A DNA stretch of 64,000 nt from Fimbriosthenelais zetlandica. Taxonomy: Eukaryota. Location of the stretch: assembly GCA_977030845.1 (NCBI GenBank), contig OZ365113.1, positions 11,284,001 through 11,348,000 of the forward strand, read 5' to 3'. The notes beneath the pieces are model-generated. The model ran no database searches and had not been told where the DNA came from. It was given only the letters and a program-made list of their open reading frames with translations. Of this stretch, positions 1 to 64,000 are shown piece after piece. How positions within the stretch are numbered: the stretch's first letter is position 1; each line of letters begins with the position of its first letter. The translations under genes were made by a program, and so were the position numbers.

Positions 1-37
1 TTTAGTGTACATCCTGAAGACTTTTGAGTTTAATGTG
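1..37 (-). CDS. RC3H1/RC3H2: Roquin coding exon 16 (partial, runs off window)
   Basis: Polypyrimidine tract plus AAAG acceptor at 38-39; phase-2 join gives [13 protein letters not shown], open to the window edge. Confidence 0.6.
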
Positions 38-3000
38 CTTTAAAAATTAAAAAGAAAAGAATGACCTCATGAAATTTATAGTAGAAGTACTGAGACTAGG
101 TTGTGAACCCGGCGAGTTTTAATTTAAATACTTTTATACTTTTTATTACTTGTAAAATGTGTAAATTCTAAGATTAATTATTGTACATATATATGTTGTA
201 TTATTAGTAAAATTTTTGTATCAGGACCGCCTGAAAAAACACCGAATGGTGGTAATGGTTTTTTGTAAAGTGTCCTTGTTTAAATAAAAAAAAAAAAAAA
301 AAATGCTATAGACGACTTACTTTTCATTGAGTCGCCATAATGTGTTATGTTTGACGGCCGCTCCGGCTGTGACGACCCCTGGTTGGATGAGGGCAGTAGG
401 TAGACTAGTAGCCACATAGATACCATCCCGGTTAACGCTATGTCCACCTCCACCACTCGCCTCCCCAGTTACCCTGCTATCTGATTTACTAGACACAGGG
501 GGGTTCTGAGACAGGAAACGGCTGGGAACTTGGTAGGAGACAGGGTAAGGACGCTTAATGGGCGTTATAGCATTGACAGGTGTTGTCTCCTTAGCCTAAT
601 AAAAGAAATACAAAGAAGGCTTTCATCAATCATACCATTCCTTTAATAAGTGTAACTGTTTTACTCAACATTAATTATATTTTTTTTTTAGTTAGAATTT
701 TTATAGAGCCATATTATGGGTGAATACCAGCTCACACTCTTGATTACTCAAGTTTTCGTATGATTTTCAGCTGGGGGCTCTTTCTAAGTGCATTGCTACA
801 TTGCCTTCTGTGCAATGGATATTTCTAGGTGCATGTGCTCTAGAACATATGTACAACAGAGCATTTAGAGCATTTATAAGAGCATTTAGAGGATTAATCA
901 CAATTTAATATATTTATGTTAATCCTAATAGTAAATTGGATAGTTTGTCCTCACCTGTACTGCTTGAACTTGGACAGGGTGGGTGTCTCCGACTTTGGCC
1001 CTCGCGGCCCGGGATATTGGTCCATATTTGGAAACCACTGTGTGCTCGAACGGAATAAATTCATCCTCATCTTCAGCTAGCCACAACCTGCAATCAATGG
1101 ATTCAAGAATAACTTATCGATATCAGATAGAAAAGGCCGCTGTGAAAATTATTTATTTTATTTAAATACTGTAATGAAAAATTATTTGATCAATTAGGTG
1201 AAGGAATTAGGGGAGATATATCACTGAGGGGTTGCAATTGATGAAATTGAAATTGAATTTTTCTGATTAACTAAAGCATATGTGCGGAGACTGTCAAATA
1301 ACTGAATTACAAACAATAAGAGCAGGTTGTGACCCCGGCGAGTTTTTAATTTAAATAATTTTTTTTTTTTTGATACTTGTGTTAATTGGCATAATTTGTA
1401 ACATTGGATTATTGTATACATTGTATTATGAGGAATTATTTAAAGTTAAATTTGTGTTGTATCAGGACCGCCTGAAAAGACGCCGAAAGGTGGAAATGGC
1501 TTTGTAAAAGTGTCCTTGAAATAATAATAAAAAAAAAAAAATGAATATTTGTGAAAGGTTGAGTGGATAATCCAAGGAAGAAAGGCTTACGGGTAATCTC
1601 TGAGTGAGAACTCAGGGCGGGCGCCGTCACTTGGTGGGATGTGGGTGTGTGAGTGAGAACAACCCGCATGTCCAACGGCCGGAGCCACGTTATACGACGA
1701 CATGGTGGTTGTGGATGAAGGAACTGACTGGATCAGCTTAGAAAAAAATATATACATAACAGGTAAGACATTTAATATACATAAAAATATACATAACAGG
1801 TAAGACATTTAATATACATAAAAATATACATAACAGGTAAGACATTTAATATACATGTACATAAAAATATACATAAGGGGCAAGGCATCAGACATTTAAT
1901 GACACATAACCAAAGATGGGAGTGATTTCATGAATGTACTGTTGCCTGGGACCCTTCTCGGTTAGCAGCAATGGGTCATATACATGCCCCTCACGCCGCA
2001 CCAGATGTAACGGGAGACATGATCAGCTTTTCATTTAAGAGAGTTTAAGCAGCAATAAACCATGGACCACCGTGTAAAGTCCTATAAAGAGAATGTTTAT
2101 ATCAGTTTATGTACTTACATAGACAGGTCTGGATGGTGTGTAATGACCCTGAGCTGTGGGGTTCGCCTCTAGCATTGAGTTGTACAGGGTTCGCTGTAAT
2201 TTCATATTACCCCTCAAGTTCGGGTTCGGTCGAGCAGGTCCATTTTCAACTGGAACAAAGAAGGCATTTAATACACTTTTAACAATAAATAGTTACTTTT
2301 TTTTCAATTCAATGACACCATTATTTAACTCCTATACAAGTAAGAAGTGAGCTGACCTCTGTGCATGGCCATGGTGGTGAGACTTGTAGCTAGGCTATCA
2401 GCCACACTCATGCTGATCTTGGTTGTTAGTGGGATCTGTAGTATAGCCGGAGCACTCTCAGGCTCGGTGATAGCCACATTTTTCTCTTCCCGTGCTGGTA
2501 GCTGTGACTCTTTGAGATGGGAGATGAGCTCTGTTTTACGCCGCTGAAGCTCCTGTAACTGTTGTGANNNNNNNNNNNNNNNNNNNNNNNNNNNNNNNNN
2601 NNNNNNNNNNNNNNNNNNNNNNNNNNNNNNNNNNNNNNNNNNNNNNNNNNNNNNNNNNNNNNNNNNNNNNNNNNNNNNNNNNNNNNNNNNNNNNNNNNNN
2701 NNNNAATGAATAGATGGATCAATGAATGAACGAACGGATGAATGAATGGATAGATGAATGGATGAATGAATGAATGAATGAATGAATGAACGAACGAACG
2801 GATGAATGAATGAATGAATGGCTATATGGGTCAATATCAAAATCAGGAACATGAGTAAATGGTCCATGACTTCCCCGTTTGTACAATGTCCAAAAATTAA
2901 ACCAAAATCATTAAAATTATCCTATAAAAACATGATATTTTAAAACAATAGAACGTAAGGACCATGTGTCACCTTTGTAGCAGCAGCTATGTTAGCAGAG

Positions 3001-6000
3001 AGATAGTAGTGAGAGTCACTGGTGGGGATGTTTACACGGGTGGTGCGGGTGTACGGGTTAGCAGGCATACACAGTACTGGATCCATGGAAGGACTGGTGG
3101 CAGACGGGAGAGGAGGAGACTCCACCGGGGGTGCTACAGGTGATCGGGGCTGCGTGGAGATGGTGGATATCGTGGTCATACCTGAGGTGAACAATGAAAA
3201 CAAGACGATTTAAATCAATGTTAATAGTCGCTTCTTGCTGTTGGTTTTAAAAGGTAATTTTTTTTTATTTTTTTTTAATATTTAGGATGTTTATACAGCG
3301 ACATAATCAATGAATGTATTCAAATGCTTTTAGAAATGAATCATTATGAATAAGATTGAATACAGAGATTTGCCGATGTAAGTATGGTTATATTGGTGAT
3401 TTATTGGTAAACTCACGGTCTTCAGGGTAGACTATATTGGGAGGTGGAGCTCGTTGAGAGACGGGTACAGCAGGCGGGGTGAAACTATCCTGTCTGGCCT
3501 GGGTCGGCGAGGTGTAGATAGTCTGCTGGGCTATAGCTTTCTTCGCTTGTACTGGCATGATGGAGGGTTTACCTACAGGCACAGTGACGGGAGCTTCTGA
3601 CGCGGGCAACACAGAGGATCTGTACAACAAGGATAGACAAATAAGCAATATTAAATTCAATATTAAATTTAATAAAGTAGAAAAGAATAGTCGGGATTTA
3701 ATGGAATCAAATTTAAACCTGAGAGGATAGGCATTATACTGAAACATCATTTCTTGTAAAAAGAAAAATATCTTTCGAGGGTAATCAAGAAATATTAGTA
3801 AATACCTGGTTATTGTAAGGGGAGGAGGGGTCTCCCGCTCCACGGGGGTCTGTTTCTGGCTTGCGGCACTAAAAGCTAAGAAATCAGCTTCAGCACTGGC
3901 TGACTCCACCACAAGTTGCTTAGGCTTCTTTATTCCAAACTTCTTGTTCTGATTCCGAAATCTGGGGGTTTAGAATCAGATGATTAGATCATTTCAAACA
4001 ATGGCTCCCTTTCAACCTTACACCTTATTCGAATTGTAAATTATATGGAAAATCTAACCCTGAAGCCAACCCCACAACGACCCAGCGTATTCGATTGCAA
4101 AACCATAAACTTGAGCCCCTTGAGCACAAATTCCTTTTAGGAAAAAGTGCTAAAGACAACAAATTTCTTTTAGCAATTTGCAGTTGGCGTTAGCAGATGT
4201 CAATTTGAATGAAACATTGCTAGTTGGATTTTTTGATATTTGTGTGATTTTGCGGTGGTTAGGTGTGATTTTTAGTTCGCAAAATTAGCGAATAACAGTC
4301 ATTTTCTCTTAGCAATGTAGCATTTTTATTTGCAAATTGCGACAGTGCGATCGGGTACAGCGAGCCCAGAGATACTAGTTATGAAACAGAAGAAGTCAGA
4401 TTGGAGTAACGCACCTTTCCATTTCTTCCTGGGAATGAGCAAAGGTACAGGTGGTGCCCCGGGGACATCGACCTTTCTGTAGGAGGTCACGACACATGGA
4501 CGTTTTAAACTTGTTATTCTGGTGAGCTATAGGTTCAGCCTTCCCCGAGTTACGAGCGTGGAAAAAATCAATGAGACCTTCAACCACGGTCTGAGCTGAA
4601 CGCATAATGGCGTCCAAGTTCTCCCACGATGGCGGCGGACTGTCTGTTGAAAATATATTATACACATTTAATTATATTTGTACCCCTATTTCTATTATCT
4701 GACCAGAAAAAATATTAATTACGTCTAATGTCAATAAGGGATTAAGTATACGATTCTTGCTTACCGGGGCTGGGGTCAATGTTAGCTAGTAGATCAAAAT
4801 GAGCTTTGAGTCGAGAAAGTCCCCCTGGGTCGTTGGTGCGCTGAAGGGCTAGCATAAGTTCTGAGACACTCTGTGAAAATGACTGTGGTGTTTGAAGCTG
4901 GAAATAAATTATATCCGATTTAAGATAAATAATTCACCTACCTATTTCAGATGATTAAAATCATAGAGGAAGTACGTACCTTATCAATGATAGACTGCAT
5001 ATAAGACTTGTGAGCCGCGTCCCCATATAAGAGTGACGACCACTGCTCGGGTGAGATACGGAGACCAGCCTCGGTGGCTATTTGTACAATCTGGGAATCA
5101 TGTTCGCGGCGCAAGGCTTCATAAGTCCTGAACTCGTCCTTCAACTGCATCAGTGATGACTCCTCCTCTCTTTTGGTGACCTAATAGATTAAAGGTTGAC
5201 AACTATTTCAGTCATCTTATTCTCCAGACCACATGATACAATTTATTTCATCCAAACATCCAAACCTGCCCATAATATACGTAGGCCACCAACCCCATGT
5301 AAAATCCCCTGGTGAAGACCGTATAATAAAGGTGGAAAGCTTAGATAAGTTCTGGGTCCTTCCCTTCCATATTCACGTATTTAGAAAACATTTCGTTAAC
5401 CACCGATTGGGAGCGGAGAAACCTAATATAGTTTACCTTGAAGCATGAAGCTCGGTACAGGAGTTGCACTACATGGCCCACGGCGGTTTTAGAAGCTTGC
5501 GTGTATTGTGATTCCAGTCGTTGAACGGCAAAGAGTACAAGTACTTTACGAGACAAGGCCGATCCATCCTCAAGAGCCAGTAATACCAACTTGAGGACCT
5601 CTTCTTGCATGGCTTTAAAATAAAATAATCAAGTTTTCTCCTGAATATTTATGCATCATATGTAGTAAATAAGTAATGTTACAAGAATAGTCTTTCATGG
5701 AAGACTTAATAAGCATTTTCAAAGTGTGTCAAACCTTTAAGATTCGGGGTTTTTTTGGGTTTTTTTTTATATAATCTATTTTTATTCTTGAGGTGTATAC
5801 AAATGTTTATGTAACAACTAGCGGTCTCGGGATGTTTTACAGTTATCGATCCCTTACCTGGGCCCAGGAACTGACAACCTCTGGCCCTCACTGCCGCCCA
5901 CAGATTGGCTGAGAGTTGTTGAGGGTTTTGGTGTTGCAGTATTAACTCTGTGACAGTCCTTTCTCCCAGAGATCGTGCGGCACGCATGGCTCGTGCCCGA

Positions 6001-6767
6001 CCCTCTTCCTCCAGTAGTTGACAGTTGACAAGGGTGACAAGCTTCCTCTGCATGGGTCGACTTAATACTGGACCAGCAGAGGAACTTGACTGGCTCCCGG
6101 AGGCTACAATAAAGACGTGATAAAAACATGAGGTTAAACTCAATTAATAAATAAATTGTATAAAACCATTGGATCCGACAGGAAAAGTGGATGGAATTGA
6201 GGAAAGGTGAAGTAAAACTTACGTTGGGAGGACATGGGTTTTAAATGGACAGCAAGGTTCTCGATACATCTTTTGGCTGAAGTGTAAAACTTGTAATTTT
6301 CGGCTAGACTGTCAGCAGCATGGTTGGTTTCTAACTGGTCAGGAATGGCAACACCCACTAGCTGCAGGAGGGCAAAGTTAACGGGCAGTTCATCGATCTC
6401 CCTGGAAATGACATTCTGATCAAATGGACATTTCTTCTGCTCAAACTTCTCAAGACACACCTAGAAAGACAAGAAAATAAAATGCAAGTCCGGGAAAAGT
6501 GAGGGAAGACAATTTCCTATCATATATTATTTACTGTCCCTCCCATTTATTAGGTTCCACCCAAAATATTTAGGCTAGATGTAGCCCATAATAGTATACC
6601 AGAATATAACATGGGAAATAATCAAATTACTGTACCTTGCAAATTGTGTGTCCACATCCTAAACTTATGGGTCGGTGATGAGTCTCTCCAAAGACATTGT
6701 AACAGATAGGACAAGAGAGGAACTCCGTCCATTGCGGGGCTGTCGTGGGCGGGCTTATTTTACTCAT
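1..6767 (-). CDS. RC3H1/RC3H2: Roquin (RING - ROQ/HEPN - CCCH zinc finger RNA-binding E3 ligase), multi-exon, 3' end beyond window start
   Basis: Hand-spliced GT-AG exons, phase-consistent except across the N gap: 6636-6767, 6223-6460, 5858-6103, 5437-5612, 4980-5180, 4765-4897, 4415-4643, 3806-3961, 3417-3619, 2973-3181, 2357-(>=2567, 5' part in N gap), 2119-2249, 1591-1736, 955-1087, 321-595, 1-37. Hallmarks: [57 protein letters not shown]...[19 protein letters not shown]...SKYGPISR. Confidence 0.97.
98..303 (+). mobile_element. 5'-truncated non-LTR retroelement 3' end with poly(A), antisense in a Roquin intron
   Basis: Aligns by eye with 1324-1541 (AGGTTGTGA.CCCGGCGAGTTTT...TCAGGACCGCCTGAAAA...GTGTCCTTG..A-tail). 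Confidence 0.7.
321..595 (-). CDS. RC3H1/RC3H2: Roquin coding exon 15
   Basis: Open frame [24 protein letters not shown]...HNTLWRLNE; TATTAG acceptor, AA|GTAAGT donor. Confidence 0.82.
686..831 (+). repeat. Dispersed repeat family copy 1 of 3
   Basis: TTTTAGTTAGAATTT.TATAG.GCC...CCAGCT.ACACTCTTGATTA.TCAAGTTTTCGTATGATTTTCAGCTGGGGGCTC also occurs at 58124-58274 (+) and partially at 9708-9797 (-). Confidence 0.85.
955..1087 (-). CDS. RC3H1/RC3H2: Roquin coding exon 14 (conserved C-terminal motif)
   Basis: [44 protein letters not shown] resembles the vertebrate DIIPF...SKWGAISR motif; TTGCAG acceptor, CAG|GTGAGG donor. Confidence 0.92.
1145..1541 (+). mobile_element. Longer copy of the same LINE-like 3' end with poly(A), antisense in a Roquin intron
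   Basis: Shared 3' 218 bp with 98-303. The extra 5' part reads as a decayed LINE ORF2 C-terminus ([10 protein letters not shown]...L.G...IF), recognised by eye only. Confidence 0.6.
1591..1736 (-). CDS. RC3H1/RC3H2: Roquin coding exon 13
   Basis: [25 protein letters not shown]...EFSLRDYP; TTTCTAAG acceptor, CC|GTAAG donor, phase 0 to 2. Confidence 0.8.
1746..1865. repeat. 37-bp tandem repeat, ~3 copies
   Basis: Unit ATACATAACAGGTAAGACATTTAATATACATAAAAAT; AGGTAAG at 1761, 1798, 1835. Confidence 0.95.
2119..2249 (-). CDS. RC3H1/RC3H2: Roquin coding exon 12
   Basis: [44 protein letters not shown]; TTCCAG acceptor, GTAAGT donor, phase 1 to 0. Confidence 0.82.
2357..2567 (-). CDS. RC3H1/RC3H2: Roquin coding exon 11 (5' part hidden in N gap)
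   Basis: [18 protein letters not shown] resembles the Roquin QLEELxxRKxEI coiled segment; donor AG|GTCAGC gives phase 1, matching the next exon. Confidence 0.85.
2568..2704. other. Assembly gap (137 N) next to an (ATGA)n microsatellite
   Basis: N run directly visible; (ATGA/ACGA)n at 2705-2820. Confidence 0.99.
2705..2820. repeat. (AATG)n-type microsatellite
   Basis: Imperfect ATGA/ATGG/ACGA tetramers. Confidence 0.95.
2973..3181 (-). CDS. RC3H1/RC3H2: Roquin coding exon 10 (Pro-rich region)
   Basis: [25 protein letters not shown]...[13 protein letters not shown]; CCTCAG acceptor, AAG|GTGACA donor. Confidence 0.86.
3417..3619 (-). CDS. RC3H1/RC3H2: Roquin coding exon 9 (Pro-rich region)
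   Basis: [18 protein letters not shown]...[12 protein letters not shown]; GTACAG acceptor, C|GTGAGT donor. Confidence 0.88.
3806..3961 (-). CDS. RC3H1/RC3H2: Roquin coding exon 8
   Basis: (R)[27 protein letters not shown]...PPLTITR; phase 2 in and out, canonical sites. Confidence 0.88.
4415..4643 (-). CDS. RC3H1/RC3H2: Roquin coding exon 7 (CCCH zinc finger)
   Basis: [32 protein letters not shown]. Confidence 0.96.
4765..4897 (-). CDS. RC3H1/RC3H2: Roquin coding exon 6 (HEPN-C)
   Basis: [44 protein letters not shown]; TTCCAG acceptor, G|GTAAG donor. Confidence 0.93.
4980..5180 (-). CDS. RC3H1/RC3H2: Roquin coding exon 5 (ROQ domain)
   Basis: [67 protein letters not shown]. Confidence 0.97.
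5437..5612 (-). CDS. RC3H1/RC3H2: Roquin coding exon 4 (ROQ domain)
   Basis: [34 protein letters not shown]...[19 protein letters not shown]. Confidence 0.97.
5858..6103 (-). CDS. RC3H1/RC3H2: Roquin coding exon 3 (ROQ domain)
   Basis: [69 protein letters not shown]; donor G|GTAAG. Confidence 0.97.
6223..6460 (-). CDS. RC3H1/RC3H2: Roquin coding exon 2 (RING C-half, HEPN-N)
   Basis: [15 protein letters not shown]...[12 protein letters not shown]...[14 protein letters not shown]; TTTCTAG acceptor, C|GTAAGT donor. Confidence 0.95.
6636..6767 (-). CDS. RC3H1/RC3H2: Roquin coding exon 1 (start codon, RING N-half)
   Basis: [44 protein letters not shown]; acceptor TTGCAG just upstream (exon starts 6777); donor AAG|GTACA; not in the ORF track (<60 aa). 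Confidence 0.95.
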
Positions 6768-7839
6768 GGAGGTAGGTCTGCAATGACAAAACAAAGTGTT
6801 GGTAGGTAGGCATCAAATGGAAAATATCAAGCAGCTTCAAAAACAATTTATGCTTGCTGGAAATACATGAACATGACACTAGAAGGACTAAGGTTTGTCA
6901 CTGTAGATAACATTGTGCCATGCATCTTGAAATTCGACGACAATCAATATTTCTGTGAAGAGGGCAAGGGAAAGGCTTACGGTTCATTATACTGTATGGC
7001 ATGGTCATAATAATTATTACATAGTCATGATGCTGTAACTAACACATTGCAACAGCGTAATTAGTAATGACATTTTCATGTCATTAACGACACAAGGCTA
7101 GCTACCCTTTACAACTAATAGTAGTCTAACAACGTACCGGTACTGTCTGTACTAGTTTAGACTTTAGGTCTATTCAATGCCACATCCATAGGCCTACGTT
7201 TTAAAATAATATTGTATTAAGAATTATGAATTACATTATTGAAAGTCTATATACTATAATTAGGATATCGATATAATTATATAGACATTTATGAAAACAT
7301 TACGTCTATGTATAGTGGACATACCTTAGGCATTTAAGTCTGCAATCACTTATAATTCCCTTGCTGAACTTTTATGGCATGCGATCAGTCGTAAGTTCGC
7401 ACTTCATGACGGCACTGGGGTCAGGAAACCATGATAGAACTGGTAGATTCCAGTTCTATGAGGAAACACAGTGAATCTGACTGTCTCGTGGTGGAAGGCC
7501 TAAGTCTTAGAGGCCAGAAGCCAAAACAAGTTGTGCCGAACAAACATCATCCCGGACCTAAAGGGCCCGGTCAGGTAGAAGTATGAGGAAATATTGCAGC
7601 CGATTTCATGAGTAGATGACAAACATTGTCGACCAAAATAGAAAAGCCTACTATGAAAGTGCGGGTTGCCCGGATGTGACACCCTGATCCGGGCACTAAA
7701 GTAATGGCGCCAGAGTCAAACTCGCGACATTCAGTATAATATATAGAATTGTTACAATATTAGCCATAGTGATAATTTATATGCTACTATATTGACATAT
7801 TTAATTTGGAGAGGTACAGTTCTATGATTGTGCTTACCA

Positions 7840-8612
7840 TTGATTGGAGTGGGAGAATATACCGATGTAAAAGAAAGTGACTCATTGTTGATTGGGCGAT
7901 AATTGGTGTTTTCGGTACTTCAAACAGGACTTTGTCGACATTATATTAGGATTTAAATTCCAGATTATTTTCTTGTAATAAGTCATTCGTCTGGGCTTCG
8001 ATAAACGACCGTAAGCTACTGCCACGACACAAATTAGCCAGTAGCCCTACGCCGGAGTCCAGGATGCACGCTGCATGTCCGCCATCTTGGTCCGTTGCAA
8101 CGGGTATTGGGTCTAACTTTCACGGTTTTGTCGTTTATGTGTTGGTTTCAGTTTTTGGCGGTGGTGGCGTGCGGAGTGAAGAGAGGAGTCGCCCTAGAAC
8201 TTTTCTGTTAGTCTGAAAATACAAACAATTAGATGCAAGACATAAGTATCTTTTATTCACATTAAAATTAATATACGCGTGAAATAAATTTGAAGGTCTT
8301 TAACCTGATTAAAAACTATTTCTCATAGGCCGGCACCGGTAGGTAGTTGTAGTGATACCTAAATTATAGTCAGTCAATCTTTGGTTAAAAATTATGTGGT
8401 TAAAATCTAAGAGGAGATGAAATCTCTAACGGAAAAATAGATACAAAAGAAATAAATTAGATTAAAATCAGTTATATATGAATAAATTGGTCTTTGGTTA
8501 TCCATTCAGTTCCAGAACCTCTAAAGTCTAAACAAGAACACGTGCCGGTTGGTAAATTTTGCGTGTGGAGACCTGAAACCTTCTTCTGTTGGCTTGCTGC
8601 ATTATCTTCAGG
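7840..8612. promoter_or_regulatory. Divergent promoter / 5' non-coding exon region shared by Roquin (-) and gene A (+)
   Basis: Minus strand: CAAGATGGCGG (YY1-type) at ~8079-8089 and donor ATG|GTAAG near 7840. Plus strand: E-box CACGTG at 8539-8544 and donor AGG|GTGAGT at 8612/8613. TSS positions are not determinable from sequence. Confidence 0.55.
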
Positions 8613-9707
8613 GTGAGTATTATTTTGCGAAATTTATTATACTTACGCACTATTACAGATTTAACCTATATAGAACATTTGAGATAAGGTGTTGTGATAC
8701 ATTATACCGGAGAATTATGCGCCAAAGATAATTGCTTACATAGCTGTTTTGTCTTCAAATCACGGGTTGCCAATCGGCATTGGTGTTGGTGAGCGATAAT
8801 GGGGATGTGAAGTGTAAATGCTGTGAAAATATTTGCGTGTTTCTGTTAAAATTGCTGTAATAACAGTCTGTATGTTTAGGCGAGAGTTGCATATGTATTG
8901 TAAATCAATATGATAACATAATACGGACTGAATGGTATAGATTTTAGAGTCAAAAACGTTTGGCGTTTACCAATATATATCCAATAATTATATTATTATT
9001 ATTATATTAAATAGACAACCTGATACCGGTACCATGAAATGATGAATGGTCATAGCCTAACGTTACTGATTACTGTACAGGCCCAGCGTGAACTACCGGT
9101 TTCCTGAAAATATATTGCCAGAAACTAAAAGTATAAGGCACAGAGTATGAAGTAAATAATGAAGAATGGAAAGGTTCACTTTTGTCTCCTGTATTGGCCC
9201 AATGAATTGGGCTACATTTTTGTCTGATTGAAAATTTGAAATGGAGAAAGTAAGATCTTTGGTGATACCGGTACCGTATGTCACTATTGTCAGTGCAAAG
9301 CCGTGTTCCTCCTTCACCAAGAATGAGTAACATTGGTTTAAAGTAGAGAAAGACTGCACTGATGACTTCGCTTAAAAAAACTCCTCCAATCAGTGCCGTC
9401 CAGAAATGAGTATTTGTCAGTGACATGTAAATTATAGCAATGATGATGACAAATATAGGCAAGTGTCATTAAAAAAGTAGGCCTATAATAGGAAGATATG
9501 TGAGGGCAGACATCCCTTTCACACCTAATCCTTTATAGATTTGAAAGTTTTACGACCTCAAGTAATGAAATGGCCCTCTAAATTTAGATATGTGTATTAC
9601 AGTGCTGTATTGCCTAGGCTACACTTCAATAAACAGCCAAGATAAAATAGATAGAATGTGTAAAAAATAGTACATAAATGGCTTTAATCGGGGCCTAAAT
9701 TTTTGCC

Positions 9708-9797
9708 CTCAGCTGAAAACCATACGTTAAACTTGAATCATCAAGAGTGTGAGCTGGCCTCACCAATAATATGGCTCTATAAAAATTCTAACTAAAA
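9708..9797 (-). repeat. Dispersed repeat family copy 2 (partial)
   Basis: Reverse complement matches the first ~90 bp of 686-831. Confidence 0.8.
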
Positions 9798-9985
9798 TCT
9801 TTGTCTGAATAACCCAGTGTCTTATTAAAAGTATGCCTATAACTTTGTAAATAAATGATCCAGCTGAATGTCTTATATGTTCTTATATTGTGACTTTAGT
9901 CGACTAAGTACCGGTATATGATTGTGGTATATGGTAATGTTAAATTGAAAATGTTTATATTTACGGTGCCACTTTTCAGTTCAAT

Positions 9986-10646
9986 ATGGACGAGGCAGGA
10001 GTAACCGTTGAAGTAGAGCCTCAAGAAGCCCCGACTTTAAAGCGGCCTGCAGATGACAACAGTGATGTAGATGCTCCTCCGTCCAAAGTTGCCAAGACTC
10101 CAAGCTCGTTCAAAAATGTCTTCAGACAACTGAGTCTCATGCGACCCGGTCTTCTCTTCGACTTGGAAGGTGAAGTGGCTTCTGACGGTGTGACGTCGTT
10201 GTATACTATGGTGGTTGACGTGGACGGTGTCAAATTCAGAGGGACCGGTCCAAGTAAGAGAAATGCCAAGGTCCTGGCAGGAGAGCAGGTACTAGCTCAC
10301 CTTGAGGCCCTTGGTGTGAAGCCAATACCAGAGAGTGAACGGCCGCCTAAACCTGAAAATACCAATAAAGGACAGTCCCAAAGTCAAGCTAGCACACTGA
10401 CTGAGGAACAAAAAGCTCAACAGATGGCGGGCAAAAACCCAGTCATGATGCTTCATGAGATAAGACCCAGTTTTGATTGTGAAATTGTGTCGGATGAACG
10501 GAAGGGGACCAGCCGGCGTGTGGAGATGGCCATCACAGTGGACGGGAAGAAGTTTACTGGAGGTGGACGCAGCAATAAGATTGCCAGGGCAAAGGCTGCC
10601 GTCTCCGCACTAGAATCACTCTTTTCATTGGAATTCACAGATTTTG
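9986..10646 (+). CDS. Gene A coding exon 1: bipartite NLS + dsRBD1 + dsRBD2 (ADAR2/ILF3-type dsRBDs)
   Basis: Acceptor TTTTCAG ending 9979, ATG at 9986. LKRPADD..PPSKVAK NLS; L..MRPGL...FRGTGPSKRNAK; GKNPVMMLHEIRP...VDGKKFTGGGRSNKIARAKAAVSALESLF. Two in-phase donors: G|GTGAAA (exon end 10646) or A|GTGAGA (exon end 10652). Confidence 0.92.
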
Positions 10647-10788
10647 GTGAAAGTGAGATATTTTGGAGTTATAAGTAATTCCTTTGGTTGAGTAGCGTCA
10701 TGGCATTATCTAGACATTGGGTATAATCATGCCCTTCGTCTCTTATGTATTCTATCTTTGTAGTTTTATCTTTTTGCTTCCGTTTCAG

Positions 10789-11921
10789 ATGAGATTCCAG
10801 TTTATCTTGGTGACGAAATGAATTGGAGGAAATTTACCAAAAAGGCGGAGAAATCTGCACCAAATCAGACAGCTGATGGTAAGCACCTAAAGAACGCTAT
10901 GATGCAGCTAAATGACATGTATAAAGGTCTTGAATTCAAAGTGAAAGAACGATCTGGACCCGACCACTGCCCTTTCTTCAAAGTGAATGTTGAAATAGAG
11001 GGACAAACATTTGAGGGGCAGGGTAGCACTAAAAAATCGGCCAAGTTAGATGCAGCAGAAAAAGCCTTGGTTGGTTTGTCGCTCACTGGTGCACTGGCTC
11101 AGAGGGCTTCCCAGAAAAGACAGCAAAAATTTGGCACCTCGGTCAAATGGAAAAACGGCGGTCAAGGTGGACAAGGTAAGAATGTACCACAACTGACCCA
11201 ATCTTTCCAGCCAGCCTCTAGTAATGGGTCTGGTGGGGCAGGGAAGCCATGGCAGTCGTCTGGGTCTGGTCGTGGTCGTGGATGGAATCGTCCATCGATG
11301 ATGGGGGATGGTCGTAATGCCAATCAGAATGGACAAATGGGCGGATCAGGGAGAGGTGGTACACAGAGAGGACGCGGTCGTGGGGGTTTGGGTCGTGGTC
11401 GTGGTCGTGGTGGAATGGGTCGTGGTAGCAGCTACAGTCAAGTCATGGAGGGTTACGGTTCTATGTCCGGCCAGCAGACATCCACCTCTGGCCGTGGTGC
11501 TTCCAAATTATTCACTGGTCGGGGTGTTGGTGATTTGAGCAATAACCTCTCCACTGATTTATCTACACTAGGTGGACTAACATCTGAGTCTAGTAGTCCC
11601 ATCACAGGAAGAGGCAGGGGCCAGACACATGCCCCGCTCTATGGTCGTACCTCCCAAGCTGGTCAAAGCTGGGACCAGCAAGCAACATGGAATCATACTT
11701 ACTCCTCCTACCAAGATCCTTATGATACCAACAGTCAGTGGAAATCGCAAGATTATGGTTATGACACTGGTTATGATGCCTCATACGACACTGGTTATGA
11801 TACCACTGCTTATGATACCACTGGTTATGATACAAACTATGATACTACTTATGACTCTACTTACACTGGTGGATATCAAGGTGAAAGCTCGGAGTGGAGC
11901 TCTGAATATTATCACTACTAG
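10789..11921 (+). CDS. Gene A coding exon 2: dsRBD3 + RGG/RG region + Tyr/Gly/Ser/Asp-rich low-complexity tail
   Basis: Acceptor TTTCAG ending 10788, phase 1. KNAMMQLNDMYKGLEFKVKERSGPDHCPFFKVNVEIEGQTFEGQGSTKKSAKLDAAEKAL is close to ADAR2 dsRBD1; GRGRGG repeats; YDTGY-type repeats; stop TAG at 11919-11921. Confidence 0.93.
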
Positions 11922-13127
11922 AAGCATGGTTGTGATGGACATGAAAAAATCCGAATTATAAATTTGCCCAAAGACGGCAGAGAGCCAGGAACAACGCTGG
12001 ATAGATTATAAATGATAAATTGCTGGAAAACTGAAAATGACCAGAGAAATGTTGTAAAAGAACAGAAAAAATGAACTTTAGCTTTTCAATGACGTCGGTT
12101 CATTATCATACCGTTACATTTACTTCTACGATATCATCGTGCAAAAGTGAGAATTTGATGTTTATTTTACTTGTGAGTGACACGGTCGTCACCCGTGGGT
12201 CTCCCAGATCCACTTTATATATGCTGCAGATGTGTTGTGAGTGACAAGACAAGGAATCATCTCCACGAAAGGACGATATATTATCAGTTCTTGGAAAATA
12301 TCAGTTATTCGTCTACTTATCATCTCCGTCTTTTTTACTTATTTTCCCTCCAGAGCTACCACTGATCCAAAGCACTTGCTGATGTTATCCCTAGGTGGTA
12401 CATAATATTATGTTGCTAAGTGTTGTGCATCTTTTGTGATCTAACTTTTGTCTGGTAGATTAAGGCTTGTTGGTGAACAGTAAGAACTAAACTTTGAAGA
12501 TCAAATTTATTCTTTTAGAGCTGGCACATACCTTTTTACATTTATAAAAATAAGAATATTGATGGATTGCAGTATAATTCAAGTTACATAATTTTGTATT
12601 TATATTGGGAGCTGTAATTTGCCCCTTAGATGAAACGAGCATAATTGAATGTCATTTTGTTATGCATGTTAAACTACTTGGTAAATTTTCTTATGAAGAT
12701 CCAACCCGTGATTCGCAGTGATCAGCAGAATTGTCTAGAGTATCAGATGTGTTACCTGTGCCAAGGGAGGCATGCTTGGTGGGTATGAATCGTAGAATTG
12801 CCAATAAAAATGTAGAATAGTTTAATCAAATGAAGCCCTGTCCATGTCCGGAGCAAATCATGTTGATTGCTGGTTTAATTGTATGTATGTTCATAAAGAC
12901 AATTTTGTCTTTCTCTTCATCTAATGGAAGCACCAGTTTAGAGGTTAGTTTATATATTTATCATATGTATAAGCATGTCCAATGGTTGGGCCTAGTCCAA
13001 AAGGCCCAATACAGCAACGCCTCGGTGAAAGTGAATTGAACTTTAATGTACTTGATTTGCTCATGGTACTATGACCATTTGATAGATCAATGAAATAAGT
13101 ACACGCTGTGCTCCACAATTCTACCAC

Positions 13128-13210
13128 CAAATTCCCGCCATCTTTCGACTTTACGTGAATCCAATGATAAGGAATGACTCATTGATTAGGAGCAAAACCG
13201 TTTTGAAATT
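13128..13210. promoter_or_regulatory. Candidate promoter motif cluster upstream of gene B
   Basis: TTCCCGCC (E2F-like) 13132-13139, CCAAT 13161, TGACTCA 13175-13181, TTTGAA (CHR-like) 13202. Confidence 0.3.
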
Positions 13211-15328
13211 TCACAAATTGATTTTGATTGAGAGAGAGTGCCTCTCAGCATCTGGAGGACACTGAGCTCAAGGCATCAACGTTGGACTTTACTGTGAGGA
13301 ACGTAGATATTGTCTCCTTTGCATCTCATCCAAAGCTTCTCATGCTCCTATAGGCCGCAGAACGTGATAGACTATTATATTAGATGGTTATAAGTCGCCT
13401 TCTCACCACCCCCCCCCCCCCCCCCCACCTTTAACTTTTAAGTAGATATACCTGCACCTCTCTACATATCCATTCCTAAGCGTGTATTCCCAGGTATTAT
13501 GCCAAGTATTCTCAGACCTGTATCTATCAATCAGCCCGACCTGTCTTTTTTCCAAGTTGAGGACCAAATGTAGACATGACCTTGCACCTGATGACATCCT
13601 ATGATCAAGATAAGTGACTCAGGATCGCTTTGCAATTAACAAATTTAAATTGGACCAGTGGATTCCGTCGGGTTTCTTTCCTTCGATTCAGTCCTAGGAT
13701 TGGAATGATAATTGCTATTATCGTAATGATAGAGATATCAGATTGGAAAGTTGTATAAATCCTAATCTTGCAATTATATAATATATATTCTACGTATCAT
13801 TGACAGTCTTTGTACTGAGCTAATGCGTCCATGTATCTACCTATCTGACAGACTTCCCATCGTTTGGTCGAGAATAACATTTCTTCATGACCATGATGCA
13901 TATTTCCCTTTACAGCGACTTATACCGATCTTAACTTGCAATATAGCGCTACACAGGAGAGATCGTGGAAAGCAAAACATCTAATTATTGAAATGGATAT
14001 TGTCACCACTGTTGAAATTTCTCGATCTTGAATGTATAAGATATGTATACCAGAACTGATTAGGAAGTGCTGATCATTATTTTGTTGATTAATGACCATT
14101 GAAGAATTTTGGAAAAAGCACCTCGGCTCAGTATGATCTCAAATTTTGCTACCGTGGATTTCTTTTGTTTCAATAAAATCCACAATGATGTACACATGTA
14201 TGACCAGGTGTATGAAGTCACCGAAGAGAAATACACTAGATGCCGGCGACTATAGATGGTTCTAAAAATATAAACTATAACTCGATGGGTACAGCAGGCT
14301 GCTAGCCGAGGGAAGACATATATTCTCATAGAATTATAACAATCGTAATGGCCTCTGTATTTGTGATCAGACATGTTATGTACATATTTGTAAAAGTTCA
14401 AAATTAGATAGGTTGGAATTCGTCGCAAAAAAGTCCTTCGGGGAGTGGTGTTTCTGGACAATAATTGGGGTTTGTGTTTAAAGCAACTTTATCATCTATT
14501 GCCTAATGATTGCAAGTGAAAACGCCCTTTTTTCTAAAGTATAATTTGTATCTGTATATATGATAATGGTCTAAGGGGGTATAGGCTACATTTAATTTGT
14601 CCTTGCACGCTTGGTTGACTTTGGGCAAAGTTAACCCAAAAACCTGTTAGTGACCAAGTGGACAACTGATTGCATTTCAGAACATAATGTATGTTAATCT
14701 CTGGTCACCTCAAAATGAAGGTGAAAAACACATTATGAACAAACTCCCCAAAGATTTATTATGCATGGTATTCTATTAGTGTGTGTAATAGTATTCATTT
14801 CTACAGTAACTCTAGGCCTATACATGTTATTGGACCCGTGTTCACTTGTAAGTCGTAAAGAATTCATGGCAATTTGGTAGAAGAAAATGTTATTAAAAGG
14901 AATCCTTGTTTTAGCACCATTAAATGTCTTTTGTAAAAAATAAACCGCCTTTGCTTTATTATGTCAATGGGGTTATGGTATAAGAATATTTTACCATTAT
15001 TAATTTTGATTCTGCTCACCACACTCCCCCCACCCCCTCCAAACATACCCATGCATGCCGATTTGTTTATATTTAAGTTTTTTTCCAAGTGTTTTTTGAT
15101 AAAAGGTTCATTATGATGAATTAGTTTTCTCAATGACGAATGTTTGGTAAAATAATAATTTTCCATCTTTTTAATTCCTTATTTTCACAATATTATCGTG
15201 CTCTTGAATATTTTGTCCAATCTGAATCTGGTAGTATTTTATTGAATACCATTACTTATAATTACTTACACATATTATATCATTTCTCAAACACAGGGAA
15301 TGGAGAAGAAATAGGAAAAGTGGAGAAC

Positions 15329-16760
15329 ATGATCGTGGCAATGAAGTCAGAAGTAGTCCAGGATGATAATATAAAGATGGATAGACTAAGTGATAAACGC
15401 TCTGCTGACATGAGAGATATACAAGATGAAATGAAACGACATGAGACAAAGGCCCGCCCGGGAGACCAGCCCCGTATAAAGATTAAAGAAACTAGTACGC
15501 CTAAAGTTCTTAAGAGAAAGATTGAGGTGAAATTTGAAGATTCACTAACTCCTAACGAAGCTACAACACTAGATAAACAGGAAACCAAGAGGAGGAAAAA
15601 CAACGGAGATGAATTGAAGAAGCAAGTCAATTCGAAAGAAGCAAGTGATGTTGAAACCAGATCCCTGACCAAAAAAAGTATGATTTTGAAAACCTATGAG
15701 AAATATAATCTCAGGGAAAGAAAGTATAAATGTACTACAGTTGATGCAGGGAGAGATGATTTCCTCAACTTTGACAATATTTTAACGGATCAGAAGGAAA
15801 CAAAGAGTACGAAAGAGAACAAACATGAAATGAAGATACACCGTAAACATGATAAAACTGGCAGTGGAAGTGGCCAACCCCCTGAAGTAGTGAAGACGCC
15901 AACTCGTGTTGAAACCAAATCCAAAGTCCCAAATCCACAGAGCAAAGATGCCATGAAGATAGAATGTAAAGAGGCGAGAAAGGACAGTGGGGGAAACCAG
16001 CCTCTTGAAAAAAGGAAAGAAACGAGGTTGCCTCGTCCTAATGTTGACACCAAAACTAAAGTTGCTGATGAGTATGAGCGTAAGTTTGAGTTGGATCATG
16101 ACTATGATTCCCTTACTCCTGTCAAAGTTATTATAATTGATGACTCGGAGACAGAGAGTAGTGATGGAGAGGTTCCAAATGAGTCTGATGTGATGGTCAT
16201 CAGTAGTGACGAGTCAGAGTCAGAGAGTAGTGATGGAATGTATGGAGAGGTTCCACGTGAGTCCAATGGTATAATAATCAGTAGTGACGAAGATGAGCTT
16301 GAAGAGGAGAGATGGCTGACCAACAGCTGTACAAAACCGGTGAAAAAGAGAATCCGGTACCTTTATCAGTTCAAGCCTGACCTCCAACATGTTCAAGCAG
16401 AGAGAGTGGGTTCCGTCTACCAAATACAGTCCACCATTAATGTTCACAGGTATGTTGGTAAAGGTGCAACAAAACTTATGGCCAAATTATCTTTAGCCTC
16501 AAGATTTTGGTACTCGCTTTGCGAGGATTGCCCTATTACCCGGCACCCAATGACAGCTTTGACTCAACTGATGGGTGGTAGTAGATATGGCGAAGAGTCA
16601 CTGAATATTGATGCTGAAAACAGAGGGTGGTATGCTACTGAAGTAATCATACCGGGACATGGAAAATTTACTGCCAACGGTCCAACCCAAAAATCTGCAC
16701 GTTTCCTCGCAGCGGCAAAAGCAATCGAAACAATTTTTGGGTTGAAGTGTGAAACCAGTA
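15329..16760 (+). CDS. Gene B coding exon 1: charged disordered N-terminus, 3 SIM-like motifs, 2 divergent dsRBDs
   Basis: Acceptor ...AAACACAG ending 15296; first in-frame ATG at 15329 (alternative 15341). dsRBD-like KKRIRYLYQFKPDL...YVGKGATKLMAK and RHPMTAL...KFTANGPTQKSARFLAAAKAIETIFGL; donor A|GTGAGT at 16760/16761 (phase 1). Upstream coding exons are not excluded. Confidence 0.82.
16121..16309 (+). repeat. Tandemly duplicated ~66-75-bp unit encoding hydrophobic-core + Ser/acidic (SIM-like) motifs
   Basis: GAGAGTAGTGATGGA...GAGGTTCCA...ATCAGTAGTGACGA recurs; protein VKVIIIDDSETESSD / DVMVISSDESESESSD / GIIISSDEDELEEE. Confidence 0.85.
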
Positions 16761-16972
16761 GTGAGTATTTGATTTATTTATTAGGGCCCTATGATACATT
16801 AAATTAATCTGATCGATTTAATAGCTCCATGTCCCAGGCATTAAGATACTGTGTTAATATAAATGTGTTCGATATAAATCGGGTGCCTACTGTTTATTTC
16901 TCATAGCAATTGGACTACATTGTATTTGATAAAATATAGCTAAAATACAAATTTAAATTATACTTTTCACAG

Positions 16973-18570
16973 ATAGACTGCCGGTGATCAGTCATAGGCC
17001 TAATGGCTTGATGTCCTCTTCCGAGATGAAGATGCTCCTTTCCAAGAAGCCGCTCAATTCCAAGAAGAAGCCGCTCATTTCCAAGAAGAAGCCGCTCAAT
17101 TCCAAGAAGAAGCCGCTCACTTCCAAGAAGAAGCCTCTCACTTCCGAGAAGAAGCCTCTCAATTCCCAGAAGAAGCCTCTCAATTCCCAGAAGAAGCCGC
17201 TCACTTCCGAGAAGAATCCGCTCACTTCCGAGAAGAAGACGCTCACTTCCGAGAAGAAGACGCTCACTTCCGAGAAGAAGCCTCTTAATTCCCAGAAGAA
17301 GCCGCTCACTTCCGAGAAGAAGCCGCTCACTTCCGAGAAGAAGCCGCTCACTTCCGAGAAGAAGCCGCTCACTTCCGAGAAGAAGCCGCTCACTTCCGAG
17401 AAGAAGCAACAAAAGGCAAAGACGTGTAACAACACAGGCCTATCTACAATGCGACAATCCTCTCCCGTAGCAACTACAATGTCGGTGACTGCTACCTTGT
17501 CGACACAGGATAGAGCACTTTGTGACCAACCGAGTAACGCAAAGAAAAGTTTAGGTGGCACTCACACCAGAAAGCTGGCGGACACTTCTCTGTCTCAACC
17601 ATCCTCCCATTCCAAGCTTCCCCGCGACGTGCCAAAACATGTTACCCCAGCTGGTAATTCGAAGAATCCGAAGGACATTAAAGTTAAAGTAGAACCTTCA
17701 ACTTCCCAGGCTGGCCCTAGCAAGAACCATTCCAAGCTTTCCCGCGACGTGCCAAATCATGTTACCCCAGCTGGTAATTCGAAGAATCCGAAGGACATTA
17801 AAGTTAAAGTAGAACCTTCAACTTCCCAGGCTGGCCCTAGCAAGAACCATTCCAAGCTTTCCCGCGACGTGCCAAATCATGTTACCCCAGCTGGTAATTC
17901 GAAGAATCCGAAGGACATTAAAGTTAAAGTAGAACCTTCAACTTCCCAGGCTGGCCTTAGCAAGAACCATTCCAAGATTTCCCGCGACGTGCCAAATCAT
18001 GTTACCCCAGCTGGTAATTCGAAGAATCCGAAGGACATTAAAGTTAAAGTAGAACCTTCAACTTCCCAGGCTGGCCTTAGCAAGAACCATTCCAAGATTT
18101 CCCGCGACGTGCCAAATCATGTTACCCCAGCTGGTAATTCGAAGAATCCGAAGGACATTAAAGTTAAAGTAGAACCTTCAACTTCCCAGCCTCAACCATC
18201 CTCCCATTCTAAGCGTTCCCATGACGTGTCAGAGGGGAGAGCTCCACGTAGTACTACTACTAATACTACTAAGAGCACCGCATATATAAAGGTAGAGCCT
18301 TCATCCTCCCAGCCTCGTCCTAGCAAGGACTCGTCTTCAAATCTCTTTGAAGAACCTAAACCAGGACTGTCTCGCAGCAGACAGTACGAGATAGACAGGA
18401 AACCTATTAAAAGTCTTTTATGTTTGGAATCCGATTCTTCTCGCCCAATGTCCACAAGATCCATCCAGAACCAGGGTATTCACCCGATTGATTATGGTGG
18501 ATATTTCGGCAATTATCCTGCACACAATGGTAGAAGTGACAAAGATTTTACACGGAACTATCGTGAATAA
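16973..18570 (+). CDS. Gene B coding exon 2: Lys-rich heptad array + 40-aa SUMO-site repeats
   Basis: Acceptor TTTTCACAG ending 16972, phase 1, continuing into the 528-aa ORF (NRLPVISHRP...); stop TAA at 18568-18570. Confidence 0.82.
17041..17409 (+). repeat. 21-bp coding minisatellite, ~17.5 copies (S[K/E/Q]KKPL[T/N])
   Basis: Unit TCC[A/G/C]AGAAGAAGCCGCTCACT directly visible. Confidence 0.98.
17608..18327 (+). repeat. 120-bp coding tandem repeat, 5 near-identical copies + 1 degenerate copy
   Basis: Units start at 17608, 17728, 17848, 17968, 18088, with the degenerate copy at 18205; 40-aa unit HSKLSRDVPNHVTPAGNSKNPKDIKVKVEPSTSQAGPSKN. Confidence 0.98.
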
Positions 18571-19320
18571 CATCATCAGACATAATGTTCTACAAGTACG
18601 TGTAGATGAACTGACCTCGTAAAGGATTTGAAACTAATGAGATACATGGACGTGATTTTAAATGACAGTTTTGGCAGTGCTCCAACCTGGACCTTAAAAT
18701 GTAAGTCTCAAAAAAAGTTGTGTTTTAGGTTTGTAAGTTTCTTTTCCAAGTTGACTTTTTGTTGCGTTCTAGTTGTGTTATAGTAAATAAGTTGCTTTTT
18801 GTTGAAATGATGTAAAATTATATGTCGATCGATTTTTTCTCGGTAGTCGGTCTAGGCCTAAAACTATTGCCATTTTTGGGTAGGCAAATATGTTTCATAC
18901 ATGCAAAAGGTAGCCTAGGGCTAATCTCGATGATTATTTGAATTTTCCAGATGGCAGATTCTAGTTAGTTTCAATGTTTCAGTTTTTTCAATACATTTTT
19001 CATTCTTGGTGGAGTTCTTTTCGTTTTTGAATATTATTACGCAGATAATTTGGGCAGTTCTAAAAGGATTTTCATTGTGAAACTTGAAAATGTTTATTAA
19101 AGTTCAGTTTTGTTTGAACCAAATGTGGTCGACAAAAATTCTTGTTCCTCATTAATATTATTCTCTAAACAGGAATTTTTCATTAGCTATTACTTTATAA
19201 AGTCACAGTTAATGTAAAGGATCCTGTAGGCCTATAATACTAATGTTTGGATGCTAGTAACTTTGGTGGATGAATAGCGTGCTCCCCTCTGGTGGGCCTT
19301 CTTGTATCCGGCGGCTTTCG

Positions 19321-19374
19321 CACGTGTGTCAGGCCTAGTACCACTCATTGCAACCAGGGCGCGCCAAATTCAAA
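19321..19374. promoter_or_regulatory. Orphan E2F/CHR-like composite element plus E-box
   Basis: GGGCGCGCCAAATTCAAA (reverse complement TTTGAATTTGGCGCGCCC) at 19357-19374; CACGTG at 19321. Confidence 0.4.
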
Positions 19375-19957
19375 CATCTTCATGATGAGTATTGGTAAAT
19401 TGCCTTTAATATATTGGCACGTATTAAGTTACATTTTCAAAGTTAAGAGATGAAATTATATCACTTTTAATTTTGATTAAATTATGAGAAACCTAATAGG
19501 CCTTTTTTATCATCCAAATTTTATCAATCAAAATTCTCCAAATAACCATGCAACTCTATAGGCATATAATAGGTCTCTATTTCTACCCTTTGCCAGACGA
19601 TGGCGCCACTTATGTCCAAAGTGGCGTTCTGTTGCCATGGTTCCCATGGCATGTTTTAATGCCGATGACCACAATCTTTCTCCTGCCGATGGCTCACCTA
19701 TTCCTTGTGCCATCTGGAGTTCAATATGGCAGAGACTGCTCATGTCGGCCTATATCGCAGCTAGTCGATATTATACCCCAACCCTTCCTCTTGAGTTTCC
19801 CAGCCACCAGATAATTTTGAAAACGGAATATTGGTTCCCTCACTCAGTCCAAACATAGGTCCAGATTATCCTGGAAATGACAATTTGCCTCTTTGTCATG
19901 TCATTTGAATAATAAGAGCCAGTGTCCAAAAGAATTCGGTGGTCCACGCTGAGTAAC

Positions 19958-20171
19958 TTAACCCGACATCCACTGTACGATCTTTGGAAAAACAGATTTT
20001 TCTGATCGGCAAAGATCATTTCTCTATTGATTTAACATTGGAAAATCGGCGCCGATCCCAAGATTTTGGCATCCACCAGCCCGATCATCTGTTTTGGGGG
20101 TCCCGATCGCCTGTGATCGCTTAAGATCGCAAAATCGGGATGAGAATCGGGCTGGTGGGTGTCGGGCTTTA
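19958..20171. mobile_element. Probable degenerate MITE rich in CGATC/GATCG motifs
   Basis: Loose inverted ends (TAACCCGACATCCAC... vs reverse complement TAAAGCCCGACACCCAC...) and many internal GATCG motifs in both orientations. Confidence 0.35.
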
Positions 20172-22440
20172 GCCTACTATAGACGTCCTATCAATTCATT
20201 ATTGGCATCCTGTAAGTCAAAACAGAAGGTGGCACAGTGTATAGATCCCATAGGAGGGCCTGCTCTGAATGCGCGACCATGTGAAGGTAATCGGAAGCCC
20301 TCCTGATTTACAACCCGCTCTAACGATCACAGGGCCGACCTCAGAGAGAGCAGGATCAAGCTCTATCTCCATGGATGTCCAGCATCCTGGTCCAGCCATC
20401 ACCTCCATATATAAGAACCCAATACCACAATGTGGCTGCAGGATTTAGAGGTGTGTAGACTAAAAATGGGTGACATCTAGCTTAATGCTACACTGTCCTT
20501 GCTTTCCGTTTGACCACAATGAAACCTCGTTTTTTTAACGCAAAATCTACCTAATCCGCCAATCTTGTATAATTACAAGATTGGTTGCCGCATTCTACGT
20601 TCCCTCATGTAATTATGAGATTAGATTCCCCACTTTACGAGGTAATACATTATACGCCCCCCTCATCTTACGATGTAGTTACGTAATACAAGATAGGACC
20701 ATCGAGGAGTGACTTCCTCCTCCACATCCTTGCCCCACCACCAGTCGAGTGACCACAGACAAGCAAGCAAGTTCTCAAGCGAGGAGATAGGCTTCATGTA
20801 TTCACCAAACCTTAAATACTGTGTAAAATTTGGATAATTTTAGGCACATGTTGGATCTAAGCATATGGCAAACATGTAAGTAACTACCTCAATTTAATAA
20901 TATCAGATGTGTGCTTTCACCGGTACATTCATAAGTTCTTTGATTAGAAGTTTAGATTTGTAAAAAAAAGAATGTATACATGTGGAGGGAGTTCAGCTTA
21001 ACTTGGAAGCTGTTATGGATGCATTTCACACCTATGGTTGTACAATGGTCTTGTCTTATATTAATAATATGTCACTTATTTTTTTATCTTATAAGGAATT
21101 CTCGGAGATGAAGAAACTCGAGAGGGATATAAACAGTGCGAGGACAAAGTGGAGAATTCAGATGAAAGTAGGTATAATGTATTTATTTTAAGGGTCAGGC
21201 AGCAAGTGTCTGGCTATCGGGAGGGCGTGTGTACTCATTTCCCTAAGCTTTTATCCCGTATAGTATTAGAGGGCTTTTAAGCTTGTATTAAGATTTGGCA
21301 AGTTTTGTTAATATAAAGTTACCATCTCTAAAAAATATAGAGTAACAGATAACCGTTTACTAATAAATTAACTTTCCGTATTGATTTTCTTTTTCAGATC
21401 TTCTGCCTCAACATTTATTCATGTGCAGTTGCCTTCTCTTCGCCTCTGTGACAAACCATCTATCTACATCTATCTACATCTATCTATTTTCTATATTTAA
21501 GTTCATTAGATCTGTGTCCATATAGATTGGAGGAAGTTTTACTTAATGGATGCGTGATGTTACATACTTATAATTATAACCATAATTATTTACCTTTATT
21601 GGTCCGGTTTAATTTAACTTGGACAAAGGTTTACTTGATATATCTCTGTCAAATTACTGGTCATTTTTAAAAGTAACTCCTGAGTGAGCACATGTATAGA
21701 TGTAGTTATAACAATTGTAACAAGCCATTGAACCATTGTCTACTAAGCTTACATAATCTCAGTACAATAGCTTTGTTCAAGTTCACACATGGCCGACCTG
21801 GACTGGGGGACTGTGAACAGGGGGAGGGATGGGGGTAGGTGAGACAGAGTGGCGCGGACTTTCCTCCCCTCTCAGACTCGGTGTTTGAACTCGGATTAAA
21901 TATTGGGTAGCTTATCGAGAGAATGAATGTATAATTATGGATTCATTTGTCAGATTTGTAAGGTCGACTTCAGAGGAATTTAAACTTATTGTTACCCAAT
22001 GGTTTTTCCTTTTAAATGACATTTCAATACAAAGAGTTAACACCAAATTAAAACTCAACCATGTGGTTTGCATTGCATTGTTACTGGTGTCTCAGATATG
22101 CTGTTTGCAATATATGTATAGGCCTATCGGGTAGTTTAGCATGTGAAAGAGCAATTGAAATTATATTCATCCAATTGTTTTGTGCAGAGGACAACTTCAA
22201 TAAATATAATTGACTAAATACATTTTGTTGACTTTCTCATACCCTTCCATATTCTCATCCTGAAATATTGTACATTATATAAACAAAATCTATTTGAAAG
22301 AGAAGGGGGATCAAATCAAAACACCCATAATCATCAATGAATTAATATTCTATATTACTGCCTATATATACCATAGAAGCGCAGGAGCTAATAGTATTTA
22401 TAGCGGCCGCCTGAGCGCTAGTAGTGCGTCCTTAATCCCC

Positions 22441-22600
22441 TAACTTACGAAGTCACTAACTTACGAAGTCCCACCTTACGATGCGCGGCGTCTTACGATG
22501 CGCGGCGCCTTACGCTGAGCGGCGCCTTACGAAGCCTCTATTCATACGATCATAATCTATACGGAATATGCCATTTTACAAGGATTTAAACTTACGATGG
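22441..22600. repeat. Periodic CTTACG motif array
   Basis: CTTACG at 22444, 22460, 22475, 22492, 22509, 22526 and 22591. Confidence 0.85.
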
Positions 22601-23331
22601 ATGAAGGAAGAATTACCGAGGTTTCTTCGTTTAAATACACGATCCTTATGGACAGTGTATGTTGAGAAAATACCTGTGTAGACTGCTGTTGAATTAGTTT
22701 GAAAGGGAGAATTTCTTGGAAAGGTGCTTCCCAACAGCTATTGGTCTACTTCTAAAAATTCTACTAGGCCTATCACTTGCCATACTGAATATTTAAGATA
22801 TAATCACTCTGGTTTAGGTAACCCCCATTTGCAAATCTAAATTGCAAATCTCGACGTTTTGAAGGCTTTATATAAATTAATTTCATCTATAAACATAAAA
22901 AAAATACATGCCACAGCATTTCCGATAGCTTCTTGCCTATCTAGTCAGGGATAATGGTTTTCCCAGGGGATCGAGGCAATTTTCCAACATCCTCGGGGTA
23001 GAGGGGGCGGGATTTCGCTTGATAAGCCGGTCGATGTTGGCCGAAAGGTGGATTAGCTTTTGTGGTTTGTCGATAAATCCAGTGTTGATCCGTGTCATGA
23101 CCTTATAGCCATGACCACGTGCCCAATCCACCAGGCATCCATCCTCCTCACTTCATTACATCCCAAACCCATAAAGTCTCATCCAACCTGCAGCGGGCTG
23201 ATTTTAGCAATAGGCCTACGTCTAGGACAGTCCATGAGTGTAATGCTTACACCTATACTAGAACATTAACGGGGACTTACATTTGCATTTTAATCCATTG
23301 TAACAGATATAGGCCTATACCAAGTGAAAGA

Positions 23332-23637
23332 TTGATTGAATGGGGTTTAACGTCACTTTCAACAATTTTTCAGTTATATCATGACGGTGCATACTTGTGA
23401 CAGTGAGCCCAATGCTCTTATATAGTGCTGCCTCACTGAGGTATCATGTCGCAGGCACATGACATGATATCTCACCCAGTCACATTATACTGACACCGGG
23501 TTGACCAGTCCTAGCACTGCCCTCTTTTTGCTGAGTGCCAAGCGAGGGAGCCACTAGTCCCATTTTTTCAGTCTTTGGTATGACCCGGCCGCGGTTCGAA
23601 CCAGCGACCTTCCACACACGGGGCGGACACTCTAACC
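23332..23637 (-). mobile_element. tRNA-derived SINE (MetaSINE-like), slightly 5'-truncated, with 12-bp TSD
   Basis: Minus strand: tRNA-like head with B box GGTTCGAACC, then GGGTCATACCAAAGAC...GGCACTCAGCA central domain and a GTGACGTTAAAC..CAATCAAT tail; TSD CCAAGTGAAAGA at 23320-23331 and 23638-23649. Confidence 0.88.
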
Positions 23638-25699
23638 CCAAGTGAAAGAGGGTACACGTATGTTCAGCCACTAAAATGTAGGCCTAATATTTGCGTCGGG
23701 ACCCTTGATATGGAATCAGGTCTGGCCTATGACATTCACTATAGGTCATCCTAATGTATTGGGAATTGTCTGTTGATAGATCGAGACGAAGGAATATGTA
23801 TAGGGCAATAGTAAGGCAGTGGTTCGTGAGCGAACAATATTCTATAGAATCTCTTGAGATGGTCAAGTGCCTTAGATTATCACAGTCCATGGTTCTAAGT
23901 TAATGTGGGAAATCTAATCTTGCCAATTCATTGATCCCACACAGATAGCAATTTACATGGTTATTTGGTTGAGTAAAGTTAGGTAACAATGACTGAAGTA
24001 ACTGTACATTAGGTGGACAGAAGGGAAGTAGCAATCTCAGGGGAGAAGCGCATAACTGTGCTAGAATGATCTAGAACTATACCCTAACCATGCAGCTGTA
24101 TCAGGGTCACTTGTAAGCAAACCCCACCTCTGACACCTCACTTGGTGAGAAAGGGGCGGGGGGTCCCCAATTTGGGGTGGGGCGCTAAGGGGGTTCCAGC
24201 CCCACTTATTTACAAAAAGAATTATTAAAAATCCTGTTTGGGCAAATTAGTAACAATTACAATAACACACAAGTTTCCACAGTGCATTACGTCCTGATAA
24301 ATTAGAATGAAGACTTGCATTACCTTTCGTTTCAGTGTATACACTGTGATAAATCACTGATAATATTCTGAGTGAAGTCATGAAGTAATAAAGGTAATGA
24401 TGAAGAAAGTGAGGGTAGAGAGTAGAGGACATATTGCCATAGTAACCGTGTAATTTAGCCGAGTAAGAGGGACCAGGAAACACCCCCGACTGCCTGTATA
24501 TATTTACCCCTGCTGTTTATTATTGACTGTGGCTGGGATATTTGCTTGCCTCATGTGATTGGCCGCTGTGATTGGTAGCTTGGCCAATCAGTTTCCTCTG
24601 AGATATGAGCCAATTGTTTGATTGGGTGCCCGCCAGATGTAATATTCTCTATATCAAATTTTTTTCATCTGTGTCAGAATTCTTTCCTATATACCTTAAC
24701 TTAACTTAACGTTTCAAGTCACTGACGTTTCAAGTCACTGCATGAAAATGTGAAAAATTTACAATCAATTCTCAGCCCATTTTCCTACATTCATACAGTT
24801 TTTTTTACTTCCCTGCTAACTCCCATACTGATTTCACTGCATGAATATGCGTCTATAGTGCTGTGTGGATTGTCCAACAAGACTATTTCTTCTTTCTTCC
24901 CCTTCTGTCATGGACTCACCATCTGCTGACATATATATTCTCATCGCTTCCCTAAGTCATAGAGCTACTGTTAAACCCTGATGTAAATGTACATTGATTT
25001 ATTTGCTATCGTGAAGCAGACCGCTATTTCCGAGGCTAGACTACCAAAATGACCTATGATCATGTGAATATATGCCACTTAGGGGCGTATCGCACACGTG
25101 AAATACCTATCTATGACTATATATCGCCTGGGTGCCCTCTTTTCCCCAGCGAAAATAAGATATAAGCCTCAAACTTTATTGATGCCGGCAAACCACCCCC
25201 TCAACTTGAGTAATACCCAAGCTTGGTAAAATGAAGTGCACAATGTTTTCCTTCATTGCTCCATTTTCATGGTCGGCCGAAACAAATTTTATCCAACTTT
25301 CCTTGTTTGGCCCCCATGGTTTAAGCAGGGATATGATTTTGGTCTTATATTTATCACAATATTATTTGATCTCAATGAATTCAGGTGGTATCATGCATCA
25401 GTCAGCCGGGAAAGGGCCAAATTCTCCAATATCCAGGGGAAAAAGATTTTTTTCAATCAGGCCTACATTTGTGTATTTAATCATCCTTTAAAACTAGTGT
25501 AAAGCGATCGGAAGGATTTGGTTGTATACATACACTTGTGTATGTCTACATACACAGTATTTCCCAAAGTAGGATAATTATTCCAAAGCAAAGATTTCAC
25601 TTGGGAATATACTTTAGAAATCCAATCATAAAGGATGAACCTAGCCTCCGTGAAGTACCAGGTAGGCCTATTTAATGCGTGTACCTTTAGATCGAGGTC

Positions 25700-26020
25700 G
25701 TTGTCAATTTTAGGTCTTTGTCTAAAGTTTTCATAAAATACACTTGCTACATTGGCTTCTAATTATCTTACAGATGACCTAAAGCTGTATCTTTGGAACC
25801 ATTATCTTGCACTATATGTCCCTCTTCCATCTGTTCCATTCCTTTAGACACATTCTATACATTTTCTCCATGCCATTTAACATTGGCAGCACGGGTATAG
25901 TATCCAACAAAGTATTGCTTAAGTATTGCAAGCTGACCATTTGCATTGCTTTCCCTGACCAGTCAATTAAAGCAATCCAAGCATGACCTGGGGCAATGGG
26001 AGCAGCGGATGGCACTGTCT
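25700..26020 (-). mobile_element. Decayed RTE-like LINE ORF C-terminal fragment
   Basis: LQYLSNT...LNGMEKMYRMCLK..RW.D.V.DN...LGHL loosely follows the RTE pattern LLYGSETW...CLR.I..W.D.V.N...W.GH; recognised by eye only. Confidence 0.35.
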
Positions 26021-29000
26021 CTTTTCCAAACTAATCGATACCGTTCACAGTGACCCTAGACTTGTTACAGTACCTATCCGTGCATGGTCCATCCCGCCTG
26101 TCCACTGGACTGGGAACCCTCTGTTGGTATACCAAAGCAATCTTAATTACCACACAGAAAATAAATGAATTCCTCCTCCGACCTGACTAATGTGGGCCTT
26201 GGCTGGGTGCATCTTAATTCCTATTAATTTGCTCACTCTGTCTCCAGCCTTTTTAGCTTCTCCACTTTTTTCTGCCCTCGCGCCAAATACCTTCTCTAGG
26301 GAGCCTATATGTAGCCGGAGGATATGGCGGCCTGGCGAGTCTCCACAGGTCCATGATCCTCCCCATTACCCCCTCTATTCCTGTGGTGAGCCAGAGCATG
26401 CTATCAGCCATGTCATCTCTATGGCTCCACGGGCTGCCATAGCAACCTCACACTGTCCTGCCACTCCAGGCACACAAACCAGCACCCCATCTGCCCTCTG
26501 CCTTCAAAGGCAGGAAAGACCTTCCCATTCACAGAACCCACTAGCTATGTATGACATATAGCCCCGGGTTCACTTTTCTTAAAAAATGAAATCCTGAAGT
26601 CAACCTATAACTAGGCTGATATTCCTCTACATTTAATATGTGGATATTAATACAAAGGCCATAATGTCCACAAATGCCATAATGTACGTGTAAGTTCCCT
26701 CCTTAGTTCACAGATTTCTCTGTGTCAGAGGTTAAACTGGAGAATAGGCCTCATCCGTGACCTAATACCACGTTGTGCTCGCCTTATGTACTGATAGCAT
26801 GCTATGTGGTTCTCAGGCTTCTCATGATGGAGCGACGCAGCCAAAGTGGGAAGTATATTTGGTAGGAAACTTGCATGGAATTCTCGCCAAGTTCTATCAT
26901 AAAGAATTTCTTTTTTACATTGTTTGAAACCGATTTAAGTTTTATATTGACATGAACTTAACAATTGCTACATGTAGTCCCAAGCTAATTGAAACTTAGG
27001 ACAATAAATGGAAACAAATGAGAACTTTAGATAGAGAGCTCTATATAAGAGAAAGTAAAAGAAAGGGTAATTGAAAGCAATGATACATGCGATATGTGAG
27101 GAGGGGATACTATAACACATATTACACACATTATCTGCTATCTACATTATCTCTCTACCATGGTATCTTCCTATCTTTAACTCTGCCCACTTATTCCCTC
27201 ATTTCCCGCGCTGTCCTCCCCTGTCTGTTCCCTCTCTCCAACACCCTTCCTCCCATAAATTGTCCATTCATCTAAGGTTCTTCCCATTGTCCAGCGTTCC
27301 ACTATTTCCATTCTCTTATCCCCCTTTCCCTCTCCATTTTCACTCCCCCGCTCATGTGGGGACCCATCACCACCAACTAGCAGGTTTCAGATAGAGCCAT
27401 ACAGTAATGCAAGCTCAGCGATAGCTTTGCATAGGGGGAGGCAAACAGCTTGCTTGCTTGCTGGACCGACAGAGAGAAACTGCTGTGTGGGAGGGAGTGG
27501 AGGAGGAGGAGGAGGAGGAAGAGGAGGAGAAGCGGTAGAAAGCAGCATACAAGCGCGACGTTGGAGAGGGGCGACGATGATGCTACCTTCTCCTATCTCT
27601 GCGCTGGAGGGATACAATCCAAGCCGGACTTGAACCACCAAGACCTTGTGGTGAAAAACAGGGGGTACTAGATGAGACTCCTGCAGCTTACATATACAAG
27701 GTCTTTATCATAGAGCTCACTGAGGTGGACGAGATACTTGCTTCCCATAGCCACTGAAGGCAGGAGTGGACCCTGGAAAATGTGTGGACACCGCCTCAAA
27801 GGGCTTTCTTGCTGAGGGCTTACTACTGGAGGAGACAGAGTCAGGTGGATATATGAGGAGGGCTTCAGGGGACAATCAAACTGGGATAGACCAACTGATT
27901 CTACCTTGGTATTTATGCTTTAACCCACTATTTCAATCCAAGATTTGGACGGTGGATTTGAAGGAGTGACTATATTGTTATGGTGTGTGCCAACATCCAC
28001 CGTCCCCAACCCTCTGGTGTGAATGACTACCCTGACACACACCAACAAGGCAGCTGCTGCAACTGCTTCTCCAGCAAGTGACCCAGTGTAACTCACAGCC
28101 CTGGAGGAATAGGGCAAGTGAGAAACAGGGGGATATATACACCTCACTGGAGGGATGCCATGATATAGACAACTTGTGGCACATTTCATGGCAATTGAAT
28201 TCATCAAGAACAACAAGAGGTTGACATCCATGCAAACAGAGAACAGTACGTGTATTACTCCAACATATATATATAATCCAGAAAAAGGTGAGAATCGCCT
28301 ATGCAACTTTCCATACAGAACCACACTAAGCCAAAGCCACAGCTGGTGGGGCCCAGGTAAAAAAGTGGCTCAGGGTGTGCGAGTGTTTGGATAAGATTCC
28401 ACACGACGTCAACTACAAAAACTCCTCCATCCATACATATCTGAGTTATTACAGTCCCACTGCCTTATTGCATACTCTATATATCCATAGATTTTTCCCC
28501 ATGGGAATCAATCCATTATCGCTGTGATAATAGACCATTCCTAGTATACAAGCCCTTGAGTTTCAAATCACAGCTTGGATCTGGCTCCTGGGAGTAGTAG
28601 TTCCTAGTTGGCATCAGGATTCCCCCCTTGTTGTTATGACGACCGATTGAACCCTGGAGGAGATGCCAACAGGAGGTGGTATATATATCATACTGGTATA
28701 ATCCCTCTTGCTTATACTCCTGTCGTATAGGCCTCCACATTTCCCTGTAGGTTCCAGCCCATCGTGTGTCTCCATTCCCTCTTTTCATCCCAGCACATGG
28801 TCAGTTTATCTCTATAGCTTCACCTGGAGTAGCGTTAGTGCTGCAAAGCTTGGTTCAGGAGGAGAGGAAGGAGGTGGGGAAGCAGGAGGAGTAAGGTTGG
28901 CCCCTATTCAATGCCCACAGCTTCTGGAGAAGACGAAGGAAGAGTGGAGGGAGGAACGGAGTGGCCTGTACCCAACGGGAGGATCCGGAGTGAGCTATAT

Positions 29001-30429
29001 ACCTCTTATTTCTGCCCCCATATTCAAAAATAACTCCTCCGGTGCACCAAGAGGAGGAGAGGGTGAAGGAGGAAAGCTATGTACCACTGCTTGTATGTGT
29101 GTTAGCACAGGATAGGTGACAAGCAGAAGGCCTGAGTTCACCTACTAAATGATTAGCAGAGGATAGCTTCCAAACATCACTGGAATTTCTGTGTCTACAT
29201 GTGTCTTTTTCCACTAGGCGAGTTGGGATATATGTAGAGAGGTCTCACTAGCGCGTTGTGGTGCTATATTGCATCTCGTCATCTGACAGCATATCACCAC
29301 TCCAGCCACGTGGTGTTTTGCTGTGTTCCATTCAATATTCCCACAATCGGAGGGTTTTACCAAGCGATGGAAAAACACTTAAAATGTGAGTATACTGTTA
29401 AATGTATGGGGTATCTCTTTGAATGAACTATAAAAAAAACATTGTATTAATAAGCAATTACACTCGTACTAGAAGATTCCACTACCGTTTAGATTTCTTC
29501 TGTACATTTTAAGTGCATTTGTTTTTTAGGCAATGGGTTTATAGTTTTGTTTGCTTTGTGGGCTTAAGTGTTGTTTTATTGTTGTATATGAGTAAAGGAT
29601 TATCTGCGTTCTCAGGAGTGGTGATGGCGGGTGGTGGTGTAAGTGGTGGTGGTGGTGGTGTAGCCAGAAAGATAAATTCTGTCCTGCAAAAATAGTCCTT
29701 CACTTAAAAACTATCTTGGCACGGGTTCCACGAAGGCGGATTAATGTTTAGTCAATGTTTATTCCTTCTTCTAACTCAATACAGAGCTCTGGTTCAATGC
29801 AAGTTATTGTTAACTTAGCTGTTGGTTAGAAATGCTGCCATAAGCTTAATGCTATACTGGCAAAAGAAAGCATTAACCTGTTTGTCCCCTCTGAGAGAAA
29901 ACCCGTGAGTGCATTGAACTCTCTCCTGAAAATACACTTTCTGTATATACACGCCTTGGCTCAGGGAAAAGCTATTGGAATAGTTTGGACACAATTGTGC
30001 ATTTTTCATGAGTATACCAATAGATTCTTGCTTTAATACGGACTATATACAACACGTGTCCTAACTTATGCATGTGTGGTTGTAACTACAGGGAAAAGAT
30101 ATGTAGCCATATTATAAGTTAATAAGATGATTTTTGGACATTATTTTGGATATTATCATTTGACTACTATATCAATATATCCATACTGTTTATGAACAAC
30201 ACCTGTCCTGATAGTTACACAAGGCGACATCATACATTAGGGGACATTATTCCATTTTTTACCTCCCTTTGTAGTATTCATAAATTCATCTATGTGACTG
30301 AGAATCGTGATAATTAATTAGGGCTATAATTCATCCTAACAATGCATAACTCATCCGATTATACCAGTAATCAGAATTAACAGAACTGTAACCATCCATA
30401 AGCAAAATCTATCTGCTTCGAATGTAAAG

Positions 30430-30545
30430 GGCCTCATATTCTCGTTGGGTTACATCCATGTGTATTTCTCCGTGGGGAAGAACTGCCTTTGCATTGATTT
30501 ATTGATCCATGCTTTATTCTGCGGGTCCATAAAGTACACTGCATA
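30430..30545 (-). mobile_element. Decayed LINE ORF2 extreme C-terminus
   Basis: AWIN...QFFPTEKYTWM*P resembles the RIN...SFFP....WN.LP terminal motif. Confidence 0.3.
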
Positions 30546-32955
30546 TTGATCGATATTTATATATCTTAATGTTATGTCACTCTATGATAGTTTGTATTTG
30601 TATTGCTTGAGTCCTCAAGTTTCTCTGCCTTCTTGGTCTTGTCTATTTCCTACCCAATCTAACTACTCTCAGTTACTCTTCTGCTTCCCACGTCTGTTTC
30701 CCCTCTATCTCCTCTTTCTATCTCCCTTTGAAGACCTTTTTCATATGTGCCCATCTCCTTCCATTTCCTACCTTGCATTAGCTTCTGCTGCATACATTGA
30801 TGAGGCAGTTTCATAGGTCAAGGCTAAGACCATTCATTGAAGACCTTTTTAGACTTCCAGGAGTGAATTATCGTGAAATTAATTTTACAAATACCTTACC
30901 ATCACATATTCTGAGAGGCTTATATATACATATAATGAAAGCCGAAGAAGGCTCCCCTTTGTCATTGTGAGTGTAATGCATGTCAATTAGTGGTAAATTA
31001 TGGCAGTTTTCCTTGCAGTTTATGCTGCTGAATTAGGAGAGGGGAAATATGTAAGGTCTGGGTCCTGCTTAAGGGCTTGTACTTAGACTATAGGAGACTG
31101 AAGTAGGTAGTTCATAGATATGAGGTAATATTTTCAAGTTGGTATACCTTCAATTTACTGTTACAAATCCTCGGTGTAAGCCTAGTTTTATTTCTACTTT
31201 TATAAATTCCACCCATAGTGACATAACTCAAAAGTATTACAAAAAGATTCTATGGTTATCTGAGCCTGATTTCTGGGAGAACAAAGCGAGCTCTTGCTCT
31301 GACACCCTTTCTAGCAGATTCCTAGCAACAAATGGGCAATCGAATACATGCAAACAGAATAACATTTTTAGGATCTTCTGGAGAGTGGGAGACAAAAACA
31401 ATGCAGTTACTGCCATGCAAAGGCAGCTTGGACATGAATGCCTGCGGGCGATGATTGTGGTGGTGGGGGATTGGGGGTTGGCAATATAGATCCGTGTCTA
31501 CAACTAGAAGGCAATGATTTGCAGCTAGCGTTCGTCCTCTCCCAGTAAAGGGCCTCTTCCTTGGTGACGGGAAAGCGGCAGCATCCATGGCTGTCACCAA
31601 GGAGACACAAATCAATGACAAATGCCCTCCTGATGTTGTAAACAATAGACCCAACTTGTGGGTGGGCAGGGGGAGGGGAACCACTCCTTCAGGCAGTCAT
31701 TGTGTGTAACTAGGGCTTCATGTCCGATAGATTCCTATGGTAATTATATTTTAACACACAAACTCTGGAGATATAACATCTGGGGCTTCTCAGTCGGGAC
31801 CAGCTTCTAATGCCTCCCGTTTAAGAATTTAAAAATAATCAATAATTAAAAAAGTATCCTGTTGTAGGGGTAGGCCTAGATGTATAAGACATGTCTTTAT
31901 TAAATGGAAATGGCTTCTATATGAAGTATATCGACGGTGGTCAATTGTTTATTGGCAATTATTTTAAATTGTACGAAATTTATATTATAAATTAAACATA
32001 ATGGAGAAGAGGAATATATGAGAGTACGATAGAAAGAAATTGTTTCGCCAATAACGCACGTCCGGATCAGTCACGCCCTCTATATAGTCCATGGGGACAA
32101 CAGCTAATACATCTTAGAATAACGAAGAGAATCAGTGGGAAATTGACCACATCTTTCTGTGTCCAGACAACAATGCAGCTTTCTTGGCCCTTTCTCATGA
32201 TAAATGACCCTCCTTTCCCCATGTGATAAATGGTCACTATATGACTTATCTGTTTCTCGAAATCTGTCTTGTATTGACCTCAAACTTTACAATTCTATTT
32301 TGATGAAATAAATGGGTTCACGAATCCTACATAATTACTAGGTTTCTTATCTATAATTAGAAGGAAAATGGTTCATTAAAGGTTATCACTTCTTCATATA
32401 TAATTATATGCACACTGGTTCAGAATCAAAATATGTGTTTGGCTAAAAGAGTATTAACTTTAAATATGTGAGTTTGTATCTTGGGAATCGAAAGAGAAAT
32501 TCTATTTCATCTTTGCTTTGTCGCCGTATTCTTTCCTGATTAATCCATAACCAAACTCCCCGGTGTCTGCCAGTCCTCAGCCTGGCCCTCCTCCTCCTCC
32601 CACCCCGGGCACGTGCTGGGGTTTGGGAGTAGTTTGCATGTGATGAATGAGACAGTGAGGGTTAGGCTTGTCACCTTGCCGACAAACCTGGCAAAACCCA
32701 GCAAATCCCCAGTTCCATTTCTGCCCCTTCACCCGCTGATCATCGTCTTACCTTCCCCATGTATTTCACGCCCTTTCCATCATTTCCCTCGTCAGTAACG
32801 ACACCTGGAGGTAAAGCGAGGGTGGGGTAAAGTGGGGGTCGTTGGAAAAGGGTGAATGGGAGTCAAAGTAGAAGTCTACTGGGAGGGAGCAGGATATTAC
32901 TATTATAATGCATTTTAACCCCCATCCGCTCCCAGAATGATAAACCATCCACCAG

Positions 32956-33085
32956 TTCATTCATTCATTCGTTCAATCATTCATTCATTCATTCATTCAT
33001 AAATTCTTTCATTCTTTCATTTATTTAATCATCATTCGTTCAAACGTTCATTCATCGATCCATCCATATTATATCCATTCATTCT
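32956..33085. repeat. (TTCA)n microsatellite, imperfect
   Basis: Directly visible. Confidence 0.92.
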
Positions 33086-36000
33086 ATCAGCTGAGTGTCG
33101 ATGACTTGTTTGTTCCTTCAAATCACCTACATGTATATATATACTAATTTCACAAAATATAATATATTAACGTGTCCTGCTTATTCTTCAGTCCACGTCT
33201 CCCATCTCCCTAAGGGGCATGCTGCATCGTTTCTTAGCTATCCACTGGAAATCCTCACCTGTGGGTAGCGACCTAAAGTATTCATGTATACCTTTACCAG
33301 GCATTGCCTTATATATATAGGTCTAACCCTGTTACAAACCCTCGCCCCTAACATCCCTAACCTAAGATAGCAGGGATGCTAGGGCCAACACTTCGCCAGA
33401 AGTCTAAAACAATAATTATGTGACAAGTCATTCACCTCTCACATAAACATGCACAGACCATCCCACTAAGGCCTAACTTCACCCCCACCCCCACCTCCTC
33501 CACTCTTGTAACAGGGAATGTCCACTTGCCATGTTCTGAATTATCAATTAGTCAATATCCTCCAGACTCACTATCTACCGCCTCTCTACACAGTATATCA
33601 GAGATATGTTAACAATAGAAATATAATTATTTCCTCTCATCTTTCTGTTCCCTCCCTTTTCACTATAATTCACCCGTGAACAATTTGTCATTCCATTCCC
33701 AGTTTTCATTTCCTTTCACCGGAAGTTATAAATGGCAACTCTTATTTTCTTCATTCATTGCCTGGACCCTGTGCACGACTTCCTTGAACTATTTAAAAAT
33801 ATCGCTTCTGTCTTCCATTTAAATGAAATCTCTCCTGGCGATGTGAAAGAGTGACTGGTGCCTTTGACTGCAATCTATCCTCCTTTTCTGGTACACTTGG
33901 TCCCACATTCTTCCTGCCAATCTTTTCCAAGGCAATTTCATTCTCAGCCCGCCCATGCTTTGTCCGCTTCATATCTTCTTTTACACCATATCCCGTGTCG
34001 CTGCATTATGGTTAGCGCCATTCTACTGAGGCTCCTATATGATATTTCATTTGATGCCCTTCTCCATTGCCACCCCCTTTCCACCACCCCTTGGCATTCA
34101 ATATAGGGTAGAGTGGAGGAAGGTCTTTTGAATAGGTGACATAATTTAAGGTATCATGCAGAATTCTAGGCACCAATAAAATACCCATTTAAGATAGGTA
34201 TATTCTGATTCTGATTCTTGAAGATTATTTATTTTCCTCCCCACTATTTTGGTAGACTACACAATGTTCAAAGTCCTGTGTTTTATGTCCCTCTCAGAAG
34301 AAAACAATACCGGATTCTTCTGTGGAATGATCCCTGCAGTAATGTTCTGGGAAACTTGCTTCTCACATTGCATCATCGTGGGAAGAGACACCAGTTATTT
34401 TCTCTGGAAGGACTTCAAACTCCACATTATCAACAAAACCCGATAGCAAGTTCGTTGCACCTAAAACTGTTCCAAGCGTAGATCCCTTCCTGTTTGAAGT
34501 ATTATTATTCTAGAGAAGATTAATTTAATATGTTTGGTACATATATGTAGATTATAATTATATGCGACAATAACAATCATACATCAAATTATGTATCGTG
34601 TTGAAAGTAAAATTCCACAATATTGCGAAGTCAGTATAGGTCTATTGAGCACCTCTATAATATCAATAGAGTTTCTATTATCATTAAAATCTAGTCAGTG
34701 ACAATTGATACGCCACACTAGACCGGGGTCTGTTTCTTTCATTACTTGTGCCAGATTTCGGCTAGAGATCAGATGTTAGGCCTAGTGGATATTTATTTCA
34801 CTCAGTAGGCCAAGGAGGAAAAAAGGTACATATGGTGTGGTTGGTATGATAAAAAAAAAAGCCTGGTCTATACCGTACACAAGCATCGGTTTGTCGTTAT
34901 CATGACCTAAATGTTGCTGGAGAAATGCCTGCTGCCAGTCCCTTGAAATGAGGGTGGTTCTCGATAACAGAAATAGATTCTATTTTATTTTCAGACCTGA
35001 CCCTGGCACTCTCTCGCCTCCTCCACCTGGGCCCAGGTTGCTTGTTTGACCTGACGGGTATATATACAGGGCGTTATTTCCTTCTCTACTTCCGCTTCCT
35101 CTTTCATCCCGCACAACACGAGTGTTTAGCTGCTGGTTATGCACTCCTTCCTGCCGGCCTTCTTCCTTCCATTGCTCCCAATCCTGCTTCCCCATCCCTG
35201 CTCATGAACTCATCTGCGAACTCTTCCCCCTTGGAACCCTTTGCCTTTCAAGCGTGCCATTCACTTTCAATACTCGCTCTTGGGGTTCTTTCATATGATA
35301 CCATTTCCTTCTGCTGTTCATCCATGGTCCTCTTCTGCTCTATTTTCGTCTTTCGTCTTACTTTTCCTCCGTTCCTTCTCATCAGCTGCCTATCTTCTTG
35401 TGTTAGGTCACTGCACGAAAATGTGTCTATAGTGCTACATGAGTCTTGAACTGTATTTGGCATATTCCTTCATTTCCTCATACTTTTCTCTGCGCTTTCT
35501 CTTCTTGTTTTTCTTGTTATCCATCTTCTCCTTCACATCCCTTCTTCTCCCCCGTTATTATTGTTTGTTTCACCCTCACTGCCCATGCTTGTCTTCCTTC
35601 CTTCCGTCACCCCCCCCCCCCCCACCCCCTTCCTCCTATATCTCCATCCTGGATACTTCGCCTGATTAACCATCATCCAGATATTTATTTTTGTCCCGTT
35701 ACTTTAGAGAGGGACTTGGAGTGTGTGGTGTGTGCAGGAATTGGTATGGAGACTGGATGCACTTCCTGCTCCTCAAATACCACTAGGTCGACAGGTGCAT
35801 TTATGTTATGTACTCATCATAGATGATCCGGGGAGCCCGCGGAGGAGCCCCCCAGGCACTGTGCACGGCCTGTATTCAACATTGGGCCGCACTTATAGGT
35901 TGGCGTGAATGAGAGAAATTGAAACTCAAATAAAGCGATTGATGATAGGGGACTGGAGTGTCGAGTACTGACTGAGATCAATTCAGATTTGAAATTGCTG

Positions 36001-37610
36001 TGACATGGCAATAGGTTTTCTTGCTGACTGCCTTCGCCTCTCGAGGCGTCCTGAATGCACGGATTGAAAATGAAATCAGACGTGTTCATAGTTACAAGGC
36101 AGGGACACTTTATTGACTTTTCTTTCTCTCTTCACGCATGGCTACTTTTGTCTACTTATATATGCTGAATTTATGTGATATATGCTGTATTTATGTGTGT
36201 CCATCTTCTTTGGCCTATATTATATTATCATATATAAGTTTAAAATCCACCTAAGAATTTTTTTTTTTAAACATACGTAACTGTCATTGGTATCCTGCCC
36301 ATTTTGTGTAGGAAGCCTTACATACCATTAGATTATTTCTAAAACAACTGTCGTCCAAGTTTAAAGATATATATTCTACGGTCATTCGGGGGCCCTTGTG
36401 GGGTAAACAAGTTGCTTGACCACACAGATTGGTGTCCTTTGTAGCAGGAGGAATACCACCTTTATGCATGTGAATGATTAACTTGGTTAGTGATAACGGA
36501 CCCATCCCCAGCCTCCTATCTCACCAGAACGATCTGGCCCTGAAGACCCTTGGGCTTCTGAAGAACCCTTTTGCAAGAGTGGACATGAAAGGAAGGGGAA
36601 TGTCCTTGGTGAATTATGGAGGTTTTTAGGACGAGGCAGCATATATTGGGGAGAAACACAGAACGGATCAACTCTTTTTATCCTCATCTTTCTCTTCCTC
36701 GTTCTCTTTCCTTCTCTCTGTCTTTGTAACGAAGCCAACCCTCAACTAACCTCACTGTATCACCCTATTACCATGGAAACATGGATCAACCGTTATCTAG
36801 AACGGAGAGCCTCCATCTAACTAGAAAATCCCATTGGGAGGAGAAAGCATTTTTGTCAGGCAAACTTAGTCCAAGAAGAAAGAGCAAAAGTCACTTAATG
36901 CTGCGGACAATAATTCAAGGGGATGTATATAATGTTTTCTTTAAAAAAAAATTTTCATTGTTGTTCCCTCCCCAATTCCCACCTACTCGCCCTCCTACAC
37001 ACTTCTTCGGCACCCATCCAGTCGTAAGCCTGTTTCTGTTGGAAAAATGTTGGGACTACAATATCTTCTAATAGGGGCAATTTGAATGTGGAATTCAGTG
37101 CTCCATATAATGGCGATCCCCTCCCTCATCAAACTCTGGGCCTTACACACAAGATCTATGGGCATACCTATCCTTCCAACCATCGACCACCCACCCAGAT
37201 CTTTTACCTCCTATTGATGTCACTACCTTTGATCAGGGGTGTGTTTGAAGTACTCACATCACCAAACTCTGACCATCTCAGATGTAACATGTATTTTGCT
37301 CATAATTACTATTTACAAGATCACAGCACTCTGAAGATAAAACAACTTTTATGTTTGCTTTAAGGTCAGTGTGAAAGGAATGGTCATCCTTTTTGGGTTC
37401 CTGTGTTGTCAAACAGAAATAAATACCTTTATGTATGTATGAACACGCGGGCGGTCTGTTGTAGCCTAATATAGGCCTATAGACATGTACTACATGAGTC
37501 TTGAACGGATTGCCTCCCAAACAAGCTGGCATGGTCATCCAACAGCTAAAAATAGACGGAAGTTTGGTTACTAACCTTTTATATACATTTTTTATTGATA
37601 TTCGTTAATG

Positions 37611-38352
37611 GGCTAACTCCACTAGGCTTTTGTGTGGTGCGATTGGTGCGATATCTTGGCGCGGTATGTTTTTGTGAGGCAGGGGAGGTAACTGCCGCAC
37701 ATACCTCATCAGAAGCTCCACTAGAGGTTTCATACGGCAGGTGCGGTTATTGCCGCGCCTGACTCAGACAGGGATGGCATTTGTACATTTTAGGGCTTTA
37801 GTTTTTCATGAATGCATTACAGGGTGATATTCACTCTACTCTTTGATAATTCTCGGTGAGATCTTGGAAGAGATGTGCTGTTTTGCAGGTCGGAAACTTA
37901 CATTTTTGCTTCCAGAGGTCAAAATATAACCAGGAGTTGCCTGAAATTTATGTAATAGATCGAGGTTAAATTGGCCTTTGCTCACTTATTCAAAAATATG
38001 TGAACTCTTTAAGCCTTTTCTTATAATAGCTCTGTTGCTATGTTGACCTTGCCGGAAGTGATGGTCATGTGACCAATATAAGCCCTCCCATTGGCTGGGT
38101 ACATGCGATTTACCGCGCAAGATAACTCCATTACAATCGCATCAACCGCGCGTACCGCGCTTGGCCTATTTTCATGCGGTAGTATTAAAATGTTTTGATA
38201 TAGCGCGGCAGGCGTGGGGGGCAGGCGCGGCTCATGCGGTAGCCGCGATTGTATTACTCCACTACCGCATGAAGGTAGCCGCATGCCGCATCAAAAAATC
38301 GCTAATAAAAATCGCGCCTACCGCACCACAAAAAAGCCTAGTGGAGTTACCC
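37611..38352. mobile_element. Non-autonomous DNA transposon (MITE) with ~30-bp terminal inverted repeats
   Basis: Left end GGCTAACTCCACTAGGCTTTTGTGTGGTGCG; right end reverse complement GGGTAACTCCACTAGGCTTTTTTGTGGTGCG; subterminal TACCGC/GCGGTA motifs. No clean TSD, so the superfamily (Harbinger-like?) is uncertain. Confidence 0.85.
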
Positions 38353-39159
38353 TATAAAGGGTAATGCTTAGACTCGCAGAACATCATGTAGAGTTCAAGA
38401 GCAAAAGCTGGAAACTTATTTTCGACTTCCTGCCCCTTCATGAGGCAGAGATGGAGCTCAGGTGCGGAAGTTCATGAATGGGTATTCACGGCTACCCACG
38501 GGTTTAGAAAATGAAAAATTACTGTGCATTCTAAAATCACGAACCAAAAAAAAATGGAATAAGACAAGATTCCAAGACCTGCCTGTATAGAAAATGACAT
38601 TCAAATTAATACATTTAATAAGAGATAGCCTGGAAGTGAGATGAGGGAATGAAGGTTTTAGGTGTTGACTGAAAAAAAATAGATAAGTTTAAACATGGCA
38701 CCACAAGATAAGAGGGAGAACTGACGAGTAAAATAATGAGGAAAAAGTGAATGAGGGAGATACATAAATGAGAGCTTAAAGCATGTTTGGCGCTGGAAGC
38801 AGGCGATAGCAGGAATCTGAAAAACCGGCCTCAAGTATTTACGTTGGAGACAAATGACATTGCCCACAATCTGTGTACAGAGCTGAAAAGATAAGTTTTA
38901 TACAAAGTAGGCAACATTGTACTCATCAGTGGCTTTTAGTGAGGCAGACCATGGTTGTCGAGCAGAGTCCTGAAAAATGGTGAGAAGTGATGTCTTGGCT
39001 TAAAGTGTGAGGACGAGAGATAAGGAACGAAGTCTATTTTATAACCTTTCATCAGTATTTAATCATATCTCTCAACGAAAACATGGGTTTTATTGTGTTA
39101 AATGACCATAATAGTCTTTTTTCACTCTGATATTGAGATAACTTTATACCAGTCTTATA

Positions 39160-40960
39160 TGGCTACCATCTTATTCCACGAGGTGGAGTCACCGTTGTGA
39201 AGTTTCCTGGCAGTCTCTATCAAAAGCCAATCTCGAACCAAGTGAGGAAGAGTAATATCAGTTGCTCCAGTGGGTAACTTTCAATGAAGTCATTGCATAG
39301 ATTTAGACGATCTGAAAACTTTCAATTCTTTGATGAACAAAGATTCCAGTTTAGAATTATTCTATTTACATCAAAGAACTGCCATCAGGATATTCTTTTC
39401 CCAGTATTTTTCTTTTGGCATGATATATTTGTTAGACATGAATGGTCTCAAGAGCTAGACTATTGAAAGTATGTATATTTTACAAAAGGCACCCCCACCC
39501 TCGCAGAAAGTCTGGAGGGCTAGGCTGAGAGGCGCGTGCCCTTTGCTCGGCTCCAGTCGTGTCCTTTCAGAGGCTGTTGTTATTCAGTCTAATGAACTCA
39601 CCATTGCCCAGGGTTCACCAAAATATCACAGGCTCAGATTTATAGAATGCTTTTGGAGCTAAAAGCAGTAGGAGTTCAGTAAGTCTCAGTTAGAGCTCTC
39701 GGTTCCTGTTTGAATATCAGATGTTTCCTTGCACCCTCTAAACATTTGAGCTCAATGTCTTCTTTTCACAGCCTGAAGAGCTTCTATAGCTTTCCAGACT
39801 CCCTCCGCTAATGACGCTACGTATCTGTATATCTCATGCCGCATCCAAACTTTGATAAATCATCTGGATTCCCGAGATTCTCATAAATTGTCTGTAAACC
39901 TTGTAAGAGTCTGTCCTGTCAAATTCCTGGCAGTGTCCCTGCCTGTCATATTTACATCATGCCATCGGGCTCCATGTCAAATTATGTTGCTGAACCTGTC
40001 AAATAAATTACAGGGGACAATTATCTGATAATCTTTAAGGTCCATATATCAAGATATTACATGGCACTTCGTAAGTTATTGCTATTATTCTCGTATTTTA
40101 CTTTAAACCCCAAATTTCTCATCCACTGCGTCATACTACCCTTCAAAACTATTCTAGACACCAAGTTAAAAGAATTTGCCTTCTAACTATCAGCAGTTTC
40201 CTCAAGGCACACCCCACTATAATTAATGTTAGACATTGCTGGCAGGGAGGAAAGGGAGGAAGGGGAAGTTAGGGTGCCAAGTACTGCCACCAGCATTCCA
40301 AGCATGGCTGTAAATTACATTTCTGGCGCAATCAAACACGTTACAAGGAGACACATTGAATTTACGCATGCACGACTGAGCTGTTTCATTATCATGGTTC
40401 GGAAGCATTCCGCCGTGTGGTGCTCACCTCTGGGAGGCACTGATTTCCTATTGATTTCACCATCAACACTTCATGCAATTATTTAGGCCGATATATTTGC
40501 TCGATTCGTTGTGCATTACTGGTAATTATTAAAATAATAAGTCACATTCAAATGACTTCCGTTCCTCCAATTCCCAGACCTAATGTCCTTTGGATCTCTC
40601 CATCTCGTACTCTTGCTCTTCCTATTCTAAAGAGAGCCCTGTCATGTAGCAGCCATTTAAGGCCTATATTTTGATAGAGTAAACTGCATCAACAAATCAT
40701 TGCTTGTATTATGCAGTGAAATAATTTTCTGTAAACTACAATTAAATATGTGGTGCAATTGCAAGATGGGGCCTTATATTATAAACTAAGGCAAGCTCTC
40801 ACGGAGTCTTGTAGAAGATACTCTATCAGCTGGGCTGTCATAACGTATTGAACCGAAGGAATATATTTGTCCGGAATATATGACAAACAGAAAAGAAATG
40901 GTTTTTTTATATTGCAATGAGCTGACAGAGATATTAAAGAGGGTTCCAAGATCCTTAAAA
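39160..40960 (-). mobile_element. Fossil CR1/L2-clade LINE reverse-transcriptase region
   Basis: Motif remnants in the correct order on the minus strand, with stops and frameshifts: QLIEYL, YRK, NDLLM, SVPPRG (for GVPQG), NLGI, L*YFGEPW, LE..QRA, WNK. Confidence 0.5.
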
Positions 40961-43929
40961 AACATCCCTTTGTAGAATTCTGGCCAGTATTTCTATCATT
41001 ATTCTGTTCCACTGGAGCAATCAGTTGACCCAGATTTGAGCAGGCTGAACGAGAGGAGATTATTCCGATTCAGTGGTGTCCCAGTGTCATTAAGCCAGTC
41101 CTAGCCGTGTTTTTGAGTTGAATATGTGGATCAGATGAGACTAAAATATTTTTAATAGTGATATAAGTACTTTCTCTGAGCATACTCTGCACACAAAAGC
41201 CTTAAATCGATAAAATGTGCATATATTCTCCACAAATAAGTTGACAGCATGTTTGAGGGAGCATGTGTGACAGAGGTGTGACAGGATGCCAATCTTCATT
41301 ATTTCCACATTAAACCCAGCTAGTTGGTAAAAAAAAAAAAGGGGGAAGGCCTGTAATGTTAAATATAGCCGGTATTAACCAATGGAATATTAAGTAAAGT
41401 GAATCATAGTTAATGAGAGCCCATCCATATATTGATATCAAGTCAAGCCAGCAGGAAACTCCGTGTTTTGGGTGAAGTACATTGGGGAGCTATAATATGG
41501 GAAAGGGATTTAGAGGAGCGAGTTTTTCTGGGTGGGGGAAGGTGAAGGAAGGGAAGAAGGATGAGGTGGGGGAGGGATGTGGAGATGATGGTTAGCAGGG
41601 AAGGCGTGTGTTTGGGATTATGGATCAATAATGGGTCAATATAGAGTAACCTCAGTGAGAAGAGGGGGCAGATCCGCTCTAGTATTTGCTGATCACTTTC
41701 ATGCAACAAGAGACGGATGGTGTCTGTCCACTACTTCTAAACTGGCAATTCTCCTATTCGGTAAAAATGCCCCTTTTCAAAATGGGCTTTCCGATAACTT
41801 TGTCCCTTTTGTATATACCCACAAGTTTTTTTTACCCACTATCTTTTGATAAGTGCCAACTTCCCCATATATATCGGGGGCCACGGATAAAGTACTATAC
41901 AGGGGACACATAATTGTAACCTGCCCGTAGATAGAACCCAAGCCAACCTATATCCCCTCCTTATCACACCTCACTCACCTCAGCCCACATCTCACCCACA
42001 TTCTATCCCTCTATACCACCATATATTTTTGTCTGCACCTCAGTCCCAGCAGCATGCAGCCAGCTTGAAAATCCCATCTCGCCTCCACCGTTCGGACTAT
42101 GCATCTGACCATTGCTGCTGACGAATGGGAGGTGGCCAGTACATTGGTAGGATAACCTTTAGCTGGGGCCAACTGATTGGCACCGTCTTCCTCCCACTAA
42201 AACACCAGTATTTGGCTAACCGGCATGCATTGGTCAGTCCCGTGTGGTCGTAACACAACCCAGCAGCAAGCCAGTCGTGCATCCCTATAGGCAATTGTTG
42301 CCAAGCTCGTACATTGTCATCACAATAGAGTCTACAGCAAACTCTCATATATTGTTATAAAATGAATTGAAGTAACTACTTTTTCCAATGAATGAATTGG
42401 TGAAACGTTAAATTGCAATGTAAAATGTTTATTTTAACGGCAGCTAATTATCTCTATCGTCCCATGCAGTGAATCAAGGTACATTATTATCTAAACTAAA
42501 TACAGCATCTACATGAATACACAAATGCAGCCAACATATTTACCTGAATGCCAATGATTATAACATATTTTTTGTATTGTATGCTGGACGACCCATGACC
42601 TTCATCATCTATGGTGCAGTTCATCTTGGCGTGTCTCTATATAAAACTAGCATGATCTGGGCAAAAGAGGAGTCCACACCGTTGGGACAATCAGAAAATG
42701 TGATTGATGGTTGCAAGGTTTGCTGAATGTGCAGAATGTTTGGCATCATATGGAGAGGGTAACCTGATACATATTGATGAGGGACCCCGCGATAATCTGA
42801 TAATCATGGTCAATGTACACTATAAAGGGGCACAAGGCACAGTGTAATTGATTGCTCTAAAATATACCTCAATCAAAACAAGAATCTAATCAAGATTTCC
42901 CATACAGACTATACCTATAGTGCTATATATGTATCTTTTTTACGGAGCCTTGGTTACAAATCCGAGACTGCCTGAGGGTTCTAATTAGATCGTAGGAGAT
43001 TAAAGTGCACGAATGCTTAAAATCGATTGAAAAAAGGACCGTGAGATACGGTCCCAGCTAGGTGAAGAGAGAAGTTATAAGATAGATGATCAAGCTAAGG
43101 TTAAAACGGATATGTGTACCTAGTTTATGTCTCCTTGGATCTGGTTTCTATTTTATTTCCCTGATTAAAGATTTCGGGATTGGATGTAATGACCTTTCCA
43201 CTCTCAAGATTTATTAACTGACCGGACCATGATATGTTGGTGTAAAAGGTTACAGGTTCAGTGAATTAAAACAACAAGTAGGTATTATAGATTGCATTTT
43301 CCCCAGCTTCAGGAACTTTTGCAGAAATGCCGAAGTAATATAAGGAGTGAGGACATGCAAGGTGACCCAGACGACTATTGCTGTCGTAGTGTGAGTGAAC
43401 ATCGATTTCAGGTATTGAAATTGTGTCCACTATTACACGGTGACCTCATATTTACTGCCCAAAGCATCTTGGTACATCAAGTAGTATAGGAACATGGAGC
43501 TTTTACACAGGCTTATTCCTCAACTCTTAAGCATGGTGACAATTGTAGTTTTAATTTTGTCAAGGTATAAATGTCTTTAATTAATACCTATTTCAGATCC
43601 ATGTGGTAGATTAGCAGAATTTAAGACACCAAAAATAATGTTTGTATTAATAATATAAACAGTTTAATATGCTGAAATGATAGTATTACCAGTCAACACA
43701 ACCCTTTTAAAATTAATGTATTAGATATAATACAGGAAGCCATTTACAAACCTCTTTTGGGAAGCCTCAATGAGGGGAGACCATGGTTCAAGAGGCAGAC
43801 CGAATGTATCCCCCAATGACTTATTATAACGGTCTCCAGACACAAACGCCCAGATAAGGCGATCCCTGGTGGGCTGTGGAGAGTGGAAATAGGCCAGCGG
43901 AGCTATTCTAGGACGATTAGAAGCAGACA

Positions 43930-44110
43930 TAGCCCAGAGATAGAGAGAGAGAGGGAGAGAGAAAGCAAGAGGGAGGAGAGATAGGAAAAGAGGGATTCAA
44001 GGAGGAGAGGGGGAGAGGTAGAGGGAGACAGGGAGGAAGAGATGGATGCACAGGTTTATTTTGACAGTGGGAGGACAGAGAAGAAGATCTGACAGAGAGG
44101 ACGAGATGCC
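43930..44110. repeat. GA-rich purine tract
   Basis: Directly visible imperfect (GA/GGA)n. Confidence 0.85.
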
Positions 44111-44334
44111 CTTTGTAACAAGATGCAGAAATGAAGGTATGGCCGGGCAGTGGTGAGCAAATCATGGAGATATTTTCGGGCCAGAATAATGAAGGAGACA
44201 CACAACAGAAAGGATTTTTTTCCAAGGGGCGAATGATGCATGAATGGGGAACTGGAGAACTCGCTGGAGTACAGAAGTACCAGGGAGAGATGGGAGAGAA
44301 AAGAGTAAGAAGAGATGAAACCAGCGTAACACAA

Positions 44335-44750
44335 GGACATTGTTTGGACCAAAACATGGCATAAAAACAAGGTGAAGAGTAGTTGGGGATTGCTGTGCTT
44401 CACCAATCAATCTGACTGCTCATTCAAGTGGAGCACATTAGTGCAAACCTCTACCAGGGGGTCTGCTCATTGTAGCTAACCTCTACCATCCATTTTTTCG
44501 CTGTCTGAAGAGGATGATTCCGAGCAGGATAACAGCACGTCATGTTCTCCTTGGCCACCAGAATACCAACTCATGCATATATTATATAGATCCTATCCCA
44601 TGACATTTGGCGGCCCAGTCCATTTAGATATGCCCTTCTTATTGATGAGAACGCGAACAATTCTTTTGGATCATGTACAGATACTCATTCTATGTATGTT
44701 CATGTCCTTGGTGGGTGATGCTCATATGATCACCTAATGAAATCTAATAA
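44335..44750 (+). mobile_element. Fossil LINE apurinic-endonuclease domain (CR1/L2-like)
   Basis: Ordered remnants DIVWTKTWH (for D..LTETW), GIAVL, LLIVANLYHP, VLLGHQN (for GDFN), TRTILLDHV, YDH (for SDH), across frameshifts. Confidence 0.5.
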
Positions 44751-47700
44751 TAAGGAATTATTGATTCTTTTAATACGTATTTTCGATATCATCAAACATT
44801 TTTCTTATTCTACTGTCACAGTGAATGGATGGACAAAGGTTATAAAAGCTGGACACTGCCTTGACGTTCGAGACATAATAAGAACTGAGGCAATTGCCCG
44901 ATGAACCCTAACCGATATAGGCCATTGATCATTTCTTGCACTGTAGCCCACCAACAGAATGTCGGTATGCTAAAATTATGTTCCTATAGATATAGACCAA
45001 AGTGAACATTCATTGTTCCTCTTAGAAAGGGCAATGCAGAAGTATTACGTTAAACTGCCCTTACACAGACGTTCATCTATATATATACAATACATGGCAA
45101 TCGATAGCAATTATATGGAGAGCAGTTTAATCAGGGGAACAGACGAATAATGATCTATGTTGATCAATAGGAAAAAAAGCTCCCCAGAAACAAGAAGAAA
45201 AAGATTATAAATGTGCTTTCTGTTAAGAAAAGACAGAGCAAGAAGGTTATATTCAACATTTTGCACTTTACCTGTTCTTTTGGTCCAGTGATCAGAGTTT
45301 AAAAGAAGGAGCAAAAGGAAGAGATGAAGTTTAGGCATTGGAGAATGTATAGGCTAGTAATTGAGAGTAGGTGAAGAGAAGTTGCTTGTATGAAGGAGGA
45401 GAGAAAGGGTCAAAGAGAAGAGTTGTAGGTGCAAGAGGAGAAGTAGGAGGTGCAGGAAGGGAGGGTGGCAACACCCAGCCTATTGGTACTAGGAGGGTCT
45501 AGGGAGACTCCTCTGGACCACCCCTTTGCCTCGGGGACCCGCCTGCCCCTTGCTTTTCGCATGTGCTGCGTTCCAGTCGGCTGCAATCAGCCTCCACCAC
45601 CGAGGCCCTCAGTCGAGCTTCACCGCTCCCGAGACCCTGTCTCTGATCAGAAAGACGATAGCCTTCACCCATCCCACATCTGCTCCCACCCACTCACCAT
45701 ACACTCTTATACACACATCCCAACCAAACTGCTCATTCATTCCCTGCTCAACAATACCACCAACTGTAGGACGGACTATACAGCAAAAAAAAAACTTCAA
45801 AAGCCAAAGCATGGCTGAAGCAACAGCTTTGATACCATGAAAGGCAGGGGGAGATTCGTTCCACCCTATCAAGATCATGGCATCAAGCAGATTGATAACA
45901 AGAACCACAAGAGCAACATGATTGGCTAGAAAAGCAGCTAAAAGGTCAATGGTGCTATACCTGTTCTCAGCCCATGACCGAGGACTCCTCCAACTGCGGG
46001 AACAAGAGTAGAAAACTAAGTAAGAGCAGAGGTTAACTACTTACCCGTACATCTTCCTCATAGCTCAGGACACTACACCCCTACTGTATAGATGACTCTA
46101 AACCAACGCTGCCTTTTAAACCCTCGAGTAGCAATGTACAATGAGCAAGGGTAGGAGGAGGAGTAGGGGCAGCAGCAAGGGGCAACAACAACGGCCACCA
46201 ATTGCAGTCAGCAAGTCCTAGCGAGCGGAACACACATCCATCGCTGCTGCCACTTTTACCCTTGGACCTAAACTACTCCAGGACCTTGGAGAAACAACAT
46301 CAGGTCCCCTCCACCACAAACTCGAGGAGGAAGAGAAGGGGTGGGCAATTGGACTATAAAAATCCAAATTCTTCTTTTTCTTTTTCTGCCCCTTCTCTTT
46401 CGGCGCTCATGCGCTGGAGTAATGGCGATACAAAACTTGGTGTTGGGATCCAAGGAAGCAGTGATGGAGGCTGGGGGAGATTTGACACCAACATCGTGCA
46501 GTCCACACAGGCAGTTTGTCCTCCACACACGTGATGGGGAAGTGGACCTGGAGGTAAAAGAAAACTATTATTCTCACTGCTCAAGGTGTTCACAATTTTA
46601 ACCTCCACTCGCAATCTATATAGGCAATACTCATGACTCAGCAGATATAAGCCATTTTAATTGCATTTTTGTCATATTTGTGAACATTATTTTCCCAATT
46701 TTTCATTGAGCATCAATACATGGTTCTTATATAGACTATGTGCAACTTATAGTATTGCACATGTGCACTTGGTTGAAGGTTAGCAATCGATATGGTGTAG
46801 CTGTGTACTTGCATTTAGTGATAGGGCCCTGGGTATTGGCTGGAGGGTGGAGAAGGGCTGAATACTGACACCATCTTTAGTCATGTCTCCCTCTGCGGGA
46901 ATAATTTACATGGGGGGCATCTAAAAATGAGCTTAAATTGATTGAATTGTCCATACGTACATCCCAATATAGGCCCTCCAGACAGGCCTATATTTCTAGC
47001 CAGCATTCATTCAGCCATCTATACATGTATGCTCATCCAAATGTATATCAAACATTATTTACACTTATAGATTCAATTGATTGATGTAACATTCCCTTCT
47101 ATCTTTATCCATTCCTTCCTTCATTTATTCATTCCTTCATCATTCATCCATCCGTTCATCTTTTAGTAATTGTCAGCCGATCACTCGATACCTTGTTCAC
47201 CATTGCACATTGCTAATGATTTTAAGGGTTCCCAATATTATCCCCTATCCTAATCTTGTAGATATAAGCGATGTTAGATTAATAATTATCAAAGTTTAAT
47301 ATAGGGGCATATTAAAAGTTTTCTAGAGACTCACCTCACACTATTTGGAAAGTCAATGATCACTTAGTTTTGGTGAATCTACGTTATATTTTCTGATATA
47401 GAAATGATCTGGATAACTGTGGACCAAGAGTCCTACATCATCATTGATGTCGGTTTTTAGATGCCCATTGTTCAGATTTGGCTGTGAAGGATGGGTGCTG
47501 GAATGCCCCCTAATTGCTAAGATCTACAGCCCATATAAATAGCCTCCAACCATGCTACCACTTTGAAGTTCTAACCAAATCTTATTGTACCATGGCTGTC
47601 TTTACCACAAATCCCTATCTCATAGGCTAGCTAGTTACATGTACATTTGACGAGTTGTTTACCTACTTTGTGTAAGTTAATATATTTCGTCTCTAATAAA

Positions 47701-50700
47701 CCTGTCACCTGAATGGCCCGGATGTTTTCATGGCTGGAATTTTCACGGGAATTATTGTATTGTATAGCTGCGGTGGATCAGTGATTGGACAATTGTTGTT
47801 TGAGAGACCATTATGTCCGATTTTGTTCAAAATTCTGGTCAACTACATGGTAGCGGAAATGGGGTGTGTTGTCAGCGGAAGTCACAAGCATTCATTGGGG
47901 GCAACGTAGTTGCAGTACTTATAACTGTAAAGTTATAAGTACTGCACAACTAGCTAGGCCTACTTTTGTTAGTTTGTGCTAGTTTTCCTACCATTGTTTT
48001 AGATGAGAAATATAAGAGGTTATGGTATTCAATGAGGGTGAAGTTATAATTGATGTGCTCGACTAGTGTACATGTGTTTGTACACATTATGAATTTCCCA
48101 CTGGGAGGGAGAAGCCAGAAGGGTTTGGCGGACCTTTTTATCGACTGAGCAGTACTACTCTCTACTGAATCTGAACAGAGGAGGGCAAAGATACAGCGGC
48201 AAATTATGTTTACAACACAAGGAGGTGCACAGGGACATACAGAAGAGAAACACATTCGAATATCTGAAATATTTTGAATAGACTAACAAAAAATGACTAA
48301 GAGCTTGCGGAAAGGACTGTTCTAATAGAAACAACAGCTCGCATTCCCCGAGGTTGACTCGGGACTGGAAAGGAAAATTGATATTGATAAGTTAGCAAAA
48401 AAAATATATTGATACATTTCTATGAAATTTTCTTAATATTATTATAAATACATAATTTCAGGTATGAGAACTGAGAACTGTAGTATCCTATATCAAATAG
48501 TGGTGCTAGAATGTTTTACAATGTCCACAAATATTCTGAAGGATGTATACTTCTCAGACGGTTGTTTGTATCCATACCTGCTTTTCTCACACCACTTACT
48601 AACAGGAGAATAATGGAGAGGTTGTCTACCTGACCTTGACTTGTCCTGGCTGACTACTGACCATCCGGTGCTTGTCCTCACTCTTTATATCATCCCGAGA
48701 TAATGTAGCAGTAAGGGAAGTCTTATGTTATGACATCTTCCTTTTGCTTCCTGTCATATTCACAGTGCTCCTGTAATCAGTTAAAAATGGCTATAATATA
48801 GTAAAATGATCTCCACAAAAACAATGATATTGACAAAAATTTTCAATCAGAAAACTATTTATATAAAGGAACTGTTTCTGAGAACATAAACTTCCGGGTT
48901 ACCAATTCTATTGCCTCGTCAAAGTCTAGAATAGGGGAAAACAAAATGTCTTTGCCAATATTTTTCTTAGGCGCCCCCTATGATTGACTGGGATATGAAT
49001 GATGTCATCATTTTGCCCTTGGCAACAAACCAAACCACTTAGAAAAAGAGTTCAATAAAGACAATAAAACAGTTGTATAAGTATGGGGCTCAGGGAATGA
49101 TGTTGTACCGGGAAATGGGCGATTCAATATGATAAGTATATTTCCCATTGATTCAATCCCATGAGTTTTGTATAACAGAGGCTTATAGTCTGATGCATAT
49201 CCAAGTCTTTATCTTTGGCTTCAAGTTTTCTTTCTCTAAATATTTGTTTGGTTGCCTCCTGTAATGTGGAAATACTGGGGACTGATTTATAAAGCTAGCA
49301 AATGCCTACTAACTGTCTATATTGTATTTCATAAGCAGATAATAGACAATTGATAGGACGTTGGATGTACTTACATTGAGATATTCTGGTAGCATTAACT
49401 TTGCTGTCTATTTTTTGAAACATTACAAAATGGAAACAGACAATCATCCAGCTGCATGTATTTGGAGTCCACCCTTAAGAGGTGAGCTGCTCATTGGTTT
49501 ATATATATAGACTGACCAGATACAAGTAGACCCATGTAGACTGACATGGCTGGTCTACGCACATCCCTCCACCTCCACATTGAGTGTAAGGAATCAGCAG
49601 CCCGGCCCCCTTTGATGCTCTTTTCAATTACATACACACTACGGCAGGCATGTATATCAATTTCCCCCTGCTAGTCGCCAGACATTGCCTTCTATTCCCC
49701 TGCTCCACTTGTTGCCCTGCTGTTGTGGATAAGTAGAAAGGGGTTGGGGGACTAAATCATCATTGTCTGGCGAGAATTTATAATCTGAAAATCACTCTTT
49801 CACTGTCTATTTCTAACAGAATAAGACATCAACAGGTCAGTGTTGAATTAGCCGATGAAAACAGAACAAATGTAAACGGACATTAAGCCCTATAATTATG
49901 CAGCTCTAAAAGAGATAGTTGAAATATTTTTTTTTATATTGACATAATCTATTATAGGTTCTCGTGCCGCCGTAAGACCTTGTTGTACTTTTGAATGCAT
50001 TGTGGTCTTGTATTATCACATGCTCCAATATGCCCTGCCCACCCACTCACTCTGCCCCAGCCCCCAGACCCTCCAGATTCCATGATCTGGCAGGAGGATG
50101 GTGAGGTCTAACAGCCTGCTAACGTCCAATACACCATCAACTGACCAGCTGTGCCCCTGACTCACCACCTCTCATAGGGGGCTTACATTCAGGCACGGCT
50201 AGCGCCACCAGTATATGGATGCAGGCTTGGTTGAGAACAGGTCAGCTACCATATATCTTCCAATAGGGCAGCTACATCTCCAATGCCTTCCATTGCTTGA
50301 TATTATTTGCAAAATCCACCCTACAACTACAATCGACTCATTTACAGCCTGTCATTCAATTGAAGTCATAGATACTGTATTTTGTGTTCCTTGGCATGGA
50401 CCTATTTTTTGTTATATTTGACAGTGGACAGCAGTGAGAAAACCCAGAGAAATGGTGGACTAAGCCTAAATAGAATATTTTATTCTTTTCAACTATATAT
50501 TCAAACGTTCCATTGTAACTAAATGTTAGAGTCAATTGCACCACCTACTCCATAGAGAGGCTAACAATCTTGGTTTCGTCTGAGAGGACTTAGTTTTATC
50601 CTATAGTTAGGGATTTAGTAAGCATGGCCTCCCAAGAAGGGGACACAAGATGAAGTATCACCCCTCTCCCACTTGATCATCACACATACTCCAGCCTCAT

Positions 50701-52179
50701 CTAATGCAATATAGTGCTGGTTCATTGGGTTATTGACAAGTGACCCAGTGCTATTTCATCCCCTTAAATTGGACATAATCACTTTTGGCCAGGTGGGGAA
50801 TTATGCCTAACTCGGTGAATTCTCCCATTTTTTCCTGTCCCTATATCAGTACTCGAAAGAATTAAATGAAGACTGTGAAGATTGTACTAAGTGACTCTGT
50901 AAATAGGATTACCTTCAGATAAGTCTTGACGTGGCAGGGAAATTGTAATCCTTTAGATTGTAATGATGCCTAATTAGCCCCGTCCGAGCGGGAAAATTGT
51001 TCTGAATTAGGAAAAATTAAGATGGGGATAATATGAAAGGGTTGGTCTCTAAATATTTGACTACCTCGGATCTTATGAACCTACTAAAGAGAATATATCT
51101 GCCTCATCTCGTTAAAGAAATACATAGGTAATCGACCTATGGGCAAGGTAGCTTTGAGGTAAAGACAGACACAATAAAGTTGTAGAGAGACCGTACGGAG
51201 GCCTGCAACAGGGTCATAAGAACTGACCAAAGGGATCCCTGCCATCCCCCCGGGTGCTAAATCCCCATAAGATAGTGGCAGGCATCATCTGTATTCCCAT
51301 AACTGTCTGTGGCCAAGTTGATGTTGCCATAGCTCTGCAGAAATGATATGCTTAGCAAGCTGAAATCACTATGGGACAGAACATATAGGGATATTGATAA
51401 GAAAGGGAAGGACAGGATGAGAGAAAAAGACAGAAAGATATTGAGCAGTATGGAATCACCCTCCGGTTCCCCATTATGCAAAAGTAAAACTTTCCTGGGA
51501 ATTTTTCTCTCAAATGCATTACAAAATGTCCTCCCTCAATGGAATTATAGAGGAAGAAAATACTCCCACGTACGATTCCATTGTACAGTGGATTAAATTG
51601 AATTATACATATAGCTTATAACCCAATTAGGATCTTTATGGGTAAGGTGTTTCACATTATAGCAATGTTATTATTCAAGGAAACGACCTATATTGTTACA
51701 GAATATGAGCAGCAGTGAACGGTCTAATCCGACTTATAATTTCTAGGATGCATAATCCCCCCTGGAAATGGGATGGTTTAATGCTTCCAATATGCTATTA
51801 ATATCTGCATCAGAAACCATTAAGACCTCTTTAAGAACTACCTGTATGTTTTATCTTGGCCTTGCAGTATAACACCCCATGTCATATGAATGAATGACAG
51901 AATCCACATGAAGATAGATATACATGTATGTGGTGTTGGGATGTAACCCGGTCACAGAGGCGCCATCTGTGATGTGTAAGACATACTACACCGTGCAGAG
52001 CTGTTCAGTGAGTGGAATGTGGTTAGAGCACCCTCTCTGGTTACACAGCAGATGTCTGTCTATTGATAATTATACATGTATTATATACATTTTTATATCA
52101 CAACTTGGCTTGTTATTACACTCCCAACACGCTGATCTGGCCGTTGCGTTTTCTTGACGAAAATCACAGGTAAAATCTG

Positions 52180-52720
52180 CATTTTTCATCAGCATAATTA
52201 TTTCAACAGTGGTGAAACGAGGGAAGATTTATGGACATGTTTAATAAAGTGTTGAGGTAGAAGTTGTGATATTAATATGAAATACAACTCGACATTCATC
52301 TGCTCTAGCAGATGGGTGGCACTCGGGGTGTAAAAACATGCAGATAATCGCTCATGGCTTGCTCTCACAGATCAACGACTCGTTGTACTATTCCATATAA
52401 GTATCACCACAACCCAAGGACAATTGAATCATTCCCTTTAAAACAGTCATCAGGCTTATCTGAATTATTATGAGAAAATCAATGGATATTTCTTCCAAGA
52501 CCTGAGATTTACGAGACGTTAAAAGTTATTACGACATGATGAGGAATGGTCTTTGAAGTAAACCTCGACCTGTTGGAGACTGTTGCTCAAGTTGACTAAA
52601 TGAGTTTTCTGCCCTGAATAACACTATGACCTTTTGAAATCCATTAGAGCAATGGTTATTGATTAGCTTTTTCACCCTTTTTAATTACACTGAACGTAGC
52701 ATCAGGTTTACTCTGTAACT
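52180..52720 (-). mobile_element. Possible fossil LINE RT fragment
   Basis: TIALMDFKR, LSNSLQQVEV and YADE remnants; the spacing is longer than expected. Confidence 0.28.
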
Positions 52721-54235
52721 ACTTTGAACATGCAACCACTCCCCAGACCTCGAGAGAGCTTGTTCTGAATTTGGTAAGAAAATAGCTCCTCCTTATTTTA
52801 ATAGTACGAAATAATATTCACGACAGAGTTAATCGCATATATATTGCTGTAATACTTTTTTCTCTAGCTAACTTAATTCAATTATTCTATTTTTACTTGG
52901 ATCAGACTCTCCTTACAGACGGAGAACTTTCGTTTTTTCTAATCATAGGGACAAGGCGTGAAATCCACCACCCAATAGCACAAACAGTCTCCTGACCTCT
53001 GATAGATTAGCATTAGTCTGGCATTTAAAGTGGGAGTAAAAAATGTTCAGGCCAAGAATTTGACCTATACATGTATTAAATTAGTTTCTTAAGGATTCAA
53101 ATGGAGTATACTATGCAAAGGATTCCTGATATTTTTCGTATATGATTCGACTACCACCTTGCTTGAGTAGCCCTATATTAAACATTTAAAGATAATGCTA
53201 CTTCCTTGAACAAGTCTGGTTATGCAAGAAGTATGGATATCTTTCGAAATGTGTAGTGGGTTGCGGTGTCATAATCAAAACTTATAATACACATGTGGCT
53301 GGCAATATGAATTTATTGGTCATACTTCCTTATGTATACACTCCAATAAATGTATAAACATCAAAAGTATAAAAATTATATAACTGTCTGGCAAATCCTT
53401 AATTTATGTTAGGATAAACTTGAACTTATTTAATACTAACCATTTATAATCACATCAACGTGCATTGAACGATTGATCTTAGAGGGGGTCGTGATCTTGG
53501 TTCACTGGAATTTGTCAAGATCTCAACTCAAGGAGATCTTTAATGAATTTAGACTTCTCATTCTTCTTACACTGACGAGTTGGAGACTTTCAGGTAGGCC
53601 TATACTAGAGGTGCACTTTACAGAAACACTCCGAAACACATCGGTGAATGTTAAAAGGACAGGAAGTTCATTATATAAGCTGACAAAGGTAGCATCCATT
53701 GCTGTTCCTTAGTATATGGCATTGGCTTCTTTACAGTGTATCATTAGGAAAGGTAGGATTATAGATAAATGTTTATAGAAAGTATGTTTAATGCATCAGT
53801 GTTTTATGTTACGAGTTCAATCTGATTGTATTTAGGATTTAAAACCAGCAAAAGTGATCTTAGCAATTGTATCCTGCGTTTGTAAATAAGAAGGATTATC
53901 AGCGTGTTAACGGGGGTAACAATCAACCTGCAGGACTGACGGCTTAGGATATTATCTGGTGAATGGAGATTAATGAAAGACAACTAAGTATCGAAAGAGA
54001 TCCTAACATAATATAATGTGGGCCATTAAAAAATATAAGGTATTGCATTATTTCCAAAGAAAGTGTCGTTTCCTCTGTAGACCTACTTAGGTCCACAATT
54101 GCACAAAAACAAAGTAAAGTGTTTATCGAGTGAGCTATTGAGAGGAGTCGTGGGGTAGGGGAGGACCGATATGTTTGTATTTTTGGCTTTGGTTATAACG
54201 CCCTATCACCTACAGGTATAACGGCTCAAGACCCC

Positions 54236-54346
54236 TGCCTGCCCAATCGAGCTAACTGCCCTACCTGCCCAATCAAGCTAACTACCCTCACCACAGGCCT
54301 ACTTATGTGACGTAATACATCCTTGTCACTGCTTGTCGGCCATTTT
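54236..54346. promoter_or_regulatory. Promoter-like patch: duplicated CCAAT unit + CRE-like + YY1-like motif
   Basis: CCTGCCCAATC[G/A]AGCTAACT[G/A]CCCT x2, TGACGTAA, CGGCCATTTT. Confidence 0.3.
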
Positions 54347-57300
54347 TGTTTAGAAACGTATTTAAACTTGTGTGAATATAATGGGAGGATGTACCGAATA
54401 TGAAGAACAACAATAATAACTACAAACGATTGAGAAAGTTGACAATGGAGGAGATACCATGTAGGATAATAGAGGTATCTGTATGATTACTTTAAAACAG
54501 TTGATATGTGGTCATACATGTGACCATTGAATATTCACCTGACCAATGATCGTATGTGTACGCCTTGTCTTGGCATGCGTGCCAATCAAATCCCGCACAT
54601 GTTGACCAGCTTGTATAGATACCAGTAGACCACCATTCAAATTGCTGCAAGTATATATACTATTCTATCACTATACGTATCTAGAAATTTATAGAAAAGT
54701 GGCCGAGGAAACCAATCCTCAGTGGAGGTTTGGATATTTTAGGTTTTTACCGTTTCCGTTTCTCTTGCATTCCATATGCGCCATAATTCATCATCAGTAG
54801 GCGTGATATACTTCACTCAACACTTACTGTCAAGGACCCTTTTGGTGTCTTTTTACACCATAGCCTTATGTTATAAATAGTCGTTTCATATTTTCATTCT
54901 GCCCATGAAATCATTGACACACTTCTAGAGTTCTAGAGTTCCTACGGTATTAGGGTTAGAATCCCTGATAATTGCCTCGCTAATTGAGTATCTACCCTCC
55001 TACGATGGTATACACCTCTCCCACTATGGCTATAAGAGCTAATGTGAGTTTACACTTCTACCAATTCTCTCTCGAGAAATGACGTCAAATGGCCATCTCA
55101 TTTTTTCCAATATATTATAAAAATGACAAATATTGCTTGAGATATTGCTTTAGTGTAAATCAGGAACATGCTCCAAATGCAACTCACTAGGCTGGTTATT
55201 TGGGTGCACTGCAAGAATGTGATGCCCAGCGTTGATGGGAGGAAATAGGGTAGTTTTCTTTTAAAATGAACCACAAAGGGATCGGTACTGTGGTTTCCCC
55301 TTATTAAAAGGCCACCGGATGGCATGGCCAGCGTTAATTGTGCCTGATTAGTGCCATGACTTGTGCCACCTTCACTTCCTCATTTTTCTTTTCTTCTTTC
55401 AGCGAGCTGACTCGGATGCTGACCAGAGTCCCCTGAGCTGTGATTTAAGCGGCATGTATAGGTAGGTGAATTAACTACTTCAATTACTCTCTACTGCCAA
55501 TGCTTTGATACTACATTTTACTTCAGTTACCAGTTAGCAGGGAGATAACGAGATTGACTATATGTCATAGGTAATGACAAATTACACCTGACTCTAATCA
55601 TTGGATACATTAATGCAATCATTGTATGCATATTTTTATAAGATTTATTAAAAACAAATCAAAATGTTTTGTTATAAATTAGGTCTAATGCGGCTAATTA
55701 TATGTCTTTCTCTTATCTCCCTGGAATTGTATACATATCCTCATGTATTGATTGCTTATATAATAATATCTTAATATTAAGTCGCCTATAATATTGTTTA
55801 AACACGTAAATCCGGTAAGTCTATCACAAATGTATAACTTGGGTTTCTTTGTGTTGATTTACTGTTGTATTTAGTGTGTTATAATTTTAAAACTGGTTTA
55901 TTTGTGAGTGTTTAGGGTTAGAAAATTTATGTTTTTGAATTATAATATTAACGCGGTTTATCCGTAATTCGGTTGAAATGGTTGATGTGTTTAATTCTAT
56001 GGTAGGATCAGTCAAACATAGTGCCCCCTAAGATAATATTTTCAAACTGTTTACCCCTAAACTGAAAAGATAAGTTATAAAAGGTTTTATTTTCATTTTC
56101 ATAATTTCTTTTGCAATAATGCTAAGATTAGAAAATATGCTCCTCTGCAGCGTTCAAAATACATTACATGCGCATTTAGTTCATATTGCTGTTTTAGTTT
56201 GGAAGCAAATACCACGCATATTAATTAATTCCTATTATAGTCTCACTCCATCTTGCATGCACAACATTCAATGCTTCATGAGCTACAGACACGCTTTCAA
56301 AAATCAAACTGCAAAGTACATTCACAATAAGTATGCATTTGTCTTTGGTATATTCATCAAAGCATGTGTAGAGTATAACTGGCATAGCTGGTAGCCTAAC
56401 TTAAGTAATAATGTGTCGGTTTGGTTGATTTTAACCTTAGAAGGTAGGCCTAGATGAACACAGTTGGTTCAGCTGCTATTTTGTACATCTGCGTTTTGGG
56501 GAGATGTACTACTGAAAGAAGACACTCTGGTTTTGATGTTATCATAAAAAGATAGTACCAGAAAAGAAATATGCAAAAATTAATAATTTCGGAGTTATTA
56601 CAAAGATTCTACGACATATAACATAGTTTTCTTCATCCTATTTGAAACTTCCGCTGGTTGGTTTCATTTAAAGGTTCACCATAAAAGCCTAAAAGACAAA
56701 CTACATGATTGTACCTATAGACGCTCCTGACACCTAGTGTCGCCAGCGGTAATCAAGGCACACTAGCGACCCCTTTAATACTAACTATGAACTAAGATAC
56801 TATGCGGATCATTATAATTATGTCTTCTGAATTCCATGATGGTCTGTATTGTCCCTTTCATCCTATATGGAGCGGGTAATTTTGAGGATTTAATTTCATT
56901 TTATTAGTACTATATACAACTATTTATTTGATCTTGCATAAAGGCTATTAGTCCTAATTTCCCGGAGAAATATTAGTCAAATTATAGTGATAATACAGTA
57001 ATAATACAGGCGATGGCAAATTTGGGATGGCGGTTGTGGTTGGGGTGGTCAGGTCGCAAAGTTGGGAGAGGCAAAACAGAATTAAAGCCAAGGCAGTAGG
57101 ATGGATCTCTAGGGCGATGTACCTGTACATTTAAGATGCATGTATAGAAATGCAACCTGTGTAAAAAATCTTGCACATATGAAAATGTAAGGTCTATTAG
57201 TAATTTACATAATGTATAGTATATTCATCATATTGTAAACACTATTCTCTGGCCCTCAGTGCTGCATCTTTGCCTATAGACTACATGAGGGCTCCGTTCT

Positions 57301-58123
57301 TTAAAATCAATATGGAAAGCTGGGGCTGGAGCTGTGTGGTTTCCGCTTCACTCTGTCGCGCCTCCCACCTTCCCCTCCTCCCTCCTGCCTAGTACCGGCA
57401 AAATGCTTCATGTATCACTCCGCCAGCTGCCCTGTCACTCCCTAATATTCTGCTGGCGCACTCTGAATTTAGTGCTGCTCGTGTAGTCTGCAGGAATGGC
57501 GGATCAAGAAAATGGCAGAAAATCAGGACTGTTAAGTCATTATAGTGTGGAGGTCACGAGTAAAATTATTTTAAAAAAAACTAGAAAACAAAACAAATCA
57601 TGCATCAATAGTATACGTCATGCTTGTGTGTATTTAAACAGGCAGTGGTATTTTAAAATTATTATTAGCATTTCGTCTTCTCAGAATGAGATGCAGCCTT
57701 GTCAGATATTCCTGGATGTATTTTGAATATTATGTCAATATAAGATCGAGTTCCAAAACTGTTAGGAAAACGTATTTGGGTATGTAGACGCTGGGCATGG
57801 GTTAAAATAGACAGATTGTTGTCGTCTGCCCCTCCATATACCACTCCCCATCCACCCCTTATCCCACCAAGCCTCAGGCCTTCTCTATCTCCACTCTCGA
57901 TATCTCACAATTCCACGCCTATCTACCAGCTCATTCCTAATGTCCAGCCAAGCGGACTGGGGTCCATTAGAATGCTATTGATTGACCTTGGAAATGAGGG
58001 CTCTACTTCTACATATAGCTGCTGTGCTCACCCCAGGGCCTCATATCGTATGATGAGGACTTTCTCAAGTGAACAGCGCTGATTAAAGGTGGCTCCAGAA
58101 GGCGCCTTAAATTTTGTTGTTTT

Positions 58124-58274
58124 TTTTAGTTAGAATTTGTATAGGGCCTGTTATGGATGGATACCAGCTGACACTCTTGATTACCGGTACTCAAGTTTTC
58201 GTATGATTTTCAGCTGGGGGCTCTTTCTATGTGCATTACTACATTGCCTTCTGTGCAATGGATGATTCTATGTG
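58124..58274 (+). repeat. Dispersed repeat family copy 3
   Basis: Near-identical to 686-831; probable non-autonomous TE fragment. Confidence 0.85.
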
Positions 58275-61200
58275 TTATCGGACAATGAATGAGTAATTTG
58301 TACATACCAGTGAAATAGCAATTATGATGGGTAATTCAATTGCTTGGGCAGACCCATAATTATGAGTTGATTTATAGAAAGTCTAAGAGGATGATACGTC
58401 TATTGGCTACGACGTTTGCATGGTAAAAACCCACAAAATAATTTGAATCGGGCCCTTGAATCCGTTTCTATTGGCTAGCTGTGTCTGGTATCTTATTGAG
58501 ATGGGCCACACCAGAGAGCCGGATAATCAATGTAAATTATTACTCTGCTAACTGCGACTTAATGTGCAATGCATATTTATAAGTCTAGATCGTATATAGG
58601 GCCTACGAAGAGTCCACAGTAACTATAATCAGCTCCGTAGTTTAGATATACATGTGGTGGCACGTGGAAAGGAACGTTAGGAAAGTTGGTGAAGACATTG
58701 AAGGGGGAAAGTAGAGGTAGAACAATTGGGCAAAAAAACAAGCTTGAGAAAATCAGATGGGAGAATCAAAGAAGAAGGAAGAAAAATCCTTAATTTATAA
58801 ATAAGTTGAGTTTGGCGAAATTGCATGGGCAGAAATATACAAATTAGTTGAAATGATTCTAGGATAGACCAGTTGTACATGAATACTTGTAAGAGCTTGG
58901 ATAATTTGAAGGAACTGGTGATGGATATAGTGGTTATACTGTAATGAGAAGAAGCACTCCCCACTGGCAAGCAATTCCTACCAATTCCATCTCTATTTAT
59001 ACCATCCAAGCCTAACTCCCATCACTACTAACTTACTACCGTCTTGTATCAAGTCTTGGCACCTGCATACAAATCATACATGAGCAACCGGCGCTTCTGA
59101 TATTTTCTTTCTAACTTTCTGTTCCCGCTGTTGTGCAATCTTACTCCCGCTACACATCTACAGCTCCCTGCTTCTTCCACAAATTGTAACCCACTCCCCC
59201 CCCCCCCCCTCCCCCATTCCCACACACACACCCATCGTACAGTCTGAGCTGTCCGTAGTACAAGAGCGAGTCCATACGCACTTTTTGCCTGCTTCACATA
59301 TGCTACCTCTTGTAACTACCGCAGTTTACCTGGAAACATATATATTCCAAGACCCGCACACCACTGACCAAACCTTCTCCCCATATACTCCCGCATCTAC
59401 CCATTGCACTTTTGTGTACCTCCCCCGCCTCCTCCAGGTAGTTTCCTGTCCAAATTCAAGGGGTACAGAGGGTACTTATCTCAGGTACCCCTCAAGACTG
59501 TGTTAGAGTGGACTAGGGTCAAGGAAAAAGAGGTCAGGGGTAGGCCTATAGAAAGTATATTGAACCGGACGTGCATTGGATTGAAGCCTTCATCTTGTGA
59601 AGCCTTTATAGCCCGTGGTGGTGGCTGGATATGTGGTCCAGAACTGCAAGCTCTGTCAGGTGAATGCAATCAGTGAAACATGAGTCAAACCATGTCTGAG
59701 CCGTGATAACCTCACCCTTCCTCTTGGATCAGTGACGGGTTTCTAACTGCAAGAATTGTTCTCTCTGAAGTCTGTTTTGCCCTTCCTCGAGCCATTCTTG
59801 CAGTTTGATGAAGGCCTTTACTGTCATATATATATATATGGACCTGAGAAGAAAAGTGGTGTTTTACACAGGACATGGTTGTCGTGTTTCTTTGAGGGTG
59901 CCAGCTTTCCCCCCGAGTGCTCACCATTTTGTTACTCTGATCTTCACTCCACCAAACCATCCATCCAACCATTCATCCATCCATTCCCTCTACTATGTAT
60001 TTACTTAATCATGAACCATCCCCTTCGCTCACCCCTGAATAATTCTTAAAGGATTCCGTGTGATAAATTCAACTTAAATTTATAAGCTTGTTTCGAACAC
60101 TTAAACACTGCAACACATACTATCTGAGTTGGTATAGGGACGACTATATTTGCCTATTACCGTACAGCGTTTCTTCTATTGCCGAATGCTGTTTAGTCTT
60201 AATTGAGAAGAAATGGATACTACCTCAAAATCTGGCCCATGGCATATTATTGATGGGATTTCTGTTTAGCTTCGTGTAGTCTTGGCTTGAAGTGTGGTTG
60301 GTTTTTGTAAAGTTGTTGGCTCACTGGGGTGAGTATATGTTCAGTATTAAGTTATGCCCTCTACCTATACTATACTCCCTCTATACCTCTAAGTTATTCC
60401 CAGGTGATTTCTCCCAGAAATATTAGCTCTGTGGTAGATGTCTGCGGGTATGTTCAGATGCCTTGATAGAAGTGGGGGCGAGTTGGTGGTGGTGGTAGTG
60501 GTAGTGTTTCACTGGATGTCTATTAAGAATGATAAATTATCGCTCTGGCATTTTCATCCAGACTGATGCTGTGGTATTATCCTGACTGCTACACAAGCAG
60601 CCCTTGTCAGTTTAGCCCTAAAGCGACCCAGATGATAGGCTATATACCGGTGTTTGTATATAACTGGCAGTAGGCTCCTTGATGCAGCAGCTATTCTCCT
60701 GCCAAATGATCGTTAATTATAAGTTATTTTATTATTTGTGACGTTGTAAACTGCCCTAGATATCCTACATGGTCCATACTCACTCTGTTAGCACCACAGT
60801 CATTAACATTTACCAGCAGACATTCCTCCTCCTGCACAATGGTGCTTCTATCCACACCTTCCCTTATTACCACCAGATTCATCACCCTCAAACTGCCCCA
60901 CCCTCCCCGGCCATAGTCATCATCTTTTACCATCACCATCACATTGTTATGTCAGGCCCTTCCATTCTACCCCCCCAACCACCAAGCCACCTCACAGATC
61001 AATAACATGTATACTCATCAGTATTTCACTTATCAAAACTCTTCCTTTCACCCAAGTATTATAATGTTTGTAAAGGAAGAATTGCCTGTTTCTATTGAAG
61101 GCATTTACATACCTTATAGTCATACCTTATAGTCCTTCCTCCGAGAACAATGCCTGCCGGTCAGGGCGATGGCTCAGGACTCCAGTCATTTTTAACCACT

Positions 61201-64000
61201 CAACCGATTTGAACCATTTATAAAGCATTGCATTTCCCATGTTGCAGGCTATCATTTGAACTTATTTCTGCTAACATAAATCTAAAATTTAATTTTCCAT
61301 TCGCGTAGCTACAGTCATACATAGATTGACCTTGTCAATAATAAAGGGTAAAATCAGCCATAAAACTTAAATCACTGAAGTTAATGCATCTTCTTTAGGA
61401 CCTTCCTTATTGTACTGAGGGGCGCCGTTATGATATGTGAAGGTGTAGAGAGTGCGCTTGTAGAGGCGAGTGGGAGGACAAGTCATCAGATGTATGTGTC
61501 AAGGTTGTAGCCCTGGCTTGATGTAGCACAGCCCTTAATCCCCACTGATCACCTTCATTTAGTAGACCACTTTTTAATCTCTTCCCGCTCGTTAGCCGCT
61601 CGGCTTCCGGTTCCCACAAGTCACCTAACCAGGGGGTTGGAGTGAGAAGGGCAGACCGCCTATTCTCTCAAATTATCACTGATATACGCAACAAAGGAAG
61701 TTATTTCTCAGAATGCTGAATGGAAGGCTTATGAATATGCCTTATATAGCTAGGTCAGCTATTTTCTATCTGAGAGAACTAATATAATATCAAGAGGAAC
61801 TGCATTTGATTGTATGCTTCCATAGCTCTTCAGAGACCTGTTCTTTTTTTGACGCCCTGCATAACTTGGTTGTAAAAATAAATTAATTTTATGCTGTTCT
61901 GTAATTTAATCATCGCACGTAATATTATAGGGACCCATCTCAATGCCATACAACACAAAGGGAGCCACACAAGTTAGGCTGTGATATAAGCGTCATCAGG
62001 ACCGCCCCCCCCCCTCCCTCCCTCGCCAGCCCCTTGTCCATCGATACATCTTCCCACTTGTCAGGTTCGCCACCAATCACATGCCACCCGGATCTAGGTC
62101 TGGATCTGAATTGTCACGAGAATTCATTCTTGTTTATCTTTTTATGCCTGCAAGAGATTAATCACTAGAGTATACTGTGAATCTTAATAATGCCAACAAA
62201 TGAATCAACTATGAAGGTTTTTTTTGAGTAGTGGATGTCTCTGGATAACTATCAGAGAGGAATCGAGTATAGCTATACACAGATGGAGAAAAATGATGCA
62301 TTTTGCACTAAATTTGTGATACATTGTATAGGCCTACCGGGAGTATATAACCTGACTGTTGAATAAATATAGCACATGCATAGGAGTAAGGTTTCTCTTT
62401 CCCGTTGTAACTCTCAGAATACACGGACCATCATCCTCCCCTCTCTTTCCTCTCCCTTTCCATGTTGACTAACCTGAAAACCCACTCTAGATGGCGACAC
62501 TGTGCCCCTCCAGTCACTAAGCCCTATTCCTAGTCCCTCATTAGAAACAAGCCTTGATACGAAGATCTTCATTCAAATCACTCTCTCCTATCAACCCATG
62601 AATTATTCAGTATTGAATTTTCCACTTTGTGCAAGACTTTTTTTCGTACAGGCAAAGCATCCTCTTTGTGTAAGTCCTGCAGGATTGAAAATCGAGGGAT
62701 AAATTGGTCAGCCCGCCCGAGTTTTTAGGCGGAAAAAGAGTGTTTTCATAATTTGTTCTCCATTAGGAGTAACGAGGATTGATTATGCAGCACCACGTGG
62801 TATTTCGGGCTTAATCCAAGCAATGGATAGGAGGATGAAACTGAGCACTAATTCATCTGTCATGGGGCGGATGTTGGAAACAAGGCGGGGATGGTTGGAT
62901 GGCTTGGTCGGGGATGCATGGGGTCGATGGGACATTGAACTGAATGGGATATAGAAGTAGCTGGGGCGGGGGGTATCTATATAATATTATGAGGAGGAAC
63001 TGTTGATAAAATACAATTGAGAAAGAGATAGGATGATGTAGTTTCCACAGTTTGAATGATCCCTAATTAATTGGATTTATATTTTCATATCCCGGGTGAA
63101 CCTTCTAATAATTTACGTCTTCCATACACCTGCTCACAACAAAGTTGGATAACTCGTGATTTACCGTCTAAAGAACACCGGTTCTCCGTTATGATGAAAC
63201 TTTTGACTGATGTACCTTTTCCCTCCAAAGGAAATCATTAGAATTACTTCTAATTGAAATATCGGTCTCTTCATCATGGTAAAGCATGACATGGGCAAAC
63301 AAATGTGCCTTCCCGAATGATTGCTGCTTGATTTATTGAAATACTGTAACATAATGTTTTCCTTCTTGAAGCCTGAATAATTATTCAAGATTATGTTTTA
63401 AATTTACTGTGTTTATGTTGCTACGTCAGTAAAGCACACATGGACATCATATAGGCCTACAAGGAATTAGGTTGGCCTCTTCATAGATAGGCTAGATAAT
63501 AAAGTCTTTGTTCCTTCCTTTTATGAGAATGAGGTATGATGCTTGATGTCCCTTTCTCATCGGGAGCAACGAAAATAATTGAGAAAGCAACTGCTCACTA
63601 AGAGATAAAATGCTGATACCATCAAAAGTCTTCAATACCCATCATGTCTAGAGCTACTTCTTGATAAATGATCCCTTCCACCTGCTCTTGCGTTGTTCCA
63701 CTTACGTGAAAGCCCTACCTCCCCACCTCTGTGCCATGAATAATCAGTAGAGAAATTTAGCCAAATAAATTGGGCACAGTTTGGTTGGGAACATCATCAG
63801 GTTAAGCAGGTGTTCCTAATGACAAATGGACTAAGGATGCAGGCTGGTAATTAGCCCAAATTGAATGTTCGCCGTAAATTGCCAATTGGTAACAAGCCTA
63901 TTCCGCTGAAGTCAATCACATTATTTTACATAATTATTACCTCTCACATAATACACATTACCATTTGACTTCTAATTTTAATGTAGCCTCTCATTTTAAT

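What the first reader, a model, noticed from the sequence alone, without database searches (positions are those of the whole stretch)
9986..11921. Stand-alone 'DZF-less ILF3-like' protein: NLS - 3x dsRBD - RGG - Tyr/Gly/Ser/Gln tail
Seen: a KRP..D....PPSKVAK bipartite NLS sits directly before dsRBD1. dsRBD1 and dsRBD2 resemble the ILF3/STRBP and ADAR2 pair (GPSK..AK; GKNPVM.L.E), and dsRBD3 resembles ADAR2 dsRBD1. These are followed by RGG and a Y/G/S/Q/D-rich tail. No deaminase domain follows, and there is little room for a DZF domain: the candidate upstream exon has an in-frame TGA at 8574-8576 and Roquin starts ~1-2 kb upstream. Established: vertebrate ILF3/NF110 is DZF-NLS-dsRBD-dsRBD-RGG-GQSY, and its dsRBDs are ADAR2-like; Drosophila DIP1 is a non-catalytic protein with related dsRBDs. 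Inference: this could be an invertebrate representative of the module that fused to a ZFR-like DZF domain to create ILF3, or a non-catalytic ADAR competitor.
Basis: partly seen in the sequence, partly recalled or inferred. Interest (0 to 1): 0.75.

Follow-up and report, generated by a model that had tools for sequence, protein, structure and literature searches.

The report
Deaminase-less ADAR2-type dsRNA-binding protein
This invertebrate (probably annelid) gene encodes three ADAR2/ILF3-type double-stranded-RNA-binding domains followed by an arginine-glycine region and a tyrosine-rich tail, with no editing enzyme domain and no ILF3-type dimerisation domain; it belongs to an unnamed wider family and may temper RNA editing, though no expression data could be obtained.

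Summary
The gene has two coding exons on the + strand (9986-10652 and 10789-11921) and encodes 599 aa. In order these are a KRP/acidic/basic motif, dsRBD1, dsRBD2, a conserved junction motif, dsRBD3, an RG/RGG region and a Tyr/Thr/Asp/Ser tail.

The window holds no DZF or deaminase domain in any frame. The genome's DZF and ADAR loci lie on other contigs. The start ATG (Kozak context, just after an acceptor site) and the C-terminal stop are conserved in relatives. dN is far below a saturated dS.

The closest solved structures are the ADAR2 and NF90/ILF3 dsRBD pairs. In dsRBD trees the gene and its relatives form their own clade (UFBoot 100), outside the ILF3/STRBP clade (100). AU tests cannot say whether that clade is nearer ADAR2 or ILF3. 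An ADAR2-like 'LEFT' extension and a shared phase-1 intron after dsRBD2 favour an ADAR2 origin.

Deaminase-less relatives with the same junction motif occur in other taxa. A paralogous terminal exon lies just downstream of ADAR2 in three species.

The reading as an ILF3 precursor is neither shown nor excluded. No RNA run was listed. The scan noted this stretch before only as this same finding.

The parts
9966..9979 (+). Pyrimidine tract plus CAG acceptor, 6 nt before the ATG. It implies a non-coding 5' exon further upstream, which was not located.
   Evidence: Sequence. The same acceptor-then-ATG layout occurs in L007 and L006 with 6- and 5-nt spacing, non-conserved residues and A(-3)/G(+4) in all three.
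9986..10652 (+). Coding exon 1: Met1 to Glu222 plus the first base of codon 223 (phase-1 donor A|GTGAGA).
   Evidence: ORF and splice reconstruction. 'FTDFGE' is conserved in four orthologues, and the L007 donor is A|GTAAGT.
10040..10096 (+). K19-K37: KRP, an acidic stretch, then PPSKVAK. This is the positional counterpart of the ADAR2 and NF90 N-terminal NLS region, with a weak second basic cluster.
   Evidence: Flank comparison with deaminase-bearing and DZF-bearing proteins and the 5dv7 alignment. NLS function is inferred.
10106..10315 (+). dsRBD1 (aa 41-110). It is divergent: it keeps K-R-x-A-K but has lost the GPxH loop His and the helix-1 Met/Glu.
   Evidence: HMM envelope, seed alignment, AF2 pLDDT 78-94 and PDB matches to ADAR2 dsRBM1 and STRBP dsRBD1.
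10427..10633 (+). dsRBD2 (aa 148-216), the GKNPVM type, with an ADAR2-like C-terminal 'FSLEFT' extension.
   Evidence: 50-53 bits to ADAR2 dsRBM2 and 48 bits to ILF3 dsRBD2; 46% identical to the own ADAR2 dsRBD2 on C13; flank table.
10653..10788 (+). Intron (136 nt, phase 1).
   Evidence: It lies one codon from the phase-1 intron that ends the own ADAR2 dsRBD exon.
10789..11921 (+). Coding exon 2 up to the TAG stop (11919-11921).
   Evidence: ORF. The C-terminal '(S/G)xW..(E)YYxY-stop' is conserved in orthologues.
10791..10844 (+). Junction motif EIPVYLGDEMNWRKFTKK (pattern P-x-[FY]-x-G-x-[DE]-x-x-W followed by basic residues). This is the hallmark of the wider family.
   Evidence: Pattern scan: it matches only family members, 6 of the 167 stored proteins. 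Also.
10884..11081 (+). dsRBD3 (aa 255-320), fully canonical (helix-1 Met, GPDH loop, KKSAK).
   Evidence: Pfam 4.7e-11; 61.8 bits to ADAR2 dsRBM1; dN/dS 0.03 against the L007 orthologue.
11263..11625 (+). Gly/Ser/Gln/Arg-rich region with RG/RGG repeats (GGTCGT hexamer arrays).
11682..11918 (+). Tyr/Thr/Asp/Ser-rich low-complexity tail (nine YD dipeptides in the protein; 15-nt and 12-nt DNA repeats at 11789-11863).

Best explanation
This is an intact, selected, stand-alone gene for a non-catalytic dsRNA-binding protein of the ADAR2/ILF3 dsRBD lineage.

Architecture (shown): a KRP-acidic-basic (NLS-like) motif, dsRBD1, dsRBD2, a conserved junction motif, dsRBD3, RG/RGG, and a Tyr/Asp/Thr-rich tail. 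It has neither a deaminase nor a DZF domain.

Family (shown): it belongs to a wider, unnamed family of deaminase-less proteins with the plan dsRBD1-dsRBD2-junction motif-dsRBD3(-dsRBD4).

Origin (inferred): it is most likely an old offshoot of ADAR2. It shares ADAR2's post-dsRBD2 'LEFT' extension and its phase-1 intron position.

Mechanism (inferred):
- The protein enters the nucleus through the N-terminal motif and/or the RGG region.
- It binds A-form dsRNA mainly through the canonical dsRBD3. dsRBD2 and the degenerate dsRBD1 add avidity or protein contacts.
- It uses the RGG region and the Tyr-rich tail for extra RNA contacts and for self-association.
- By occupying ADAR substrates it would modulate A-to-I editing or other dsRNA processing, most likely damping it, as NF90/ILF3 and catalytically dead ADAR relatives do.
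For: Gene model, boundaries and absence of other domains:
- Searches give the exon structure.
- The ATG start (Kozak context, directly after an acceptor) is conserved in three species.
- The C-terminus is conserved in orthologues.
- There is no DZF or deaminase anywhere in the window, and none on contig C19.

Selection: 72.5% aa identity to the L007 orthologue, with dS saturated and dN 0.21. dN/dS is 0.03 for dsRBD3.

Fold and nearest structures.

Own-genome paralogues: dsRBD1 and dsRBD2 hit ADAR2 dsRBD1 and dsRBD2 on C13 colinearly. dsRBD3 hits the exon downstream of ADAR2.

Phylogeny: the gene's family plus P0010 form a clade at 99.3/100, outside the DZF clade at 99.4/100.

ADAR2-like features: the 'LEFT' extension and the intron phase.

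Wider family:
- Colinear alignments to P0010 (9e-35) and P0021 (1e-24).
- P0042, P0056 and P0073 share the plan, and P0073 is a single-exon stand-alone gene.
- The junction motif is specific to the family.

[quoted passage not shown] DZF proteins regulate editing at specific sites (PMC9479739).
Against: - No RNA run was listed. Transcription, the 5' exon and the splice junction therefore rest on comparative evidence only.
- dsRBD1 and dsRBD2 have lost the loop-2 His, and dsRBD1 has also lost the helix-1 residues, so their RNA binding is uncertain.
- The second basic cluster of the putative NLS is weak.
- The phylogeny does not resolve ADAR2-side from ILF3-side placement.
- The deaminase-less relatives do not form one clade on dsRBD1+2; the deep nodes are unresolved.
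- The effect on editing is argued purely by analogy.
Confidence: 0.7

Rival explanations
1. The gene is a surviving invertebrate form of the NLS-dsRBD-dsRBD-RGG-low-complexity module. That module fused to a ZFR-type DZF domain at the vertebrate stem to give ILF3/STRBP, so the family would be sister to the ILF3 dsRBD module rather than to ADAR2.
For: - The order of elements matches NF110 apart from the DZF domain and dsRBD3.
- A single 197-residue alignment to NF90 includes the KRP motif.
- FastTree puts dsRBD2 next to DZF-protein dsRBD2, but with support of only 0.37.
- The AU test does not reject sisterhood to the DZF clade (p 0.45).
- The genome has no DZF+dsRBD gene.
- The literature already proposes a domain shuffle of ADAR2-type dsRBDs with Zfr DZF (PMC4770229).
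Against: - The post-dsRBD2 extension and the intron position are ADAR2-like, not ILF3-like (LEKLFP...KKKK).
- No similarity to DZF proteins is detectable outside the dsRBDs.
- RGG and Tyr-rich tails arise easily by convergence.
- In relatives the Tyr-rich region sits at the N-terminus instead (P0042, P0073).
- No deuterostome member of the family was identified.
Confidence: 0.15
2. The gene is a hard-wired duplicate of a deaminase-less ADAR2 isoform. In this clade the exon just downstream of ADAR2 (two dsRBDs + RGG + Tyr-rich tail) would be an alternative 3' terminal exon, spliced to the ADAR2 dsRBD1-2 exon. Gene A would have arisen by DNA duplication of those two exons.
For: - The terminal exon on C13 (L010:3843-5188) has a phase-1 acceptor and the same junction motif.
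- The ADAR2 dsRBD exon ends with a phase-1 donor.
- The same deaminase-then-exon order, on the same strand and 2.4-4.8 kb apart, occurs in two other species.
- No conserved coding segment lies between them.
- dsRBD3 of gene A is sister to the first dsRBD of that exon.
- P0021 joins a near-canonical ADAR2 dsRBD pair to a non-deaminase third dsRBD on a transcript-sized contig.
Against: - No transcript evidence exists for the junction.
- Phase compatibility alone has a 1-in-3 chance.
- A short, unconserved first exon of an independent gene could hide in the gap.
- P0073 shows that the architecture also exists as an independent single-exon gene with no deaminase ORF within 10 kb.
- The AU test gives only p 0.11 for gene A as sister to the own ADAR2.
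Confidence: 0.3
3. The gene model is incomplete: further coding exons (DZF upstream or deaminase downstream) belong to it.
For: An acceptor site lies 6 nt before the ATG, so at least one upstream exon exists. No RNA data were available.
Against: - No DZF or deaminase signal appears in any frame of the 64-kb window (E > 0.5 with filters off).
- The ATG has Kozak context in three species, while the acceptor-to-ATG spacing (6, 6 and 5 nt) and the residues there are not conserved.
- The stop and the C-terminal motif are conserved.
- Roquin is transcribed divergently from 3.2 kb upstream.
Confidence: 0.04

Closest known systems
ADAR2 (ADARB1; double-stranded RNA-specific editase 1), N-terminal half
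   Same: - A KRP-acidic-basic motif followed by a type-1 then a type-2 (GKNPVM) dsRBD, colinear with gene A.
- The invertebrate 'F-x-LEFT' extension after dsRBD2, with a phase-1 intron right after it.
- Best PDB and Foldseek match (2l3j).
- The closest paralogue in the same genome.
   Different: - No deaminase domain.
- A third dsRBD, an RGG region and a Tyr-rich tail instead.
- dsRBD1 and dsRBD2 have lost the loop-2 His.
- It forms a separate long-branch clade.
ILF3/NF90-NF110 and STRBP/SPNR (vertebrate DZF-dsRBD proteins)
   Same: - An NLS-like KRP motif and two ADAR2-type dsRBDs, then RGG and a Tyr-containing low-complexity tail.
- Non-catalytic.
- Second-best PDB and Foldseek match (5dv7).
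   Different: - No DZF (NF45-dimerisation) domain.
- An extra dsRBD3 and the junction motif.
- The tail is acidic Tyr/Asp/Thr, not Gly/Gln/Ser/Tyr.
- The post-dsRBD2 sequence is unlike LEKLFP...KKKK.
- It lies outside the 100%-supported DZF clade.
Unnamed deaminase-less relatives: P0010 (783 aa, 4 dsRBDs + RG tail), P0021, P0042, P0056, P0073, and the exon downstream of ADAR2 on C13
   Same: They share the dsRBD1-dsRBD2-junction motif (P-x-[FY]-x-G-x-[DE]-x-x-W)-dsRBD3 plan. Alignments to P0010 and P0021 are colinear (E 9e-35 and 1e-24). Several also carry RG-rich or Tyr-rich regions.
   Different: - The number of dsRBDs differs (3 or 4).
- The Tyr-rich region is N-terminal in P0042 and P0073.
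- P0042 and P0073 have coiled-coil-like Ala/Glu tails instead of RGG.
- Their source organisms are unknown.
Drosophila Blanks / DIP1 and the C. gigas 'editase 1-like' 265-aa protein (XP_011429684.1)
   Same: They are invertebrate proteins with dsRBDs and a basic stretch but no catalytic domain. Blanks has been proposed as NF90-like by HHpred (PMC7144943). The oyster protein lacks a deaminase and its last dsRBD falls near the dsRBD3 clade.
   Different: The fly proteins were not compared here. The oyster protein is not colinear: its type-2-like domain comes first, and it has no junction motif and no RGG or Tyr tail.

Membership tests
dsRBD (Pfam PF00035 dsrm) proteins | alpha1-beta1-beta2-beta3-alpha2 fold, matched above the Pfam gathering score | tested here: met
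   Both ORFs score above the cut-off (48 and 43.5 bits against 23). The AF2 model shows two such folds in exon 1.
dsRBD (Pfam PF00035 dsrm) proteins | Canonical RNA-contact regions (helix-1 residues, GPxH loop, KKxAK) | tested here: inconclusive
   dsRBD3 has all three. dsRBD2 keeps helix 1 and NKxAR but has lost the His. dsRBD1 keeps only KRxAK (seed alignment). Binding was not measured.
ILF3/NF90 - STRBP family | N-terminal DZF (DZF_N + DZF_C) domain that heterodimerises with ILF2/NF45 | tested here: not met
   No DZF signal in any frame of the window. PF07528 matches only on contigs C10 and C1, with no dsrm near them.
ILF3/NF90 - STRBP family | Tandem ADAR2-type dsRBDs preceded by an NLS and followed by RGG | tested here: met
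   Here, however, a third dsRBD lies between dsRBD2 and the RGG region.
ILF3/NF90 - STRBP family | dsRBD pair falls inside the ILF3/STRBP clade | tested here: not met
   The DZF-protein clade (99.4/100) excludes it. Sisterhood to that clade is not rejected (AU p 0.45).
ADAR (ADAR1/ADAR2) enzymes | C-terminal adenosine deaminase (A_deamin, PF02137) domain | tested here: not met
   There is no match in the window or on contig C19, and the stop codon is conserved.
ADAR (ADAR1/ADAR2) enzymes | ADAR2-type dsRBD1-dsRBD2 pair with upstream NLS region | tested here: met
ADAD (TENR-like) | One dsRBD plus a catalytically inactive deaminase domain | tested here: not met
   It has three dsRBDs and no deaminase-like sequence.
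Unnamed deaminase-less ADAR2-like family (P0010 / P0073 type) | dsRBD1-dsRBD2, then the junction motif P-x-[FY]-x-G-x-[DE]-x-x-W with basic residues, then dsRBD3; no deaminase | tested here: met
   Colinear BLASTP, motif scan and local deaminase HMM labelling.
Drosophila DIP1 / Blanks | Orthology of the dsRBD pair | not tested

The most novel reading that the evidence does not exclude
In this spiralian clade the ADAR2 locus would encode both the editor and its own non-catalytic counterpart. A conserved exon just downstream of the deaminase exons (two dsRBDs + RGG + Tyr-rich tail) would serve as an alternative 3' end, spliced to the ADAR2 dsRBD1-2 exon. Gene A would be a duplicated, hard-wired copy of that deaminase-less isoform. 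The same NLS-dsRBD-dsRBD-RGG-low-complexity module could be what was joined to a ZFR-type DZF domain to make vertebrate ILF3/STRBP.
Probability: 0.2. Interest if true: 0.75.

Novelty: new variant of a known kind. Interest (0 to 1): 0.5.

Why it matters
Surveys of ADAR evolution collect genes by their deaminase domain (PMC9989829, PMC6651903), so they cannot see deaminase-less relatives of ADAR2.

This gene and its relatives show that such proteins exist as conserved, selected genes in invertebrates. They already combine ADAR2-type dsRBDs with an RGG region and a Tyr-rich tail, a combination otherwise known from vertebrate NF110/ILF3.

They are natural candidates for built-in modulators of A-to-I editing and of the dsRNA response in animals that lack ILF3. 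They also give the published 'ADAR2 dsRBDs + Zfr DZF' shuffle model for the origin of NF90 (PMC4770229) a concrete intermediate to test.

The exon that sits downstream of ADAR2 in three species raises the further possibility of one locus producing both editor and antagonist.

Tried and rejected
- RNA evidence: the look-up of sequencing runs listed no run, RNA or any other kind (three other attempts found the machine busy). Read laying could therefore not be used.
- Named full-length orthologues: three homologous-protein searches returned only ORF-level fragments from unannotated assemblies.
- ESM Atlas feature search: only generic dsRBD clusters below 0.9, so nothing usable.
- Resolving ADAR2-side against ILF3-side origin: the single-domain FastTree has weak deep nodes. 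Concatenated IQ-TREE plus AU tests rejected none of four placements (one run timed out).
- A single clade of all deaminase-less relatives on dsRBD1+2: not recovered; they are scattered with unresolved deep nodes.
- A hidden conserved coding exon between the ADAR2 last exon and the C13 terminal exon: none found.
- An ADAR2 C-terminal extension model (dsRBDs after the deaminase): no precedent among 45 deaminase-bearing hits.
- Homology of the RGG or Tyr tail to ILF3 tails: no alignment outside the dsRBDs.
- Gene B dsRBDs: only marginally similar to gene A (best E 6e-4). Not pursued, because another agent had already followed it up.
- Organism identity: not established here. 'Probable annelid/lophotrochozoan' comes from other agents' unchecked notes.
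Full report
**What is there.** On the + strand two long ORFs (9986-10678 and 10818-11921) are joined by a short intron.
- The donor A|GTGAGA follows 'FTDFGE' at 10652, and the acceptor ...tttcag precedes 10789. Both are phase 1.
- Four orthologues conserve 'FTDFGE'. The nearest one (L007) has a consensus donor A|GTAAGT and the same acceptor, giving '...GE-N-EIPVYLG...'.
- The product is 599 aa. In order it has K19-K37 (KRP, acidic stretch, PPSKVAK), dsRBD1 (41-110), dsRBD2 (148-216), a junction motif (224-241), dsRBD3 (255-320), a Gly/Ser/Gln/Arg region with 15 RG and 3 RGG, and a 79-residue tail (17 Y, 14 T, 11 D, 10 S, 7 G).
- Pfam dsrm matches both ORFs above the gathering score.
- An AlphaFold2 model of exon 1 shows two alpha-beta-beta-beta-alpha domains at pLDDT 78-95. 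The N-terminus and the linker are disordered.

**Gene limits.**
- An acceptor (pyrimidine tract + CAG) lies 6 nt before the ATG here, 6 nt before it in L007 and 5 nt before it in L006. The residues between acceptor and ATG are not conserved, and all three ATGs have A at -3 and G at +4. This fits a non-coding 5' exon and a true start at 9986.
- All orthologous ORFs begin 17-30 residues before the KRP motif.
- All end with '(S/G)xW..(E)YYxY-stop'.
- A filter-free six-frame HMM scan of all 64 kb finds no DZF and no deaminase (best E 0.57 and 0.71). dsRBD signal appears only in this gene and in the neighbouring gene B.
- Genome-wide, DZF_N occurs only on contigs C10 and C1, with no dsrm nearby. 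A_deamin occurs on C13, C25, C10, C11 and C21, never on C19.
- Roquin (RING 6627-6794, ROQ 5341-6143, CCCH 4396-4665) is on the minus strand, head-to-head and 3.2 kb away.

**Is it a working gene?** Against the L007 orthologue (72.5% aa identity) synonymous sites are saturated while dN is 0.21. dN/dS is 0.03 for dsRBD3, 0.16 for the N-terminus and 0.25 for the RGG region. Intact orthologues exist in at least three other assemblies. No sequencing run could be listed, so expression is inferred rather than shown.

**Relationships.**
- phmmer against PDB ranks rat ADAR2 dsRBM1-2 (2l3j, 1e-20) and NF90 (5dv7, 8e-19) first for exon 1. It ranks ADAR2 dsRBM1 and ILF3 dsRBD1 first for dsRBD3 (about 1e-27). 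ADAR1, TRBP, Staufen and PKR score far lower. Foldseek agrees.
- Within this genome, dsRBD1 and dsRBD2 hit the two dsRBDs of the ADAR2 gene on C13 colinearly (37% and 46% identity). dsRBD3 hits an exon just downstream of that ADAR2 gene (53%) and ADAR2 dsRBD1 (56%).
- In a 352-domain tree, dsRBD3 is sister to the first dsRBD of that downstream exon (0.75). The clade joining both of that exon's dsRBDs with dsRBD3 has 0.82 support within the type-1 (ADAR2 d1 / ILF3 d1) group.
- On concatenated dsRBD1+2 (134 columns, IQ-TREE), the gene's family plus P0010 is monophyletic (SH-aLRT 99.3, UFBoot 100). So are the 14 DZF proteins (99.4/100). The point where the family attaches is unresolved.
- AU tests give p 0.45 for sister to the DZF clade, 0.72 with the ADAR2 clade, 0.31 with the invertebrate ADAR2 subclade and 0.11 with the own ADAR2. 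Only 2000 replicates were run, so these values are approximate.
- Two qualitative characters favour ADAR2. The extension after dsRBD2 reads 'F(S/G)LEFTDFGE', like invertebrate ADAR2 'F(H/N)LEFTSSPG' and unlike ILF3 'LEKLFP...KKKK'. A phase-1 intron follows it in both genes, one codon apart.
- The KRP-acidic-basic motif before dsRBD1 is common to ADAR2, ILF3/STRBP and this gene.

**A wider, unnamed family.**
- BLASTP aligns residues 28-336 colinearly with P0010 (783 aa; four dsRBDs then an RG/Gly-rich tail; E 9e-35) and residues 18-337 with P0021 (E 1e-24).
- P0042, P0056 and P0073 have the same dsRBD1-dsRBD2-junction-dsRBD3 plan and no deaminase.
- The junction motif P-x-[FY]-x-G-x-[DE]-x-x-W followed by basic residues occurs only in these proteins: 6 of the 167 stored.
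- P0010 and P0021 sit on transcript-sized contigs. P0073 is a single-exon gene on a contig longer than 1 Mb, with no deaminase ORF within 10 kb.
- In P0042 and P0073 the Tyr-rich region is N-terminal.
- On dsRBD1+2 these proteins do not form one clade.

**The ADAR2-linked exon.**
- On C13, about 5 kb after the last deaminase exon, lies a terminal exon (L010:3843-5188). It has a phase-1 acceptor, the junction motif, two dsRBDs, RG repeats and a Gly/Tyr/Ser/Glu tail.
- The same order (deaminase ORFs, then this exon, same strand, 2.4-4.8 kb apart) is seen in two other assemblies at 52-63% identity.
- The ADAR2 dsRBD exon ends with a phase-1 donor, and no conserved coding segment lies between the two.
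- The exon is therefore either an alternative 3' end of ADAR2 or a tightly linked gene with an undetected first exon. Transcripts are needed to decide.

**Mechanism (inferred).** dsRBD3 keeps all canonical RNA-contact elements. dsRBD2 keeps helix 1 and part of the Lys motif. dsRBD1 keeps only KRxAK. The likeliest role is a nuclear dsRNA binder that shares substrates with ADAR2 and modulates editing or other dsRNA processing. The RGG region and the Tyr/Asp tail would add RNA contacts and self-association. The precedents are NF90's ADAR2-like binding mode (PMC4770229) and DZF proteins acting as site-specific regulators of editing (PMC9479739).

**Known or new?**
- NF90 and SPNR are reported to be vertebrate-only, and to have arisen by combining ADAR2 dsRBDs with the Zfr DZF domain (PMC3467086, PMC4770229).
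- ADAR surveys in metazoans and lophotrochozoans classify genes by the deaminase domain and do not mention deaminase-less relatives (PMC9989829, PMC6651903, PMC7762157).
- Fly Blanks has been likened to NF90 (PMC7144943).
- I found no description of the family defined here. An oyster protein annotated as 'editase 1-like' (265 aa, no deaminase) is related but not colinear.
- I therefore rate this a new variant of a known kind.

**Limits.**
- There is no RNA evidence.
- The source organisms of most relatives are unknown.
- The short dsRBD alignments do not resolve deep branching.
- Fly DIP1 and Blanks, and vertebrate intron positions, were not compared.
- The organism label (probable annelid) comes from other agents' unchecked notes.

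Noticed in passing
L010:3843-5188 (own genome C13, about 17,461,343-17,462,688); also L016:~10060-11221: A terminal exon encoding the junction motif, two dsRBDs, RG repeats and a Gly/Tyr-rich tail lies 2.4-5 kb downstream of the last ADAR2 deaminase exon. It is on the same strand in this genome and in two other assemblies. Its phase-1 acceptor is compatible with the phase-1 donor of the ADAR2 dsRBD exon. It may be an alternative 3' end of ADAR2.
   Followed up: partly
window 15140-18570 (+): A tandem paralogue (gene B) has two strongly degenerate dsRBDs that end at the same exon boundary, with unrelated Lys/Ser/Pro-rich repeats. In the relative L007 the second tandem copy (7229-9322) still has the full three-dsRBD + RGG + Tyr-tail architecture. 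Gene B has therefore diverged in this lineage.
   Followed up: partly
window 4396-6794 (-): A Roquin-like gene (RING, ROQ, CCCH exons) is transcribed divergently from gene A, so the two share an intergenic region of about 3.2 kb. A run of N at about 2560-2720 lies further along the Roquin side. It was left as it is.
   Followed up: partly
P0008 (Protopterus annectens LOC122811791, 2012 aa): This lungfish 'uncharacterized protein' carries a DZF domain plus seven dsRBD matches. That is an unusually expanded ILF3/STRBP-like architecture.
   Followed up: no
P0042, P0073 (other organisms): These deaminase-less relatives carry their Tyr/Asp/Gly/Glu-rich low-complexity region at the N-terminus and an Ala/Glu-rich helical tail at the C-terminus. 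The low-complexity module has therefore moved or arisen more than once in the family.
   Followed up: no
L006 5510-11059: The orthologue in this assembly splits the region equivalent to exon 1 into three exons, with introns after 'SFK' and inside the end of dsRBD1. The window gene and L007 have it in one exon, so introns were lost or gained within the family.
   Followed up: no

What the first reader, a model, noticed from the sequence alone, without database searches (positions are those of the whole stretch)
9986..18570. Genes A and B are tandem paralogues that differ completely in their disordered regions
Seen: both have a phase-1 intron at the same place, right after dsRBD2 (A: LESLFSLEFTDF(GE)^D/NEIPV; B: IETIFGLKCETS^NRLPV). 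Both dsRBD2s share the atypical KFT..G.xxK.AR..AA..A.E..F.L signature, lacking the first Lys of KKxAK. dsRBD1s align (K...R.L...P.L...S.Y...G.G.K..AK). Gene A has dsRBD3 + RGG + Tyr tail; gene B has SIMs, a basic heptad array and SUMO repeats instead. Inference: duplication followed by wholesale replacement of the intrinsically disordered regions, i.e. the same RNA-binding core routed to two different condensate chemistries (cation-pi vs SUMO-SIM). B looks like a fast-evolving, possibly germline or TE-defence copy.
Basis: partly seen in the sequence, partly recalled or inferred. Interest (0 to 1): 0.72.

Follow-up and report, generated by a model that had tools for sequence, protein, structure and literature searches.

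The report
Diverged tandem copy of dsRNA-binding gene
Two neighbouring genes of an invertebrate (probably a worm or mollusc) very likely descend from one double-stranded-RNA-binding gene. The second copy kept only two worn-down RNA-binding domains and one old intron; all its other parts are new, repeat-built sequence of untested function.

Summary
The sequence observations mostly hold.

**Gene A** (9986-11921, 599 aa) has three Pfam-significant dsRBDs, an RGG stretch and a Tyr-rich tail.

**Gene B** (15329-18570, 1009 aa) has two degenerate dsRBDs, which no Pfam dsrm model reaches. They are supported by:
- profile searches and hhalign;
- a PDB-wide hit to both ADAR2 dsRBMs, in order;
- an alignment-guided AlphaFold model.

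**The intron.** Both genes have a phase-1 intron just after dsRBD2, with the same split AAT codon followed by x-[I/L]-P-V. B's intron lies two codons earlier in the alignment. An ADAR2-like gene on another chromosome has the same intron, so it marks the wider family and is not an A/B-specific trait.

**New evidence for tandem origin.**
- A related species carries a full-length A-like second copy (A') 4.6 kb downstream of A.
- Two single-copy noncoding blocks are collinear between that spacer and the A-B spacer, so B sits where A' sits.
- B has no homologue in 5.8 billion proteins and no paralogue in its own genome.
- Its two repeat arrays are unique to this locus.

**Not established.** No RNA data could be obtained. 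Domain trees cannot place B. The SUMO/SIM "condensate" and germline/TE-defence ideas rest on motifs alone.

Verdict: a probable fast-diverged tandem paralogue, of moderate interest.

The parts
9986..10652 (+). Gene A coding exon 1. It holds an NLS-like N-terminus, the atypical dsRBD1 (about 10103-10309) and dsRBD2 (about 10424-10651). It ends in a phase-1 donor, GAA A|GTGAGA.
   Evidence: Pfam dsrm 1.7e-12 with 2 stretches, plus DSRM_2. Sequence read. The donor position is conserved in three relatives. PDB best hits are ADAR2 dsRBM2 (2e-20) and ILF3 dsRBD2 (2e-18).
10653..10788 (+). Gene A intron: 136 nt, phase 1, split codon A|AT (Asn).
   Evidence: The same junction is present in L007 A, L007 A' and L001 A.
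10789..11921 (+). Gene A last exon. It holds dsRBD3 (about 10884-11081), an RGG/RG region (about 11250-11430) and a Tyr/Asp/Thr-rich tail (about 11690-11918).
   Evidence: Pfam dsrm 4.9e-11. PDB best hits are ADAR2 dsRBM1 (7e-28) and ILF3 (1.5e-27). RG and Tyr counts. Orthologues P0001-P0003.
13647..13680 (+). Conserved noncoding block 1 in the A-B spacer. It corresponds to L007 4099-4132 in the A-A' spacer of the relative.
   Evidence: blastn 91% over 34 nt, E 4.5e-7. Alignment. Single copy in the 447-Mb genome at up to 3 mismatches.
14819..14859 (+). Conserved noncoding block 2, 470 bp upstream of B's ATG. It corresponds to L007 5840-5878. It ends in a donor-like TT|GTAAGT, so it may be the end of a 5' UTR exon shared by B and A' (inferred).
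   Evidence: blastn 85% over 41 nt, E 5.4e-6. Alignment. Single copy in the genome.
15329..16760 (+). Gene B main coding exon, 477 codons plus 1 base. It holds a K/E/D-rich N-terminal region, a SIM-like cluster (16121-16306), a degenerate dsRBD1 (about 16340-16519), a roughly 5-residue linker and a degenerate dsRBD2 (about 16532-16747). It ends in a phase-1 donor, AGT A|GTGAGT. A probable acceptor lies at 15295|15296, and a 4-codon uORF lies at 15300-15314.
   Evidence: ORF and sequence. A-family HMM: 19.7 bits against a maximum of 12.2 in 2000 shuffles. hhalign E 1.4e-5. phmmer against 1.84e9 proteins found two dsRBD proteins, at 3.5e-5 and 5.8e-4. PDB-wide hit to the ADAR2 tandem dsRBMs, E 8e-4, both domains in order. 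AlphaFold with a 9-row alignment: pLDDT 79, two alpha-beta-beta-beta-alpha units. Foldseek top hit is NF90 tandem dsRBDs, 1e-7.
16761..16972 (+). Gene B intron: 212 nt, phase 1, split codon A|AT (Asn). It is predicted from sequence only.
   Evidence: The exon-1 frame stops 47 nt after the donor. The exon-2 frame opens 16 nt before the acceptor. The two frames join correctly.
16973..18570 (+). Gene B last exon. It starts N-R-L-P-V. It holds a 21-bp (heptad KKPLTSE-type) array at 17044-17407 and a 120-bp (40-aa) array at 17607-18189, each unit of which carries I-K-V-K-V-E-P. A unique tail follows. It has no dsRBD3, no RGG and no Tyr tail.
   Evidence: TRF: 17.3 copies at 93% and 4.9 copies at 99%. 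No similarity to A exon 2. The 21-bp unit occurs only at this locus. Genome hits to this exon cover only the low-complexity heptad region.

Best explanation
Gene B is a real, lineage-specific and very strongly diverged tandem duplicate of gene A.

**What A is.** A belongs to a small family, seen so far in four related species. The family combines ADAR2/ILF3-type dsRBDs with an RGG stretch and a Tyr-rich tail. It has no DZF domain and no deaminase domain.

**How B arose (inferred).** The duplication gave a full-length second copy (A'), which is still intact in a relative. In the window's lineage, the gene at that position kept only three things:
- the exon that encodes two dsRBDs, both now degenerate;
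- the ancestral phase-1 intron just after dsRBD2;
- the first few codons of the next exon (N-x-L-P-V).

dsRBD3, RGG and the Tyr tail were lost. B gained a roughly 330-residue charged N-terminal region with SIM-like motifs. It also gained a C-terminal exon built largely by tandem repeats (21 bp and 120 bp) that expanded at this locus.

**What is shown.**
- The gene structures, as read from the DNA.
- dsRBD-type similarity of both B domains.
- The position of A' and the collinear spacer blocks.
- The absence of any B homologue.

**What is inferred.**
- That B descends from A' rather than having replaced it.
- That B is spliced as drawn.
- That it still binds dsRNA.

**Most likely working mode (inferred, low certainty).** B is a nuclear protein that binds structured or double-stranded RNA weakly through two non-canonical dsRBDs. 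Its partners are set by its new disordered regions.
For: - **Position.** B has the same strand as A and lies 3.4 kb downstream.
- **Second copy in a relative.** L007, L008 and L009 carry A plus an intact A-like copy, A' (575 aa, 3 dsRBDs, 14 RG, Tyr tail), 4.6 kb downstream on the same strand.
- **Collinear spacers.** Two single-copy noncoding blocks are collinear between the A-A' spacer and the A-B spacer.
- **No other second copy.** There is no other dsrm hit on this part of contig C19, so no separate A' exists here. There is no relic of A exon 2 around B.
- **Timing of the duplication.** The ML tree puts A' outside the window-A plus L007-A pair, which places the duplication before the species split. 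This support is weak.
- **dsRBD2 affinity.** B's dsRBD2 scores 22.1, 17.1 and 16.6 bits against A-family dsRBD2. It scores 12.1 against ADAR2-like d2 and at most 10 against other dsRBD genes of the genome.
- **Profile support.** An A-family HMM built without B hits both B domains in order, above all 2000 shuffles. hhalign gives E 1.4e-5 for dsRBD1.
- **Shared junction.** Both genes have the junction phase 1 / A|AT / x-[IL]-P-V.
- **Coding capacity.** A 555-codon open frame in DNA of about 38% GC argues for a maintained coding gene.
- **Lineage restriction.** B has no homologue in 5.8e9 or 1.84e9 proteins, and no paralogue in its own genome.
- **Local origin of the repeats.** The 21-bp repeat unit occurs only at this locus.
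Against: - Direct A-B similarity is tiny: 28 residues.
- B is not closer to A' than to A.
- Domain trees cannot place B. No alternative was rejected by AU tests (p 0.19-0.43), and B's branches are 3.3-3.8 changes per site.
- An L007-specific duplication is not rejected (AU p 0.06-0.09).
- The intron and the P-V junction also occur in the ADAR2-like gene, so they do not single out A as the parent.
- By pairwise score, B's dsRBD1 resembles ADAR2-like d1 (13.7 bits) more than A's d1 (4.9 bits).
- The relative's contigs end 1.6 kb after A', so a B gene further downstream in that species cannot be excluded.
- No transcript evidence exists for B or for its splice.
- The good AlphaFold model depended on an alignment of dsRBD proteins. 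The single-sequence model was poor (pLDDT 42).
Confidence: 0.6

Rival explanations
1. B belongs to the ADAR2/ILF3/A group of dsRBD genes but is not a direct tandem copy of A. Its two-dsRBD exon would come from an ADAR2-like or older family member, by transposed duplication or exon capture. Its place next to A would then be coincidence, or A' would have been lost and B inserted.
For: - The phase-1 intron and the x-E/L-P-V junction also occur in the ADAR2-like gene on C13.
- B's dsRBD1 scores best against ADAR2-like d1 (13.7 bits), against 4.9 for A's d1.
- The only significant PDB sequence hit is ADAR2, with both dsRBMs matched in order.
- The ML domain tree puts B's d2 beside ADAR2-like d2, with weak support (72/33).
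Against: - Adjacency, shared orientation and the A' copy at the matching position in a relative, with collinear single-copy spacer blocks, all favour local origin.
- B's d2 scores higher against A-family d2 from three species than against ADAR2-like d2.
- The tree groups B's d1 with the atypical A-type d1 (89/58).
- B has no deaminase remnant.
Confidence: 0.17
2. B is not a working gene as drawn. It would be a decaying remnant of A' whose long open frames are partly a by-product of in-frame tandem repeats. Alternatively, exon 1 is used alone and the repeat exon is not joined to it.
For: - No RNA evidence could be obtained.
- The dsRBDs fall below Pfam thresholds and lack the GPxH loop.
- The repeat region is also open on the minus strand (165- and 189-aa ORFs), which shows that repeats alone can keep frames open.
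- The arrays are very young (93% and 99% identity between copies).
Against: - The non-repetitive 555-codon frame of exon 1 is far too long for chance in AT-rich DNA.
- The donor GTGAGT and the acceptor, with a pyrimidine tract before cag, are good sites. They join the two frames correctly, and both frames close within 16-47 nt outside the proposed exon ends.
- The non-repeat parts of exon 2 are also open.
Confidence: 0.15
3. A and B carry the same RNA-binding core into two different condensates. A would act through RGG/Tyr cation-pi contacts. B would act through a self-assembling SUMO-SIM network, perhaps in the germline or in transposon defence. This concerns function and is compatible with the best explanation.
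For: - B has 12 psi-K-x-[DE] motifs against 3.2 +/- 1.7 expected; A and A' have 0 and 1.
- B has three hydrophobic cores followed by Asp/Glu/Ser runs, which is the usual form of SIMs (SIM review PMC12751080).
- A has 15 RG dipeptides and a Tyr-rich tail.
Against: - Five of the six C-terminal motifs are copies of one 120-bp unit that expanded recently, so they count as one event.
- Short motifs of this kind are common in charged disordered proteins.
- There are no expression, localisation or binding data.
- B's dsRBDs lack several canonical RNA-contact residues, so 'same RNA-binding core' is doubtful.
Confidence: 0.15
4. Chance resemblance. B has no dsRBDs and is unrelated to A.
For: There is no PF00035 hit. 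The single-sequence AlphaFold model was poor.
Against: Several independent methods agree on dsRBD-type similarity:
- library-wide phmmer hits to dsRBD proteins;
- a PDB-wide hit to ADAR2, with both domains matched in order;
- an HMM score above all 2000 shuffles;
- hhalign E 1.4e-5;
- all of the nearest protein-atlas clusters that carry a Pfam family are dsrm.
Confidence: 0.03

Closest known systems
ADAR2 (ADARB1) tandem dsRBM1-dsRBM2, PDB 2l3j, and the ADAR2-like gene of this genome (C13:17441603-17456338)
   Same: - It is the best PDB sequence match for A's dsRBD2 (2e-20), for A's dsRBD3 (7e-28) and for B, where both domains match in order (8e-4).
- The genome's ADAR2-like gene has both dsRBDs in one exon.
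- That exon is followed by a phase-1 intron 4 codons after L-E-F, and the next exon starts L-E-P-V.
   Different: A and B have no deaminase domain. A has a third dsRBD, RGG and a Tyr tail. B has SIM-like motifs and repeat arrays.
ILF3/NF90-NF110 and STRBP (DZF + two dsRBDs + RGG + GQSY tail), PDB 5dv7 and 3p1x
   Same: - A's dsRBDs match at 1.5e-27 and 2e-18.
- A's RGG plus Tyr-rich tail resembles the NF110 C-terminus. This point rests on my own knowledge of ILF3.
- The Foldseek top hit of the B model is the NF90 tandem dsRBDs (1e-7).
   Different: - Neither A nor B has a DZF domain. DZF hits in this genome lie on other contigs.
- The domain order in A is atypical d1, then a d2-like domain, then a d1-like domain.
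Lineage-specific, fast-evolving dsRNA-binding-protein paralogues: Aedes loqs2 (PMC10809485), Drosophila Blanks (PMC7144943) and testis RNAi-gene expansions (PMC12697358)
   Same: This is the same kind of event. A dsRBD gene is duplicated and one copy diverges quickly in a narrow lineage while it keeps two dsRBDs.
   Different: - Those genes belong to the Loqs/R2D2 group and have expression and functional data. B belongs to the ADAR2/ILF3 type and has none.
- The scale of flank replacement in B, and its SIM and psi-K-x-E arrays, are not described for them in the papers I listed. I saw only their titles and abstracts.
Poly-SIM and multi-SUMO-site scaffold proteins (general class; SIM review PMC12751080)
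   Same: B has hydrophobic cores followed by acidic/Ser runs and repeated psi-K-x-E sites.
   Different: The match is at motif level only. I know of no poly-SIM protein that carries dsRBDs, and one literature search found none. Nothing about SUMO was tested here.

Membership tests
dsRBD (Pfam PF00035 dsrm) | Score above the Pfam gathering threshold | tested here: not met
   For B there is no PF00035 hit at E<=10, and only DSRM_2 (PF24995) at 15.9 bits against a cut-off of 27. For A the threshold is met for all three domains.
dsRBD (Pfam PF00035 dsrm) | Alpha-beta-beta-beta-alpha fold | tested here: inconclusive
   With a 9-row alignment of dsRBD proteins the B model shows two such units (pLDDT 79), and it matches tandem-dsRBD structures. 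The alignment biases this result, and the single-sequence model was poor.
dsRBD (Pfam PF00035 dsrm) | Significant sequence similarity to known dsRBDs | tested here: met
   Hits at 3.5e-5 and 5.8e-4 against 1.84e9 proteins. ADAR2 at 8e-4 across the PDB, both domains in order. hhalign 1.4e-5. HMM score above 2000 shuffles.
dsRBD (Pfam PF00035 dsrm) | Canonical RNA-contact motifs (GPxH loop; KKxAK at the start of helix 2) | tested here: not met
   B's d1 reads T-K-L-M-A-K and has a shortened beta1-beta2 loop. B's d2 reads T-Q-K-S-A-R and has no His loop. A's d2 likewise reads S-N-K-I-A-R. Whether B binds RNA cannot be tested here.
Gene-A family (tandem paralogue claim) | Two dsRBDs in one exon, followed by a phase-1 intron and an exon that starts x-[EIL]-P-V | tested here: met
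   The feature is also present in the ADAR2-like gene, so it defines the wider group rather than A alone. B's intron lies two codons earlier in the alignment.
Gene-A family (tandem paralogue claim) | dsRBD3 + RGG + Tyr-rich tail in the last exon | tested here: not met
   B exon 2 has no similarity to A exon 2. It has 1 RG, 0 RGG and no dsrm hit.
Gene-A family (tandem paralogue claim) | Syntenic position of a second copy beside A | tested here: met
   A' lies 4.6 kb downstream of A in L007, L008 and L009. The single-copy spacer blocks are collinear.
Gene-A family (tandem paralogue claim) | Phylogenetic grouping of B's domains with the matching A domains | tested here: inconclusive
   B's d1 groups with A's d1 (89/58), and B's d2 falls in the d2-type group. 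No alternative was rejected.
ILF3/STRBP | DZF domain N-terminal to the dsRBDs | tested here: not met
   A and B have no DZF domain in Pfam. DZF hits in the genome occur only on C10 and C1.
ADAR | Adenosine-deaminase domain | tested here: not met
   Neither A nor B gave an adenosine-deaminase hit in Pfam. The deaminase domain belongs to the separate C13 gene.
SUMO-SIM scaffold | SUMO conjugation at psi-K-x-E sites and SUMO binding by the SIMs | not testable with these tools
   Only motif counts are available.

The most novel reading that the evidence does not exclude
After duplication of an ADAR2/ILF3-type dsRNA-binding gene, one copy was rebuilt within a short evolutionary time into a protein that joins two dsRBDs to both a poly-SIM cluster and a repeated SUMO-acceptor array. 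Such a protein could form an RNA-bound, self-crosslinking SUMO-SIM scaffold. This architecture is not described for any dsRBD protein. It would be a natural example of retargeting an RNA-binding module to a different nuclear body by replacing its disordered regions.
Probability: 0.13. Interest if true: 0.7.

Novelty: new variant of a known kind. Interest (0 to 1): 0.42.

Why it matters
If the reading holds, this locus shows how far a duplicated gene can be remodelled. The folded RNA-binding exon and its intron survive. All disordered parts are exchanged, largely by repeats that grew on the spot, while the sister copy in a related species stays conventional.

That makes a clean natural pair (A against B, and A' against B) for asking how disordered regions set the partners and location of an RNA-binding module.

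The work also defines a small, apparently unannotated family (A). It combines ADAR2-type dsRBDs with an ILF3-like RGG/Tyr tail, and it has neither a DZF nor a deaminase domain.

Without expression or binding data, the value is mainly evolutionary and hypothesis-generating.

Tried and rejected
- **B homologues.** phmmer against 1.84e9 representatives gave only two distant dsRBD proteins and one spurious bacterial repeat protein, P0004. The word-index search with all of B exon 1 gave nothing. Searches of B's own genome with the dsRBD part and the N-terminal part found only B itself.
- **Source of the new parts.** Genome hits to B exon 2 cover only the low-complexity heptad region. The idea that the heptad array is a dispersed minisatellite that became an exon was rejected, because the two-unit pattern occurs only at this locus.
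- **Spacer blocks as repeats.** This was rejected, because both blocks are single copy in 447 Mb.
- **Domain phylogeny and AU tests.** They have no power for B.
- **Single-sequence AlphaFold.** pLDDT 42, not usable.
- **My first label for the C13 exon, 'ILF3-like'.** This was rejected. A deaminase domain follows it, so the gene is ADAR2-like.
- **DNA-level A-B similarity and relics of A exon 2 near B.** None was found.
- **Wider synteny.** Flanks beyond A' and B, and the Roquin side, gave nothing with the short contigs available.
- **Other relatives.** L001 and the third species show no second dsrm ORF within 10 kb downstream of A.
- **Complex prediction.** It was not run, because this report does not claim that A and B bind each other.

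Full report
**Gene models**

The window is AT-rich eukaryotic DNA, about 36-48% GC. Earlier notes of this scan call the genome a probable annelid or mollusc. I did not test that.

Gene A:
- It starts at ATG 9986, directly after an acceptor.
- Its first coding exon ends at 10652 (GAA A|GTGAGA).
- Its last exon runs from 10789 (cag|AT) to the stop at 11921.
- The product is 599 aa.

Gene B:
- It has a 555-codon open frame from 15140, with a likely acceptor at 15295|15296.
- The first in-frame ATG after that acceptor is at 15329.
- The exon ends at 16760 (AGT A|GTGAGT), and the last exon runs 16973-18570.
- The product is 1009 aa.

In both genes the intron is phase 1, the split codon is A|AT (Asn), and the next residues are x-[I/L]-P-V. 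In B the exon-1 frame closes 47 nt after the donor. The exon-2 frame opens 16 nt before the acceptor.

Gene A is as described:
- Pfam finds dsrm in exon 1 (two stretches) and in exon 2.
- It has 15 RG dipeptides and a Tyr-rich tail.

Gene B's composition is also as described:
- It has three hydrophobic cores followed by Asp/Glu/Ser runs.
- It has a 21-bp x 17.3 array (heptads of the KKPLTSE type).
- It has a 120-bp x 4.9 array whose unit carries I-K-V-K-V-E-P.
- It has 12 psi-K-x-[DE] motifs against 3.2 +/- 1.7 in shuffles.
- The last exons of A and B share nothing.

Two corrections are needed.
- The introns are not at exactly the same aligned position. A splices 5 residues after the L-E-F anchor, and B splices 3 residues after L-K-C.
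The three orthologous genes have GGA there and splice after G-E.

**Does B have dsRBDs?**

Pfam says no for PF00035. It gives only a sub-threshold DSRM_2 match (E 0.019) for the second domain. Direct BLASTP of A against B gives one 28-residue match (46% identity, E 2e-4) at the C-terminal helix of dsRBD2.

Other methods agree that both domains are dsRBD-like:
- **Library-wide phmmer.** The 151-residue region searched against 1.84 billion proteins finds two dsRBD proteins, at 3.5e-5 and 5.8e-4. It finds no closer relative.
- **PDB sequences.** The only significant hit is the ADAR2 tandem dsRBM chain (8e-4). B's first domain aligns on dsRBM1 and its second on dsRBM2.
- **A-family HMM built without B.** It scores B at 19.7 bits against a maximum of 12.2 in 2000 shuffles, with two domain hits in order.
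- **hhalign.** It aligns the family's dsRBD1 with B residues 13-71 (E 1.4e-5, probability 80%).
- **Protein atlas.** All of the nearest clusters that carry a Pfam family are dsrm, at sub-threshold scores.
- **AlphaFold.** The single sequence failed (pLDDT 42). With a 9-row alignment the model has two alpha-beta-beta-beta-alpha units (pLDDT 79). Its best PDB match is the NF90 tandem dsRBDs. This model is guided by the alignment, so it is only corroboration.

Both B domains lack the GPxH loop and have incomplete KKxAK motifs. A's dsRBD2 shares the x-K-x-A-R form.

**What family is this?**

A's dsRBD2 and dsRBD3 match ADAR2 and ILF3 about equally well.

In the same genome, the best paralogue of A's dsRBD2 lies on contig C13 (45% identity). 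That exon holds two dsRBDs. It is followed 12 kb downstream by a deaminase domain, so the gene is ADAR2-like. Its dsRBD exon ends in a phase-1 donor 4 codons after L-E-F, and the next exon starts L-E-P-V.

The intron and junction that A and B share are therefore ancestral to a wider group. They place B in that group but do not single out A as its parent.

DZF domains occur only on other contigs, so 'ILF3-like' is a resemblance and not membership.

The A family itself is rare in the databases. Three species gave hits, and none is annotated.

**Evidence for a tandem origin**

- **A second copy in a relative.** In a species whose A is 79-85% identical (L007-L009), an intact second copy, A', lies 4.6 kb downstream of A on the same strand. 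It has the full A architecture.
- **Collinear spacers.** blastn finds two short blocks that are collinear between the A-A' spacer and the A-B spacer:
  - L007 4099-4132 corresponds to window 13647-13680;
  - L007 5840-5878 corresponds to window 14819-14859.
  - Both blocks are single copy in the 447-Mb genome.
  - The second block ends in a donor-like hexamer in both species, so it may be a shared 5' UTR exon. This is inferred.
- **No separate A' here.** The window's chromosome region has no other dsrm hit, and there is no relic of A exon 2 near B.
- **More distant relatives.** Two of them have no second copy within 10 kb downstream of A.
- **Timing.** The ML tree places A' after the split of the most distant species and outside the window-A plus L007-A pair. 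A duplication private to L007 is not rejected (AU p 0.06-0.09).
- **Pairwise scores.** B's dsRBD2 fits A-family dsRBD2 best (22.1, 17.1 and 16.6 bits). It scores 12.1 against ADAR2-like d2 and at most 10 against other dsRBD genes. B's dsRBD1 scores better against ADAR2-like d1 (13.7) than against A's d1 (4.9).
- **Domain tree.** It groups B's d1 with A's d1 (89/58). No alternative placement is rejected, and B's branches are 3.3-3.8 changes per site. Phylogeny therefore does not decide.

**Where the new parts came from**

B's N-terminal 326 residues have no paralogue in the genome and no homologue in 5.8 billion proteins. Genome hits to the last exon cover only the low-complexity heptads. The 21-bp unit is found only at this locus. 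The 120-bp copies are 99% identical. The new disordered parts therefore arose locally and, for the arrays, recently.

**Mechanism and limits**

The best-supported account is duplication of A, followed in this lineage by loss of dsRBD3, RGG and the Tyr tail, and by gain of charged and repeat-built regions around a retained but degenerate two-dsRBD exon (confidence about 0.6).

Whether B binds dsRNA, is SUMOylated or binds SUMO was not tested. Its expression and tissue are also unknown, because no sequencing run could be listed. Comparable cases of lineage-specific, rapidly changing dsRBP paralogues are known in insects (PMC10809485, PMC7144943, PMC12697358). One literature search found no dsRBD protein with SIM arrays.

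Noticed in passing
own genome C13:17441603-17462688 (loci L004, L005, L023, L027, L024): An ADAR2-like gene (NLS plus 2 dsRBDs in one exon, deaminase 12 kb downstream) is followed 5 kb later by a terminal exon. That exon holds 2 dsRBDs, RGG and a Tyr tail. It is the paralogue of gene A's last exon and starts at a phase-1 acceptor (cag|AT, D-D-E-P-P-V-F). No A-exon-1-like exon lies between them. It is either a separate gene with small 5' exons or an alternative 3' end of the ADAR2-like gene. Gene A looks like that locus without the deaminase.
   Followed up: partly
window 2325-6460, minus strand: The exons encode a Roquin-like protein (ROQ-region and CCCH zinc-finger sequences, by eye, on my own knowledge), transcribed divergently from gene A. 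The stretch includes a masked N run near 2500-2650, which I left untouched.
   Followed up: no
window 13647-13680 and 14819-14859: The two conserved single-copy spacer blocks share the core TTGGACCNGTG. Block 1 is preceded by a TGACTCA (AP-1-like) site that is also conserved in L007. They may be regulatory elements or 5' exon ends of B/A'.
   Followed up: partly
window 15300-15314: A four-codon upstream ORF (ATG GAG AAG AAA TAG) lies between B's probable acceptor (15295|15296) and its ATG at 15329.
   Followed up: no
L001 6882-8634: In the 74%-identical relative, the region that matches A's single first coding exon is split into several pieces (dsRBD1 in two parts, then the linker, then dsRBD2). 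That lineage therefore has extra introns, or the window's lineage lost them.
   Followed up: no
P0005 (Protopterus annectens LOC122811791, 2012 aa): This lungfish protein has a DZF domain followed by many repeated dsRBDs and a long acidic repeat tail. It is an expanded ILF3/STRBP-like protein, and it was the best library-wide dsRBD hit for B.
   Followed up: no

What the first reader, a model, noticed from the sequence alone, without database searches (positions are those of the whole stretch)
15329..18570. dsRBD protein carrying both a poly-SIM array and a poly-SUMO-acceptor array (candidate self-assembling SUMO-dependent dsRNA scaffold)
Seen: the spliced ~1009-aa gene B product has three tandem motifs (VKVIIIDDSETESSD, DVMVISSDESESE, GIIISSDEDELEEE) directly before two dsRBDs. 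It also has at least ten psi-K-x-E sites: MKSE, VKFE, MKIE, LKCE, five VKVEP and one IKVEP. Both arrays were amplified by tandem duplication. Established: a hydrophobic core followed by Ser/acidic residues is the CK2-regulated phospho-SIM of PML/PIAS/Daxx; psi-K-x-E is the Ubc9 SUMO acceptor consensus; multivalent SUMO-SIM pairs build PML-type bodies; SUMO is required for piRNA-guided transcriptional silencing in Drosophila. Inference: one polypeptide combining dsRNA recognition with both halves of a SUMO-SIM network could polymerise into nuclear bodies or recruit silencing machinery to dsRNA or transposon transcripts. I know of no described dsRBD family with this architecture.
Basis: partly seen in the sequence, partly recalled or inferred. 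Interest (0 to 1): 0.88.

Follow-up and report, generated by a model that had tools for sequence, protein, structure and literature searches.

The report
Orphan dsRNA-binding-type protein with SUMO-like motifs
An animal gene found only in this genome encodes a mostly floppy protein with two worn-looking double-stranded-RNA-binding modules, next to clusters of short motifs that look like SUMO-binding and SUMO-attachment sites; the layout is real and unusual, but nothing shows that it is expressed or works with SUMO.

Summary
A two-exon gene (15329-16760 + 16973-18570, + strand) joins in frame through a GTGAGT...CAG intron to give 1009 aa. It has three acidic, Ser-rich SIM-like motifs (aa 265-327), plus a fourth candidate at aa 959. 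Two dsRBD-type modules follow (aa ~339-470). There are ten psi-K-x-E sites against 1.8 expected.

Five of those sites lie in a 99%-identical 120-bp repeat. After collapsing the repeats, 6 remain against 1.2-1.7 expected (P 0.001-0.006).

The dsRBDs are supported by weak sequence hits, a collinear profile match to the neighbouring gene and a structure model that I seeded with dsRBD sequences. They miss Pfam's cut-off and lack two of the three canonical RNA-contact motifs.

Gene B is a fast-evolving tandem paralogue of the neighbouring 3x-dsRBD gene A. It has the same phase-1 intron after dsRBD2 and sits in the slot that holds an ordinary gene-A copy in a related species. That copy, gene A and its orthologues carry no SIM-like motif and 0-1 psi-K-x-E site.

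No homologue of gene B turned up in three large protein searches, and no sequencing run was listed. The SUMO reading is plausible at motif level only; the self-assembling dsRNA scaffold is speculation. The scan had already noted this stretch (s1-200454) and gene A (s1-200445). Interest is moderate.

The parts
15329..16760 (+). Gene B exon 1 (aa 1-477 plus the first base of codon 478). It carries a K/E/T-rich disordered N-terminus, the SIM-like cluster, an NLS-like basic patch and two dsRBD-type modules.
   Evidence: The ORF is open from 15140, and 15329 is the first in-frame ATG after a possible acceptor at 15295-96. On a charge-hydropathy plot only aa 338-471 fall on the folded side.
16121..16309 (+). 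Cluster of three phosphoSIM-like motifs: VKVIIIDDSETESSD at 16121-16165, DVMVISSDESESESSD at 16187-16234 and GIIISSDEDELEEE at 16268-16309. Net charge is -13 over aa 251-300, and there are six S/T-x-x-D/E (CK2-type) sites.
   Evidence: The consensus [V/I/L]-[V/I/L]-x-[V/I/L] with acidic or phospho-Ser flanks is taken from PMC9371903.
16334..16360 (+). Basic patch KPVKKRIRY directly before dsRBD1; NLS-like (inference).
   Evidence: KKR at aa 339. Other basic clusters lie at aa 62, 87 and 228.
16343..16519 (+). dsRBD-type module 1 (aa ~339-397). Its region-3 motif reads TKLMAK, helix alpha1 has Q where Glu is canonical, and the beta1-beta2 loop is short and lacks GPxH.
16547..16738 (+). dsRBD-type module 2 (aa ~407-470). 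Its region-3 motif reads TQKSAR (gene A's dsRBD2 reads SNKIAR), helix alpha1 has Q, and GPxH is absent.
   Evidence: Pfam DSRM_2 E 0.084, 13.8 bits against a cut-off of 27. Also.
16761..16972 (+). Predicted 212-nt phase-1 intron (GTGAGT...ttttcacAG). If it were retained, the ORF would stop at 16805-16807 and give a 492-aa protein with the SIMs and dsRBDs only.
   Evidence: Gene A has a phase-1 intron at the same place after dsRBD2. Exon 2 begins (D/N)EIPVY in gene A and NRLPVI in gene B.
16973..18570 (+). Gene B exon 2 (aa 478-1009): disordered, with repeats; stop codon at 18568-18570.
   Evidence: In the part outside the 21-bp array, only the + frame is open for hundreds of codons.
17044..17407 (+). 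21-bp x 17.3 coding repeat (KKPLTSE heptads; net charge about +32).
17607..18189 (+). 120-bp x 4.9 coding repeat, 99% identical. Each 40-aa unit carries PKDIKVKVEP, which holds a forward VKVE site and an inverted DIKV site.
18286..18300 (+). Stand-alone IKVEP site (aa 916-920), outside the repeat.
18415..18441 (+). Fourth SIM-like candidate, LLCLESDSS (aa 959-967).
9986..11921 (+). Gene A, the parent-type paralogue: three canonical dsRBDs, an RGG region and a Tyr-rich tail. Exon 1 ends at 10646 or 10652, and exon 2 starts at 10789.
   Evidence: Pfam dsrm E 1.9e-12 and 4.7e-11. Orthologues are 75-80% identical.
14824..14860 (+). Conserved single-copy non-coding block upstream of gene B, ending in a GTAAGT donor-like site at 14848. 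It may be the end of a 5' non-coding exon (inference).
   Evidence: It matches L002 5840-5878, upstream of the A' copy.

Best explanation
Shown:
- Gene B is an intact two-exon gene.
- It is a fast-evolving tandem paralogue of the neighbouring 3x-dsRBD gene A.
- It keeps two dsRBD-type modules of the ILF3/STRBP/ADAR kind.
- It has no match to gene A's dsRBD3/RGG/Tyr-rich part.
- It carries a disordered K/E-rich N-terminus, an acidic cluster of three SIM-like motifs, a basic heptad array and a 40-aa repeat with psi-K-x-E sites. None of these occurs in gene A or the A' copy.

Inferred:
- The protein is nuclear, because it has several basic NLS-like patches.
- The acidic SIM-like motifs, probably after CK2-type phosphorylation, bind SUMO or SUMO chains.
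- The VKVEP/IKVEP lysines are Ubc9 targets.
- The protein therefore enters, and may help cross-link, SUMO-dependent nuclear assemblies. The degenerate dsRBD pair would bring in structured RNA or another dsRBD protein.

I rate SUMO binding or modification at about even odds. Self-polymerisation on dsRNA is much less likely.
For: Gene model and motif counts.

dsRBD identity:
- An exhaustive phmmer search of 1.84 billion proteins gave three hits. Two are dsRBD proteins: a DZF + 6x dsrm protein at E 4e-5 and an ADAR-like protein at E 6e-4.
- phmmer against PDB chains hits the ADAR2 tandem dsRBMs at E 8e-4, with both modules in register.
- hhalign against the gene-A family profile is collinear (E 5e-5, probability 67%).
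- All named language-model neighbours are dsrm clusters.
- The AF2 model (pLDDT 73) shows alpha-beta-beta-beta-alpha twice. Its best structural matches are the NF90 tandem dsRBDs (5dv7, E 8e-7) and STRBP/ILF3.

Paralogy: gene A has the same phase-1 intron after dsRBD2, and two single-copy conserved blocks are shared with L002, placing gene B in the slot of the A' copy.

SIM reading: motifs 1 and 2 fit published core consensus forms, and all three have Ser/Asp/Glu flanks like the PML VVVI-SSS..S phosphoSIM (PMC9371903; PMC4276917). The core codons differ between units, yet all stay aliphatic (VIII, VMVI, III).

The motif arrays are specific to gene B among its relatives. Only the dsRBD segment falls on the folded side of a charge-hydropathy plot.
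Against: - No RNA or DNA run was listed, so expression and the splice are unproven.
- No orthologue was found, so conservation of the motifs cannot be shown. The positional counterpart in a relative lacks them.
- Pfam's dsrm model gives no hit, and DSRM_2 is sub-threshold.
- The confident AF2 model rests on an alignment that I seeded with dsRBD proteins. The single-sequence model is poor (pLDDT 42.5).
- Two of the three RNA-contact regions listed in PMC11309768 are missing in both modules.
- All four differences among the 120-bp units change the amino acid. The changes among the 21-bp units are about 5 replacement to 2 silent. Neither pattern shows purifying selection (sequence read).
- Short motifs such as SIM and psi-K-x-E have many false positives.
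Confidence: 0.42

Rival explanations
1. Charge-block disordered protein with no SUMO involvement. The acidic Ser/Asp/Glu cluster and the lysine-rich repeats on either side of the dsRBDs act by electrostatics. The acidic block could mask the basic regions or the RNA-binding face within the molecule, or the blocks could drive charge-based self-association. On this reading the SIM-like and psi-K-x-E matches are by-products of expanding short repeats in a K/E/S-rich sequence.
For: Net charge is -13 for aa 251-300 against about +32 for aa 501-650. Both arrays arose by tandem duplication. Repeat variants show no excess of silent changes (sequence). The motifs are absent from all relatives.
Against: psi-K-x-E is still enriched after collapsing the repeats (6 against 1.2-1.7). 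Three diverged units each keep a run of 3-4 aliphatic residues inside an otherwise acidic stretch, which charge alone does not require. A stand-alone IKVEP lies outside the repeat.
Confidence: 0.28
2. A gene that is not functional as modelled. It could be a young duplicate drifting towards loss or not expressed. The two long ORFs might not be joined, giving only the 492-aa exon-1 product. The repeat copy numbers might be assembly artefacts.
For: No homologue was found anywhere and no run was listed. The dsRBDs are degenerate. The 99%-identical repeats are hard to assemble. No + strand AATAAA lies within 2.7 kb after the stop.
Against: 1009 codons are open across a consensus intron. Outside the repeats only one frame is open. 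The intron position and phase are inherited from gene A. A conserved upstream block with a donor-like site suggests a kept 5' exon or promoter.
Confidence: 0.17
3. A protein-binding (type-B-like) dsRBD adaptor. The degenerate dsRBD pair no longer binds dsRNA. Instead it pairs with the gene A product or another dsRBD protein, so gene B would link that partner to SUMO-marked sites or act as its regulator.
For: Glu is replaced by Gln in alpha1 and GPxH is lost in both modules (criteria from PMC11309768). Gene B is a tandem paralogue of a canonical dsRBD gene.
Against: Lysines and Arg of region 3 are partly kept (K..AK and QK.AR). Some working dsRBDs tolerate such changes. There is no interaction data.
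Confidence: 0.13

Closest known systems
ILF3/NF90 and STRBP (SPNR) tandem dsRBDs
   Same: They are the best structural matches: 5dv7 at E 8e-7, ILF3 DRBM2 at TM 0.8 by target, and STRBP/ILF3 at the top of Swiss-Prot. Both have a basic patch just before dsRBD1. Gene B's neighbour and parent-type gene A also has an RGG region, as ILF3 does (ILF3's RGG is from my own knowledge).
   Different: Neither gene B nor gene A has a DZF domain. The linker between the two modules is only about 9 residues. The RNA-contact motifs are degenerate. SIM-like and psi-K-x-E arrays are not a feature I know of in ILF3/STRBP.
ADAR-type tandem dsRBMs
   Same: These give the only direct sequence hits: ADAR-like P0003 at E 6e-4 and ADAR2 (2l3j) at E 8e-4, with both modules in register.
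   Different: Gene B has no deaminase domain, and identity is about 24-26%.
PhosphoSIMs of PML, Daxx and PIAS1
   Same: An aliphatic core is followed directly by Ser/Asp/Glu with CK2-type sites. The PML core is VVVI followed by SSS..S (PMC9371903; PMC4276917). Gene B's motif 2 reads VMVI followed by SSDESESE.
   Different: This is a motif-level resemblance only. Gene B has no RBCC/TRIM, SP-RING or Daxx domains, and binding is untested.
Multi-SIM readers of SUMO chains (RNF4-type) and engineered polySUMO/polySIM condensates
   Same: Several SIM-like motifs are spaced about 20-25 residues apart in a disordered stretch. Engineered polySUMO/polySIM pairs form PML-body-like condensates (PMC6601508 and PMC10859935).
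   Different: Gene B has no RING or other catalytic domain. The acceptor sites are only predicted, whereas the engineered systems use fused SUMO domains.
SUMO-modified dsRBD proteins (TARBP2 K52, DHX9 K120)
   Same: These are dsRBD proteins regulated by SUMO conjugation (PMC4673853 and PMC11255299).
   Different: They have single acceptor sites and no SIM cluster of their own. In the TARBP2 paper the SIMs discussed may lie in a partner protein; I saw only the abstract and term counts, so this point is from my own knowledge.

Membership tests
dsRBD (Pfam dsrm clan) | alpha-beta-beta-beta-alpha fold | tested here: met
   The AF2 model (pLDDT 73) has the topology twice, and its Foldseek hits are dsRBD proteins. 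Caveat: the alignment was seeded with dsRBD proteins, and the single-sequence model is poor (pLDDT 42.5), although its elements run in a compatible order.
dsRBD (Pfam dsrm clan) | Profile score above the curated cut-off | tested here: not met
   PF00035 gives no hit. PF24995 DSRM_2 scores 13.8 bits against a cut-off of 27 (E 0.084) for module 2 only. Weaker support comes from phmmer (E 4e-5 to 8e-4) and hhalign (E 5e-5).
dsRBD (RNA-binding, type A) | Region 1: conserved Glu in helix alpha1 | tested here: not met
   Both modules have Gln at that position (LYQ and LTQ) in the alignments. The criterion is from PMC11309768.
dsRBD (RNA-binding, type A) | Region 2: GPxH in the beta1-beta2 loop | tested here: not met
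   Module 1 has GS and a loop four residues shorter than in ADAR2. Module 2 has ENRG with no His.
dsRBD (RNA-binding, type A) | Region 3: KKxAK at the start of helix alpha2 | tested here: inconclusive
   The motifs read TKLMAK (K1 and K5 kept) and TQKSAR (K2 kept, K5 to R). K58, A61 and K62 are invariant in alignment A1.
ILF3/STRBP/ZFR (DZF) family | DZF domain N-terminal to the dsRBDs | tested here: not met
   Gene B and gene A have no DZF_N or DZF_C hit. The distant hit P0002 has both.
SUMO-interacting motif (phosphoSIM type) | Aliphatic core fitting a published SIM consensus form | tested here: met
   VIII fits [V/I/L]-[V/I/L]-x-[V/I/L] as given in PMC9371903. VMVI fits only the V/I-x-V/I-V/I form, which I know from memory. 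The third motif has only three aliphatic residues (III).
SUMO-interacting motif (phosphoSIM type) | Acidic or phosphorylatable flank, in a disordered region | tested here: met
   Seven to ten D/E/S residues occur in the next 11 positions, with six S/T-x-x-D/E sites. The stretch is coil in the single-sequence model and on the disordered side of the charge-hydropathy plot.
SUMO-interacting motif (phosphoSIM type) | Binds SUMO | not testable with these tools
   This needs a pull-down or calorimetry with the species' SUMO. No complex prediction tool was available.
SUMO substrate (consensus type) | psi-K-x-E in an accessible region | tested here: met
   There are ten sites, or six after collapsing the repeats. 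Nine lie in regions on the disordered side of the plot, and LKCE lies at the end of dsRBD2.
SUMO substrate (consensus type) | Conjugation by Ubc9 | not testable with these tools
   This needs in vitro or in-cell SUMOylation assays.
SUMO-targeted ubiquitin ligases (RNF4 type) | RING domain beside the SIM cluster | tested here: not met
   Neither exon product has a RING or any other catalytic domain in Pfam at E up to 10.

The most novel reading that the evidence does not exclude
A natural single polypeptide combines a multivalent SIM array, a multivalent SUMO-acceptor array and an RNA-binding dsRBD pair. Once SUMOylated it would cross-link with itself and form RNA-loaded, SUMO-dependent nuclear bodies, as a PML-independent invertebrate counterpart of the engineered polySUMO/polySIM condensates. 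Valency would be tunable by repeat copy number.
Probability: 0.12. Interest if true: 0.8.

Novelty: new variant of a known kind. Interest (0 to 1): 0.42.

Why it matters
If the SUMO reading holds, this would be a natural case in which RNA recognition, SUMO binding and SUMO acceptance sit in one chain. The number of interaction sites would be set by recent repeat expansion. That would make a useful model for how SUMO-SIM valency builds nuclear bodies, and for how a duplicated RNA-binding gene takes on a new role.

As it stands, it documents rapid divergence of a tandem dsRBD duplicate. The folded modules are barely recognisable, new disordered regions were built from minisatellites, and the sister copy in a related species stayed conventional. 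Without expression, conservation or biochemical data it remains a well-defined hypothesis rather than a discovery.

Tried and rejected
- RNA and DNA read support: the look-up of sequencing runs twice (exon 1 with kind rna; dsRBD part with kind any). None was listed, so read laying could not be used.
- Exact-sequence look-ups of the 555-aa ORF and of gene A exon 2: not on record, so this genome is not in that collection.
- Homologue searches with exon 1 and with exon 2 outside the heptads: nothing at E <= 0.01.
- Exhaustive phmmer with the dsRBD part gave three hits. The best, P0001 (E 1.9e-9), is a bacterial CshA/Big_9/cadherin-like adhesin matched in 11 short stretches to query residues 92-127. 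I reject it as a repeat-summed false positive.
- tblastn and blastn of gene B against the loci of two related species: no gene B-like sequence, only two short conserved non-coding blocks.
- Direct BLASTP of gene B against the A' copy: not significant. I built no tree because gene B is too diverged to place.
- phmmer of the SIM stretch against PDB chains: no hit, as expected for short biased motifs.
- Single-sequence AF2 of SIMs plus dsRBDs: low confidence.
- Pfam on the N-terminus and exon 2: only sub-threshold coiled-coil or low-complexity matches.
- Rfam and tRNA scans: nothing.
- The bacterial promoter/terminator scan is not meaningful for an animal gene.
- The ORFs on the opposite strand across the 21-bp array (165 and 189 aa) are open only because the repeat is open in several frames. 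I reject them as genes.
- Taxon: I could not name the organism. Earlier notes from this scan call it an animal.
Full report
**1. What is in the sequence**

The stretch holds two long + strand ORFs, 15140-16807 and 16984-18570. A GTGAGT donor starts at 16761, and a ttttcacAG acceptor ends at 16972. Exon 1 ends in phase 1, and joining 16760 to 16973 gives one 1009-aa reading frame from the ATG at 15329.

- If the intron were retained, the frame would stop at 16805-16807 and give a 492-aa product.
- Outside the 21-bp array only this frame is open for hundreds of codons, so both exons look coding.
- The opposite-strand ORFs over 16915-17561 exist only because the 21-bp repeat is open in several frames.
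- No RNA family or tRNA lies in or near the gene.

**2. The motifs**

There are three SIM-like motifs: VKVIIIDDSETESSD (aa 265-279), DVMVISSDESESESSD (287-302) and GIIISSDEDELEEE (314-327). Each has 7-10 Asp/Glu/Ser residues in the 11 positions after the aliphatic run. The stretch holds six S/T-x-x-D/E sites. A fourth candidate, LLCLESDSS, lies at aa 959.

- At DNA level, units 1 and 2 are an evident duplication (GAG.CAGAGAGTAGTGATGGA...GAGGTTCCA..TGAG). Unit 3 is a partial copy.
- The core codons differ between units (GTT ATT ATA ATT, GTG ATG GTC ATC, ATA ATA ATC). All still encode aliphatic residues, which is a small hint of constraint.

There are ten [VILMF]KxE sites, against 1.78 +/- 1.33 in shuffles.

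- Five sites lie in a 120-bp x 4.9 repeat that is 99% identical (17607-18189).
- After collapsing both repeat arrays, 6 sites remain against 1.2-1.7 expected (P 0.001-0.006).
- Each 40-aa unit reads PKDIKVKVEP, which holds a forward VKVE site and an inverted DIKV site.
- A 21-bp x 17.3 array (17044-17407) encodes KKPLTSE heptads with a net charge of about +32.

**3. Are there two dsRBDs?**

Pfam alone says no. PF00035 gives nothing, and DSRM_2 reaches 13.8 bits against a cut-off of 27. Other evidence agrees that they are there:

- An exhaustive phmmer search of 1.84 billion representatives returned three proteins. One is a false positive, a bacterial adhesin matched in 11 short stretches. The other two are a DZF + 6x dsrm protein (E 4e-5) and an ADAR-like protein (E 6e-4). 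BLASTP against the ADAR-like protein aligns both modules across 161 residues.
- phmmer against PDB chains finds the ADAR2 tandem dsRBMs (2l3j, E 8e-4) with both modules in register.
- A profile of the gene-A family's dsRBD1-2 aligns collinearly with gene B (hhalign E 5e-5, probability 67%).
- All named language-model neighbours are dsrm clusters, but scores are at most 0.88, so this is a lead only.
- An AF2 model built on a small alignment that I seeded with those dsRBD proteins reaches pLDDT 73. It shows alpha-beta-beta-beta-alpha twice.
- Foldseek puts the NF90 tandem dsRBDs first (5dv7, E 8e-7). ILF3 DRBM2 matches at TM 0.8 by target, and STRBP/ILF3 lead in Swiss-Prot.

That model is partly circular. 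The single-sequence model is poor (pLDDT 42.5), though its helices and strands run in a compatible order and the SIM stretch is coil. On a charge-hydropathy plot only aa 338-471 fall on the folded side.

I accept two dsRBD-type folds, but they are degenerate. The three RNA-contact regions are Glu in alpha1, GPxH and KKxAK (PMC11309768). Both modules have Gln in place of Glu, both lack GPxH, and region 3 reads TKLMAK and TQKSAR. dsRNA binding is therefore uncertain.

**4. Origin**

Gene A (9986-11921) has three canonical dsRBDs, an RGG region and a Tyr-rich tail.

- Its intron after dsRBD2 is phase 1, like gene B's.
- Exon 2 starts (D/N)EIPVY in gene A and NRLPVI in gene B.
- Gene A's dsRBD2 shares the unusual x-K-x-A-R form of region 3 (SNKIAR against TQKSAR).

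Two related species carry gene A orthologues that are 75-80% identical.

- In one (L002-L004), gene A is followed about 4.5 kb downstream by a second conventional copy, A'. A' is 50% identical to gene A and has three dsRBDs, an RGG region and a Tyr-rich tail.
- Two single-copy non-coding blocks (window 13650-13677 and 14824-14860) are conserved and collinear with L002, between gene A and A'. Gene B therefore occupies the slot of A'.
- The other relative (L001) has nothing comparable within 10 kb downstream.
- Gene A, its orthologues and A' have 0-1 psi-K-x-E sites and no SIM-like motif.

Gene B is thus either the strongly diverged counterpart of A' or a separate duplicate at the same place. 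It has no match to the dsRBD3/RGG/Tyr-rich part of gene A, and its disordered regions have no counterpart in gene A or A'.

No homologue of either exon was found in the large protein collections. This genome itself is not in them, so absence is weak evidence.

**5. How it most likely works**

Shown: the gene structure, the fold type, the motif arrays and their origin by duplication.

Inferred, in falling order of confidence:
- The protein is nuclear, from basic patches at aa 62, 87, 228 and 336-344.
- The acidic SIM-like cluster binds SUMO, helped by CK2-type phosphorylation, as in PML, Daxx and PIAS1 (PMC9371903, PMC4276917).
- The VKVEP/IKVEP lysines are SUMO acceptors.
- Both together let the protein join or cross-link SUMO-dependent nuclear assemblies, as engineered polySUMO/polySIM pairs do (PMC6601508, PMC10859935).
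- The dsRBD pair brings in structured RNA or a dsRBD partner.

The main rival is a charge-block protein. Its acidic block (-13) and basic block (+32) would act by electrostatics, and the motif matches would be by-products of repeat growth. The differences among repeat units are mostly amino-acid-changing, which does not argue for purifying selection on the repeats. A third possibility is that the gene is not expressed or not joined as modelled.

**6. Comparison with what is known**

dsRBD proteins that are SUMOylated are described: TARBP2 K52 and DHX9 K120. Two full-text searches found no dsRBD protein with its own SIM cluster. That library is incomplete.

Gene B is not a member of the DZF family, because it has no DZF domain. 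It is not a SUMO-targeted ligase, because it has no RING. It is not PML-like in domain terms. It is best filed as a new variant of a dsRBD protein.

**7. Verdict**

Interest is moderate. The scan had already noted this stretch and its neighbour (s1-200454, s1-200445).

Noticed in passing
window 9986-11921 (+): Gene A has three canonical dsRBDs, an RGG region and a Tyr/Asp-rich tail (YDTGYDASYDT...), with no DZF domain. Its orthologues are 75-80% identical in two other assemblies. One relative has two tandem conventional copies, A and A'.
   Followed up: partly
window 13650-13677 and 14824-14860; L002 4099-4132 and 5840-5878: Two short conserved, single-copy, collinear non-coding blocks lie between gene A and the next gene. 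Both contain TTGGACCnGTG. The second ends in a donor-like GTAAGT (GTATGT in L002), so it may be the end of a 5' non-coding exon that splices to a possible acceptor at 15295-96.
   Followed up: partly
window 16118-16132 (aa 264-268): PVKVI overlaps the first SIM-like motif and fits the PxVxL-type pentapeptide that HP1 chromoshadow domains bind. The motif definition is from memory and was not tested.
   Followed up: no
window 5706-6143 (-): An ORF on the minus strand upstream carries the start of a Roquin-type ROQ domain (Pfam E 1.2e-5, 26.1 bits against a cut-off of 27). It is probably one exon of a Roquin-like gene.
   Followed up: no
window 13404-13430: A run of about 20 C residues (broken by one A) lies in the A-B intergenic region.
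   Followed up: no
window ~2500-2640 (within ORF 2325-2867, minus strand): The window holds 137 N. The run seen is a gap or masked stretch inside an ORF with a repeated SFIHS-type translation.
   Followed up: no
P0002: A 2012-aa protein in the public library joins DZF_N/DZF_C to six dsrm domains and a long repetitive tail. This is an unusually large ILF3/ZFR-type architecture.
   Followed up: no
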